DNA of 63,512 nt, the filler included, from Pelomyxa schiedti (Eukaryota; Protista; Evosea), in assembly GCA_020536535.1 (NCBI GenBank). It is 11 parts of 11 records of this genome, joined end to end, with 100 filler letters (N's around TTAATTAATTAA, not from the genome) between each part and the next. Parts side by side here need not be neighbours in the genome. Positions count along the whole stretch, not along the records: positions 27,644 to 32,344 come from JAHLWZ010001563.1; 10 more parts are not named here. One strand, 5' to 3'. Shown one piece after another: positions 1-63,512 of the stretch. A program made the position numbers and the translations under genes. Under the pieces are notes generated by a model. The model was not told the DNA's origin, made no database searches, and saw only the letters and a list, made by a program, of their open reading frames with translations. Each line of letters begins with the position of its first letter. Within the stretch, counting starts at the first letter, position 1.

Positions 1-129
1 ACACGATTCCACCCGATGACCAACAAGACAGCTAGAACTCTGATTCCTTCCTCAATCAACCAGCCACCATACTTTTTAATCAGCACCATCACAAATCAGA
101 CTTACACGAAACACCCAACACGAACCACA

Positions 130-1345
130 ATGAAGGTAGTACACACATTGTAAATACCCCAACACAAACCACAATTTTTGCCTTGTCTACAATTCCCATT
201 TCATATTGAGTTGGTTTAAACTGTCTTGTTGACAACATATACAGTACTGCACACAGAGTGAGGCAACATATGTTGACGAGACATTCTTCAACAGGCTTGG
301 GTATACATTGGACCAATTGATGGAATTGGCGGGCCTCGCCGTGGCCACTGTGGTACACATGGAATTCCCGCCGTCGACATACCCTAGGGTCCTCGTCATT
401 TCCGGCCCTGGAAGTATGCTTCTTGCCAACATGCATGATCATGCCATATGGCTTTTTTTTGTTGGATGCCACTATGTTTAATTTATTTTACTGTTATATG
501 ACTAGAATGGGGATAGATAATATGTGATAATTTGCGCTGTAATAGATAATGGAGGTGATGGTCTTGTGTGTGCACGGCATTTGCAGTACTTTGGATACAC
601 CCCTGCCGTTTGGTATCTTTCTAATTTTAAATGTATTCCCGCCTTTACTTTTCTTTCAGGTATCCTAAGCCCGGCAATGCTCCAACTTTGCAGGTTAGTT
701 TCTCTCAGTTCAACAACTAATTTAACAAAATAAAACCAATAACACACATAAGAACCTTGTCAAGCAACTTGGGAATCATCACATCCCCGTAATGGCTGAA
801 CAACCTGGTCCCTTGACTTCATTTGACTTGATTGTGGACGCAATTTTCGGGTACAGTTTCAATCCTCCAGTCCGCGGTATTTTTGCCCAAATCATTCAGG
901 TACGATATGTATCTAAATGCCTTTTTTTCTGAATCATTCAGGAAGTGAATTCCAGCAGCTTACCCATCCTGAGTGTTGATGTACCTTCAGGCTGGAATAT
1001 AGACACAGGTAGCACACAAATCTCGAAACAAGAACTAACAATTCCAGGGGAGCATCAAACTGGGATACGAGCCCCTACTGCTGTGATTTCGTTGTCATGT
1101 CCAAAGAAGTGCATGGAGGGATACACTGGGATACATTACCTTGGTGGCAGATTTGTACCGAAGTGTGTAGAAATTCTTTGTTCTTTTCTGTGTTGTGTTT
1201 GGTTTGATGCGTGCGTTGTTTTTGCTTGAATGGCGAAATATTTGTATTATAGAACTTATTTTCTGAATACAGAGTTCTTTCTGATGAAATGGGCCTAGAC
1301 CTCCCGCAGTATCCTGGACATAGCCAAGTTGTGAAATTACAGTAG
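130..1345 (+). CDS. NAXE: NAD(P)H-hydrate epimerase (YjeF_N family), multi-exon
   Basis: Spliced reading MK|[12 protein letters not shown]...[12 protein letters not shown]...VLVISGPG|[13 protein letters not shown]...[13 protein letters not shown]...LSVDVPSGW...HYLGGRFVP|...[12 protein letters not shown]; these are the YjeF_N signature motifs, split by short GT-AG introns. Confidence 0.92.
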
Positions 1346-1425
1346 ACTTGTAGTGATTCCCCGAATAAGACAATACAATAAGCAAAGATTCTTTGTTGCC
1401 AGTCTCATCAGGGCCAAAACGGGTT

Positions 1426-1811
1426 TCATACTTTAGATGCCGGCAATTGACTCAATAGGTTGTCTATTGCACTGGTAGCGGTCGCCATGCGTTCTTCATG
1501 TGAACCTCTTACAAGTATCCATGTTCTGCCGGTATTTGTGAGCTCCTCAATCAGTGCTTTTTGCATCCAGTGCCGCTCAACATTATCATCATCCCTGGTT
1601 CCATCTTGCACAAAAGGAATATCATCTGAGGTCAGTAGGTATAAATCAGGATGCCTCCTTGTTTGTGCAATGTGGTCCACACGAGCACACCGGCGTCTCT
1701 CCATGTATCTCATGTGCCAAACACATGTGGCCAGTGCATCTGTGTCACAGATAAGTACGCCATTCCTTGCTGTGCGGGCAAGCTCATCTTCCCTCCTGGA
1801 CTGTTCTTGTG
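1426..1811 (-). CDS. C-terminal part of a NadR/AAA_28-type (nicotinamide riboside kinase-like) domain, 5'-truncated by contig end
   Basis: Open frame from the contig edge: ...REDELARTARNGVLICDTDALATCVW...PDLYLLTSDDIPFVQDGTR...WILVRGSHEERM. DTD, DLYLL, PFVQDG.R and G..EER are typical of NadR C-terminal kinase domains. No introns seen; P-loop lies outside the contig. Confidence 0.78.
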
Positions 1812-2324
1812 NNNNNNNNNNNNNNNNNNNNNNNNNNNNNNNNNNNNNNNNNNNNTTAATTAATTAANNNNNNNNNNNNNNNNNNNNNNNNNNNNNNNNN
1901 NNNNNNNNNNNCGTTTAACAGCTCCGCCTCTCCCCTAGGTGCCGCCTCCCTCCGCGGGCCTTCTGCTACCCCTCTGCAGCCAACACTCAACAAGCAACCC
2001 CCCAGCAAGACCGCGGAAAGGCCCGCCACCACCGCACCGCCCCCGCCAATCTTCACGCCCCCTCCCCCGCAGCAGCCATCGCCGCCACCATCACCCTCCT
2101 CGGCATCCTCCCTGCTGTCGCTGGCCCCATTCACATTCGCACCCACGCCAGCCATAATCGCAGACACTATCCACCTAAAGCCACGCGCCCCCAAAGGCCG
2201 CCACATGGCCCGCTGAGTACTACCCCCCCGCCAAGCAAGTGCATCATGTAGTACACAGCACCAGCATAATTAAGTTCACCCATCAACTTCAACCAGTGCT
2301 AATCAAACTTTTGTTCGTTTCGTA

Positions 2325-4491
2325 ATGACATCAACCAGCCGGGGGGCAGGGGAAGAGACTGGGACTGAGACTGTGACAGACACAGGAGTAGTGCCGCTTG
2401 TCCCGCTGCACACTGTGGTGACATCACTAGCAACCAAGGCAGCAGGCGGGAATGCCATGGTGATAACAGGAGGGGGCACCGAGGACCGCGGCGGCGAGGA
2501 GGAAGAGCAGGAGGGGGGGGAGTCCGCGGACGAGGGACCCGGGCTGTTGGCATCGCCGATGCCGTCGCCTTGTTCCTTGTCCTCGTCAACACCCAGCACA
2601 TGTGATAGTAGTTTCGGCAATGACGGAATGGAGGTGGACTTGGACGAGGTCCAAGAAGAAGAAGATGAAGGAGAAGTAGCTGGAGGAGCTGGGGCAGGAG
2701 CTGGAGCGGGAGGAGCCGGCGCCGGGATGGGAAGGATGTCATCCTGGAGGAGGGCGAAGCTAGCCGCCGAAACCAGAAGAAACAAGTGGTGCAGGTCGTG
2801 TAGTGGTAGCAGATGGCGTGGTGGCTGTAGAGGAGGAAGTTCTTCCGGTCCGTCTTCATCATCATCATCATCAGCGATGCCGAGCCACCTGAGGTACATA
2901 CTGGTGTTTGTGAGCGGGAGGAACTTTGTGCACAGCATCAACACGATCACGGCGGTGTACTTTGCCGAGTGGCTGCACGTTAGCCAGGCGGTGTCTTCCG
3001 CGTTCACGAACGCATCGCTGGCTGTGACTTATGGGAGCGGCGTGGTGGGTGGTGCCTGTGCGGACACTTTCGCCGGGCACTATAGGGTAATTGCAACTGC
3101 GTGCATTGCGGCGCTTATATCGCTGTTATCTCTGTGCTGCTCCAGTTCGGTTTTTTCCCTACTATTCTCTGGCTATCTATTATATTATTTTAAAATTATA
3201 CTGACTGTTGTACGATGTTACTGGTAAAATAGTTTAAATTTATGAAATTTATTTTGAAACAGGTTTATTTCGGCTGGATATATCTTCTAAGGCAATAGTG
3301 GCCGCTTCAGTTGCTGGGTTTCTTATGCTGTATGCCGCATCAGGTGCAATGAAGCCCAGTATAGCCGCATTTATAGGCGATCAGTTTGATGAAACTCTAA
3401 CACACTCTGTTGCACTTCGCAGCAGGGCATACAGTTGGTACTATTTCTTCATGCAGCTGGGAAGTTTGCCAGCTAGTCTCTTATTACCGATTATATTGGA
3501 CATGTCACAACCGTGGATCGCATTTTCGGTGGCAACACTAGTTTTTTGTACCGCATGTGCAGTGTTCTTCATTCCTTCCAAGAGGTACACCAAAGCTTCA
3601 CCACAAAGAGATACATATCTAGTGGCAGGGAAGGTTCTTTGGAGTGCCGCAAAACGCTCAAAGTGCACCTGCTGTTGTGTACCAAGAAATAAAGTAAGAA
3701 GTGGGGAAGGGGCTTGTATGGAATGCATGGACATGGCTAAGCTAGACAACCCAGAAGAATCAGTGGAGGATGTGAAGAGAGCTTTAGGAGTTCTTACTAT
3801 ATTTGTGACAATGCCCTTTTTTTGGGGTATCTTCTTTCAAATCCACTCTCTGTGGGTTTTCCAAGCATCTGGTATGATGGCTTTATTTATTATATCCTCT
3901 AATGTGTGTCAAGACATGAACTGCGACTTCTGGGGCTGGACATTACCCTATGCTGAGGTTAACTGCCTGAATAATATTGCTGATATTATTCTGATCCCAG
4001 TATTTGACCGTTTTGTATATCCCTCAATTCAAAAGCTTGGCTTCAATGTCACACCATTGAGGAAAATGGTGGCTGGGTATTTCTTCACTGCACTCTCTGT
4101 TTGCGTTGCGGGAGTTGTTCAGCTCTTCATTGAGAAAAGTGGATCCAACACCATTCATATTGCCGCCATTATCCCCCAGTATGTGCTAATTTCAGCTGCA
4201 GAGATTCTGCTTGGGGTCACAGCATACGACTTTGCCTATAGTGAATCACCAAGAGTCATGAGGGGACTGCTTACAGGAATTTGGCTACTCACAATTTCAC
4301 TTGGGAATGTTGTGACAGCACTCCTTGTTCTCATTCCACTGGCCTCATCGACAATGTCATTTGTACTTGCTGGATTGACAGTTGTTTTCATGTCAATGTT
4401 TGCTCTATTAGCATACAGGTACAATTACAAGAGCCTTATAGCCATTGCCTCCACCACTTCTGCAAAACCACTCTCCAAACAAAAACAATAA
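2325..4491 (+). CDS. Proton-dependent oligopeptide transporter (POT/PTR2, MFS) with long low-complexity N-terminus
   Basis: Motifs ADTFAGHYRVI, GAMKPSIAAFIGDQF, YSWYYFFMQLGS, FFWGIFFQ, PQYVLISAAEILL, YDFAYSESP..MRG. Probable introns ~3145-3262 and ~3872-3913. Confidence 0.9.
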
Positions 4492-6162
4492 GCCAAAAAA
4501 TAAAAAGTGGTGATGGCGTCGTGTTGAGAGTTTTTGATTCGAATCACACCCAATTTGGATCTTCTTTTCCAAAAAGTCGATGAAGCAACACCAACCTCAG
4601 CACCAAGGCTCCTTGGTGCCTGAAACCTTATCCAGATCGGGAATCAGTTCTCCGATTCACTTGTGGGAGAAAATGGCAACCCCATAGAGAAAGGAACATT
4701 AATTTGTGTTTGATATCAACACACCCGGACGTGTGGGGAGTTGTCGCAATTCATAATTAATCAGTATTATGTTGAAGGTGTTTGCGGTTGTTTAGATGTA
4801 GAGATCTACACTCTTTATGTTTTTAACGTTGCGATGTGGCCTTATATAAATGATATTACGCAATGCGCCGTGTCAATATCATTTCCTTTTATTCACTTTG
4901 TTTTTTTCCTAGGTTTTTGGCATCGGAGATACCGCCATTGAGCGTGCGGCTCGCGTACAGCGATCATACGGTCCTTTTTTCGAAACTACACTTCCTTTCC
5001 AACAACAGACTCAACCACAGCTCCCTCGGCAAGCCTTTCCGATATTGCCTACACCCAATGTTTCTTGTCCTACACAACACTCGTCTTGTACAGTCAAATC
5101 ACATTCAGATATCATACACTGCCCTTCAAAACGCCAGCCTTTTGATGAGTTCAACAATCACACACCCTACTCTCCCTCTGCAAAACGTAGCAGAGCCGGA
5201 ACTGTCACTACTCCAGCTCAGCAATACAGTACCCCTGTTGTTGAACAATCTCCATCATTTTTTGGAAAACGAGTACGCACATCCTCACTTTAAAGAAACT
5301 AAGTAAGCATAAGGCTTGGACCGACCCTATTTTGGCTATGTCTCCTTCAAAGTGCCCTTGCATTTCATCATACAGTTCCGCGCAAAGCCATGACGTCCAC
5401 CGGAACATGACTCCTGCAATGCTCGTAGCGCAATCCAATCACCCAGTGGCATCGTTTCAACTGCAAGAAGGTGCAATCAGCCCATCGCAAACCAACCAAA
5501 CAACCACCTAATCATCCACAGGATTTGAAATGCGCCCCTTAGATTCCGCGGAACACAGACTCCCGCCTGTAGTGATGTCAGCTGCCGCACCCACTACTAC
5601 ACCAACCAGGACCACTTCGCCGGATTCCCTCTTCTACTCACAGGAGCAATACCGGTACCTATAAAAACACCACCGAGTAAACAACACACTCCACGTGCAT
5701 TCCGGAATCCACACTTCAAACAAAATGGGCAACTCTCACAGCAACACCAACCAACAAACTCCACAAAAAACTCAACAAGAACAAGAAAGTAAAAACAAAA
5801 CCCTTCAATGATCATTTTCAAAAATGGCACCATCAAATTCCGCTAAACAAAATGAGACAAAACTCAATCGATCGGCTCGGGAATGACACAAACTAAAAAT
5901 AGTTTTATTTTTGGAATTTTTTTCCTCTTCCCGGGGGAGGAGATTGGAGTGGAAATAACTTCGCAAATACTGACAATCCTCACAACCCAGCCACAGGAAC
6001 ACTCACAGCGATTAATTCTCTACACAACCATCTGACGATATTCCTCGGTTGTGTCCAGGGGCNNNNNNNNNNNNNNNNNNNNNNNNNNNNNNNNNNNNNN
6101 NNNNNNTTAATTAATTAANNNNNNNNNNNNNNNNNNNNNNNNNNNNNNNNNNNNNNNNNNNN

Positions 6163-6525
6163 ACAACAACAACAACAACCAGCCATCGATGTGGTGGTCA
6201 TCAACAGCAACAAGATCGACGAGAGCGAGGAGCGGGAGCCACAGCGGGGGTGCGATGCCATGGCCAGCGACATCATCTGGTCCGCCATCGTGTCTGGTGG
6301 GTCTGTGGTCGTGGTCGTGGTTGTTGTAACCGCGATTGTGCCCCCCCTTTTTGTACGTGTTGTGGTTTTGGTTCTGCTCGATGGCACCACAGTGACCACT
6401 TTGCCGGCGCGGGTGTGGACTTGTGATGTGTTGTTGTTGGTGGTGGTGGTGGATGCCTGTTGTTGTTGTTGCTGATCGTAAACATCACCCCCATGTGGCC
6501 TTTTGTGTTGTTGCTGACCGTCCAT
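6163..6525 (-). CDS. 5' fragment of lineage-expanded intronless 'HPRCG' family gene (runs off contig)
   Basis: MDGQQQHKRPH...DPPDTMADQMMSLAMASHPRCGSRSSLS, nearly identical to the N-terminus of 6633-8111. Confidence 0.75.
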
Positions 6526-6632
6526 TCGTTGTTGTTGATTTTTTTTTTTTTGATTTTGTTGACAAAAACACATTCTGAGTTAGGGAAGTTTAACGAAGAG
6601 AGCCACACTTATTACCTTGCATGCCTCGATTT

Positions 6633-8111
6633 CTACAATGAGGAATGCAGGAAGGAGAAGTGGCGTGTGGTTTTGGTCAGAGGCCTGAATAACTTAAAGG
6701 TGATGACGTGGTCACCAGAGCACTCTTCACTCACATGAATGTCTTTGCCTGATTCACTTATCTGGAACATGAATCCACCTTCAGCAAAAGACTCAGTGGT
6801 GGTGAACCCAGGCAGTAACTTGCATTCCCTCACTGGTTTTATTGGGTCATTGATATCCCACACATCATAAACAGAACCCCGTTTGAAAACACAGAACTGT
6901 GACACACTCAGTTGTGAAATCACATGTGTCCCTGAAAACAATTTGTATCGCTCAGAATCAAGTGTGTGCACTTTGCCAGTTCCCTCGTCAATGGAAATGA
7001 GCCTGGCACATCCAGTCATTGTGACAAACGAGTGGGCACCACTCTCTGTGGAACACACAGCACATTCGTTGGTCATGAAATCCTCAGTCTCCAGGTCATC
7101 AGGACTCTCGTACATGTCCTCGATGTGAATAATCGCAGAGGCCACAGCCACAAGTTTTCCTGATGACTTTATTTGTGCAAGGTCGACAAGCACGAAATGC
7201 ACACAAGTGTATGAAACAGAGAAGCGAACCAACAGGTGGTCTTCATTGAAACTGCAAAAGGAATGTGTCAACACATTCCATTTTTTCTCAACAGGGGAAA
7301 TTGGAACCACTGTTGCTGGTTTTTCCTTTGCTGTGCTTTTCTCTCCCCTCTTTGGCAGCTCAATCACAAGCAGTGACCCTGTTGAAAAGCCCGCAAACCA
7401 CTTCCCATTTGTACCAGCTTCTTCACAGTAGCTTTCTAACAGTGGTTCCCTGTTCCCACTCACTCTGCTCTTCAATTGGTACAGCATCCGGCCTTCCACC
7501 AACTGGTGGTCATTTGCACCCAACAGTGGGGAACGCCAATCATAAACCCACCACTTCACTTCATGGCTCAGTGTCAACAACACCGAGGAGACACCGAATG
7601 TGATCATCCCACTGTACCTGTACTTTTTACTGTCCCAACACACGCAGAAGAACCTCTCAGTTCCCATCAACCACCTCCACAACAGCCTGAGCACCAGAGT
7701 GCCGTCACAACAACAATAACAACACCCACCACCGGCAGTATCACTCATAGTTGTCAACAGCAACAAAGGCGAGAGCGAGGAGCTGGAGCCACAGCGGGGG
7801 TGCGAGGCCATGGCCAACGACATCATCTGGTCCGCCATCGTGTCTGGTGGGTCTGTGGTCGTGGTTGTTGTCACTGTGATTGTGCCCCCTGTGCCTGTGC
7901 CCGCCCGTCCTCTTTTTGTCGTTGTGGTTGTGTTGGTTCTGGTCGATGGCGCCACGGTGACCACTTTGCCGACGGGGGTATGGTGGCGTACCGTTCGTGG
8001 TGGGGTGTTGTTTGGACAAATCGACGATGTGGTTGATGGTTGTTGTTGCTGGTCGTAAGCATCATCAGCAGCACCACGATGTGGCCTTTTGTGTTGTTGC
8101 TGACCGTCCAT
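6633..8111 (-). CDS. Intronless 492-aa uncharacterised 'HPRCG/NGKW' family protein
   Basis: Long uninterrupted ORF; colinear paralog of 25343-26783 (shared LRLLWRWLMGTERFFCV, TNGKWF, FCSFNEDHLLVRF, SQFCVFKRGS.YDVWD, EGG). Confidence 0.85.
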   Translation of the reverse strand: MDGQQQHKRPHRGAADDAYDQQQQPSTTSSICPNNTPPRTVRHHTPVGKVVTVAPSTRTNTTTTTKRGRAGTGTGGTITVTTTTTTDPPDTMADQMMSLAMASHPRCGSSSSLSPLLLLTTMSDTAGGGCCYCCCDGTLVLRLLWRWLMGTERFFCVCWDSKKYRYSGMITFGVSSVLLTLSHEVKWWVYDWRSPLLGANDHQLVEGRMLYQLKSRVSGNREPLLESYCEEAGTNGKWFAGFSTGSLLVIELPKRGEKSTAKEKPATVVPISPVEKKWNVLTHSFCSFNEDHLLVRFSVSYTCVHFVLVDLAQIKSSGKLVAVASAIIHIEDMYESPDDLETEDFMTNECAVCSTESGAHSFVTMTGCARLISIDEGTGKVHTLDSERYKLFSGTHVISQLSVSQFCVFKRGSVYDVWDINDPIKPVRECKLLPGFTTTESFAEGGFMFQISESGKDIHVSEECSGDHVITFKLFRPLTKTTRHFSFLHSSL

Positions 8112-8566
8112 TGATTTTCTTTGTTTTGAACTCGAAATGTCCTGAAAAAACTTAAACTACCTTTGTGATGGTGATTGACACTGCACAACTAGCCACAACC
8201 CCCAAGAAAAAAAAAGTCCTCACACATTCCGGCCTTTTCGAACCCAAAAATTTATGTGGAGCTGAATTGTGGGATGTGCTGTTTTCCTCGTTTTTGTTCT
8301 TCCTTTTTGCCGGTTACGGTAAGTATGCTGTGGGACATACAAAAGAAACCCTTCCTTACTGCTTTGTGGCTCTCCCAAAAATCACGGGATTATGGGGTAG
8401 GGTGATGTTAGGGATTTTGAGAGATGCAAGAAAACGACGACGTACGGCCGCGTGCACCAATCTGTATCCCACGTTGTGCGCTAAGGTGTGATGGTCAGTA
8501 TACTGTTAGTTAGTATTATTTTAAAATTATTCAATAGTTCCATGTATCTAGGAATAGTAATTCGAA

Positions 8567-11500
8567 TTAGAACTGGTATACGGACTTGTCAGGGGAGCTG
8601 CTGTGCAGAGGGTGTACAACGTGCTGCTGTGAGAACGTGTGAGACAGAGTGGGTGGTGATGATAACGGCTGCTGTGTTTTGTGTTTCTCCCTCGATGGCT
8701 TTGGTGCTGTTGGTACTGGTGGCGGCGGTGCGGTGCTGTTGCTGTTGCCGTTGCCGTTGTTGTTGGTAGCCTTGTTTGTTGGTTCCGATGTGGATTCTGT
8801 TGATTCTGCGGTTAATTCCGGTGGTGCGGAATGTTCGGAATGGTGCCTGTGGTGATGGGTGTCTTCCGGGGATGAGTCCGCTTCTAGATTGGACTCCTCT
8901 GTGTGGGATATCTCTGGATCGGCTGCTTGGTTCTGTGTTGGTTGCATTTTTGGGGAGTGCTTTTTGTGAGATGGTTTTGCTGGCTTATCTGATGATACAG
9001 CTGTGTCCAGTACCGGTTCTGGTGCTGGCTCTTCTGGTTCGGGGGTTGCTTTTCTAGGGATGACTACAGTTGATGCAGAATGTTGTTCTTCATTACAATC
9101 TTCAGTTTGCTGTCTGTGTTTCCTGTGTTTCCTGGTCTTCTTTGTTGATTGTTTGGCCGTTTCAGCATCTTCCTCTGGAAGTGGTGGCGGAGGGGGCGGT
9201 GGAGAACTTGACTTGCGCCGAGATTTTTGAGGTTCCGGCTCCGGTTCCGGCGGTGGTGGAGGTGGGGGTTCTTCTTCTTCTTCTAGAGGCACAATTGTGG
9301 CTAGTGGTGTACGGTGTGGCTGATACTGAGATGGGGAGAGCGGAGGTGTTGGAGGTGGTGATGGATTGATAGGGGGAGGACCAAGAGGGGGTGGTGTAGG
9401 TGGAGGAGGGTTGCAACCCGGTGGGGGTGTTGGGGGTGGAAGTGCAGAAGGAGGGGGTGTAGAAGGAGGGGCAGCGGGAGGTGGGGGTGTTGCTGGTGGG
9501 CCAGGTGGTGGTGGTGTGTGGGGTGGAGATGCCTGTGAGGAACTCCGCCTGTGTAATACATTAATGGAAGATTTTAATGAGCGGAAATGTACCTTAGGGA
9601 TGGCTGTTGGCATTGCTCAGACAAAGGACCTGATGGAAGGGTGCTCCTTTTTGGCTCGAAACCCATATCAGTCATCAGAACTTCGGGAGTATTGACAACG
9701 GTATCCATTGAAAGGTCAAGCTTTGCCTTTATAACTTTTTTAATGAAGCAAATAGCATTTACGGCCATACAAGAGGACAGCCCTTAAGAACGGCCACTGT
9801 GTCATATGATTCATTCCACATGGCCATATCTGATGGTGTTACACCACTTTCTTCTGTGATATGCAACTAAGACATGTAAGGAAATGCAAAGGGGATACAC
9901 AGTCTACCAATTTCTGGCAAACTTGCAAAAGGCGCATTGCTGCTCTTGGTCTGTTGAAAAAGCAAGCGTAATGTAATGCCGTCCATCCTTTTGAATCTAA
10001 AATGGAATGGGTATTGAGAAACAAATTGGGTAATTTGACCTGTGACAGACGGATTTGCCCCATTCTGTAAAAGTAACTCCAAGAAAAGAGGACTTCCAAC
10101 AATGACAGCTAAAAATTTTATGGGAAAATTAAAGAAGGCACTTTACTACCATGATGTAAGGGAGATCTTGATAAATTATCTTCAGGGTCAATCCAATTAG
10201 GATCAGCACCAACCACCATAAGGTGCAAAATCGACTTTACATCAGCATTGGAATTCTGAATGGAAATATACAATGCCTGAATGTGATAAGTCATAAGTAT
10301 TTTATTTTTAAAGAGAAGTGCCTTATTCAATTCGTCTTGGGACATTGATTGCTGCTGAACGAATTTCTTTACTTCATATTTACTTTTGATAAACTGTTCA
10401 CGCAATGCCCTTTTTGGTTGCAATTAAAAATGAAATGGAAGCGATTGCTTTTACCTTTCAGATTTGGCAGTAGGTTTGGTGAGTGGAAGAGGGGATAGGC
10501 ATTCCAGAATTTCATTGACTTTTTTGTTTCCGGTGTATTTCATGTACTGCAAAGCTGTTACTGTATGTTCTAAAGAAGAGCTTATCTCTCACCAGAAGCA
10601 TATCGGGGTTCCATTTATCTAGAGTCAATGACCTAACTTTAGAAATATGAGTGCCCAAGGCACGATGAACGCCACTGCACTCTGTTGAAAAGAAAGGAGT
10701 CAGAAGAGATACAAAGTTGGGAAGAGTACCCAAACACATTAACACTCCAAGGTTAATAGAAGCCCAATCAGGGGCTTGAGATCGAGTTAGAAAGATTAAT
10801 AAAAGGAAGGGGTTTACCAGGACTATCGCAGTCCACGCAAGTTGAGTTCCCAGGGATTGTGTGGAGGTAATCGATTTCACGAGGGGCGAGAGTTGAGAAA
10901 TTTGTAGCTGGGGCAATTTCACTTAGCGGGTCATGTGTATGCGCTGTCTTCGCCTGTTTAAGGTGAACACCATAGGCGGTACTTGGAAAGACCAACTGAG
11001 GTAGACGAGGCAGACAACGAATTAAGACCTGCAGCAATGGAGTTTTGTATTTCTTTCATCCAGTCATTTCTCTCTGTGTCTGACTCCGCCTTTTTGAAAT
11101 TGATTTGAGGAAATGTCCAAGGAACCAAGTACCTCAAATTGCCACGATTTTTTCAGTTGAGGAGATAAAATTTCGAATTTTCGATTATCCTCAGGAACAG
11201 GTCGAACTGTGCACATAATGACACTTAATGCACTATTTGGATTGAACTCCTAAAAAGAAATTAACACTCAAAAGGGGAGTGAAATAGACTTTATTTTGAT
11301 GGAGCTGGAAGATCTTCCCCTCTCGGAGTACAACAAATATTCTGTTTGGACCAAGTTTCCCTCTTTTCACAAGAATTCCTTCTTTTTGAGCTCGAGTGGT
11401 CTGTGAATCTACACCAGAAATCAGAAGAAGATATGGGACAGAGAAAGGAATTACTTATTTCTTCAATATGTTTTGTAAGTTCCAAAGATTTCTTTTTCAA

Positions 11501-12482
11501 TAATGCTAAAACTTTGGATACCTATAAATTTGTTTGGAGAAGATACTTAGGAAAGAGAAAAACCTTCTCGTTTGTATTGTGGTATTCCTCCATGCCATCC
11601 AGCAGTGTTGCCAGAAGTCTAGTATCCCTTTTCGAATCGAGAGTGGCCAAGTTCTTTGTAACGGATAATTTACATTCTTCTATTTTTGCCTGTAGGGTGG
11701 CAGGGTCCCCTTGAACCTAAAACGAATGGTAAAAATATCAGACTACTCAGAGAGCAAGGTCGCTAACATTTTTTACACCTGACGCAATTTTAGCGACAAG
11801 GGCATCATACTCGCTCTTCAATCTCTCTAGACGTTTTACTGATTCCTGCTCGAGTTATTCTGGAGAAGCTAAGGATTATATGCTACGTTGAATTCGAGGA
11901 AGTCGTAGTCTACAAATACAGATAAACCATTGAATTTTTGAGTCATCACAGTAGCCTTTGGGAAAGTCAAAGGATAATTTGTATTCTAGGGAACTAACTG
12001 AAGTGTGATGTATACCACTGATAGATTTAAGTGTGCCGGAAAGCTGGGTAATCGCTCGCCCTTTGTATGGTGGATGTGCCATTAAAGAAGATGTATGCAA
12101 AAAGGAGAGTACCAAATGTGCTGGTTTTATCCAAGTTGGAAACGTTTCGGAGCTATAGGAATTACAGTTAATACACGAACACTAAATACATGGTGCATAC
12201 TTCATCCGCCACTGCACCCAAATCTGCGGCATAAGCTGAAATGGATACGTGAATCAAAAGTTTGGGGTATGGGTTATTTTTCAGCGAGTAATACAAGGGA
12301 AAGGGCAGTACCTTTCATTGAGTCCTCATACTTTTTTGTTGCTTTTACCACATTTTTGGCAGCGTTCCTCAAGGCATGCATCCTCTATTTTCAAACACCC
12401 ACAGTGAATAACAATATTATACATATCGAATGGAAAAAAACAACAACAACCAACGAACCTCTATATCCTCTTGTGTAGCCAT
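8567..12482 (-). CDS. ACAP/centaurin-beta-like BAR-PH-ArfGAP-ankyrin protein with Pro-rich tail, multi-exon
   Basis: ArfGAP zinc finger and catalytic Arg: [21 protein letters not shown]|[24 protein letters not shown]; REQFIKSKY; ankyrin repeats ([20 protein letters not shown]); PH-like [17 protein letters not shown]; helical N-terminal exons. Start codon (MATQEDIE) is tentative. Confidence 0.88.
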
Positions 12483-12756
12483 TTCTCGTTGTTTTTGGCG
12501 GTATTCTCCCCACTTCTAAAATACACCCACAATTGCCAACTAAGCACAACAAACAACGACGCCGAATCGACTACTCCTCTGCGGTCAGTGTGTACGTGAT
12601 GTGATTATGGGATAGTGCCTTGGTAGCCACCCACTCAAACGACACACTCCCACGCCCCTTCGCGTGATTTTCTTTTCTTGATGTTGATGTGTTACGGGAA
12701 CGCACATACACAAAACAGAGAAAAGTGGAAGCTTCATCACCGTTCATCGACTGAGG

Positions 12757-14565
12757 ATGACGGCGGCTAGCTCACAGCGCAACAGTACCGCCAACGACGC
12801 TAATTATGGGCCGGTGGCGTGCACGACAACTAGTTCGACCAGCAGTCGCACGAGCAGCAGCGATGGCCCTCGCGATGGTGGAAGCGGGTGGGAGACGGAT
12901 TATGGGATAAACTGTGACAGCGGTGACGAGTACGGCACAGGCAGGGTGATTGTGGTCGTTCTCGGAAATGGGGCATCCCCGTCGCTGACACGGTGCACGA
13001 CCGCACTGAAATCAATTGTGTGTGAGCTCGCGACATTGGAGATTGTGGGATTGGTTTAATTTGACGGCACTCAGTCTTGTTTCTATCTCTCTATCTATTC
13101 TTCTTGTTTTTGTGGATGTTGGGTTCTGATTTAAAAAAAAACAAAACAAAACAAAAAACATAGGCCTTGACATTGAAAGAGTATGGAGTGGAGTGCAGGT
13201 GTATTGGGTTGACCCCTGCGGAATGGGATATGGCACTGAGCTACTTACGGGGCAACACAAATGGTGTATGTGGCCTTCTGTTTATTTGACCTCTTCTTCC
13301 ATATGTTGTGTCATTTGACTATGCCAAATTTAAAAGGCGCTCGATTTTGATGGTTGCATTGTAGATACTCCGGCTCAGTGGCTCGCCGCTATCTCTATTG
13401 CACCGTCTTTTGTAACAATATGCAAACACTCTGTGGTGTCCTCCTCCCCGTATTCTCACTTTACGCAATGCCCTTTTCACCCTCTCTCCAATGTGGTTAC
13501 AGCCACCCACGATACCATCCGGCACCACCCAACAACTTCGGCTACCCACGCCAGGTCGTGGCTGAGCCCATCAAAGTTTATCATCACAATTGCCACTGTA
13601 TTTCGTATGGGCCAGCCATGGGCTCACCAATGTCTCTACGGACCTCTTGGCATTAAATGCATGAAGAAGTATATGCAAGGGCGAGAGGTTACCTCCACCA
13701 ATAGTCCTTTGACTCTGCTAACTATAACCTTAGAAATCGCAATTTTGCTTTTTAGACATACGTGTTTCTGAGCAACGTACTGGTACTGTTGTCCTTGAAG
13801 TTTGTATTGCAGCCTCTTTTTGTAAACAGAGCTCATTAAATCTTTACCAGTTGTTCTCAAAGGTCTGCCCCCTAACATGTTCAAACTTCATGGTTTTATG
13901 CCGCAGTCTTCTTGACACTACCACACTCTCATACAAAAATACCATTTTCCACCGGGTGAATGATGCTTGGATCCAGGGTGGGGGTAAGTTCCCTGCCTAT
14001 GTCTATAAACCCTCCTTACAAATATGCCCTCCTACAGACACATCGGGAGGGTATGGCAACTCTAGCACAGCAACTTATGCAACGGGCAACTTCCGCGGTC
14101 ACATTTCCACTTCCTTTTTTAATTTCTGAACATTTACACAGATGAAAACTACGCAATTAAGCACGATGTACCCGGAATTTTGGTACTAACTTGCATTCCT
14201 ATTTAAACTTATACCCCACAAGGGCATGGCCAACACAGGCCAGCGGCACACCAACGGATCACAATTCTACATCACACTAGCTCCGCTTCCATCACTTGAC
14301 AAGGTTTTACCGGCCCCATTCCCATCCCCTTCCTTAACTAAATTCTACCTCCCTCGCAAACCACACATGGGACCATACATATATACACATACCAACCCAG
14401 CACTGCGTTGCGTTTGGCCGTGTGTTTAACGGCTGGGGCATCATACAAGAAATATCATCACTGCCAACAAACACCTATTCACAACGTCCAATCAACCCCC
14501 CAGTCATCATAAACTGTGGTGCAATCCCCATTCGCCATCCTAAGAAAAAGAACCCCCGTTCGTGA
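12757..14565 (+). CDS. PPIL6: Cyclophilin-type PPIase, PPIL6-like, multi-exon
   Basis: KSQFCFLDIRVSEQRTGTVVLE|LFSKVCPLTCSNF...YKNTIFHRV..WIQGG|D...DENYAIKHDVPGIL|GMANTGQRHTNGSQFYITL...VAFGRV. The long N-terminal extension before the domain and the WIQGG variant resemble PPIL6. Confidence 0.8.
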
Positions 14566-14654
14566 CACGATGCCTTCCGGAAGGCATGTCTCCCCATCAA
14601 ACCAAACCAAAAAAAAAAAGGAAACCGTAACCAGGGCGGCCAATCAACGCAAGG

Positions 14655-15548
14655 ATGATACGACCAAAGGCACTTGTGGGAGTGCTTAACCACGGCAACG
14701 GCAACGGTGTAACCCTCACAATGTACGTACCTTCTCGTCCACCCAACACCATCAGCACCCAACACCCACGACGCACAACGCACTAGCCAAAACCCAGAAC
14801 CCAGCACGCGCAAGCACACACACGCGCACACAGGGTGGTGGACGAGCACGGGGAGGCGGTGGCTGTGGCGGGGGACGCGGTGGCGGCCAAGAGCATCGCG
14901 CCGGTGGCAGCCAAGGCCAGGGCCGCCATGGAGTGCGCGGCCACGGGCACGGGCGGGGGCGCGGGCGCGGGCACGAGCGGGGTGATGGGGGGGGCCCACG
15001 CCACCGGGGCCCCACCCGCCCAGCTGTTCGCTATGACAGTGACACTAGCTGTATGTATGTACACTACTATTGTTATGCTTATTGTACATACGTGTGTGTG
15101 TGTGTGTATGTAGGTAGGAATGTTGTTGTGATAGATAGGATATGTTGCCGATGATTCGGGGGAGTGACTATCGAACTCCATTATTATTTGTTAGTTGCTG
15201 GTTGGGTTTTGTTTTGTATTTTGTTTTGTTTTTTGTTTTTTTTTTTTGGCGGGTTTAAAACTGTTGTTTGTATGTAGGAGGGGATCATTCATATGCAGGC
15301 TGTTGGCCGGGCAATACTGTGCATGCAAGCGGATAAAACCGCTAGCATACCAATTATCCAACACAAGGTTAACCACACTCCACAGCAAATGATTAAGCAA
15401 TCATCACTCACATTGTTAACTAATTAGTGTATTACCACAACACTGTCACTATAGCAAACTAACAACAAGCCAGGCACAGATTCTGAGTTCGTACCTCGAG
15501 GAGCCTCTATCAGAGTGGCTGGACCCCACAACTTCCTCCTCAAATTAG
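14655..15548 (+). CDS. LAMTOR2: Ragulator complex subunit LAMTOR2 (roadblock domain), 4 exons, absent from the ORF track
   Basis: MIRPKALVGVLNHGNGNGVTLT|..VVDEHGEAVAVAG...|EGIIHMQAVGRAILCMQADKTASIPIIQHK|AQILSSYLEEPLSEW. Matches the LAMTOR2 pattern MLRPKAL...EG...LLCM.A...AQAL..YLEEPL. Confidence 0.88.
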
Positions 15549-15850
15549 CAACATGTGTTTTTCATGTGGCTTTTTTTTTTTAAAAAAAGTACTTTGTAAA
15601 GAACAAAATGTTAGCTTCTGTGGGCTCGAGAATAAGCCCCACAGAGGAAGAAAACGAGTGAGGGTGAAGAGAATAAAGGGTACACAAAAGGAGTAGAAAA
15701 ACACCCTATCAACAAGAAAGCTGTTATGAGAGTTTTTCAGTGGGTCAGCTCCAGAGAATGTCATCACCATCATTCGCAGAACTGCACCGATCAAAACAAA
15801 CAAAATTTCACGTCGACGTGGTGGCTTGTCGGGGACCCTGAGACTGAGGG

Positions 15851-17438
15851 ATGGGATTGGGGGCACGGTTTGGGGTCGTGCTGGGTATCGTGGCCCTGTC
15901 GGCTATGTTCTTCCCAATCGTGTATCAGCTCCAGGTACATTGTGGGTCCCTGTCTGTGTTGTTGTTGTTGTGGGGAGCGAACATTGAATTTCGTACACTG
16001 TTGAGCGCCGAGCTTAACCATGGATTATGGGATGGGACGGACTAACTTTTTTGTTGTTGTGGTTGTCTGATGACAGAGCCTCAGAGGCGAAATAGATACA
16101 CTACGGGGACAACTTTCTAATAATGCTGCAGTATCTACTTTGCAAGTGAGAATGTCACAGTTAGAGGCCTCAATCGTTGTTGTTTCTGGTTTCTAGAAAT
16201 TTCCTTCGTCACTAATTCCTGTTTTTTTTTTTTCCCTCTGTTTTGCTTGATAAATTGATTATTCCCAAGGGCTTCTATATGATAAGGGGAAAGCAGTCGT
16301 TCAGACTCAATCACAACAAACGCAACCACAAACTTTACCAGCACCGGCTGCTACAACTCCTCAGGAGTGCAACCCAATTACCCTCCGTTGCATTGCACCA
16401 CCTCCTGCTTCATTGAGCATCAATTGGATGTGTGAGGACAAAAATACTGGGAATCCAACTGTGTATTTTGTGATTGGTCATCGTAATAGACCTTACCAGC
16501 TGTTACGACTCTTGGTAAGCATTTCCCAAGTAAAGACCGAGGCCAGAATTTGCAAGATTGGTGTTGTTGTTGCTGACGCCAAAAATGTACATGCAGCTAC
16601 CTTCATGCATGACCTTTACCGTCTTTTAGATTCCAGAAGATGGCAGTGCCGTAAATAGATCAGATATCATGAACTTAATAGAACAGTGGAGTGGTCCCCT
16701 CGGTATTGACGTGACATATGTTCCGGTTAATATAACTGGTTCTGGCTTCGTAAAGGTGATACTTGTTTACCATGTCCTCTGTACATTAACGGAAGTACAG
16801 GCTCGTGCCCTCCGCTCGGCCCTAGAGTATCTGAATGTACATCATCCGAACAGTATCATGTTTGCAATAGATGTAGATATGCTAATACCTCCAAACTTCG
16901 TTAACTTGATATTAAGTAAAGTTGTCAAAGGCCGAAACGTATGCCAATTCTCATTTCCTTGTCAACATTTTAACTGTTAAAATCTAGTTCTTTGCACCGG
17001 TGCCCTGGAGCTTGTACGAAGGCATGCCTGTCACAATGGATGAAGGTTCAGGCTGGTGGAGAGAAACCGGTTACGGTAATGCAGGATTCTTTGTATCCGA
17101 TGGAATAGCAAATGATGCATACGTACAAGGTACACACCCACTGAATACTTTCCTTTCCCGTACTTCGCCAAAAACACAGCGCAGTACAAAATGCCAATTA
17201 CAACGTAATGCATGTTTCCTAATACAAAGTAGCACCCAACCCAACACTACTAATCCACCCACACACAGATATCAACAAGCATGACTGGGGGTCAGAGGAC
17301 GAGCACCTGGTGCAGCTTCTGAGCAGCCGCGGCCTGAGGCTCAACCGGGAACGCATATCGGGGTTCATACACGTGTGGCACCCCAAGGCCCCATGGGGTG
17401 ACACAACTGATGGAATAGGCACCCCCACCAAACACTAA
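15851..17438 (+). CDS. Type II membrane glycosyltransferase, chondroitin GalNAc-transferase / B4GALNT-like (GT7 C-terminal fold)
   Basis: N-terminal signal-anchor; DxD motif in MFAIDVDM; GWWRETGYGN; WGSED; IHVWHPK. Confidence 0.8.
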
Positions 17439-17670
17439 CACCACACCCCTCCCTGAGTCACCTATCAATATAGTCCCAAAACAATCACATCACCACCCAC
17501 CCCCATGGCCCCCCCCTTTGTGTGTGTCAGTCACCCACTCCACAGTCTGGGCTCTGCCCAAAGAAACCATCAGCCTATTTTCTTGTAATCAACATAAAAA
17601 AAGAAAAAACAAAACACCACGAAGTCGTCGTGGGCGTAACAACAACAACAACAACAACAACAAGAAGCAG

Positions 17671-20026
17671 ATGACGGACAGCAACAACAAGGGAGTGGGT
17701 GGCGACACGTCTTCGTCGTCGGCTACAACAACGACGACTACGACGACAACTACTAGTAGTACTGTAGCGAGGCGGTTGTGGTGGTGGTGGACCAAAACCT
17801 CGCTTTGTTCCAAGGTCCGTTGTTTGTTAGTTTGTTGTTTGTTTCTTTGTTGTGGGGTTTTTTTTTTTTTTTTTTTTTTTTTGGCTCAAGAGTCGGGGCC
17901 ACAACGTTCTTTTTGTTTGTTGTTGGGTTTTTTTTTTTTTTTGGAACCCCTAGGGTTGGCCATACAACTTCTTACTTTTTTTCAACTAGATATATGTAAG
18001 AACATGGGTCTTATTGAGAAAGCTCTGGCGACAAAGGAGACGAGGTTTATCACGCGGTGTATCAGGCAGACACCTCAGATACGGCGCAGGCTGTACTCGC
18101 AACCGGCTTCGTCAACGTCCACTTCTGCTACTACACAAGTAACATCTGTGTCCGGTTCTGCTGTTCTTCGTGCTGTCATCGATAAATACTGCGCTCAGTA
18201 TGGACCCCTCAAGACTTACCTAGTTTCATTTTTGGAGCCCACCACAATTGTATTGCCGTCGACGCAACCCCCTTCCACAGTATGCAAGTCAAAGAAAAAT
18301 GCCCTGATTTCTCATTACAATCTAGGATACTGACGCTTCGAAGCCGACTGCATCAACAACTTCCAGTGCCCAACCAACAAGATCCACAGGGAAAACGGAC
18401 CCTGAGCTCTTGGTCTACATTCACCTACTCATTTGCATGAATGTGATAGATAGATTTATCTCCCATTCCTCGGATATGGTCACTGGGTCAGTTGACCCCA
18501 CGACTGAAATGATGGGGTGTTGCAAGCAACTTGTAGGAAGCACACGTGGTCTTGATACTGTTGCTGATGCTATGACTGCAAAGTGTTGGTTTTACTATGC
18601 TCGAGCTGCTGAATTGTCGAAGATGTTGCCCTCTATTAGAAGGTTCGTGCCTACTTTTTAACGTACCTGTTTTCCTGACAGGTTTCCTCAGTGAACTTCT
18701 TGCTGCCTACAGAACAGCCACCTTGCGCCACATGGACGAAACCAAGGTTTTTCCGTTGCCGCATGAAATTTGAATTGATATCCTCAAAGGCCACAGTAGT
18801 GAATCTACTGTTACGAAACTATCTTATGTACAACCTCTATGATCAAGCTGATAAACTAGTCTCCAAAGTACCTGTCCTTACTGATCAGAGCACATCAGCA
18901 AGCCAACTGGCTCGATACCTATATTATCAAGGTATTGCTGGAAAATATTGTCTTCTTCTAAAAAATTTTCAGGCAAAATTAAGAGCATGCAGCTCGATTA
19001 TGGCGAGGCATACAAATTTTTGCAGCAAGCCCAACGCAAAGCCCCTCAATCTGCCAAGGGATTTCATTTATCCGTACACAATACCTTTGTTTAATTTTCC
19101 CAGCCCTTAAAACCAAAAAGGTCCTGAAGCTCTTATGCATTGTACAACAACTGCTAGGTGAAATTCCAAGCCGAAGTACCTTCGGGAAAGCCGACGGACC
19201 TCTCTCTGGTTATCTTGCTGTCACAAACGCAGTCCGAGTTGGTGATCTGGCGGCATTCAGGCTTGCCGTCGATTCTCGGAAAGCCGAGTTCGAGGCTGAT
19301 GGCACCTATTCTTTAATTCTGCGTTTGAGGCACAACGTCATCAAGGCAAGTATAATTTCTCCTCTCGCTTTTTCTCATACTCTCAGGCCGGTTTACGCAA
19401 GGTTTGCATGTCATATTCCCGCATCTCTTTATCCGATGTGGCAGCCAAGCTTCATCTGGACTCCGTGCAGGATTGCGAGTTTATTGTTGCCAAAGTATGT
19501 TCTAATTTCGTAACTGGCGGTAACATTTCACAAGGCAATCCGTGACGGTGTGATTGATGCCACCATAGACCATGAGGGTGGATTCATCCAGTCCAAGGAG
19601 AATCTCGATATTTACTCCACTCAAGAACCACGCAATGCGTTCCATCAGCGGATTACATTTTGTCTCAACATTCACAATGAAGCAGTGAAGGTAATACCCC
19701 CTCCCACTCCAAAACACACAAACAGCATGAACGCGATGCACCCGCACACAAGCTTTTGTGTGGATGACAAATACTCATGCAACATACCACATAAAAATCG
19801 TCACAAAACAAACAACGCAACAGCAAGCGAACACCCCGCCGTTTGCGTTAACGAGTGAGGATTCACAAACAATCCCCCTATCCTAAAAACTGGGAGGCAG
19901 TAGACTAACCACTGCAACACAAACTAGGCCATGCGATTTGCACCCGACGCACACAAGCCCAAGCCCCTCCAGACAACGTCCGACTCCCGCGCCCCTGAAA
20001 TAGACGACGATGACGATGACTTCTAG
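17671..20026 (+). CDS. RPN3: 26S proteasome lid subunit RPN3/PSMD3, multi-exon
   Basis: [44 protein letters not shown]|[42 protein letters not shown]|AMRF. Confidence 0.96.
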
Positions 20027-20145
20027 AACACCCCAACAACACCTACCACAACCACACTACCCCCACAACATTCTGAGGGCCCCTGCAGTTGCATAATTTA
20101 ATATCATGGGCGATCAGAATCTCGTTTCGTTCTCGTTATTGATCC

Positions 20146-20269
20146 ATGGCGACTACCACTACACCCACCACACCAGCTGCTATCCCAGCAACAACAACCA
20201 GCAGTAGTAGTGGCAGTGACAACAACACACCACCACCGGTGACCAGTGGCGTGGACGGTGCCGCACAAC

Positions 20270-20304
<35 letters not shown>

Positions 20305-21272
20305 AGCACTGTTGCACAAGGGACAAGTGCAACTGCTAGTACTAGTACTAGTACCAGTACCACCACAGGGGAAGGTGAGGAGGATGTGGACTACAGCGAC
20401 GAGTCGTGGGGGTGGTTCGAGGACGGGGTGCGGGCTGTGTTTGGGCAGTGGACGGGGATGTCGTTGTGCATCGACAACCGGTGGGGTGGCAGGAACACAC
20501 AGCAGCGGTGTGACCGGCTCATCGAGGACGTGCTGGATATGTTCTGGAACAGTGTGTTTCCCCTACCCCTACATACCCCCACCGCCACTCCCACACCCTC
20601 TCTATGTGTGAATTTAATTCTTCGCTCCCTTTTGACTGAACAACTGCTTGTACTGTTCTTGTTGTTGTGGGCTTCAGAACGTTCTTTGGAGCACGGGTAA
20701 CTAAGAAGAAATCCCAATTCCTTGCAGATGAAAGAGTTTATCACGACGAGTTGGAGGATATATTCTACGATTTTTTTGATACAATGTCCGTATCACTTGA
20801 GGATAACAGTATAGAACAAGTTAGTATAAATGCCGGTGCTGAAGCACAAATATACTAACTCCCAACAAGGTGTCACTAGAACTGGAAAAGCTTTGCAACG
20901 AGTGTTTGCGCGGTGACTTTTCCAGAGTTATTAAACTCACAACACCAAAATACACGCATAATTCAGCCAAAAGGAGCATCAAGTTCAAACCACCCACACC
21001 GGAAACAGCCGAGGCTCTTAATGGCGATGATGCGGCCGAGTCATCGTCCTCAGAGGAACCCTCGACAACAACCGCAACACAGCCGGAAACCACCAGCACT
21101 TCCACAACACCAACTACGGAAAATACCGTTAGTTCCTCCATAACACCTTCGACCTCTGCGGATACACCAGCATCAGATAGCAAACCATCACCAACCAAGT
21201 CCAACAACAAGAAAAAGAGTACCAACAAGAGTAAGCCATCACCCAACACACAGCCACAAACACAACAAAGAA
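20146..21272 (+). CDS. TSR2: Pre-rRNA processing protein TSR2 (WGG domain), copy 1, 3' end in gap
   Basis: FEDGVRAVFGQWTGMSLCIDNRWGG...DELEDIFYDFFDTMSVSLEDNSIEQ|V. Confidence 0.85.
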
Positions 21273-21372
21273 NNNNNNNNNNNNNNNNNNNNNNNNNNNN
21301 NNNNNNNNNNNNNNNNNNNNNNNNNNNNNNNNNNNNNNNNNNNNNNNNNNNNNNNNNNNNNNNNNNNNNNNN

Positions 21373-22200
21373 TCGGGAAAGCCGACGGACCTCTCTCTGG
21401 TTATCTTGCTGTCACAAACGCAGTCCGAGTTGGTGATCTGGCGGCATTCAGGCTTGCCGTCGATTCTCGGAAAGCCGAGTTCGAGGCTGATGGTACCTAT
21501 TCTTTAATTCTGCGTTTGAGGCACAACGTCATCAAGGCAAGTATAATTTCTCCTCCCACTTTTTCTCATACTCTCAGGCCGGGTTACGCAAGGTTTGCAT
21601 GTCATATTCCCGCATCTCTTTATCCGATGTGGCAGCCAAGCTTCATCTGGACTCCGTGCAGGATTGCGAGTTTATTGTTGCCAAAGTATGTTCTAATTTC
21701 GTAGCTGGCGGTAACGTTTCACAAGGCAATCCGTGACGGTGTGATTGATGCCACCATAGACCATGAGGGCGGATTCATCCAGTCCAAGGAGAATCTCGAT
21801 ATTTACTCCACTCAAGAACCACGCAATGCGTTCCATCAGCGGATTACATTTTGTCTCAACATTCACAATGAAGCAGTGAAGGTTATACCCCCCTCCCACT
21901 CCAAAACACACAAACCGCGTGAACGCGATGCACCCGCACACAAGCTTTTGTGTGGATGACAAATACTCATGCAACATACCATACCACATAAAAATCGTCA
22001 CAAAACAAACAACGCAACAGCAAGCGAACACCCCGCCGTTTGCGTTAACAAGTGAAGATTCACAAACAATTTCCCTATCCTAAATACTCAACACAAACTA
22101 GGCCATGCGATTTGCACCCGACGCACACAAGCCCAAGCCCCTCCAGACAACGTCCGACTCCCGCGCCCCTGAAATAGACGACGATGACGATGACTTCTAG
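21373..22200 (+). CDS. RPN3: Second copy (3' part only) of RPN3; probable alternative haplotype
   Basis: Exons nearly identical to ~19180-20026, with differences concentrated in introns; begins directly after a 100-N gap. Confidence 0.8.
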
Positions 22201-22332
22201 AACACCCCAACAAGCACATGCCACACCACCCCTCAAAACAAAACATACCATACCACACTGAGTGCCTCCCCTACAGTTGCATAACTTAATATCGGGGCGA
22301 TCAGAATCTTGTTTCGTTCTTGTTTTTGATCA

Positions 22333-23791
22333 ATGGCAACTACCACTAGACCCACCACACCACCTGCTATCCCAGCAACAACAACCAGTAGCAGTAGCAG
22401 TAGTGGCAGTGACAACAACACACCACAACCGGTGACCAGTAGCGTGGACGGTGCCGCACAACCAACAGCAACAACAACAAGCACTGTTGCACAAGGTGCA
22501 ACTGCTAGTACCAGTACCACCACAGGGAAGGAAGGTGGCGTTGATGGGGATGGCGATGGTGATGGTGATGTGGACTACAGCGAGGAGTCGTGGGGGTGGT
22601 TCGAGGACGGGGTGCGGGCTGTGTTTGGGCAGTGGACTGGGATGTCGTTGTGCATTGACAACCGGTGGGGTGGCAGGAACACCAAGCAGAGGTGTGACCG
22701 GCTCATCGAGGACGTGCTCGATATGTTCTGGAACAGTGTGTTTCCCCTACCCCTACATACCCCCACCGCCACTCCCACACCCTCTGTATGAATTTGATTC
22801 TTCGCCCTCTTTTTACTGAACAATTGCCTTTACTGTTCTTGCTGGTGTGAGCTTGAATTTTGAAGTGGAGCACGGTAACTAAAAAGAAATCCCAATTCCT
22901 TGGCAGATGAAAGAGTTTATCACGACGAGTTGGAAGATATATTCTACGATTTCTTTGATACAATGTCCGTGTCACTTGAGGATAACAGTATAGAACAAGT
23001 TAGTCTATTTGTGCTTCGGCACCGGCATTTATACTAACTCCCAACAAGGTGTCACTAGAACTGGAAAAGCTTTGCAATGAGTGTTTGCGCGGTGACTTTT
23101 CCAGAGTTATTAAACTCACAACACCAAAATCCACGCATAATTCGGCCAAAAGGAGCATCAAGTTCAAACCACCCACACCGGAAACAGCCGAGGCTCTTAA
23201 TGGTGATGATGCGGCCGAGTCATCATCCTCGGAGGAACCCTCGACAACAACCGCAACACAGCCGGAAACCACCAGCATTTCCACAACACCAACTACGGAA
23301 AATACCGTTAGTTCCTCCACAACACCTTCAACCTCTGCGGATACACCAGCATCAGATAGCAAACCATCACCAACCAAGTCCAACAACAAGAAAAAGAGTA
23401 CCAACAAGAGTAAGCCATCACCCAACACACAGCCACAAACACAACAAAGAANNNNNNNNNNNNNNNNNNNNNNNNNNNNNNNNNNNNNNNNNNNNNNNNN
23501 NNNNNNNNNNNNNNNNNNNNNNNNNNNNNNNNNNNNNNNNNNNNNNNNNNNACCTCTGCGGATACACCAGCATCAGATAGCAAACCATCACCAACCAAGT
23601 CCAACAACAAGAAAAAGAGTACCAACAAGAGTAAGCCATCACCCAACACACAGCCACAAACACAACAAAGAAAAACCAAAGCCACAGCACCAGTGGTTGA
23701 TGCTGATGGCTGGCAGACTGTCCCTACCTCAGCTACAACATCCAAACCCAAACCCAAAAAAACAACAAAAAACAAACCCAAGAACCACTGA
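22333..23791 (+). CDS. TSR2: TSR2 copy 2 (spans gap; C-terminus ...DADGWQTV...KNH*)
   Basis: Near-identical to copy 1 with indels in Thr/Ser/Gly-Asp tracts; the terminal DGW..V motif lies after the gap. Confidence 0.8.
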
Positions 23792-23962
23792 GCACATGTG
23801 CCTTCCCACTTGGCATAAAATAATCCTCAGGCTCCATTCTCAGCCTCTTTTCTCCAAAAAACGAAACGACGAAAAACCCGGAAAAAAAAACACCAAAATA
23901 CAACAAGCACCCAGTGACACCAACAAAAAAAAAACCCAGACCCACCCCTCCCATAATCGAAG

Positions 23963-25013
23963 ATGGTGTTTTGTGGTAACTGCGGCAACAACTGCGGCAC
24001 AGCGCGGTTCTGTCCCAATTGTGGGAACCCCGTGGGGGCCACAGCCCCGCCACCACCCACGTCGGCCCCCGCTTTGCCGCCGAGGGACACGCCAACCACC
24101 AACAAAGCCCCGGTCGTGGAGCAAGTTGTCGAGTTCGAGGCGGTGGAGCCTGTCGTTGTCGAGGAGGGCGTCGTCGAGTACGTGGCGGAGCCTGTGGTGG
24201 TCGGCGCCACGGCGTCGTCGGGGGGCGGGGCTGTGAAGTTCCCGGAACCCGTGGTTGTGATGCCACCCGTGGCAACGGTGCCAAAGCCAAATGGGGCTAA
24301 CATATTCTGCCGGGGGTGCGGAAAGAGCTTGGCAAGTGCTGTATGTTTGTTTGTTCACTTTTCTTGTTGCCTCATAATTATTATGGGATTAATATTTTCT
24401 TGTTTGTTGAGCGAGATTTATAGAGGATACAGCGGGAAATGTATTTGTACTGAAATTGTAAATTGCGGTATTTGATTAATTAATTTAATACTATTGTGTA
24501 TATGCTTCTTCAGAAATACTCACAATAAATTACAAGTCGGCTGGACTAAATGCATTGGGTGGAATGTGGCACAAAGGTAAAGCCGAATTGTAGAGTTTTG
24601 GTTTAATTCTTTTTCAGAGTGCTTCAAATGTTCTCTGTGCGGAGAGCGTATGTCATTTATTCATAAAATCATTTATTAATCTAATTTTTTTCCCCAGGCC
24701 TGTTCTCATTCAGTAGGTTCTTTGAAGACAATGGAAAACCAGTGTGTGCAAAGTGCAACAACGCCTCATTGCCAGTCTGCCGAGTGAGTAATTCCTAATT
24801 TTTTTCCGCCTCAACTAACCAAAACGCTTTCACCTTTCCAAACAAAAGGGATGCAAGCAAAAAATGACAGGCGAGTATGTTATTGCAATGGAGAAGCCCT
24901 ACCATCCCCAGTGCCTCAAATGTGGTGGCTGCGGAAAGCTATTTGGTGATGAAGGCTTCTATGAGGATAGGGGCCAACTCTGGCACTTGCAATGTGCACC
25001 AAAGGGTCATTAA
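23963..25013 (+). CDS. Zinc-ribbon plus LIM-domain protein, multi-exon
   Basis: N-terminal FCGNCG...FCPNCG; LIM1 CRGCGK...ALGGMWHK|CFKCSLC...PVCAKC; LIM2 C..CKQK...YHPQCLKCGGC...WHLQC. Confidence 0.85.
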
Positions 25014-25342
25014 CATCCAACTAACAACAAAAAAAAAANNNNNNNNNNNNNNNNNNNNNNNNNNNNNNNNNNNNNNNNNNNNNNNNNNNNNNNNNNNNNN
25101 NNNNNNNNNNNNNNNNNNNNNNNNNNNNNNNNNNNNNNAAATGTGGTGGCTGCGGAAAGCTATTTGGTGATGAAGGCTTCTATGAGGATAGGGGCCAACT
25201 CTGGCACTTGCAATGTGCACCAAAGGGTCATTAACATCCAACTAACAACAAAAAAAAAAACCTTGTGTTGGTTCTGTGGGTATCGACAGATTTGATTTCA
25301 CATAAATTACAAAAACCCATCCGTTTTTAACAACAAAAAAGG

Positions 25343-26783
25343 ATGGACCACGAACAACTGAAAAGACAACACCGCGACTTTCATTCTGCCCAACAAGTCG
25401 CCGCGTCGCCAAAACCAAACAACCCATCGCAAGTCCATGTCCGTGCAGGTAGAGCGATCACCGTCGCCCCGTTTTCCAGAACAGAAACGATAACGACAAC
25501 GGATACAACGAGGGGAACAACCACAGTGACAACAACCACGACATCATCCAAACAACACACGATGGCGGACCAGATGGTGTCGCTGGCCATGGCATCGCAC
25601 CCCCGCTGTGGCTCCCGCTCCTCGCTCTCGCCTTTGTTGCTGTGGTCGATGACCGCACCATCGATGATGACCACTTGTGCTGCTGCTGCTGGTGGTGGTT
25701 GTGACGGCACTCTGGTGCTCAGGCTGCTGTGGAGGTGGTTGATGGGAACTGAGAGGTTCTTCTGCGTGTCTTGGCGTTGCAAGAACCCCAAGGTGATCAT
25801 CATGGTCACATTTGGCGTCTCTTCTGTGCTTCTGACACTGACCCATGGATTGAAGTGGTATGGCAGGGCGAGAGCTCCATTTTGCGGTGCAAATGACCAC
25901 CAGTTGGTGGCACAGGATAATGCCAGGGAGGGTGTTTATTACTTGAAGAGCAGAGCAACGGGGAACCTTGAACCTCTGGTTTCCATCAAAAAGTCCTTTG
26001 ACACAGAGGGCACAAATGGGAAGTGGTTTGTGTGCTTTTCAACAGACTCATTGTTTGTCATTGAGCTGCCAAAGAGGGGAGAGCAAAGCACAGCAAAGGA
26101 AAAACCAGCAACTGTGGTTCCAGTTTCATCTGTTGGCAGTTGCTGTGAGTACTGGAGGTTCTCCTTTTGCAGTTTCAATGAGGACCACTTGTTGGTTCGC
26201 TTTTATGACTCGTGTGAACCTACTTGTATGCAATTTGTTCTGATTGACCTTGCGCAAACAAAGTCATCAGGAAAATTGGTGGTTGTGGCTTCAGCTACTC
26301 CTCAAATTCCAAATCCCGCTTGCAGTAACCTCGAGTGGGGTGAATCACGAATGTTGTGCCTGTTCCACAAATAGTGGTGCCTACTCATTTGTCACAATGA
26401 CTGACTGTGGCAGGCTCCTGGCAATCGAGGAGGGCACTGCCCAAGTACATCAATTGTCTTCCAAGAGATACAAATTGTTTGCATCCCCAACAGTGATCTC
26501 ACAGATGAGCCCGTCACAGTTCTGCGTTTTCAAAAGGGGGTCTACTTATGATGTGTGGGATATGAACAACCCAATTGAGCCACTGAGAAAGAAGTGCCAG
26601 CCTGGCTTCACCACCTATGAGGCTTTTGGGGAAGGTGGCTATCTGTTCCAGGTCAGCGAATCGCACAAAGAAATCCACGTGTCAGAAGAGTCATCTGGTG
26701 ACCACATCATCACGTTCAAGTTATTCAGTCCTCTCCAGAGCACCCTGAGCCACTTCTCCTTCCTTCTCTCCTCTCAGAATTAG
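25343..26783 (+). pseudogene. 'HPRCG/NGKW' family gene split by a single frameshift (pseudogene or sequencing error)
   Basis: ORFs 25343-26374 and 26244-26783 together align end to end with 6633-8111. Removing one G from GGGG at 26337-26340 joins them (…NLEWVNHEC…). Confidence 0.8.
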
Positions 26784-26858
26784 TTTTCTGAAAAGACTCT
26801 TGTTCCTATTACCGTATGAGAAACCTTCGTTGCCGCAAACTTTCGTAGCAACGGCCCA

Positions 26859-27032
26859 ATGGACAACCAACAACAGCATCGTCGCCCCGACCCACAATTC
26901 GGCACAGTGGTCACCGTAGCGCCACTGTCAACAAACCAAACAACAACAAGGACGAAACGAGGGAAAACCACGGTGACAACAACCACAACATCAATTCCAA
27001 TGGGCCCACAATGGAGCCGCTGCGTGGATTGA
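26859..27032 (+). pseudogene. Truncated tandem copy of the same family N-terminus
   Basis: MDNQQQHRRP...VVTVAPLSTNQTTTRTKRG.TTVTTTTT, then a stop before the HPRCG motif. Confidence 0.6.
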
Positions 27033-27643
27033 TTGGAATTCTGAAGATCGCCGCTTCACAGTTTCCACCAGCAGGATAGTCATTTCCATTGGCTCCATGG
27101 AAACCCAGGCCCATGGCACCGTCAACAACACACAGCTTCTCGTTGTGACTCTGAAAAAGGAATCCTGAACGGGCCACAACTGTTCCACCAGTATGTATGG
27201 CGCAGGATGGTCATTTCCATTGGATCGCCATTGCAATGCGCAACCTGAACGAGTGTGTAATCCAGCCAAGTCCAGTCACGGTGCCGGCGGGGCCTGACAC
27301 ACCACTGCCCAGTCCCCTGCTTTCCCCGAAATAACCACTTTTTGTTGGGTTACATTTGAAAAATCCAATGACCAGCAACGCACCAGTTACAGCGTGTAAT
27401 TTCATTGTCAAAAGGGAGCCTGGTGTGCCTCAATGCATTCTTGTTTGACAATCACATTACGCGAAATCCGGACTCGGTGAAAAATGTCCTGCGCGCGCAG
27501 CAGCTGCAACGTGACGGGCGACAGTGTCGAATTCAATGAGCGTNNNNNNNNNNNNNNNNNNNNNNNNNNNNNNNNNNNNNNNNNNNNTTAATTAATTAAN
27601 NNNNNNNNNNNNNNNNNNNNNNNNNNNNNNNNNNNNNNNNNNN

Positions 27644-28451
27644 AGTTCAGAAGGTTATATAGTTTTGTTACCGATTCCAAAAGTTGATACAGAGACACCT
27701 GACTCATGGAACCGGGAAGCTATGGATTTCAAACCCTCCACGGATGTAACACCCTCATTTGCATGGCCATCTTTTGACATGTCAGAGGTGAGTGGATGGT
27801 GTTTATGCCCTCAAACCTGAAAAAAGAAGAATTCTCTTGGTCCGTGAGATTGCAGCAGTAGAGTCTGGGGTGGAACAAGAAGAAAAACAAGAAAATGCGC
27901 GCTCCAACCCAGCACTGATATTTGTGTCGTTGCCAACTCTGACACTTCTTAACTTGACTTTTGAGTGCTTCTTTATTGTTGAGGTCTCCATTTTGGAACA
28001 CAACATGAGTTTTATCATCATATGTCACAAAGTGAACAACATCAGAGGGGTCCTGGGTATTCCTTGTTAATTCCGAGAATCAAGAAGCTAGAGTGACCCT
28101 ACAAATGTTTGATGCATTTTTTCACAGCCCTCTTGGCATTCTTCAATCTCTCGCCTGACATTGACCCAGACCTGTCCACAACAAGTGCAATCTCCAAGTT
28201 TGGCCTTGAAACGCACTGCACATTTTTCCCTGTTTGGACTTGCAGCAGTCACCATATCACTCAAGTGAAAAAAAAAAACAGCTGGACCTGTTGACAACAA
28301 AGTGAAATTTGAAAAAAAACGAAACCTGGTGGGTATTTGTGACACCACGCAGAGAATGTGTGGGTGAAACAGCTGGTTTCACCACAACAAGAGGGCCACC
28401 AACGCACACGCCCAATTCCGCAGCGCCACTACAACCGACACACGCTGCCAT
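27644..28451 (-). CDS. Possible spliced hypothetical gene, runs off contig
   Basis: Coding-like Cys/His-containing segments on the minus strand separated by intron-like stretches; no family recognised. Confidence 0.3.
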
Positions 28452-28524
28452 TATTGGTTGATGGGGGAAAAAAACAAATTGTTATTCCATGAACACGAGA
28501 GCGAAGTGTACGTGAAGGGTATGT

Positions 28525-31092
28525 CTAATACCCTAGTGCCTTGAGTGCCCGGTTGATGAGCTTCAATCGACCACCAGAGCAGGACCGTTTCTCTTTCCGT
28601 AAGTATTTCTTGATGGCTCCACTTTTTAGTTTGGGAGCATCACCAGGAACTTCTCCAATTTCTGTTTTGTTTGGAGTATCAAAAGAATGAGAAATAGTCA
28701 ATGGGGAGTGCGGAATACCTTTTAATGCCGTCAGCAGCTTTTGCTCCTTCTCTACTTGGCTTTGCATCTTAGCAAGTTGTGGCACGGGTTTCCTGGCAAG
28801 TTGTTCGACGGGTTTCCTCTTCATTGGTAGAACTCGTTCCTCCTTAGCACTTTGCGAAGGAGGCGGTACTGGCAATGAAGGAGGCGGTATTAGCAATGAA
28901 GGAGGCGGTACTGGCAATGAAGGAGGCGGTATTGGCAATGAAGGAGGCGGTACTGGCAATGAAGGAGGCGGTACTGGCAATGAAGGAGGCGGTACTAGCA
29001 ATGAAGGAGGCGGTATTGGCAATGAAGGAGGCGGTACTAGCAATGAAGGAGGCGGTATTGGCAATGAAGGAGGCGGTACTGGCAATGAACGGCGCGGATG
29101 CCCGGTACGCTGTGAAGGTGGTGTAGTGAGTTGTCTAATTATGGCCCAGTGATTTTCTGTGGGAACTCCATTCAATAGTATTTTTGCCACATGCCAGACA
29201 CTGTCCAATGACGAAGAACCTTGCAGTTGGGCATTGTGCGACGCTAAGTTTTGAAAACGCATCCACGAGAACAGTTCACTTGCCTTAAGGTGGCCAAGTG
29301 GCTCAGCCAGGAGGACGTTCAATGCCATAATATGGCGCGTCAAGACCATGAAGACCTGAGCATGCAAAAGATGGCAGGGGCATACTGGGCAATGGGTCTG
29401 GAATGCATGATATCGGGCCAAGACTTGCCCAAGGAGGGGAATCCAGCAACAAATTGGCACACAATTCCGAAGCATGGCTACTGCTATCAAGCATGCACAG
29501 ACAGTTCCCCCATTTGGAAGTGTGACAAGCCTTTCAATAGAGTCACTAAGAAACTGCAAATTCCAGTGAAATAGGCAGTCCCGCAAAGAATCTTTTGGGG
29601 TTGTAGACAAGGAAACAGAATCCTGGTGAACGGTAAGATCTGTTGCGCGTAAGGTAAAGAAGAGTTATTATTAATCTTACCTGAATGGGAGATGTAGAGC
29701 CGTGTTCGCGAATTCGCTGTATTTGTCAGTGGAAGCACCGCAAATATTGGTTTCAATATATCCAAGATATCATCTGTCCCCGGTGTAGTGAAAGTGGGTG
29801 CATCCAACAGTGTGTCCCTGCATAGGGACCTAATGGTGTACGTTGCACTGTTCTGGAGGTCAGTGTGTGGCGGGACTGGCCGGAAATTCACGAGAGCACT
29901 CATGATGTTCGTACAGTGAGGCTTAAGAATATCAACAGAACGAAGCCATGCCAAAGTGCGGAGTTCCTCTGGCATGAACTTCTCCATCTCATTTTCTGTG
30001 AAAACGGATGGAGGAACAGTGCTGCTGCTTTGGACAAAATTCAAGAGATTGGGGGTTGAACCCAAGGTCCTCCATAGGGCTAGCCTTGTAACCCCATTTC
30101 CAGCCAAAATGGCAAAAAGGGCTAACTGAGATGGTTCCAGTACTAATTTGGTGCACAGTTCTGTTCTTTAGAGTCGTGAAAAAAACAAGCATAATTAAGA
30201 GTAGTGAAACTGTTTTAGCTCGACAAGGGTCCCGTCGCGTTCAAATATTTCAGCATCCAACCAGGAGTTTACACCATTGAAGAAAATCACGCTATTACTA
30301 TGGGACAAAACACCAACTGCGTTTTGTGCCTTGGCCAAGTAGGCTGCTTCAGCGGCCAGGTTTGTTGAGAAATGTACCTTGATGGGTTAGGGGAAGGTCC
30401 GGCAATCAAAATTCAACAAAGACTGTACCTCGACGTGTGCCTCTTGAAACGCCTCGAAGAGCGCCAGTCGTACTAATGGATCCACGGAATACAAGGTGTC
30501 AGCAATCACAGAGTCATGGTGCCGGTTACAGTGGTCGCAGACCGGATTTGCGGTTGAAGCCTCAGCTGAGTCTCTGCCACTGTGAGGGGCGTTCTTGTCC
30601 CGGTCGAAACACGACCAGTATGGCAGCTTGACTTTTGGGTTTTCAGGGTCATGTCTTGGCCCTGTCAGTGCTGGAATGAAGCCTTTAGTTAAATGGCACA
30701 GCAAACGCAGCTGCCTCCGGGCATCTTCAGTTCGAAAGTGCCTCCAGTTGGGGAAGTGCCCATCATCTTCGAGAAGAACGGTGGGACTGAGATTACGCTT
30801 TGCGAGATTCTGCACGAAACTCCTCACGCGAAATTTTATGACTCTCATCTCAGAGATTGGGCCCTGTGTGTAAGTCCACGCTCTCTCGAAACCGGATCCA
30901 TCCACAATTATCTTTCGCAGCACGGCAGAGTTCACGTCTATGTAATTGTGCACCAAGTCGTACTCTTTGGTCAAGTCTGCAAAACCTGAAGACTCCATAA
31001 GTACTCTTTTCCCCACGCCGTCCACCGTGCCAGTACCTCTCACGTTCATCGGCAGTATTGCCTCCACCGGCTTCACTTCGCTGTCGCGACAA
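28525..31092 (-). CDS. XPG/FEN1-like PIN-domain protein with degenerate active site (Mkt1/FAM120/Asteroid-like) and Pro-rich repeat tail; multi-exon, 5' end unresolved
   Basis: Ordered motifs GKRVLMESSGF (cf. GKR.AIDAS), LSPTVLLEDDG (cf. P.FVFDG), VE|VHFSTNLAAEAAYLAK (cf. APYEAEAQ.AYL), GVLSHSNSVIFFNG (cf. V.SEDSD.L.FG). ORFs 30387-31076, 29487-30107 and 28525-29610 are linked by short introns. Confidence 0.6.
28856..29089. repeat. Coding minisatellite, 11 x 21 bp (GAAGGAGGCGGTAYTRGCAAT), encoding SL(P/L)(V/I)PPP on the minus strand
   Basis: Directly visible tandem array with only two variable positions. Confidence 0.97.
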
Positions 31093-31226
31093 GAAAATCT
31101 GCTGTTTACAATTTTAAAAAGTGATTACGCCAATGATGGAAAAACCTCAGAAAAAAGTCAGCTCCACCATTCACGAAAAACAACCGCAATACGGCTTGTG
31201 AGCTTTGCTCCGTTCATCTGGATCTT

Positions 31227-31347
31227 AGAGCAATAACAATAATAATACTAGTCCTAGACACTGACCTCAATAAATAGCGTAATGTGGGGCGGCGTTGTAG
31301 CTCAATGGTAGAGCGCCTGGTTTTCAGGACGTGATGCGCGGTTCGAT
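31227..31347 (+). repeat. Direct repeat, copy 1 (121 bp identical to 32224-32344; period 997 bp)
   Basis: AGAGCAATAACAATAATAATACTAGTCCTAG...GCGCGGTTCGAT occurs twice. Confidence 0.95.
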
Positions 31348-31378
31348 TCCCGCCACGACCGTTCCACATTTTTTTTTT
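31281..31378 (+). ncRNA. tRNA-derived Pol III-type RNA with extended terminal stem and oligo-T terminator (not a canonical tRNA)
   Basis: A box TAGCTCAATGG, intact D arm GCTC/GAGC, B box GGTTCGATTCC, shortened anticodon arm CCTG-GTTTT-CAGG, AATGTGGGGCGG pairing with CCGTTCCACATT, then a T-run. Confidence 0.7.
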
Positions 31379-31507
31379 CCCCCTTTAAAAAAAGAAAGAG
31401 AAAAAAAATAAAAAATAAAAAATAAAAAGGAAAAAAGAAAATTTCTTTTTTCCCCGAGCCTGAGAGCACAGGGACTCAGCCAATAGCACACAACAACAGA
31501 TATCGGG

Positions 31508-31583
31508 TGGGCCAATGCGGGAATCGAACCGCCGATCTTCAGATTAGAAGACAGCAGTGCATCCAGCTGAGCTACCAGCGCTC
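31508..31583 (-). ncRNA. Second tRNA-like element (degenerate; CTTCTAA loop suggests tRNA-Arg(TCT) ancestry), convergent with the first
   Basis: Reverse complement GAGCGCTGG-TAGCTCAGCTGG...TCTTCTAATCTGAAGA...GCGGTTCGATTCCCGC-ATTGGCCCA. A and B boxes intact; acceptor and D stems imperfect. Confidence 0.6.
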
Positions 31584-32223
31584 GTGGCTTCATTTCCCAA
31601 GTGTTTTCCTCCAGCCAAAAAACCCCGTTGGGTTGGACGATTGAAAAAGAAGCCACGGAATCGGCAGAGTGACTGGTGCCATCAGCCATTGGTGCTCAGT
31701 CAGATTCACTACGGTACCTCCACCCTTGGTTTCTACGTGTTTCCAAAACCTACTTCATCTTTTTCAAGCTGTTTTCAACTAAAAACCTCGCTTCTATTGG
31801 CTGCCTCACGCTCACCAATTGGTTGAAAATATCACAATTCCCTCCACAAACTATCTCAGCACCCTCGCGTCACACCGGCCTGCCCTTCTGGCATTCCTCT
31901 CCTACTTACTGCGTTCTACAATCTTGCAAGCGAGTTTCACTGAAAAAAAAACTGTTTTGCACCCCCTTTAATGCGAAAGCCGCCATTCATTATTTGCATT
32001 ATTTGTATATTTCGAATTTAGCATAACACTGCCCAGTGCTAGATTGATGCCAATACTGCCACTGGATTTCCAGAAGGCCAGAATCACTTTAGAAATTGGT
32101 TCTGTGTTTTTTGTACTGCAAGGTTTTTAGATACAGCCATTTTACATAAAATTTTTATATATCTATATAGGCCCCCCACCCCACACATACACAACAGCGC
32201 TCCGCTCCCTTTTGGGGAGAAGA

Positions 32224-32344
32224 AGAGCAATAACAATAATAATACTAGTCCTAGACACTGACCTCAATAAATAGCGTAATGTGGGGCGGCGTTGTAGCTC
32301 AATGGTAGAGCGCCTGGTTTTCAGGACGTGATGCGCGGTTCGAT
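32224..32344 (+). repeat. Direct repeat, copy 2, with second copy of the tRNA-like RNA (32278-32344) cut by the contig end
   Basis: Identical to 31227-31347; the contig ends within the B box. Confidence 0.95.
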
Positions 32345-32467
32345 NNNNNNNNNNNNNNNNNNNNNNNNNNNNNNNNNNNNNNNNNNNNTTAATTAATTAA
32401 NNNNNNNNNNNNNNNNNNNNNNNNNNNNNNNNNNNNNNNNNNNNTGGAATTACTACTATGGACCAAG

Positions 32468-33018
32468 CTAACTATTGCCGTGGAGCTGGAGAGCGTTTTG
32501 GTGGAGGAGATACACTATGTGGAGGAGAACCTTTCTTTGCAACAGACTTATGCGGCTTACGTTGTCTCGGCGACGGTGGTGGCGACTCGGACTCAGATGA
32601 AGAGTTACTACTTGCAGCGTTACTAGTGACGTAGTTGTTGATCTCGTCCTCTTCAGTCCAACTCCCAGCGTCAGCGTCAGCGTCAGCGTCAGCGTCAGCG
32701 TCAGCATCACCGTGTACAGACGCAGGTCGCGAAGGCGATCGTGATACAGATGGAGGCGAACTAGTTTTAGCCCGGTCACAGCATGGCTTGGCGTAGTGGA
32801 CGTCGTAGCTGTGGTCGTCGTAGTGGATGTCGTACTAGTAGCTTAGTCTCGGCGGTCGCGGCAGCGCTTGACGTAGCGGTCGTTGTCGTCGACGACGCTG
32901 CCGTGTCATCAGGAACTTGAGGATCTGGTAGTTTATCATTCGGGCGGAGCCCCAAAAAGGCCAGCCTGTGGCGTTGCGTCGTTAGTCGGCTCTGATGTTG
33001 CCATAATCTACACGCCAC
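32468..33018 (-). pseudogene. Frameshifted Ser/Thr/Pro low-complexity coding remnant with a (GACGCT)n tract
   Basis: Ser/Thr-rich coding character shifts between frames; ~6 hexamer repeats at ~32666-32704. Confidence 0.35.
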
Positions 33019-34644
33019 AAGGCCGAGGCCTTTTGGGTAGAGTCAAGGTTAAAGAAAGAGTGGTTGGGGTGTTTTGAGTGCCGACAGCAAGATTAAGTGT
33101 ATTAAAGATTCGTAAAATGAAACAACGTTGGTTGGTTGGTTGGTATACAAGGGCTTGCACACCACAATCATACTCCAATTCAACAGACTGTGCGCGGCAA
33201 CAGTAGGGGCTATCGATCCTCCTCCTCTTATTGTTAGCCGGGTGTCCCATCGTGGCATCATGATGACCCCGGACCTCCATGTAGAAGGTCCTCGTTGTAG
33301 TCGAGATCGCGGGCGGAGGGGCGGCGCCGCGGGGGAGGGCGCAGGGTGGACGGGAGACCCGCTGGGGGCACCAGGGCGGGGGCTACCACGGATACGGGGC
33401 GCGGGCCGCCAGGCACAAATATGGTATGGCGCGATGTTGCAGACGGCGGTGGGGGGGGAGGGCTCCACGACGACGGGAGACTGCAGTGCGTCGCCGAGGC
33501 TGCTGCTGTCTTGCGTTGTTGTAGTTGTGGAAGTGGCTGCTTGTACAGCGTCGGTGTTGGACACCACATAAAGATTGATTGTAGATCTCTAAGGAGGGAG
33601 AACTGGGGTCTCGACAGGATCCCGATGTAGGGGCACATCGGAAACGAGTAGCAAGGAAGTGAGGCGCGCGGACAGACACCTCCCAGAATGCAACCAGATC
33701 TTGCTCTTTTTTTGGTGCTCTTTAGTGGTTTGCGTTCAAGGTAATTTGGTGGCACCTAGTGCTCAACGATGGCAGGAAACCAAAGCAAGCACCCAACTCA
33801 ATGAAGAGATGCAATTACCAATGGCTCTGCGCCATTGTTTTTTCCCCCTGTTGCCCACGTGTCTCCCGTCCCCTGTCCTCTGCTTTGGGACCCTGCTGCA
33901 CCTCAGGACGATCCAGTCCCGCCACTGGTCTGCACCCATCCCCACTCTACTGTTTACATTTCCAAAAACCATGGTTTTTTTCCTTTACAAAAACATTGGA
34001 CTCCTTTTTGTGTGATTTTTATGCCAATAAAGGTCGAGAGTCATTGAGACACTGACTGAATGCCAAAGATGTGGTCTTATATCACATCAATGCAATGTTC
34101 ATTGCAACCTTTGTTGGGGGAGATCCCAGTTGATGTTACTGTTTCCTCCCACAAAAACGAATGTTTTTATGTGTGCCAGTACTTATGGGAAGGGTTTTCC
34201 CCCATTACAAACACACTGGGGGCTACCCCTTTTCAAAAATATACAGAGTAATTGCTAGTTGTTGTGTGTTGGTGTACATGTTCAGATTATTTGTTCCACC
34301 ACTGGTGGATATTAGAACCAATCTCTTATCAAACAAGGGCCAGGAAGAAATGCAGGACAGTCCAACCAAGCAGCAAACTCTTCTGGCACTCAACCATTTC
34401 CGCCACTGGTACCATGCATCTAGCAACAGGCTTAGTGTGGAAATGATGGGAATGCCAGAAATTATTCTGATAAACACAGAAAAGCTAGATATGTGAAGTA
34501 TATATGCTGTGAGATTTCGTTTGTATTTATTTATTGTTTTATTGGCGTTTTATTAACCCGTTAATGAGTTATTGAGTTTCCACTCTATTACATGGACATT
34601 TTCATGTTTATCAGGTTCGACATCATAAACATCTTTTTTCAATG

Positions 34645-37600
34645 GGTATTTTCTGAGGAGAATAGCATACTTAAGCGGAAGTGCGAGATGAACAACCTGA
34701 GGAATCTGCAGCAACTCATACACCAAGTCTGCATTTTCTAGAGTACCGGTTCGGAAAAAAAAGAGTAACAGTAACGGCAATAAATCCACACTTCCCACTC
34801 AAAGCAGCTCCACCACCAGTGAGCTGTGTAATGTAAGGAATTATATTGCACAAGTGGAGCCATACCAAGAACGGGATGATGCATAGAATTCACTCAAGCT
34901 GGAAGGAGAATACCCATGCTAGTTTCCGTAATGAGGAGACAGTTCACAATGATTTTCTGAACGATTTTGCAAGCCATACCAAGTCACTTTATATCCTGGG
35001 GTTGATTCCTGTTGGGCAAAGTACTCCACACAGCATTCACATTCAGTTAGACTCTTAAGTGATTCCACCAATTTCCAATCAATATTTCTACCAGAGACAA
35101 CTCAATGCACCAATATAAGTTTAGCCAGCTTTTGCGATATGAAAACAAATTCGTGGTATACCTGGAGCTTAGTCTCATCTCTGTTGTTGTGCTATTGGTG
35201 TGCAGCTGTAAACATTCAGTTCATTAAAGAATAACTGTGATCGCCTTGTCATTCTGTAAATTAGATTGAAGTTTCAGATCAGACGGTGACCATGCCGGTT
35301 GTTGATGGATCTCCAGTATGGGTCCATACCTAGTGCAATAACGAGTTAGAACACAACACCGGTTTGTGTACAGACTCAATGTGACAGCCAGTGTAGCATC
35401 TTCGGTCCCTCTTTCAGCAGTATCGTCAGAAGTGCGGGTACAGCAAAGGTGATTGTGATAATAATGGGGAGAGCCGTGGCCGGTGTGTGGTCACGTCCAC
35501 GTTGAGCGCTACTTCCACGACACCCCTCCTTTTACGCGCACCACCACGACACGACGACAGTCATTGGGTGACTGATGCACAAATACCCAAGATCACCTCA
35601 CCAGGTGAGTGTTTGAGGCACTGGTCAGGTCCTGGCATGTGGGAAAGGTTGTATCCATGGAGGACCAAGCTTTTGGGAACATGGAGACAGGCAGAAGAGA
35701 GCAACGCAAATAGCATGGTGGCCCTCTTCTCCTCTGAGGAGGCAACCTGGCAGGTTGTCTCCAACGACGAGAAATTTGATATGGGATCCCCCCCAGGAAG
35801 GTTCAAATGCCCTTGTGTGTAATCAGGGTTAAGAGTTCCCCATGAGAGCAAAGGAGTTACCTGCTTGGAGAGAGGCCACTGGCGAATAGCAAGGATTGGC
35901 CTCATGGCAATAGAGATATGTTGAGTCATCAGGGGGAACACCAAAATCTTGGTGATAGAGAAATCGGGGATAAACCAGCAGGAAGGAATGCGGAGATTGA
36001 TGCAAGATTTGCTGGAAAGAAAGTCAAATTGTGCAGCACCATCCTGAGATGGAAACTTGATTGTAGAGCTGTCAATCAAGCAGTATGCAGAGGCGACGTA
36101 CAATTGCCGGAATGATATCTGATGTGGAATCTGTGCAGACTGAGGTGTGCGGGGCATGCCAATACTTTGAATCTCTGGTGTGGGCAAGTAAGGATATGAA
36201 AGGTAAATAATGTGAGGGCAACAGTCACACTTGGTAACTTCAGCCATTATCCACATCAACATACATTGGCAAAAGGACAACAAGTTGGATCTTTGATTTC
36301 AAAACAAGAGAGCAACACCTAAAATCAGATTAGATTTTTCCGCATTGGGAATTGCTGACCTCAGTGGGTATTTTCTGAAGAGAATGGCATACTTAAGAGG
36401 AAGTGCGAGATGAGCAACCTGAGGAATTTGCAGCAACTCATACACCGAATCTGCATTTTCTAGAGTACCGGCTTGGAAACAAAAAGAGAGTAACAGCGAC
36501 AGCAATAAATTCACACTCAAGCAGCTCCACCACCACTCTCAGTGAGCTGTGTAATGTAAGGAATTGCAGCAGAAACGGGATGGTGCATAGAATTCACCCA
36601 AGCCGGAAGGAGAATACCCATGCTAGTTGCTGTAACGAGGAGACAGTCCACAATAATTATGAACGAATTTGCAAACCATCCCAAGTCACTTTATATCCTG
36701 GGATTGATTCCTGTTGGGCAAAGTCAGACATAGGAATTGCAACAATCCTGGACATACCACGGCTTTATGACTCGAGGATAGGGATCGAGGTGGAATCAGC
36801 ACCAGTAGTTCTTCAGCACATCTGAACAGCTGAAGGAATTGAGTCCGCATGGCTAGATTTCATCTCACACAAACCTGGAATAATTTCTCCTCCAATCAAT
36901 ATTTCTACCAGAGACAACTCTATGCACCAATATAAGTTTAGCCAGCTTTAGCGATACGAAAACAATTTCACTGTATACCTGGAACTTGGTCTTATCTCTG
37001 TTGTTGTGTTGTTGTTGGAGTGCAGCGTTAAACATTCAGTTCATTAAAGAATAATGGTGATCGCCTTGTCATCACATGTCATTCTCTGTCAATTCATGTG
37101 GAGATTAACTACGATGTTTGTCACCGTTAATGCGGAAATAAATATAGGCAGTGAACAACAAAAATAGACACAAATACAAACAAAAATACATACAAACGAA
37201 AAAAATGAATACAGCAATAAAGCTGGAAACTACAGACCCCTGTAAAAAAGGGGGAGCACTGGTGCTCTGTCAAGGAGTGCTATGAGAGGTTCCTCTAGAG
37301 TGGTTGGGAAAATATAAATCGTAAAATGGAAGTTATGCCTTCTGTGCCAGCTTCATCAATGCATTATGCCTGCATCTGGTGGCAATATGGAAGGCCTGAC
37401 CTTGTTAATATGAAAATGCAGTAAAGTGGGAGAAGAAACGCATACCATCCACTGTGGAAAACTGGGGAGAAAAATAAGGAGAGCATGTTCCTTTGAACCT
37501 GAATGTAAATTAGATTGTTCATATCATGCCGGTTGTTGTCCAGCTCCTGTCTGGGTCCATGTTGTCTAGTGTAACAACACAAGATAGAACACAACACCAG

Positions 37601-38732
37601 TTTGTGTACAGACTTCGGTCCCTCCTCCGGCAGTGTCGTCAGAGGTAAACATGGTCGCCGAAATCACCTTTACCCCCTCGTTTTACACACACCACCACAA
37701 CGACCATGGTAATTGGGTGACTGATGCACAAGACCAAATGCCCAAGATCACCTCACCAGGTGAGTGTTTGAGGCACTGGCCCTGCCATTGGTGGTGCTGC
37801 ATGTTGAGTCAGCAGCAGGGGGAACACCAAAATCTTGGTGATAGAGAAATCGGGGATAAACCAGCAGGAAGAATGCGGAGATTGATGCAAGATTTGCTGG
37901 CAAGAAAGTCAAATTGTGCAGCACCATCCTGAGATGGAAACCTGATTGTAGAGCTGTCAATCAAGCAGTATGTGGAATTCCGGAATGATATCTGATGTGG
38001 AATCTGTGCGGACTGAGATGTGCAGGGCATGCCATTACTTTGAATCTCTGGTGTGGGCAAGTAGCAAAATAATGTGTGAGGGCAACAGTCATACCTCCAT
38101 GCACAAAGGCAGCGCCAGCCATTATCCACATCAGCATACATTGGCAAAAGTACAACAGTTCGGGGAAGAGTACAAAGACCATCAATTGGCACAGCCTCAT
38201 CAACATAAAGAGCAACCCGCCACAGCAATACCACTGGCAACATAATATTTAAACATATAGCCACAGAGCCGGAAACAAAAACCAGCCATTCAATCTTTTG
38301 CATCTGATTGCAGTAAATCCAAGGCAAGCTCTGAGGAAGTAAATATACCTGGCAGTTGCCAAGCACCTTCAGATCAGCAGTGAGAGCACTGAGAGCGATC
38401 CAGCAGTAGTGTTGCGAAAGCCAGAAACAAGAGTAGTGAAAGGTGAACAAGGCATCATTTCCAATCATATGTAACGCACACGCTCTCAACCCTGGCCAAC
38501 ACCCAAGTCAGACCAATGTATGCTCCTTTCAATTGCCCATACCGGAGAAAAGCCAAACACACAGCTCAACAGCCAATGGCACTTGAGAAGCCGCAACTGG
38601 ATCATTGGCAACACCCAAGGCAATGGCAACCGATGGGCAGAAGCAGAAACTGCTCCAGCAGAACCCAAGTAGAACTGCTGAAGTTGGATCATTGATTTCA
38701 AAACAAGAGAGCAACACCTAAAATCGGATTAG
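34645..38732 (+). repeat. Mosaic of diverged local segmental duplications / decayed gene fragments
   Basis: Visible paralogous blocks: ~34645-35270 vs ~36364-37075; ~35540-36280 vs ~37690-38150; ~36285-36333 vs ~38683-38732; ~37364-37515 vs ~41133-41284. All have indels and stops. Confidence 0.8.
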
Positions 38733-41700
38733 AAGAACACAACAGGATACAGTGTACCCATATTTGGGTGCATACTTGGCTGAGAGAAGCCAAAGCGATA
38801 GTGCTGTAAAGCCACCAAGCTGGCTGAATGGAACTGACAATAACAACAAAAAAAAACCCTGAATGTGTGTGTGTGTGTTTGTGTTTGTGTGGAAAGGGAG
38901 TGTGAGAGTCAAACATAAAGAAAATTGCGAGTTGGGAAATATTCACCTTGTTGTCCACACCAAAAATGCCATGGGCTGGAAGTTTCCAAAAGGTGAAGAG
39001 GAAGAGAGGAGGGGATGATGGCAAGTGGAAGGAACAGTGAACCACATCATATCATCATACTTTGTGTTACTGGTGGCCAAAACCATGGCAAATGCACAAT
39101 GTTCACAGATATCAGCAAGCAGAGTCTGATCAAGGTCACATAAAGTGGAAAAAAGAAAAGAAAAAATAACCCATGGGATTTTCTTACTGCTTCTCTCCAT
39201 ATCCTCTCCCCCTCTTTTCTTCCACTGAGTGCAATTTTTTTGGGATCTATGTGCGTTTAAATGCTTTATATTATAACGGAAGGCAAAGACCTTGGTGATG
39301 ATTTCGGAAATGAGCTGGCAGTTCTGGGGGCTCCTGATGTTGCTGACTCACAACCAAAACATCGCTGCTGACTCGCTCACAGCCTCACCTTATCCCCAGT
39401 GATGCCACTGTATCCGATGTTGTTGTGTTGCATCAAACCTCGCTCTATCGCTCCCAACGTTCGCCTTTGCACTCTTTACGTTGTAAGTAGAGTATGAATG
39501 CCGCCGAGCAATAGGTTGTGCAAGGAACCAAGAGAGTGGTGGAGAGCAGGATTGGAGTGTGAGATAGAGGGAGAGGCGTGGGGGGAAGTGAAGCGGGAAT
39601 GAAGGTGAGTAGACGTCTGGCCTTGGTGTTTGCTAAAATCGGCACCTATTATTTGCTGAGTGGGTTGATTATAAAAATTAATTAGAGAGGATGAGAGAAA
39701 AGTCAAAAAAACACTAAATAGGGTAAAAATTGGTACTAACAACAATAAAAACCAAAGCCAAGTGGCAAAGAAAAAGTTGGAAACACATGGACAACATGCA
39801 AAGCCGAAGAGGATGATGGGCCGAAGAGGAAAAAGGAAAAAAAACCGAAACGAAAGGAAAAACAAAACAACAACAAAGCTTGTTTCTGTTATCTGTGTGC
39901 CCCACCACCACCACCATGCCAACTTTTTTTTTTTGCGTTTTTACGTGTCGAACGAAACTGTTTTTTCGGAATGTCGACTCGAGAGCCGACGAACAGGTGT
40001 GGGTGCCACAAGGGCTTTTTCAAGTTGATTCAGGGGAAATCAAGGTGCGACCTCGACGAAAACAGCGCTAACAGATACGTATCTGTTGTTGGGACTTGGC
40101 AACGAAATTTCGAACGGTGCTTGCCAAGTACATTTATTTGAAATCCCGTTCGTTGGAGATACCGGCATCATGGTGGCGAGAGAGAAGAATCCGGCATGGT
40201 GGAATCGTGGTTGCACTGCGAAGTGATACTGCGGAATCGCTTGCGCAAGCCGCACTCTGGAGGAGACTACCGGCACTGATGCGGACATTTCCGGGACACT
40301 GGCGGCATGCATCCTGCAACAGTAGGATTAGTACGAAAATTATGGGAATCGTGCCATACAACAACCTGAAAACGGGGGAAGAATGAGAATGAATGCTAGA
40401 TATGCAGAATCGAAGCTCGGAAATCATCCAAAGCTATGTACAATTAGTACAACTTGATTTCAATTCATTTCGGTATTATTATTATTCCAAGTGAGGAATA
40501 TGTACCTACTAATGTTCTGGTTGCACTCTCTGTCTGTGCACGCTGATCAACTACAAAGATACATATCAATTTCCACTTTTAGAATTGTCGTAAAATCGGT
40601 TTTGTCAAAGCTGAATGATTTGTGAGTCAATTCGATTTTAAAAAGAACAAGCCATTGCTGAACCTTTTTCACCTTTCTTTTGATGTAACAAACAGTCTTC
40701 GTGGTCGTGCTCGCATAGAGTACGTTTGTGTATTCTATCTACTGCATGACCACACTCATCTCTGATCCTCCTTCCGAAGATCTTGGGATCAGAGATCTTC
40801 TTCTGAAAAACCGAAAATTGAGAAGTACCACGCTTTGCTGCGCGTCTCGCGTAGTATCAGTGTACGGCGTAGAGTTGTTGTTGTTGTTGTAAGTGAGATG
40901 GTGAAGTGGATGGTGCGTCTGGGTGTCGATGTTGCAGGTTGATGTTCGGCGTTTGGTGGCGCAAACCTGCTGTTGTATGCATGAATGAATGATGTATGAG
41001 TCCAACTGAATGCAGGTGTTGGATTGGATTCGTCATTTTGTACAATGTGGATTGGAATTCGGGTATGCCAGTGCATATACGTATATATATGTATATATAT
41101 GCCATATATATGTGCAAACACCCATCAACGCATTATGCCTGGTGGCAATATGGAAGGCGTGGCCTTGTAGACATGGGAATGCAGTAAAGTGGGAGAAGGG
41201 ACATACCAGCCACTGTGGAAAACTGGGGAGAAAAATAAGGAGAGCATGTCCCATTGAACCTGAATTGAATGTAAATTAGATTGAAGTAGTTCAGATGGTG
41301 GAAGAGACCTGGGCATGACTTGCGTTACGGAAGAACCAGCTGGAAAGAAATGCAAATACCTTAGATTCCCTGAAGGGAAATCCTGCTGCAACTTGTAACC
41401 GTGTCTAATTCAGAAGGAAAATACTTTCCACAGGTCTTCAACCAAGGCACTACATAAAACGGATCGGATTACCAAGTAGAAACAAAATAGAGAGGCGGAC
41501 CTGAGTAGCAACAGCAATGCGAAAAGCCGAGCTGGGCCGTCAACCACTGGCACCCACCACTCACCCTTGTGTGCTTATTTCCCGTCGCACTCATACAACG
41601 TGGCTGTCCCGATGGAGCTCGAATTCTTTTTCCTGTTAGGAAAACCTCTCAAGCTCGAAAGCCGTAACGTGGGGATCTCTCCATCCCACTAAGTCAGACT

Positions 41701-43310
41701 CAGAAGTCGATCAGCTCCGACCGGGAAGGTACCAACGCGCCCAGGAGTTGATTGATTTATACACAGTTGTCCTCTCAGTTGGGCCAGTTATGGGTGGGTG
41801 GGTGACTGGCGGTGCGCCAGACGTAGCATTTTGGTGCCAGGTCAAACGTTCTGTTGTTTGTATCGGTTTTTTTTTTTCCCGATGTTGTTTTCTTTGTTTA
41901 TTGTGCTTTATCGCACCGGTCTTTTTTGTTTCTCGGTTTTGTTTTGTTTGTTTTTTTTTTTCCTGAACTGTCACGCTTCAATCCAGTTCTTTTTGTTTTG
42001 CTTTGTTTTTCGTGTTTGTTTTATTTCGTTTTCGTTTGGCTTAGTCTTCTTTCTGTTTTTGTTCTTGTTCTCACAACAACACAGGTCATTGAAGATTCCA
42101 TGACGAGGAGAAGGGGCACAGTGGTATGTTTCCATTTCTCTTCTCTGTTTTTCTTTTTCGACTTCTCACATTTGAAAACTGGGTGGTGTTGCAGAGGTCA
42201 GCAGAATGTGTGTGGATCGGCTCCAATCCACTGGTATTCCTCTTCTTGAGTCCCCAATATATAACTCACCTCTAGGTCCTTTTCTGCATTCACGCTGTAT
42301 GCACATGGGAGTGTTGGCGTTGGGGCCCTCTGTGGCTTTCAGCAGCTCAGCCACTCACTGGCATAGTTTCTTATTTCTTCTTTTTCTCGTTTCACCTTGT
42401 ACAGTTGGTGGTGGACTGGACTTGCCATGACAGCCATCAGGTTTTCACCTTTTCATTGTCCCCCACCCAGTATTGCCTCACCTCCAATCCCAGATTTTTT
42501 CTTTTCCTGCATTTGTGTGACTCCTCCTTTTTTCTTTTTCGATTTCTCACACTTGAGACCAGGTGTGGCAACTTGCCAGCTGCTGATGAAAGCCTGTCAT
42601 CATCAAGAAGGTAAATCTCCCTCTCTCTTTGTATGATCACCCCCACTAAACCATGACAGGTAAATGCGAAGACTGTCCCTGCCCTTTTCTGCATTTCTGG
42701 CACTTTGTGACCTCCTTCTGGTTGGTGGCTTCTTGACTTTTTCTCCAGGCTCAAGATATCATTTAGGTGGTAAGGCCGACCCGCCTACTCAATCTATGAC
42801 CAAGGTACCTTCCCTTTTTAACATCACCCCACTCAACCCTGAATGCCAGAAGGGCTGACGAACAGAGTGCAATGTCAGGCTTCCGCCTCCACCCACTTCA
42901 CCTCAGCACTAACACCCCTTGCTCTCACTCTCTCGCTCTCTCGCTCACTCGCTCTCACTCCTACACACCCCACCACTCCACTGGGCTCCTGCACTCCACG
43001 CTTCCATTCCCAACATACACCTCTCCATGAAACCAACTTCAGGCAAAAGAAAAAAAATGTTTGCTTTCAAGAAAGTACATGGGGAGGAGGGGGCTGGAAC
43101 AGGGACCACTTGAGGGCCACTGTGTGTCCACCTGGGGGCCACTGTGTGTACACATTGGGAGCTCCCACACCGAGCCGTTGTGTTTTTTCACATTTTGAGA
43201 CCACCCTTAGGGAACAGCGTCGAACCCACTCTGGGTGTGATCTGAAATCACAGTGCACAGTACGTGTGGACACCAGTTTTGCACCTCAACTCTTGGGGTT
43301 GTGATGTCGT

Positions 43311-43545
43311 TTTAAGTGTTACACCAAGCCACACACACTTTCCGGTACTGAAGTGGTCATTTCCGATACGGCCGGCATGCACTCTACAATGAGATTAGCG
43401 CGGAAATCATGAGAATGATACACGAAGACTTTAAGTATTACTCCAAGCCACATACACTTTCCGGTACTGAAGTGGTCATTTCCGATACTGCCGGCATGCA
43501 CTCTACCATGAGATTAGCGCGGAAATCATGAGAATCATACACTAA
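43311..43545. repeat. Two near-identical 119-bp tandem units
   Basis: TTTAAGT.TTAC.CCAAGCCACA.ACACTTTCCGGTACTGAAGTGGTC... starts at 43311 and again at 43430. Confidence 0.92.
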
Positions 43546-44699
43546 ACAGCCGGCAAGCGCTTTAAGTGCGGTAATGCATCAAACCCAAGGCAATGAAGAA
43601 GACTCTTATTTTAAATTCTACAGCAGTTAGTTTATTCATTTTATTATACATTTAACTTAAATTCAATTGCGTTTTAAATGCTAGTCAGAAATTAAGTTAT
43701 TCCACTCTACAGAAGTACCCATCCACATCTTACAGTTCGTTCCACAGCCGGCAAAACATCATCAAGCACATTCATCAGTCATCATCATGGTGCAGCCCTT
43801 TACCTTGTGCATAAATTTCGGCACCTGCATTCGATTAATTAACTATCAACAATTACGCATACCGGCATGTCGCATCAAATAACTGCAAATTATTCAAGTC
43901 CAATCTGACACAAAATTTCATACAAACTAATTGACAAGAGTGCTTGGAATGCTGGACAAGCCATACAAGTTGTAGTGAATATAACGAAGCAATGCCCAAG
44001 GCATATAATATTAATTAAATAAAAAAAAGGGAGGGATGACGTTTATATATAGGATCACCATTCCTACACCACTAAGTCAGAGGTTGAGCTGGCCTCCGCG
44101 GTTCCGTAGCAACAATGCAGTAACAGCACTTTGGGTAATCGTTACTTTGTTTTCGCTTTCACGCAATAAAACAACGCCTCTTACAGCGTTATGACATGTG
44201 CACTTACGCATCGGGTAAGAACAGTTGCAGTGTGAATGTGGGTATGTCCGAGGGAGGCCTTCCGCTACCTGGTAAGACCGGTCCCACAAGTACAACCCAC
44301 AAGAAATCACGTACAACTTTTGATTGTGGCTACAGTTATTCTTTCGGGAAAACCCCCAAAAAGGGTTGCAACGAACATTGCACTGAAAGATGTAAGACCA
44401 CAACTATGGCTTTCAATTAGTTACTCAATGACTCTTGACCTTTATTTGGCAATAAAAACCATCAAACAATAAAACTAGCTTTTTACATAAAAATTCTATT
44501 CAAACCGCGCACGTCGGTGCGGGGTGCTTGATTTTTGGTTTGCCATCGTGGCTCGGGGCGAGAGGGAAGAGGAGCTGGCGTAGTCGGCACGGTGGGAGGA
44601 GAAGAAGGGTGGACGCGAATGCACAAAGGCATCGATGTCTCTTGCGACCAGCGACCGAAACAGAAAAGTCGTCAGTGACAAAAGTAGAAAACGAGCCCG

Positions 44700-45480
44700 C
44701 CGTGACAAAGGTGACAGAGGGGAATGGCAGTCTGTGGCGGTCCCGAGCCGTCGCGAGGCGTGCGTGGTAGTTGTCATCTCGGTGAAAACACTTCTTCTCA
44801 CCCACCTCCCACTCTGTGTTGCCTCTGCTGCAGCTGTTGTTCTCTTCGGCTTTTCCATCACCAGCTTTATTAGCAACTTTAGCATTTGCATCAGAATCAG
44901 CACCAACAGCAGGCACTGGCACAGGCCATATCTCCAGATCACCAAGTGGCACAGTACACTTCAGCACCCACTTCCCATTGCATTCAAGCCAAGGCCATCC
45001 CATGAAGAAGGACTGGTCAGCGAAAAGAGGTTTCTGATGCATTTGCAAACCTCTTTTGGGCACTCCCTTTTGCCCTCACCCCTTCAGCAATCCACCCACC
45101 ATCACCTAACTGCATGAATAGTCGTTCTGCTTCAGAATGGAAGAATGAGCTTCTTCTTGAATCACGATTCATTTCACTTTGAAGTTATTATGCACATGAT
45201 CGAATTGTTGTGTCAGACACATACAGCGGAACTGGAAGGAACCTTCAACACACAAAAACCTGACACTGGCCGTCCCATCATTCCCACGCACCACCTGCTG
45301 CCAAACACCAACCAGCACAACAAATAATTTGCTGTTGGTAAAGTGGCGCATGTGCCGTGGAATTTTGACTGCCAGAGTCACGGTCACATCCCACGCGGCT
45401 GGCCTCTACGAGGGCCTTGGCGGCGCGATCCTCCATCACCCACCTCCCATCGATCAATTGGTTTGCCAGTTCACAACAAA
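44700..45480 (-). pseudogene. Decayed distant member of the N.KW-motif orphan family
   Basis: WLECNGKWVL...LEIWPVP segment; upstream frames disrupted by stops. Limits approximate. Confidence 0.4.
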
Positions 45481-45651
45481 CAAAGAAACAATCTGTTCAG
45501 ATCTTAAGGGTAACTTGTACTTGTTGTTCCCCTCGCCAAGAGGAATTATTTCCAACTGCCCAGTGAGAGCTCCGAGCTCGTTCGACAGGGGACTTTTCCC
45601 CTGTTGATCGGAACGAATTCAAACACGCACAAACAAAAAGAGAAAACCAGA

Positions 45652-48059
45652 GGATGATGAGCGCGGGAGCCACGGCGAGGAGTCGCCTCCGAAAAGCCGA
45701 CCGGAGCGACAACAGCGACAAAGAGCGGCGTTAGCGACAAGGCATCGGGACAGGGACAACAAGGAAAGGGCCCCCCATGCCCGCGAAAAGACCGACAAGA
45801 AGAAGCCGAAGATCGACAAGGACCGCGAGAGGGACCGAGACAGGGACAGGGACAACAAGGCGATGGAGAGGGGGCGGGACAAAGACCCCAGGGGGGGCCA
45901 CCACCAGCAGAGGAGGGGAAAAAGACAGGGACAGGAGCAGGGACCGTGACAGGGATAAGTCCAGGCCCGCGGCCGATGGGGGGGAGGAGTTCCAGGGCGA
46001 CTTCCTTGCTGATTTGTCCGCGGAGGAAACAAACAAAAGAACTGCAAGGAATTCAGGTATACAACCCAATTCTTCATCAGCGAGTTATTTCTCACCTCAC
46101 CTCACCTCATCTCAGGTTTCCCACGATCTCAGATCCCAGCTTCAAGAAGGACAACAGGTCATCCTCACCCTTGCTGATGCCCCTATTTTGGGATGATGTT
46201 GGCAATCAAGATCGACCCAAAGGGGACCTGTTGGAAAATGTGTCCCTCGCGGAGGAAGAAAGAAGGGTGCGTGCAATTGAAGAGTCCAAGCCACACAAGC
46301 CAGCATACGAGGAGCTCACGGGTGCACAAATACAGTTTTGCCACAGTATGATGAACGGCCAGCAGCTCCCGTCTACACAATTGGACAGCTGACCCAAAAG
46401 CAGACTGCATTAGGAGCATCGTCGGGTGGATCATGCATCACTGCCTATTGTGTCTCTTGACTCTCCAGCTCCAAAATAGCTTCTGATTACTACACCAGTG
46501 AAGAAATTGCCAAGTTCCGAAAACCGAAGAAAACTTCCAGCAATGGCCGCAAGAAGAAAGAAATCAAAGTCAAAGAAGAGCCACCTTCTCCCACAACAGA
46601 AAAGACTCCTCCTCCACCATCCAAATCGTCATCAACTAAAGCTGAAAGAGATGCGGAGATTGCTGCCGCTGTTGCCGGTGTTCACAGCAGCAGTCGGGAC
46701 CATGGAAGCCACAGGAAAAGATCAGAACAAGCACTGCGTGCCATACGGGAGGATGAAAGAATTGAACAAGAGGAAAGGGACAAGGCCTACGCCCGTGCTG
46801 TAAATAAAGCAGAGCAGGAAGCAAAAAATCAAGTTGCAACAATGTAATATGCTGCTTTCAGAAAGCAAAGATAGCGGGGATGTTGGGATGACCCAAGGAG
46901 TTGAAGAGGGGGAGGAATTAGAGAAAGGTGGGGAAAAGGACGATGATGTTGTGGAAGATGATGGGTGATTTATTTGAGTCCATCATGAGAGCAAGACAAC
47001 TCAACACAGAATCCAAGAAGCTCCCACGTTCAGAAACAGATATCGTGGACCGTGTTGGAATTAAAGTCGAGAGTGAGAGCGTTCCTGCCAATTCCCCCCC
47101 TCACATCGGACTTGGTTCTCACCCAAATTGGGGAATTTTGCAGAAGTTTGCCGGCTTCTGCTGTAAAGCCTGAAGAGCCGGCGGCAGAAGAGGTTCCAAG
47201 TACCACACAAACCACTGCCACTGCAACCACAATACAAGTACAACAACCACATCATCATCAGAAATTCTGAAGACTTCAGTACAAGAGCCAGGGTTGTGAA
47301 AAAGGAAGAAGAACCCGACACAGAGAAGCCACAGGATCTTCAGAGTAGGTGGAAGACTGTTGTTGATGAAGGTGAACAGGAATTCGAAGAAGTTAAGGAA
47401 GAGTCATCAAGTGAAGAAGAAAACGAGGCCAATCCATTAGAGGTACACCACTTGTATAATTAATAATAATATTGATATCTCACCCTCACCCATAGCATTT
47501 GGTGTTGTGACTTGTGTCCTTGTGACATTTTATATAGGATGAGCCGCTTGTTTCATCAGGAGTTGGTGCCACTATACGAATGCTTCAACGACGAGGTGTT
47601 GTAGCAGACGAGCACGATCTTGTGAACTATGCCGGCAGAGCTAAAGATCACGTTTTGACACTTACCAAAACAGATGACCCTGCTCCCAATATCAGACTAG
47701 AACACACAGATGAATTCGGTGTGTTTCCCACCACTTTTCTTCATCTCTCCCAAACTAATTTCCCACAAGGCCGTGTCCTTACACCCAAAGAAGCTTTCAG
47801 GCGCCTCTCCTACAAGTTCCACGGCAAATGCCCCAGCAAGAACAAGCTGGACAAAGCACTCCGCAAATACCAGGTATTCAATCCACTCGACCGCATCACC
47901 GCAATTCATTCCATTTCACTCAACCAATTACAATTACTAATGGCACAGCCGCATCACAGCACTCCGCACTGCACCGCACCGCACCGCACCGCATCAAATT
48001 ACATTGCATCACCACAACTCACAAGACACAACAAATTACTGATTGGCAATTTCAGGAAG
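45652..48059 (+). pseudogene. SART1: U4/U6.U5 tri-snRNP protein SART1/Snu66, multiply frameshifted, 3' end off contig
   Basis: RD-rich start, HIND-like LSAEETNK, HDL...EGQQVILTLAD, DLLENVSL, VLPQYDE, IASDYYTSEEIAKFRKPKK, DEPLV..GVGAT, PNIRLEHTDEFG|RVLTPKEAFRRLSYKFHGK.P.KNK. The motifs fall in different frames with no introns between them (e.g. ~45915, ~46190, ~46330). Confidence 0.85.
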
Positions 48060-48159
48060 NNNNNNNNNNNNNNNNNNNNNNNNNNNNNNNNNNNNNNNNN
48101 NNNTTAATTAATTAANNNNNNNNNNNNNNNNNNNNNNNNNNNNNNNNNNNNNNNNNNNN

Positions 48160-50228
48160 CCTTCATACCTCTCCAAGGTGATGACTTCGGTCATTAGTAT
48201 CAAGATGACTGGTTGGCTCACAAATGGGCTTGTCTTGTGGAACAGAATAAAATTCCCCAGGTTTTTGCTGAATATCCCCCCGAACAGCACAGTACCCTTC
48301 TGGAGCTATTGCAGACTTTTGAAATCCTGTTCACTATGCCTGATATCTCCTTCTGGCTCCTTCCCTTCTCCCGGACCTTGCGCATTGCTCTTCTGAGGGT
48401 ACTGCAGAAGCGGCCTCATTTTGGACCGCACCTACTAATCCAAGCACAAAGGTCGTAATGAGCTTGAGGACTCAAGTTTCTCCCAGTTGGGTTTTTCTCA
48501 AGGTTGATGGTGATGGTGCTTGGCATTCCAGAAACTCTCTCTTTGTTATCGTGGAACGAAGGTCTCGTCATTGAGAATCTCAGCATGCAAGATTCAGCAT
48601 CATTTGTCATAAATCAGAAGTTGATTATGACACACGAGGCCAAGCAACACACAATCAACATTTGCATGCGAACTACAATTGAGGAGGCACCTCATTCATC
48701 TCCCGGATCTGAACCAACAGTCACAAGCGAAGAAGAAACACCACTATGGAAAAGCAAGAGCTTGTTACTTTATGTAACGACTTCGATCACTCAATTCATC
48801 GATTCCTATTATCATGACCTTGCAGCGAATGTGGATGTATCTTTCCCTTGCCCTCATTGCTTGCTTCACTTCCTGCGTATCGGCCAAATATCAACCTCGG
48901 GACCCCCTCCCTCAAAGCCGATTTTCAGCCTGCCACCCAACATCACATGTTTCCCACAAGGAGCTGTTCTTGACGCTGCGAAATGCGGGAAGAAATATCT
49001 TCGTTGCCCACCAGACAGCCAGACAGAGCAAGTTGACGTGAAACTTTCAGAAGTTGCACCAGACATACTCCTTGATCACTTGCCTGTGATTGATCCAAAT
49101 GTAATTGTGTTTCATTCCCAAACACTGGGCAAAGGTGGGTTTGGGCAAGTGTTGAGAGCAACATGGAAGGGCATTCCTGTGGCTGTAAAACAACTGTTGG
49201 GGGAACTCACATACCAATCCATTTCACAATTTATCTTCGAGACAACACTGTTGAATGCGGTATCTTCGCATCCCAATATTGTAAAGTTCTATGGTGTGTG
49301 CCAGCCCCCGCAACTGTTGCTGGTCATGGAACTTGTTGTTCCCATTGTTCCCCCAAGTATCATGAAAATTCTGGGAGACACAAAAATCAAGAAGCCTGAC
49401 CTGAGTGATCTCATCTGGGTGTGCCTTGAAAAAGCTGAAAACACCACCCGGCTTTTGGATCAAGTCATTCCCATGACCATGAGGGTGAATATTTTGAAAG
49501 ATGTTGCACGTGGCTTGGAACATTTGCACTCACAGACTCCTCCCATCGTTCACGGCGATTTCCGCACCGGTTTGTGTCTTCTTTAACTTCCGTGGCAGAG
49601 AGAGTATTAATATATCACACCACAGGGAACATTTTCATTTCCTCATTGGACGAAACTGGGCCAGGCCCTTGGGCAAAGGTTGACTCGCAACTCCTCTCCT
49701 TGTCCCACAAATCACTTAGCTATTTCACAGATTGCCGATTTCGGGCTGTCTCAGGTTCTGTATTCCGGAGCATCACAGTCCCAGATAAACACTCTTGGCA
49801 AGGCGTCAATGTTGGAAATCTATGCCCCCGAAGTTCTCAATGGTGAAAAGTATGACACGAAGGCTGATGTTTGGAGCTTTGGTAAATCCCACTTCTTCCC
49901 TTCATCATCCTGCAACTCTTACAACCAAAAAAATAAAACAAAACTTTGTTTTGCAGCAATGGTGGTATACAAGCTGCTGGATCCCATAAGTTCGCCGTTC
50001 AGCCACCTTGAAGCCGACCCCACATACTTCCGTGTTCACCGGAAGGCTATCATGATACCTACGCACATTTCGCTGGACCTGGCCCTTGGCAAGATACTCC
50101 CACAATTGCCAAGATCGCCGCCGGCACCGGAACTACCCAGTTGGGCCAAGACCATTTTGGAGAGTTGTTGGGTTCGCGATCCACGTGCCCGTCCCACAAT
50201 GACCCAGATACTCAGCATCGACTGGTAG
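48160..50228 (+). CDS. Roco-like TKL protein kinase (COR C-terminal part plus kinase domain), 5'-truncated
   Basis: GFFSRLMV and FPCPHC...YLRC region precedes LGKGGFGQV, VAVK, HPNIV, HGDFRT|GNIF, K|IADFGLS, YAPE, KADVWSF, CW..DP..RPTM. Confidence 0.88.
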
Positions 50229-51121
50229 TCCATGACCACTCTCTCAGTCACATCACTTGCGGAATTTATCTCTTTTTTAATGGACCAAAAACGCATCACT
50301 GGGGGGTGTCTGGTTTTGGGGGGGGAATTCACAATACCCCCCCCCCAAAACCGGAATACAGGGGGGGAGAATCACAATGCAAATTTATGTTAAAAACGTG
50401 TGTTTTAACAACAGTCGGTATGTGTTTTGAAGAAGGGTTTATTTTTTTCTTTCATTTTTTTTTTTTTTGTTTGGCCTTTATAAGACAAACGATTTTCCAA
50501 CCACAACAACACAAAAAAAAAACTAGGCCTTATGCTGCATGTGGCAATTACTTTGTGGCTAATACTTTGTGGCTTTTACTTTGATGAAACTCGGTGAGAC
50601 CACTCTTTGTCTCACTTTGTGGCAATTACTACCGGACCTCACCACCACAACATGTGGTGCGAACATAAAGGCTTTGTATCACTTCACTGACTGGGAGGAA
50701 GTTCTCAAAAGGGGCTGTTTGCCGTTGTGTTCTCTTTGACACTTGAGCCAGACTGTATATTTTCCGTTTGCTGCTCCCTGAGAGACCCAGCCAGGACCAA
50801 GAGGGCCTCAGTCGCACAACTTTGTCTGCTCCAGAGCACAAGGTTATTCTTTTTGGCTTTTTTCAAAGAAAAAAAACTTTTGATTGGGCGATTTCGGTTC
50901 GGTGGGGAGCGGAAGTGATCGGAAAGTGGTACAAATGTGGCTGCGGTGAAAAGCCTGTGAATGGTGTTTAATCGGCAACGAAATAACCACGAAGGTTGTG
51001 AGTGCATTCAACCACGAAGCTNNNNNNNNNNNNNNNNNNNNNNNNNNNNNNNNNNNNNNNNNNNNTTAATTAATTAANNNNNNNNNNNNNNNNNNNNNNN
51101 NNNNNNNNNNNNNNNNNNNNN

Positions 51122-52933
51122 ATCTGCATTGCAGAAAAAAGTGAGGAAAGGTTCCAGATCCTGAAACAACTTTTTGAAGAGAACCCAGTTCTTTACGAGG
51201 GGATTCTCGAACAGTTCAGCCGATCTTGGACTTCTGGATTCCTGAATGAACTCGTGTGTGAAGCAAGCACAGAGTTGTTCCGTGGGTCTTGTGTGGTGAG
51301 CTTTGTAACTGCAACCTCTTTGTCTCGTCGGAACTGCATGGCTCCACTGGTGAGCACGATGCTCCAGATGATGCTTTCCTCATTCGGACTCAATTCTGTG
51401 TTCAACATGTTGGAAAATCGCCATAAATGGAAATTGTTGGAGCTGGTCCACCGTGTTTACCGCACCATTCCAATCCCACAACTTGGCAAATCAGTGCTCA
51501 CCAATCCCAAGCAGCTGAATTGCACTGTGTTGAGGGCACATCCATTTCCACCTGAACTCCCTTTTTATGATTCAATTGCGCACCTTGTCAACACGCAGGT
51601 CATTCACGCGGCCAGAGAGATGCGCCACCACAAGCCCTCCCCCCAAGCTCTGCATGGGAAAGTGCTCGAGTCAATCAAGTCAAACAAGGTACTCGACGAA
51701 CTTCTTGAGAGCTTCTGGTGGAACCCACCTTTGTTCAACATGTTCAAACGGGACTTTGTGACCAGGTCACTGAAACTCTCCACCCTCCATACCTCAGAGT
51801 TCAAAAAGCTTTTGGGCTCCTACTCTGCTGATTTAGAGAACAGGTTGTATCGGTTCATGGAAATGATTTTCAATTGTATCCGGGCATTCAGGATAGCCCT
51901 TGTGGAAGACGTCCCTGAATTGTTTGTGATCAAGAGGTTCTTTGAACCGGAAATCTGTTATTTTAAGGCTCTTGTGACTCCTTTGCAGCTTCTTGATCCC
52001 GCTCTCACACCAGAGCAGTTTGACAGGTGCAGAAGGCCTCCAAGATTTGAGAAAAACCAACTTCAGGAGATGGTGAAGTGGCTCACCACCCTCACCACCG
52101 ACTTGCTGTGGGAGAGGTTGACACAGGAAATCGTTACAGGAGGGCCAAAGCTTGATTCCCATGCCACTGTGAATTGGGGCCAGGTTTACCGCCACTTCTC
52201 CAGCACTGCGAAGTCGAGGTACGAGGTGTCAACACATCTCCCAAACAGTCCTGAAACAACCCTGAAGCTTGATGCGATGCACGTCGTGTTTGTGTTCCTC
52301 TCCAATTACCGGGCAGAGGGTTTCAAGCCCACTTTCCCTTTCCTCACGCGGGCCCGTTCCTTGTCTCGGGTATTGGGGCAGTTTGTGTCAACTTCATACA
52401 CCCCAAGCACGCGGTTGAAATCTGGACTGCTCCTCGCCCTCAACCTTCTTCCTCCTGATCCCTCCAAGTCCTCTGACGAAGACATCCAGTCCATTGGTGG
52501 TGTTGTTGAATACCTGCTTCAGGAATCAGACAAGTCGATGCTTTCTAATGACTCCAAGTCAAATTTCTCTTGTTTCCTCCAAGTTCGTTTCCACCTGCAT
52601 TTCAATCTTCGATCTTATTCTCGTTTGTCTGTATTCTCAGATTTGCAATGACTCACTTGATGACTTTGTCAACAATCCCGTTTTGAGGGGCTATTGCAAA
52701 AAACTCACTGGGAACATTGGATGGGTTGCCAACTTTATTTTTTCATGGCTTGAACCAAAACCGAGTTCTCGGGTTTCTGAAATACTTCAGCTCACATCTG
52801 ATGTATGGACTTCTTCAAATGTCAAATTGGCTAACCTCTTCCCTTTTTTATGTGCACCACTTGTCCGTTGCTTTCACCAACATTCTGAACAGTTGATAGC
52901 CGACACGAAACCTTCCTTTTCTGCAGAAACTTA
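51122..52933 (+). CDS. Internal fragment of a very large helical protein, tentatively RNF213/mysterin-like
   Basis: Frame open from the contig start for ~490 codons, one intron ~52585-52640, then open to the contig end. The ELPF..I and F..DFV spacing recalls the post-AAA region of RNF213; family call is weak. Confidence 0.45.
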
Positions 52934-53033
52934 NNNNNNNNNNNNNNNNNNNNNNNNNNNNNNNNNNNNNNNNNNNNTTAATTAATTAANNNNNNNNNNN
53001 NNNNNNNNNNNNNNNNNNNNNNNNNNNNNNNNN

Positions 53034-53417
53034 TTGGGTCTGATTTTGATGATATTGTGGTGGCGGCGGTGGAGGCACGTGGGTAAAAGGGGGAGGCTGT
53101 ACCTGTGAATTATGGGACTGATGTTGTTGTTGTGGCCTCGGGACCGACCCACTCGCGTTTGGTGTTGATCCCACAATCCCGACCTGCGCGTTTGCGGCGG
53201 TTCCCGACGTCGAGACCACGGCGGCCATGCTCGCCTGCGGCTGCTGCTGCGCGCCGGGCTGTGTGGGCGCCGCCACGGCCGGTGCCGCGCCCAAGTTATG
53301 GGACATGCGCTGCTGCTGGAGTAGCCACATCACTGCTTGGTGCTGCCTGTCCTCCCAACCCCCGACGTCGCTCGATCCCACGCCCGACGACGAGGACGGC
53401 GACGGCGTCGCTGCCAT
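53034..53417 (-). CDS. 5' end of Gln/Pro/Ala-rich hypothetical protein, runs off contig
   Basis: GC-rich ORF starting MAATPSPSSSSG, open to the contig edge. Confidence 0.5.
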
Positions 53418-53612
53418 CTTCCACTCTCGTTACTTTTTTTGTTATTACGGAAACGGTGATTGTACGTAAAATGAGGATTCATCACGAGCAGATCAGAAAA
53501 AGTGATTGAGATGATGAGGATTGGGGGTTTTTTTATTGTACTTTTGGGACAAGTCCACTGGAGGACTTGGTGCCATTAAAATTTACTCCAAAGGTATTTA
53601 CATGGAGCGCAA

Positions 53613-54463
53613 TTAGGAGCGTAACTTATTTGCAATCCAGTCCATTCCTAATTCCAGACTAAAAGAATGTTTAGGTGGGAAGTGATTAATTGGTGTAAAT
53701 GAGTACACACCCTTCACCAGTGAGAGCGCAACACGACTAAATAGATGTAAGTGATTATTTTTACATTCGGCTTGTGGATAACCTGTATGTGCCAGTCATG
53801 GTCTTTGATATTGTGTAGTTCTAATTCGTCGGAAATTTCGGCAGCTGACATAGCTCCTTTGATATCTCTTTTGTTGGCAAAAACTAATAAGAATGCACTT
53901 CTGAGATGCTACTTGTTTGAGTAAGGTTTAAAATAAGTAACGGTCAAAAGAAAGGTAAACTTGCCTCATGGCTAAGCAGTTTTGCAAGTTCCATTTTCAC
54001 TGTGGGCATTCTACTTCTGTCACTGCTATCTACTACAAGGACAACTGCCTGTTAATTTAATTTGGTTTCGTTAGTCAATGAATAGGACGAAGGAGGGCTT
54101 ACACTCGAGTTCATATAGTAAGTACACCACGCGTCCCTCATCATGTCACCCCCGCTGAGGTCCCAAATAATCATACGGACGTTCTTGTATACAAGTTCTT
54201 CTACATTACTTCCCACCGTAGGTGACGTAGCAACGACCTCATTTAGCAAACTAAACATAAGTACGAATGAAAAAAGAAAACAAATGCTTCATTTTTCGAG
54301 TGAGCGAAGTGAATACAATGTACACGGTTGGTGAAAAAGGAAAAAAGACCTACAGCTTATATACAATTGTCGTCTTTCCGGCACTAGCCAACCCAACAAC
54401 AACGACTTTGAACTCGGGAACAGAAAACATACGAGCCCACAGCTTCGCGAACACCGACCCCAT
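53613..54463 (-). CDS. ARL5: ARL5-like Arf-family small GTPase, multi-exon
   Basis: MGSVFAKLW (myristoylation-type start), [48 protein letters not shown]|SCCALTGEG|L..GMDWI. Confidence 0.9.
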
Positions 54464-54595
54464 CTCTCGCCTTCGTCTTTTTTTTTCTTTTGATCTGTTT
54501 TGTTGGTTGTGCTTTTCGCGATCTGGCAGGGAACTGGCTTCACTTTCGGCGCAACGCCGAAATCACAAGGCAACGAAACAAAGGAGACGGTGAAT

Positions 54596-55605
54596 ATGGG
54601 CGACGTTATCACCCTGCAGTTTGGCCACTATTCCAATTTCATTGGCACACATTTTTGGAATCTGCAGGTTCGTGGTGTGCCGCGGGGGAGGTTTTGTGGG
54701 TGCTCGTGTTATCTACAAAACTCAACATTGTGGGATTTCAAAAAGGACTCGAACGAATTTGCTACAAACCCTAGTGTTGATAGCAATATATTGTTTAAAA
54801 CTGGATATTCTGAAGTTACGAGGCAACAGACTTTTACTCCTCGTTTGTTGTTGTTTGATAAGAGCGGTATTCTTGTAAACTTTTTCCCTTTTCTTTTCTT
54901 TACTTGTTTACACTACGAGCTTCTTCCCTTTTTTTGTTAAAAACAATGGAGTTGTTGTAAACAAAACAGAAGGTAGTATTTATTTTTAAAATTATGACAA
55001 TAGGAAGTTTGGGATCATTGAATTCACAGGGATATCTGTACAGTACCCCTGCTCCTACCGAAGAACTACCCACGAAGCTTTCCACTTGGTTAGGAAGAAT
55101 CCTAAGTAATTAACAAAGTGAATCAAATTCAGAAATAGATGGGACATAATCTAACCTTCGAGAAAAGGAATGGTGGAGTGTCACCATGTGTATCTGACCC
55201 TGTTGAGAAGAATCCATTTCTCAAGTACTTGGATTCCCAAGCACTGAGCAACACAGTTTGTGATAGCACTTATACTTTAAAGAATAACTTTCTTCCCACT
55301 GTAGGAGCCCTCGGATCCAACTGATAATGGTACAGTGAATTTGTGAGTATTTTTTCTGTGGATAATGGCCACAGATGCACTGGAGACGCCAGCACTCGAG
55401 CCTTTACCCGTATTTTCGTTAGAAAGTTCAGTGAACGTCTGGTCTGATTTTCTCAAAATTGACATACACCCGAAGTCCGTTTTCCTACTGCCTGGTGTTC
55501 ACCATGAGATAGACGCATTTGACACCTTCAACTCTGGTTCAATAACCTTCTCTGGTGAATTGAATGTGTGCTCTGCCTAATCGAACAGCATCTAAACTGA
55601 ATGAG
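54596..55605 (+). CDS. MSTO1: Misato/DML1 tubulin-like protein, 3' part lost in gap
   Basis: MGDVITLQFGHYSNFIGTHFWNLQ, TFTPRLLLFDKSG|SLGSL...G.LY, VNVWSDFL...HPKS. Confidence 0.9.
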
Positions 55606-55705
55606 NNNNNNNNNNNNNNNNNNNNNNNNNNNNNNNNNNNNNNNNNNNNNNNNNNNNNNNNNNNNNNNNNNNNNNNNNNNNNNNNNNNNNNNNNNNNNNN
55701 NNNNN

Positions 55706-56256
55706 GAGTAAGGTTTAAAATAAGTAACGGTCAAAAGAAAGGTAAACTTGCCTCATGGCTAAGCAGTTTTGCAAGTTCCATTTTCACTGTGGGCATTCTA
55801 CTTCTGTCACTGCTATCTACTACAAGAACAACTGCCTGTTAATTTAATTTGGTTTCGTTAGTCAATGAATAGGACTAAGGAGGGCTTACACTCGAGTTCA
55901 TATAGTAAGTACACCACGCGTCCCTCATCATGTCACCACCGCTGAGGTCCCAAATAATCATACGTACGTTCTTGTATACAAGTTCTTCTACATTACTTCC
56001 CACCGTAGGTGACGTAGCAACGACCTCATTTAGCAAACTGAACATAAGTACGAATGAAAAAAGAAACGAATGCGCCATTTTTCGAGTGAGCGAAGTGAAT
56101 ACGATGTACACAATGATACGGTTGGTGAAAAAGAAAAAAGACCTACAGCTTATATACAATTGTCGTCTTTCCGGCACTAGCCAACCCAACAACAACGACT
56201 TTGAACTCGGGAACAGAAAACATACGAGCCCACAGCTTCGCGAACACGGACCCCAT
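55706..56256 (-). CDS. ARL5: Second (partial) copy of ARL5-like gene; probable alternative haplotype
   Basis: Near-identical to 53919-54463, directly after a 100-N gap. Confidence 0.8.
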
Positions 56257-56377
56257 CTGTCGCCTTCGTCTTTTTTTTTTCTTTTGATCTGTTTTGTTGG
56301 TTGTGCTTTTCGCGATCATGCTTCCTTTCGGCGCAACGCCGAAATCACAAGACAACTAAACAAAGGAGACGGTGAAT

Positions 56378-56499
56378 ATGGGCGACGTTATCACCCTGCA
56401 GTTTGGCCACTATTCCAATTTCATTGGCACCCATTTTTGGAATCTGCAGGTTCGTAGTGTGCAGCGGGGGAGGTTTTGTGGGTGCTCGTGTTATCTCTT
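56378..56499 (+). CDS. MSTO1: Second copy of Misato exon 1
   Basis: Identical peptide MGDVITLQFGHYSNFIGTHFWNLQ. Confidence 0.75.
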
Positions 56500-56599
56500 N
56501 NNNNNNNNNNNNNNNNNNNNNNNNNNNNNNNNNNNNNNNNNNNTTAATTAATTAANNNNNNNNNNNNNNNNNNNNNNNNNNNNNNNNNNNNNNNNNNNN

Positions 56600-58228
56600 A
56601 TGACTTCAAGGGCAGTGCCCTGGCCAAGTGTCAGCTAGTCGCCACACTGCATGGCCTCACCCAGTATTTGGTTCTGGAGGATGGTGCCTCGGCAATTACG
56701 CAAGCCAGAAGAAAGATCATCATCCCCCACAGAGGTTTTTGTTTTTTGTTTCTCTCACCCTTTTCTTGGCTCACCCTTGCTCAGAGATACAGAAAACAAG
56801 GGATTCCCTCTGGGCCCAAGACGTCGAGCTGAAGAGCACCACACTGTTCAAACCACCTTATTTTACATTCGAGGTGGATGAAGCCTTGGGGTGCTTGAAG
56901 CCTGAAACCACTGCTGGCAGCCTGTTCCTGGCGCATCTGTACAACAAGACCTCACATGGCACTGACCATTTGACTCAGATGTCTGGGTTTGACACCTGTG
57001 CTGGTAAGTGTTCCAATCCCCCAAGTACACAGGCCATTCAACAATTTTTTAGGGCTTCTGCAGAGCTGCTGGCAGAACTCTCCCTTCAGTGAGGTGGAGA
57101 TGTCTATCATTTACAGATTCCTTGAGGTTGGTGAAGATGGAATATTGCCTGGGAGCGAATATCAGCAAGGTGATGACAAGAACCCATATTTGAGATTTCA
57201 AAGAGAAAAACACCGCAATGAAGTTGCCAACTTGCTGAGGGTTCTATTCCTGGTGACAGAAAGCCTCTCAGTGCAGTTCCTTTTTACAGCTCCACAGCAA
57301 GCACAGCACCTGAAAGACTGTAAAAAAAGGAAGAACAAAATCTTTAAAGAATCCTTTGGAGTGGTTTTTGGCTGCTACCTGTCAGTGCGAGAGAGAGTCA
57401 GCCCAAAATGCAGACTTAGTGTGAATGAAGAGTTAACACTCTTGAATGAATACAAAGAAGTTGTTGATCCCAGAAAAGGCATTGAAACTCACTTGCGGCA
57501 ATACCGAGACTATTTGCTTTCTTCTGTGGGCACCGTGTTGAACTATAGCAGCTGCCAGCCTTTGTCAAATTACAAAGGAACTGAAGAAAAGATTATTATG
57601 AACTCGACATACCCTGACTGCAGAGTGTGTTTTTCTGAGTATATTAAACAACGTGACACCACAACGATGCACGTGCTTGAATTTCCCCCAGAACCAGAGT
57701 GGGAGAGTGGAAAAGGCTGGGAGTTCCGTTTTTTTGAGCACCTAATCTCCCTCTATATGCAAGCAGGATCCACACACAACCCTGAGAAATTTGGGTACCT
57801 CTTGGCTCGGCTATCACAGGAATATCGGCGATATGCCGGGTGTCATGCACCACAATTCATCTTTTGGGTTTTGAATATAGTGTCAACAAACCAAGAGAAA
57901 TTCATGGATCTCCCCGTACCAGCATTTCTTTTGACCCCAGCGAAAAGACTGATTGACATACCTTTGTATTTGTCGTCTCAGTATCTCACACTAAAAGTTG
58001 GGGACCTGCCGCAAAGTGAAGGTACCCCAACAATCGAGAAAGACAAGATCTGGCAGAAACTTCAAGGTTTTGCAATTGATGGCAAGGGGTGCACAACCAT
58101 TGATCCGGTGACGTTGGCCACCGCAGGGTTTCTGCAGAAGCTCTCGGACCACCTGCGACTTCCATCCAACCTGAGAACCGTGAACACCAAAATCCAGGAA
58201 CTCTTGGTGAGCCGGGCCAGAAACAACG
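56600..58228 (+). CDS. Internal fragment of a giant DUF3638/DUF3645-type protein
   Basis: GSLFLAHLYNKTSHGTDHLTQMSGFDTCA|GLLQSCWQNSPFS resembles the 'L.LA.LHA.TS...D.LT..TG.E.A...L.S' block of these proteins; frame open to the contig end. Confidence 0.55.
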
Positions 58229-58442
58229 NNNNNNNNNNNNNNNNNNNNNNNNNNNNNNNNNNNNNNNNNNNNTTAATTAATTAANNNNNNNNNNNNNNNN
58301 NNNNNNNNNNNNNNNNNNNNNNNNNNNNAAAACCAAAAGCAGTAAGTGAACAAGCACACGTGTACAAAAAAAAAAAAAAAAACAAAGTCAAACTTGGTAG
58401 TAGGTAGCAGATGCACCATGGAGTACAATAGCTGGTCCGTAT

Positions 58443-59030
58443 TCATACTGCGTACCCGACGTCAGTCCCTCGAACCCGGCCGCCGACGACGACACCGTGA
58501 CTTGGTCTCCACTCACGCGCACCACGGCACCAATAACTGCTGCCACTACTACTACGGCACCTTTTTGGTTGACTCTGTGTCATTAAGCAATATGGACCAC
58601 ACCAACCTAGAATTGTAGTAGCGCCAACATTGATCCTCATCGTTGTTTTATCGCAATCGGTGATCGCTGATGTTCAAGGAAATCAAATACCATATCAAAA
58701 AGGCACAGTCTCAAACATCTCAGTGTGAGTCTCATCGGAGATGACTGAAGTGGCACAACCAACAGTGTCAACCACAACCCAGCAGACAGTGGGAACCAAC
58801 TCCAGACTGATAACATTATTTCCCCAAAAATCATTGAGTGGCTGTGTGTTGAAAGAAGTTGTTCTGTCAACAAAACAACACACAAGCTGAATTCAAAAAC
58901 CCACTTTTCCTGAGGAAAGACTGAGAACAAGTTGGTTTTCATAACGAGGCGTTGGAGCCCAAAAGGCTGGAACAGTTGCAATTTCATTTGTACCAAGTAG
59001 GTTTGAAATGTGGATACGGATGAGCGTTGG
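58443..59030 (-). pseudogene. Decayed beta-rich orphan-family-like remnant
   Basis: Coding-like segments (CWVVVDTVGCATSVISD, MRINVGATTILGW) interrupted by stops. Confidence 0.25.
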
Positions 59031-59089
59031 CCTTTGCAAGAAAAAAAAATTCAAACAGCAAATTGACATTGTGACGTAGTTGCCCAGAG

Positions 59090-61064
59090 ATGAAGTGGAG
59101 GACTCTTTTGACTGAGGAATGGATGCCGTGCTACATTGGACTCACGGCGTGGGCTTTGATCACCGTAGTGGCCGTCTTCGCTCCCATAAGTGTGGTGGGG
59201 GTGACGCTGACGCCCCCGCCGGGGTCCACACTTCGGAACCTTTTCGCGTGGCTACGGGCACCCATAAGTGTGGTGGGGGTGCTTTGCGTGGGCGGCTTCG
59301 TAGTCGGCAGTTTGACGTTTGCCCGGCTCGTCACCGCTAAGGTCCAAGCTGAAGACGGGGAATACAAGACCCTGAGGACTTATTCTTTTGGGCTTGTGGT
59401 GGTTTTTACTTTGGCTACTTGTAGTGCTATATTGGGAGCTTGGACTGGCTTTTACGGGTTTGCTTCTTTGTATTTTTTATTTTTTCACTGTTTTTCCTTA
59501 TTGTGGTTAATTATGTTCCATTCCTAACACAGGGTTTGGCCGGAGTCCCCAGTGTGGTCACTACTATGTGGAGTTGTGATTGTTAATTTGTGTGGAGATC
59601 GTCTTCCACCCTTTTTGAAATTGGTTTCACTGAAAGAAGATTTCTTTATCAAGGTCTTGTTGCAAGGGCCTGTGCTCCCTCTTTAACTCTCATCAGTGTG
59701 GGCTTGTTCTCATGGCCGTTTACTTTCCGTCATTATTACAGTTGGGTTTGCCAGGTGCATTACACTGCTATTGGTGTGGCACTCATCACCTGTAGGGATT
59801 GTTGTTAGCTGGCCCGTGACACTAGCCGTTCTTTCCTTGACTTGGTTTGTATCCACACTTCCCTTTTTCCGTCCTGTTAGACCACCTCTGAGCATGTGCA
59901 TGTCTTGTGGTATGTGGTGTCAGGTCTAATGCATTATTCACGCCAGCAGGTGTTGCTGTTTGTGGAAATAGTGCGGTTGTCGCTGTAACCCCTGTGGTAA
60001 AAGCCAGTAAGCTTGATACGACACTCATTATCTCCATTCTCACACTTGGGAGTCTCCCTATGATGATTCTCTTACCGTGTGTAAAACGCATTTCTTTGCT
60101 AGCTGATAAATATGAAGTCCTTTTTGCAAGTTGGTCCACATGTCAGAACGAGTGGCTGGAGCATGGTTTGGTGGCTCCCTCGATGTTACATGGGCTGTTT
60201 ATGCAGCTTCACATAGTATTAGCAATGAATGTCACGAGGTTGCAAGCGTAGTGAAGATGATACAAAACAGCCTTATTGGTGTGACTTTTCCCCAACAACT
60301 TTCCCTCACTGAATCTTCATAAAGGATTTATCACTGCATCTGTGTCTATTTATTGGATTTGGACTGGTAGAGATGAGAAACCCAATTCAGAACAGGAAAG
60401 AAATTCAGATGCCACAGAAAAATCCCCCCTGATAACACCCAGAGGGCAGATATCCTTTCGACAGTTTGTTCAGAAGTTATGGGTTGGCTTTCCAAAATTC
60501 CTGTTTGGATTTTTGATCATTTCTTTACTTGTATCTTATGTGGAGCCACCTGTTTTGAGTACGCAACCACTTCACATAATACATCCCTTTTTCCTAACNN
60601 NNNNNNNNNNNNNNNNNNNNNNNNNNNNNNNNNNNNNNNNNNNNNNNNNNNNNNNNNNNNNNNNNNNNNNNNNNNNNNNNNNNNNNNNNNNNNNNNNNAA
60701 TTCCTGTTTGGATTTTTGATCATTTCTTTACTTGTATCTTATGTGGAGCCACCTGTTTTGAGTACGCAACCACTTCACATAATACATCCCTTTTTCCTAA
60801 CCACTCTGCAAAATAGTGTTTAACAAAGACCTTGTCATTTGGGCAAGAAACTCTATTAAACAGATGTGCTCATGGTTTTTCCTATGTGCCTTTGTGGCAA
60901 TTGGGCTCAGCTGTGATAAATCAAAAATGAGCAGCCAATGCAAGTCAGGCCGCCTTGTTCTGCTCTATTTAATTGGCTCCACCTTTGATTATCTCTTGAC
61001 ATTTGTGGTTGCTTACCTCATGTTCTCTGGGATGTTTGTATCTGTACCAACACTTGTCCCTTAG
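59090..61064 (+). CDS. YeiH/UPF0324 family putative sulfate exporter, intron-containing
   Basis: L.EEW, WSLLCGVVIVN, EDFFIK|CGLVL, G|VAVCGNSA, VAGAWFGGSLDVT, ASVVKMIQNSLIG, W..FPKFLFGF, WFFLCAFVAIGL. Confidence 0.85.
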
Positions 61065-61353
61065 TAACTTAGAAACAACTCCAAATTCGATTTTCTCCAA
61101 TCGCTCCAAAGGACCCCCGCACCTATGACACTGTTTAAACGGTTTAAAACGCTTTCGGAATCGCATTCAAAAGCGTTTCAAAACGGATTCAAACCAGGTT
61201 TAAACCCTTTTGGAATCCCTTTGGGAATCCCCTTTGTTGGATACCAAGGAAACNNNNNNNNNNNNNNNNNNNNNNNNNNNNNNNNNNNNNNNNNNNNTTA
61301 ATTAATTAANNNNNNNNNNNNNNNNNNNNNNNNNNNNNNNNNNNNNNNNNNNN

Positions 61354-61689
61354 GTTCAGAAGGACATCAACAAAGCAGTGACACTGTTCCAGAGGGCTTC
61401 TGATGCTGGTTGTGCCCGGGCAATGTGCAACCTCGGTGTGTGTTACTACACTGGTGATGGTGTTGAGAAGGACATTCCCAAGGCACTCAGGTTGTACCAG
61501 AGGGCTGCTGATGCTGGCAGTTCTGCGGCACTGTCCAACCTTGCATGGTGTTACAAAGAAGGCACTGATGGTTTTTCCAAGGACATACACCAGGCAATGA
61601 GACTGTGGCTTCTGTCTGCTCACCTTGGTTACGCTGATGCCAAAACACAACTCAGAACTCTTCAGTCACAAGGCACCAACAACACCTGA
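61354..61689 (+). CDS. C-terminal Sel1-like repeats (3 units), 5'-truncated
   Basis: KDINKAVTLFQRASDAG..RAMCNLGVCYYTGDGVEKD..KA..LYQRAADAG..AL.NL..CY..G. Confidence 0.92.
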   Translation, partial: VQKDINKAVTLFQRASDAGCARAMCNLGVCYYTGDGVEKDIPKALRLYQRAADAGSSAALSNLAWCYKEGTDGFSKDIHQAMRLWLLSAHLGYADAKTQLRTLQSQGTNNT

Positions 61690-61728
61690 AACAAAGAGAA
61701 TCAATCTTGTTTTTTAAGAATTTTCTGC

Positions 61729-63134
61729 ATGGCAACAACGTGGAGCGATGGCTCCATCACATCGACCTGTGCGGTCACCACACGCGGCCAACTTGACGCC
61801 CTCGCTGCAGGGGCGACGATCGAGCGGTGCGGCGGTGCCAGCGCGATGCAGCGGGTTATGGGACGCGGCCACGCCACGTGGTTCGTCGGCGCGATGTGGC
61901 GCGACCTGGTGCGCCCCACGCGACCAAGGAGTTCGTCCTCCGCGCCAACGTCGCCGGCGCCACCCACTGCGTCTCGTTCGCCCTCTCGCCGCTCCTCCTC
62001 AGCGTCTCAGGCGCCGGCGGCCCGGCGCAGGTCCCCGCGCCGTGGGGCCCGTTGGTCGACGCCCGCCGCGTCGCCATGCTGGAGAGGGGCTACGCGCTGG
62101 GCCCCGGGCCCATCGACGGGTACCTGCTCGGCATCAGGGAGCTGTCGAACCAATCCGGCGCCGTTGTCGCCTGCGCGCGGGGGGACCCCGGCAGCATAAG
62201 GTACTCCTTCGAGTTCGCTGTGAACACCAAGTGGGCCGCGGTGCTGGCGTACCACCCGGAGTTGCCTTCGTCGCTGACCGTGGCGACAGTACCTCCTCCT
62301 GCTGCTGTTGGGGCGGTGTTGGGAACCAGTAATGGGAAGGAGGCCGCCTCCTTCCACGACCGCCGCGGCGTCGTTGTGGGAATGCCTTTGGAAACTGGGT
62401 GCGCCTTGCGCAGCATCCAACTGTTCCCGGACCGCTCTGTTGACAGCGAGGTAATTGTCACTGATTCCACGCGCATGGGCACAACAATTTTTGTTGTTGA
62501 CATGGAGCAAACCTACAACAGTGGGAGCTTGGCCCTTTTGAGCACAACAAAATCCGTGTTGCCAAACCGCTACTTTGATTCCATGATTGTGCTGAGGAAC
62601 TGGGAGCAGCACCGCCATTCTCCTCCTGGCTGTTGTTCCGGATCCCGCACCTTCATTGTCAGAAGTTCCAAACCCGGTGCCATGGCTTCTCAAGCATTTC
62701 ACGTAGAGGAATCAACAGGCATTTCCACAAAAATCCAACGAAGCAATGTGGTTGAGGTATTCAGGGTGTCTGACCCACTGTTCTGTGTGTCATTCCGCCC
62801 AAACAACGAAGAGCCTCAGGAATGGTTCACAATCTATCACCGTGACAAGCCCACTGTTCCACTGGATGTCCTTCAGAACCTCCAAGACGAAAACACACCA
62901 CTCAAGGGAGGTGGTGGTGGCATTGTTGGCAGTGATACTGATGGTGCCACGTGTGATGTGGACCAGGCAGCCCACAGGAGGTTCTTTGCAGAGTCTGGAT
63001 TCGTCTTCCTTCTGTCTGCCAACACGGTTGATGTTATTGAGCCAACATCTGGATTCCTTGTACTCACAATCTCTTTTCCTGGGTGCGGTTCAGAATTCCT
63101 CAGTTCCACACCTTTCTCGTGTTTCTTAACCTGA
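61729..63134 (+). pseudogene. Divergent 'RCG/N.KW' orphan family gene with one frameshift (or sequencing error)
   Basis: N-terminus RGQLDALAAGATIERCGGAS...MWRDLVRP in one frame; remainder (VSFALSPLLL, VNTKW, VVDMEQT..SG.L, FAESGFVF) in another. One extra C at CCCC 61914-61917 fuses them. Confidence 0.72.
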
Positions 63135-63512
63135 CACAGCTTGTGCCCCATCATCACATTTTTGAATCCTGAACAGTCAAAGAAAAAGTGACTTGTGTTC
63201 ATAAAACCCCAAGCAAGTTGTTCTTGTAACAGTCACTGTTCCTTCTGATCTGTGAGGTTGGCCGAAAAATTGCTCCCCCTCTCAAAAATGCAAGGTACAT
63301 CGAAAACGACGAATTATGGGGCACAGCTGGCCTACGCATGGCACTGGGCCTCCAATTCACCTTGCTGTTGGCGAAGAACAATTCCGGGAAACTGTTTCTT
63401 CAAACTGATGATGAGTTCAACTGACGTAACACCGACGACTTGTGGGAGCAGTTCGCGTGGTGGCAGCGACCAACTGGTGAAACTGAACGTTGGTGGGAGG
63501 GTTTTCACCACA

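What the first reader, a model, noticed from the sequence alone, without database searches (positions are those of the whole stretch)
31281..31378. Candidate novel tRNA-derived Pol III small RNA with a long closing stem
Seen: perfect A and B boxes, intact D arm, a T arm with one bulge and an anticodon arm shrunk to CCTG-GTTTT-CAGG (no 7-nt loop). The acceptor is bulged but extended by a further 12 pairs (AATGTGGGGCGG with CCGTTCCACATT, two G-U) and runs straight into a T-run terminator. An identical second copy exists. Random decay of a tRNA would not be expected to give complementary flanks. Known: vault RNAs, adenovirus VA RNAs and tRNA-derived SINE heads use A/B-box promoters, and the first two have paired termini. 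Inference: a non-decoding tRNA-mimic RNA of about 90 nt.
Basis: partly seen in the sequence, partly recalled or inferred. Interest (0 to 1): 0.78.

Follow-up and report, generated by a model that had tools for sequence, protein, structure and literature searches.

The report
Anticodon-less tRNA-like RNA of Pelomyxa
A Pelomyxa-like amoeba carries, in a 1-kb tandem repeat and at other loci, a tRNA-derived gene that has lost its anticodon loop and has a 12-pair stem joining its two ends, and it likely makes an unprocessed, protein-binding RNA of about 90 bases built like a vault RNA, though no transcript or partner has been shown.

Summary
The anatomy is real: consensus A and B boxes, D arm, bulged T arm, a 4-pair hairpin instead of an anticodon arm, a mispaired acceptor and a T10 terminator. 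The 12-pair closing stem is beyond chance (27 of 20,000 shuffles; 0 of 19,350 random window segments). Corrections: two of the 12 pairs are the acceptor's own, and the 'identical second copy' is the next unit of a 997-bp tandem repeat, cut off inside the B box, so it says nothing about the stem. The host is a Pelomyxa-like archamoeba. Contigs from one sample show several diverged paralogues whose changes fall mostly on G-U pairs, bulges and the hairpin loop; G-rich 5' arms and C-rich 3' arms occur but are not physically linked, and the counts are not significant. Rfam scores it as a damaged tRNA (35.6 bits), not as vault or Y RNA. No homologue was found in metagenome, viral or prokaryote scans, nor earlier in this scan. 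Best reading (0.5): a selected, non-decoding Pol III RNA whose stem blocks tRNA processing and binds protein, vault-RNA-like. Main rival (0.3): an amplified tRNA pseudogene. A second A/B-box element faces it in the same unit. Expression is untested.

The parts
31281..31378 (+). tRNA-derived, anticodon-less Pol III-type gene; predicted RNA about 88-92 nt (start inferred at 31281 or 31284, end in the T run)
31281..31292 (+). 5' arm of the closing stem (10 leader positions plus acceptor positions 1-2)
   Evidence: 12 contiguous pairs with 31359-31370
31298..31308 (+). A box, overlapping the D arm (31300-31314, G18-G19 kept)
31316..31328 (+). 4-pair hairpin with a 5-nt loop in place of the anticodon arm; internal T4; loop differs (one change plus 6 inserted bases) in a paralogue
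31330..31357 (+). T arm with bulged 31339 and B box 31340-31350; can be extended by 31330-31333 pairing with 31354-31357
   Evidence: 31335 and 31339 vary among paralogues
31359..31370 (+). 3' arm of the closing stem
31369..31378 (+). T10 run, Pol III terminator-like
31227..31280 (+). AT-rich upstream flank shared by the tandem unit and, with 2 changes in 48 bases, by another locus
   Evidence: records 2, 3, 16, 17
31227..32223 (.). 997-bp tandem repeat unit carrying both A/B-box elements
31429..31453 (.). palindrome giving a T run on both strands between the two convergent elements
31438..31589 (-). second, convergent A/B-box element (about 150 nt): shares a 16-nt T arm/B box with the first, central hairpin, 19-pair interrupted terminal stem that takes in the A box
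32278..32344 (+). next tandem copy, truncated at a scaffold gap inside the B box

Best explanation
This is a tRNA-derived gene without an anticodon loop whose two ends are complementary over 12 pairs, and it is likely transcribed by Pol III into an unprocessed RNA of about 90 nt that is predicted to keep the tRNA elbow and to serve as a protein-binding RNA in the manner of vault RNA. Steps: (1) shown: internal A and B boxes at tRNA spacing, AT-rich upstream flank, T10 terminator; inferred: TFIIIC/TFIIIB/Pol III transcription from about 31281-31284 to the U run. (2) shown: complementary ends, a C-G pair at -1:73 and a 10-pair extension; inferred: RNase P and RNase Z cannot cut, so no CCA, no aminoacylation, and the 3' oligo-U is kept and bound by La. 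(3) shown: D loop GG and T loop kept, anticodon loop and in-register acceptor lost; inferred: it cannot decode but can present a tRNA elbow to proteins. (4) untested: the partner; the likeliest single candidate is the TROVE protein TEP1 of the vault particle (about 0.2 absolute), otherwise another elbow- or stem-binding protein.
For: Stem beyond chance. Boxes perfect while acceptor and anticodon are lost. Several sequence types in one sample (27 records laid from 4 runs): G-U to A-U at 31288; loop change and insertion at 31321-31324; changes at 31335 and 31339, both unpaired in the bulged/extended T arm; by contig branch points (my inference, 31-letter words) 31339 changes a second time and a further change sits at the G-U site 31362. 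A diverged copy (X2 record 14) differs at 10 of 16 leader positions without gaps yet its leader still gives 7 contiguous pairs with 31359-31365 (read by eye from table 7); C-rich 3' arms in X1 record 7, X2 record 13 and X4 record 25 would pair with its G-rich 5' arm. One paralogue shares the upstream flank and gene but diverges straight after the T run (table 7). A 4-pair acceptor extension strongly impaired a plant protein-only RNase P, and two consecutive G-C pairs upstream of the cut are absent from Arabidopsis nuclear pre-tRNAs (PMC4797305, passages). Vault RNAs are 80-140 nt A/B-box Pol III RNAs with terminal stems and La-bound oligo-U (PMC7916137, PMC10498592, passages); the related archamoeba Mastigamoeba has two MVPs (PMC12547018, passages) and TEP1 is in amoebozoan vaults (PMC3762200, passages).
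Against: No transcript seen. Paralogue counts are not significant: 4 of 6 listed substitutions of the long-loop type plus leader variant are structure-neutral, P 0.2-0.4, and the other two (31281, 31282) break the outermost pairs unless compensated by an unlisted change; the link between leader variant and long-loop type is inferred from depths only. G-rich 5' and C-rich 3' arms lie on different contigs. Some copies have damaged A boxes (record 14 lacks one base; records 7, 8, 13, 15 carry 8 changes), as decaying copies would. All runs are one sample and may be the window's own source. Rfam Vault and Y models give no match at E up to 10. The central part is predicted structured, whereas vault RNAs have an open central loop that favours TEP1 binding (PMC7058938, section 7). 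The internal T4 could cut transcription short. The RNase P data come from a plant enzyme; the enzyme type here is unknown.
Confidence: 0.5

Rival explanations
1. A tRNA pseudogene carried along in a tandem and segmental amplification; the stem is inherited leader-trailer pairing or an old local duplication and is no longer selected.
For: Rfam tRNA match above the gathering score; copies with damaged A boxes; gene changes no rarer than flank changes between the two best-seen loci (about 7 in 97 against 2 in 48); a second degenerate tRNA-like element in the same unit; weak acceptor extensions are frequent in Arabidopsis pre-tRNAs (PMC4797305, passages); Entamoeba keeps tRNA genes in tandem arrays (PMC2652664, passages).
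Against: Both boxes and the D and T loops are perfect while acceptor and anticodon are ruined; a 10-pair extension starting with C-G is what functional pre-tRNAs avoid; changes cluster at G-U sites and bulges.
Confidence: 0.3
2. The A and B boxes matter as DNA (TFIIIC-bound sites organising the array or neighbouring chromatin); any RNA is incidental.
For: Two convergent A/B-box elements share an identical 16-base B-box region inside a tandem unit; the boxes are the best-kept parts.
Against: Does not explain the G-U-containing closing stem or the second element's terminal stem.
Confidence: 0.1
3. A minimal tRNA-derived SINE.
For: A/B boxes, multicopy, A-rich sequence downstream.
Against: The T10 terminator comes before the A-rich stretch; there is no tRNA-unrelated body; paralogues share 50-110 bases of upstream flank, which retroposition would not copy (records 3, 17).
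Confidence: 0.05
4. A working but aberrant tRNA (after editing or splicing), for instance a UGA reader: the long-loop paralogue has TCA in its loop.
For: Rfam tRNA score 35.6; the long-loop type can display a 7-base loop with a central TCA above a 5-pair stem and one mismatch (read by eye).
Against: Acceptor positions 3-5 mispair in register in the window copy and no listed change repairs them in the paralogue; the window copy has no 7-base loop and no intron to remove; Rfam tRNA-Sec is not reported for this element (one lower-scoring same-clan match was left out of the listing); the stem would block end processing.
Confidence: 0.05

Closest known systems
Vault RNAs (Rfam Vault; metazoan vtRNAs and trypanosomatid TBsRNA-10)
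   Same: Internal A and B boxes, 80-140 nt, 5' and 3' ends paired, oligo-U end, multicopy paralogues (PMC7916137, PMC7058938, PMC10498592, PMC9326685; passages). Vault genes exist in a related archamoeba (PMC12547018, passages).
   Different: No Rfam Vault match; keeps a full D arm and T arm and scores as tRNA; central region predicted paired rather than an open loop; TEP1 binding untested.
Bacterial Y RNAs YrlA and Yrn1
   Same: tRNA elbow (D and T arms) joined to a long protein-binding helix, no functional anticodon (PMC4201824, passages).
   Different: YrlA is permuted (T before D) and carries a GNCGAAN0-1G Ro60 motif near the 5' end; here the order is canonical and the sequence shows no such motif.
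Trypanosomatid sRNA-76 (tRNA-like RNA of the signal recognition particle)
   Same: Protist, tRNA-like, non-decoding RNA recruited to an RNP (PMC9283944, passages).
   Different: It pairs with 7SL RNA; no 7SL was available to test this; no closing stem of this kind is mentioned in the passages read.
Entamoeba tRNA gene arrays, including small RNA X
   Same: Archamoeba with Pol III genes in tandem units of about 1 kb, one of which holds an unidentified small RNA of about 200 nt beside tRNA-Thr(TGT) (PMC2652664, passages).
   Different: Those arrays hold intact tRNAs and complex short tandem repeats; this unit holds no intact tRNA and only an A-rich run and one 18-base repeat. Homology to RNA X was not tested.
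Rodent BC1 RNA / ID element
   Same: tRNA-derived non-decoding Pol III RNA (PMC5372738, passage).
   Different: BC1 arose through a SINE and has an A-rich region inside the transcript (recalled); here the terminator follows the stem at once.

Membership tests
Decoding tRNA (RF00005) | Covariance-model score above the gathering threshold | tested here: met
   35.6 bits against 29
Decoding tRNA (RF00005) | 7-pair acceptor stem | tested here: not met
   3 of 7 pairs non-standard in register
Decoding tRNA (RF00005) | 7-nt anticodon loop on a 5-pair stem | tested here: not met
   4 model positions deleted; 4 pairs and a 5-nt loop; ARAGORN 0 genes
Vault RNA | Internal A and B boxes, T-run end, 80-140 nt | tested here: met
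   (by sequence; length inferred)
Vault RNA | Paired 5' and 3' ends forming a terminal helix | tested here: met
Vault RNA | Match to the Rfam Vault model | tested here: not met
   no match at E up to 10; vault RNAs are poorly conserved outside the boxes (PMC3762200), so this lowers membership, not likeness
Vault RNA | Open, variable central loop | tested here: inconclusive
   central hairpin loop is the most variable part among paralogues but is predicted paired
Vault RNA | Binding to TEP1 and vault particles; MVP and TEP1 genes in the host | not testable with these tools
   no genome held; searches gave nothing either way
Y RNA (Ro60 ligand) | GGUCCGA or GNCGAAN0-1G motif at the 5' strand of the stem | tested here: not met
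   motif from PMC4201824; absent from 31281-31297 by inspection; no Rfam Y match
tRNA-derived SINE | tRNA-unrelated body and tail, independent flanks with target-site duplications | tested here: not met
   terminator directly after the stem; upstream flank shared by paralogues
sRNA-76-type SRP RNA | Base pairing with the 7SL Alu-like domain and co-purification with SRP | not testable with these tools
   no 7SL sequence of this organism at hand
Entamoeba-type tRNA array | Tandem unit with intact tRNA genes separated by complex short tandem repeats | tested here: not met
   tandem unit yes; intact tRNA no; complex repeats no

The most novel reading that the evidence does not exclude
This is the vault RNA of an amoebozoan, and one that still carries a full tRNA D arm and T arm: a living intermediate between a pre-tRNA with paired leader and trailer and the vault RNAs of animals and trypanosomes, amplified in a tandem array face to face with a second, more vault-like A/B-box RNA whose terminal stem has already swallowed its A box.
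Probability: 0.2. Interest if true: 0.8.

Novelty: new variant of a known kind. Interest (0 to 1): 0.52.

Why it matters
Vault RNAs are characterised in animals and trypanosomatids only in the papers I read, although amoebozoans have vault proteins; one 2013 paper says structure is the only way to find them elsewhere (PMC3762200, passage). A tRNA-shaped, closed-ended Pol III RNA in an archamoeba is a concrete candidate and would make the proposed tRNA origin of vault RNAs testable. Even with another partner, it shows a simple route from tRNA to a new non-coding RNA: pair leader with trailer, lose the anticodon. If it is a pseudogene, it only shows that Pelomyxa, like Entamoeba, keeps Pol III-type genes in tandem units.

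Tried and rejected
Own-genome search: no genome held. Sequencing runs: 4 holders, one sample, no RNA holder listed; this is no evidence on expression. Homologue scans: metagenome pattern, 8 of 8 hits ordinary bacterial tRNAs (5 Ala, 2 Thr, 1 Phe), so the parent isotype is not fixed; viral pattern, 11 hits, 8 called tRNA by ARAGORN at the match and 3 uncalled phage tRNA-like RNAs, none a homologue; exact D-arm/hairpin motif in prokaryote genomes 0; extended T-arm motif in viruses 0. These patterns would miss diverged relatives. Earlier scan notes: nothing alike by sequence or words; one search listed 8 findings from other genomes, each lacking a search word. Host MVP/TEP1/Ro60: no mention in 2 supplementary files of PMC8887013; a phage Ro60 used as bait found nothing; uninformative. 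ARAGORN at lowered thresholds with introns gave only circular-wrap noise. The sigma-70 scan does not apply to a eukaryote. A DNA-level inverted-repeat element was rejected because the stem relies on G-U pairs and the flanks are co-duplicated. Literature: searches listed no paper on vault or tRNA-like RNAs of Pelomyxa or other archamoebae; the trypanosome vault RNA paper (PMC6816085) is not held, Stadler 2009 was not read, and files 13-20 of the PMC12547018 supplements were not searched, so a published candidate could have been missed.

Full report
Setting. The window is a gapped eukaryotic scaffold with no whole genome held. A POT-family transporter in it has as its best of 5 hits a protein named Pelomyxa schiedti, 52% identical; an earlier scan note on another piece of this genome also names Pelomyxa. 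I take the host to be a Pelomyxa-like archamoeba on that one hit.

The observation. The element at 31281-31378 has an A box (31298-31308) and a B box (31340-31350) that fit the recalled consensus at every position, 42 bases apart, and a T10 run at 31369-31378. Rfam gives one match in the whole window, tRNA RF00005 at 31291-31361, 35.6 bits against a cut-off of 29, with 3 of 7 acceptor pairs broken, 4 anticodon-loop positions deleted and one inserted base in the T stem. ARAGORN finds no gene. The closing stem 31281-31292 with 31359-31370 has 12 contiguous pairs, 11 with probability 0.93 or more; 27 of 20,000 shuffled leaders and 0 of 19,350 random window 30-mers reach 12 pairs, and 7 and 2 of them reach its duplex energy. 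By Rfam numbering the inner two pairs are the acceptor's own, so the extension is 10 pairs and starts with C-G at -1:73. Against over-reading: plain folding leaves the D arm unformed (0.03) and the cloverleaf 3-5 kcal/mol above the minimum; the z-score of -2.6 to -2.9 is matched by 12 of 64 windows of the unit; and the hairpin loop holds a T4 run that might stop Pol III.

The second copy. 31227-31347 and 32224-32344 are identical over 121 bases. The second ends at a gap inside the B box and lacks the 3' arm. Two other exact 121-base pairs in the window also abut gaps, which looks like an assembler's word overlap (inference). Contigs of 2 of 4 runs join 31380 back to 31227 across 843 letters, so 31227-32223 is a real 997-bp tandem unit. 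The copy is therefore not independent evidence for the stem.

Paralogues. Four runs of one sample hold the stretch, none on record as RNA; they may be the window's own source. Laying their contigs on 31021-31380 (27 records) shows several types. (a) A long-loop type on contigs of 15.9 and 7.4 kb: T to G at 31321, 6 bases inserted after 31324, T to A at 31335, C to A at 31339, and one unlisted change near the 3' end; it diverges right after the T run. (b) A leader variant in 3 of 4 runs: changes at 31281, 31282 and 31288, the last turning G-U into A-U; depths suggest but do not show that it belongs to type (a). A second upstream type with 2 changes in 48 bases shares flank further upstream still. 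(c) X2 record 14 keeps the short hairpin but differs at 10 of 16 leader positions without gaps and lacks one A-box base; its G-rich leader still gives 7 contiguous pairs with 31359-31365 (read by eye). (d) X1 record 7, X2 record 13 and X4 record 25 have C-rich 3' arms that would pair with such a leader, turning T-A pairs into G-C; the two halves lie on different contigs and are not linked. From where contigs branch I infer a second change at the bulge 31339 and one at the G-U site 31362. Counted strictly, 4 of the 6 listed substitutions of (a) plus (b) are structure-neutral, P 0.2-0.4; the two others break the outermost pairs. The paralogues thus fit a selected stem but do not prove it, and some look like decaying copies.

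A second element. On the minus strand of the same unit, facing the first, lies another A/B-box element (A box starting at 31574, B box at 31530) that shares an identical 16-base T arm and B box. It has lost the D stem; folding gives a central hairpin and an interrupted 19-pair terminal stem that takes in the A box, ending near a T4 at 31438-31441. Its 5'-3' duplex is matched by 62 of 5,000, 25 of 5,000 and 22 of 4,734 controls (segments chosen after seeing the fold), so it is suggestive only. Rfam gives nothing above 12.7 bits. A palindrome at 31429-31453 supplies T runs on both strands.

Relatives elsewhere. None found: 8 of 8 metagenome hits are ordinary bacterial tRNAs, 11 viral hits are phage tRNAs or tRNA-like RNAs, and two exact motifs give 0 in prokaryote genomes and viruses. 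The patterns would miss diverged homologues. The scan had not noted this before.

Mechanism. Shown: promoter boxes, terminator, paired ends, intact elbow loops, lost anticodon and acceptor register. Inferred: Pol III makes an RNA of about 90 nt; the continuous helix through -1:73 prevents RNase P and RNase Z cleavage. Support comes from a plant protein-only RNase P, where a 4-pair extension strongly impaired cleavage and strong pairs upstream of the cut are rare in nuclear pre-tRNAs, though weak extensions are frequent (PMC4797305, passages). The RNA would keep its oligo-U, be bound by La as vault RNA is (PMC10498592, passages), never be charged, and act through bound proteins. The partner is untested. 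Vault RNA is the closest design: 80-140 nt, A and B boxes, terminal stem (PMC7916137, PMC7058938, PMC7904556, PMC9326685, passages; bioRxiv 10.64898/2026.10.07.757187, passages, likens its stem to a pre-tRNA acceptor and trailer). Mastigamoeba balamuthi has two MVPs (PMC12547018, passages) and TEP1 is in amoebozoan vaults (PMC3762200, passages). But the Rfam Vault model does not match, vault RNAs favour an open centre (PMC7058938, section 7), and vault genes in this host could not be tested (bioRxiv 10.64898/2026.05.01.722283, one passage, added nothing). So it works like a vault RNA on my best reading (0.5 for a selected unprocessed RNA, about 0.2 for TEP1 as partner), but is not filed as one. 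Bacterial Y RNAs join an elbow to a Ro60 helix but in permuted order and with a motif absent here (PMC4201824, passages); trypanosome sRNA-76 is another protist tRNA-like RNP RNA (PMC9283944, passages); Entamoeba arrays give a precedent for the tandem setting and hold an unidentified small RNA X (PMC2652664, passages).

Rivals. An amplified pseudogene with inherited end pairing (0.3) explains the damaged copies and the lack of rate constraint, but not well the perfect boxes and strong extension. A DNA-level TFIIIC element (0.1), a SINE (0.05) and an aberrant working tRNA (0.05) fit less.

Verdict. A real, undescribed (in the searches named under Tried and rejected) tRNA-derived element family with a non-random closing stem; new variant of a known kind; interest 0.52. 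Linked full-length copies, the genome's normal tRNA flanks as control, and small-RNA data would decide it.

Noticed in passing
window 31438-31589 (-): Second A/B-box element convergent with the first; its predicted terminal stem takes in the A box, which is more vault-RNA-like than the reported element; conservation among copies not examined.
   Followed up: partly
L008 485-567 (-): Phage tRNA-like RNA with no anticodon loop, a 10-pair closing stem and a bulged T arm (z only -0.9), not called by ARAGORN: the same design reached apparently independently.
   Followed up: partly
L003 and L020 (G001): A 294-kb phage has an ARAGORN-uncalled tRNA-like RNA and, about 9 kb away, a 541-aa TROVE (Ro60-like) gene.
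   Followed up: no
run X3 record 19: Contig leaves the element at 31298 and continues in sequence like the reverse strand of the upstream flank: probably an amplification chimera.
   Followed up: no
window 32031-32122 and 31671-31762 (+): Two further locally well-folding stretches in the tandem unit (z -3.4 and -2.9), without Rfam match.
   Followed up: no
window 30387-31124 (-), 29487-30167 (-), 28525-29664 (-): Divergent upstream reading frames; only a weak listerin N-terminal hit (E 0.004, below cut-off); one holds a 21-base proline-rich repeat.
   Followed up: no
window 6633-8156 (-), 25331-26783 (+), 61797-63134 (+): Members of an apparently expanded protein family without Pfam match for the two tested.
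   Followed up: no
window 19182-23672 and 53919-56496: Near-identical duplications of about 2.2 and 1.8 kb next to scaffold gaps; alleles, tandem copies or assembly duplicates.
   Followed up: no
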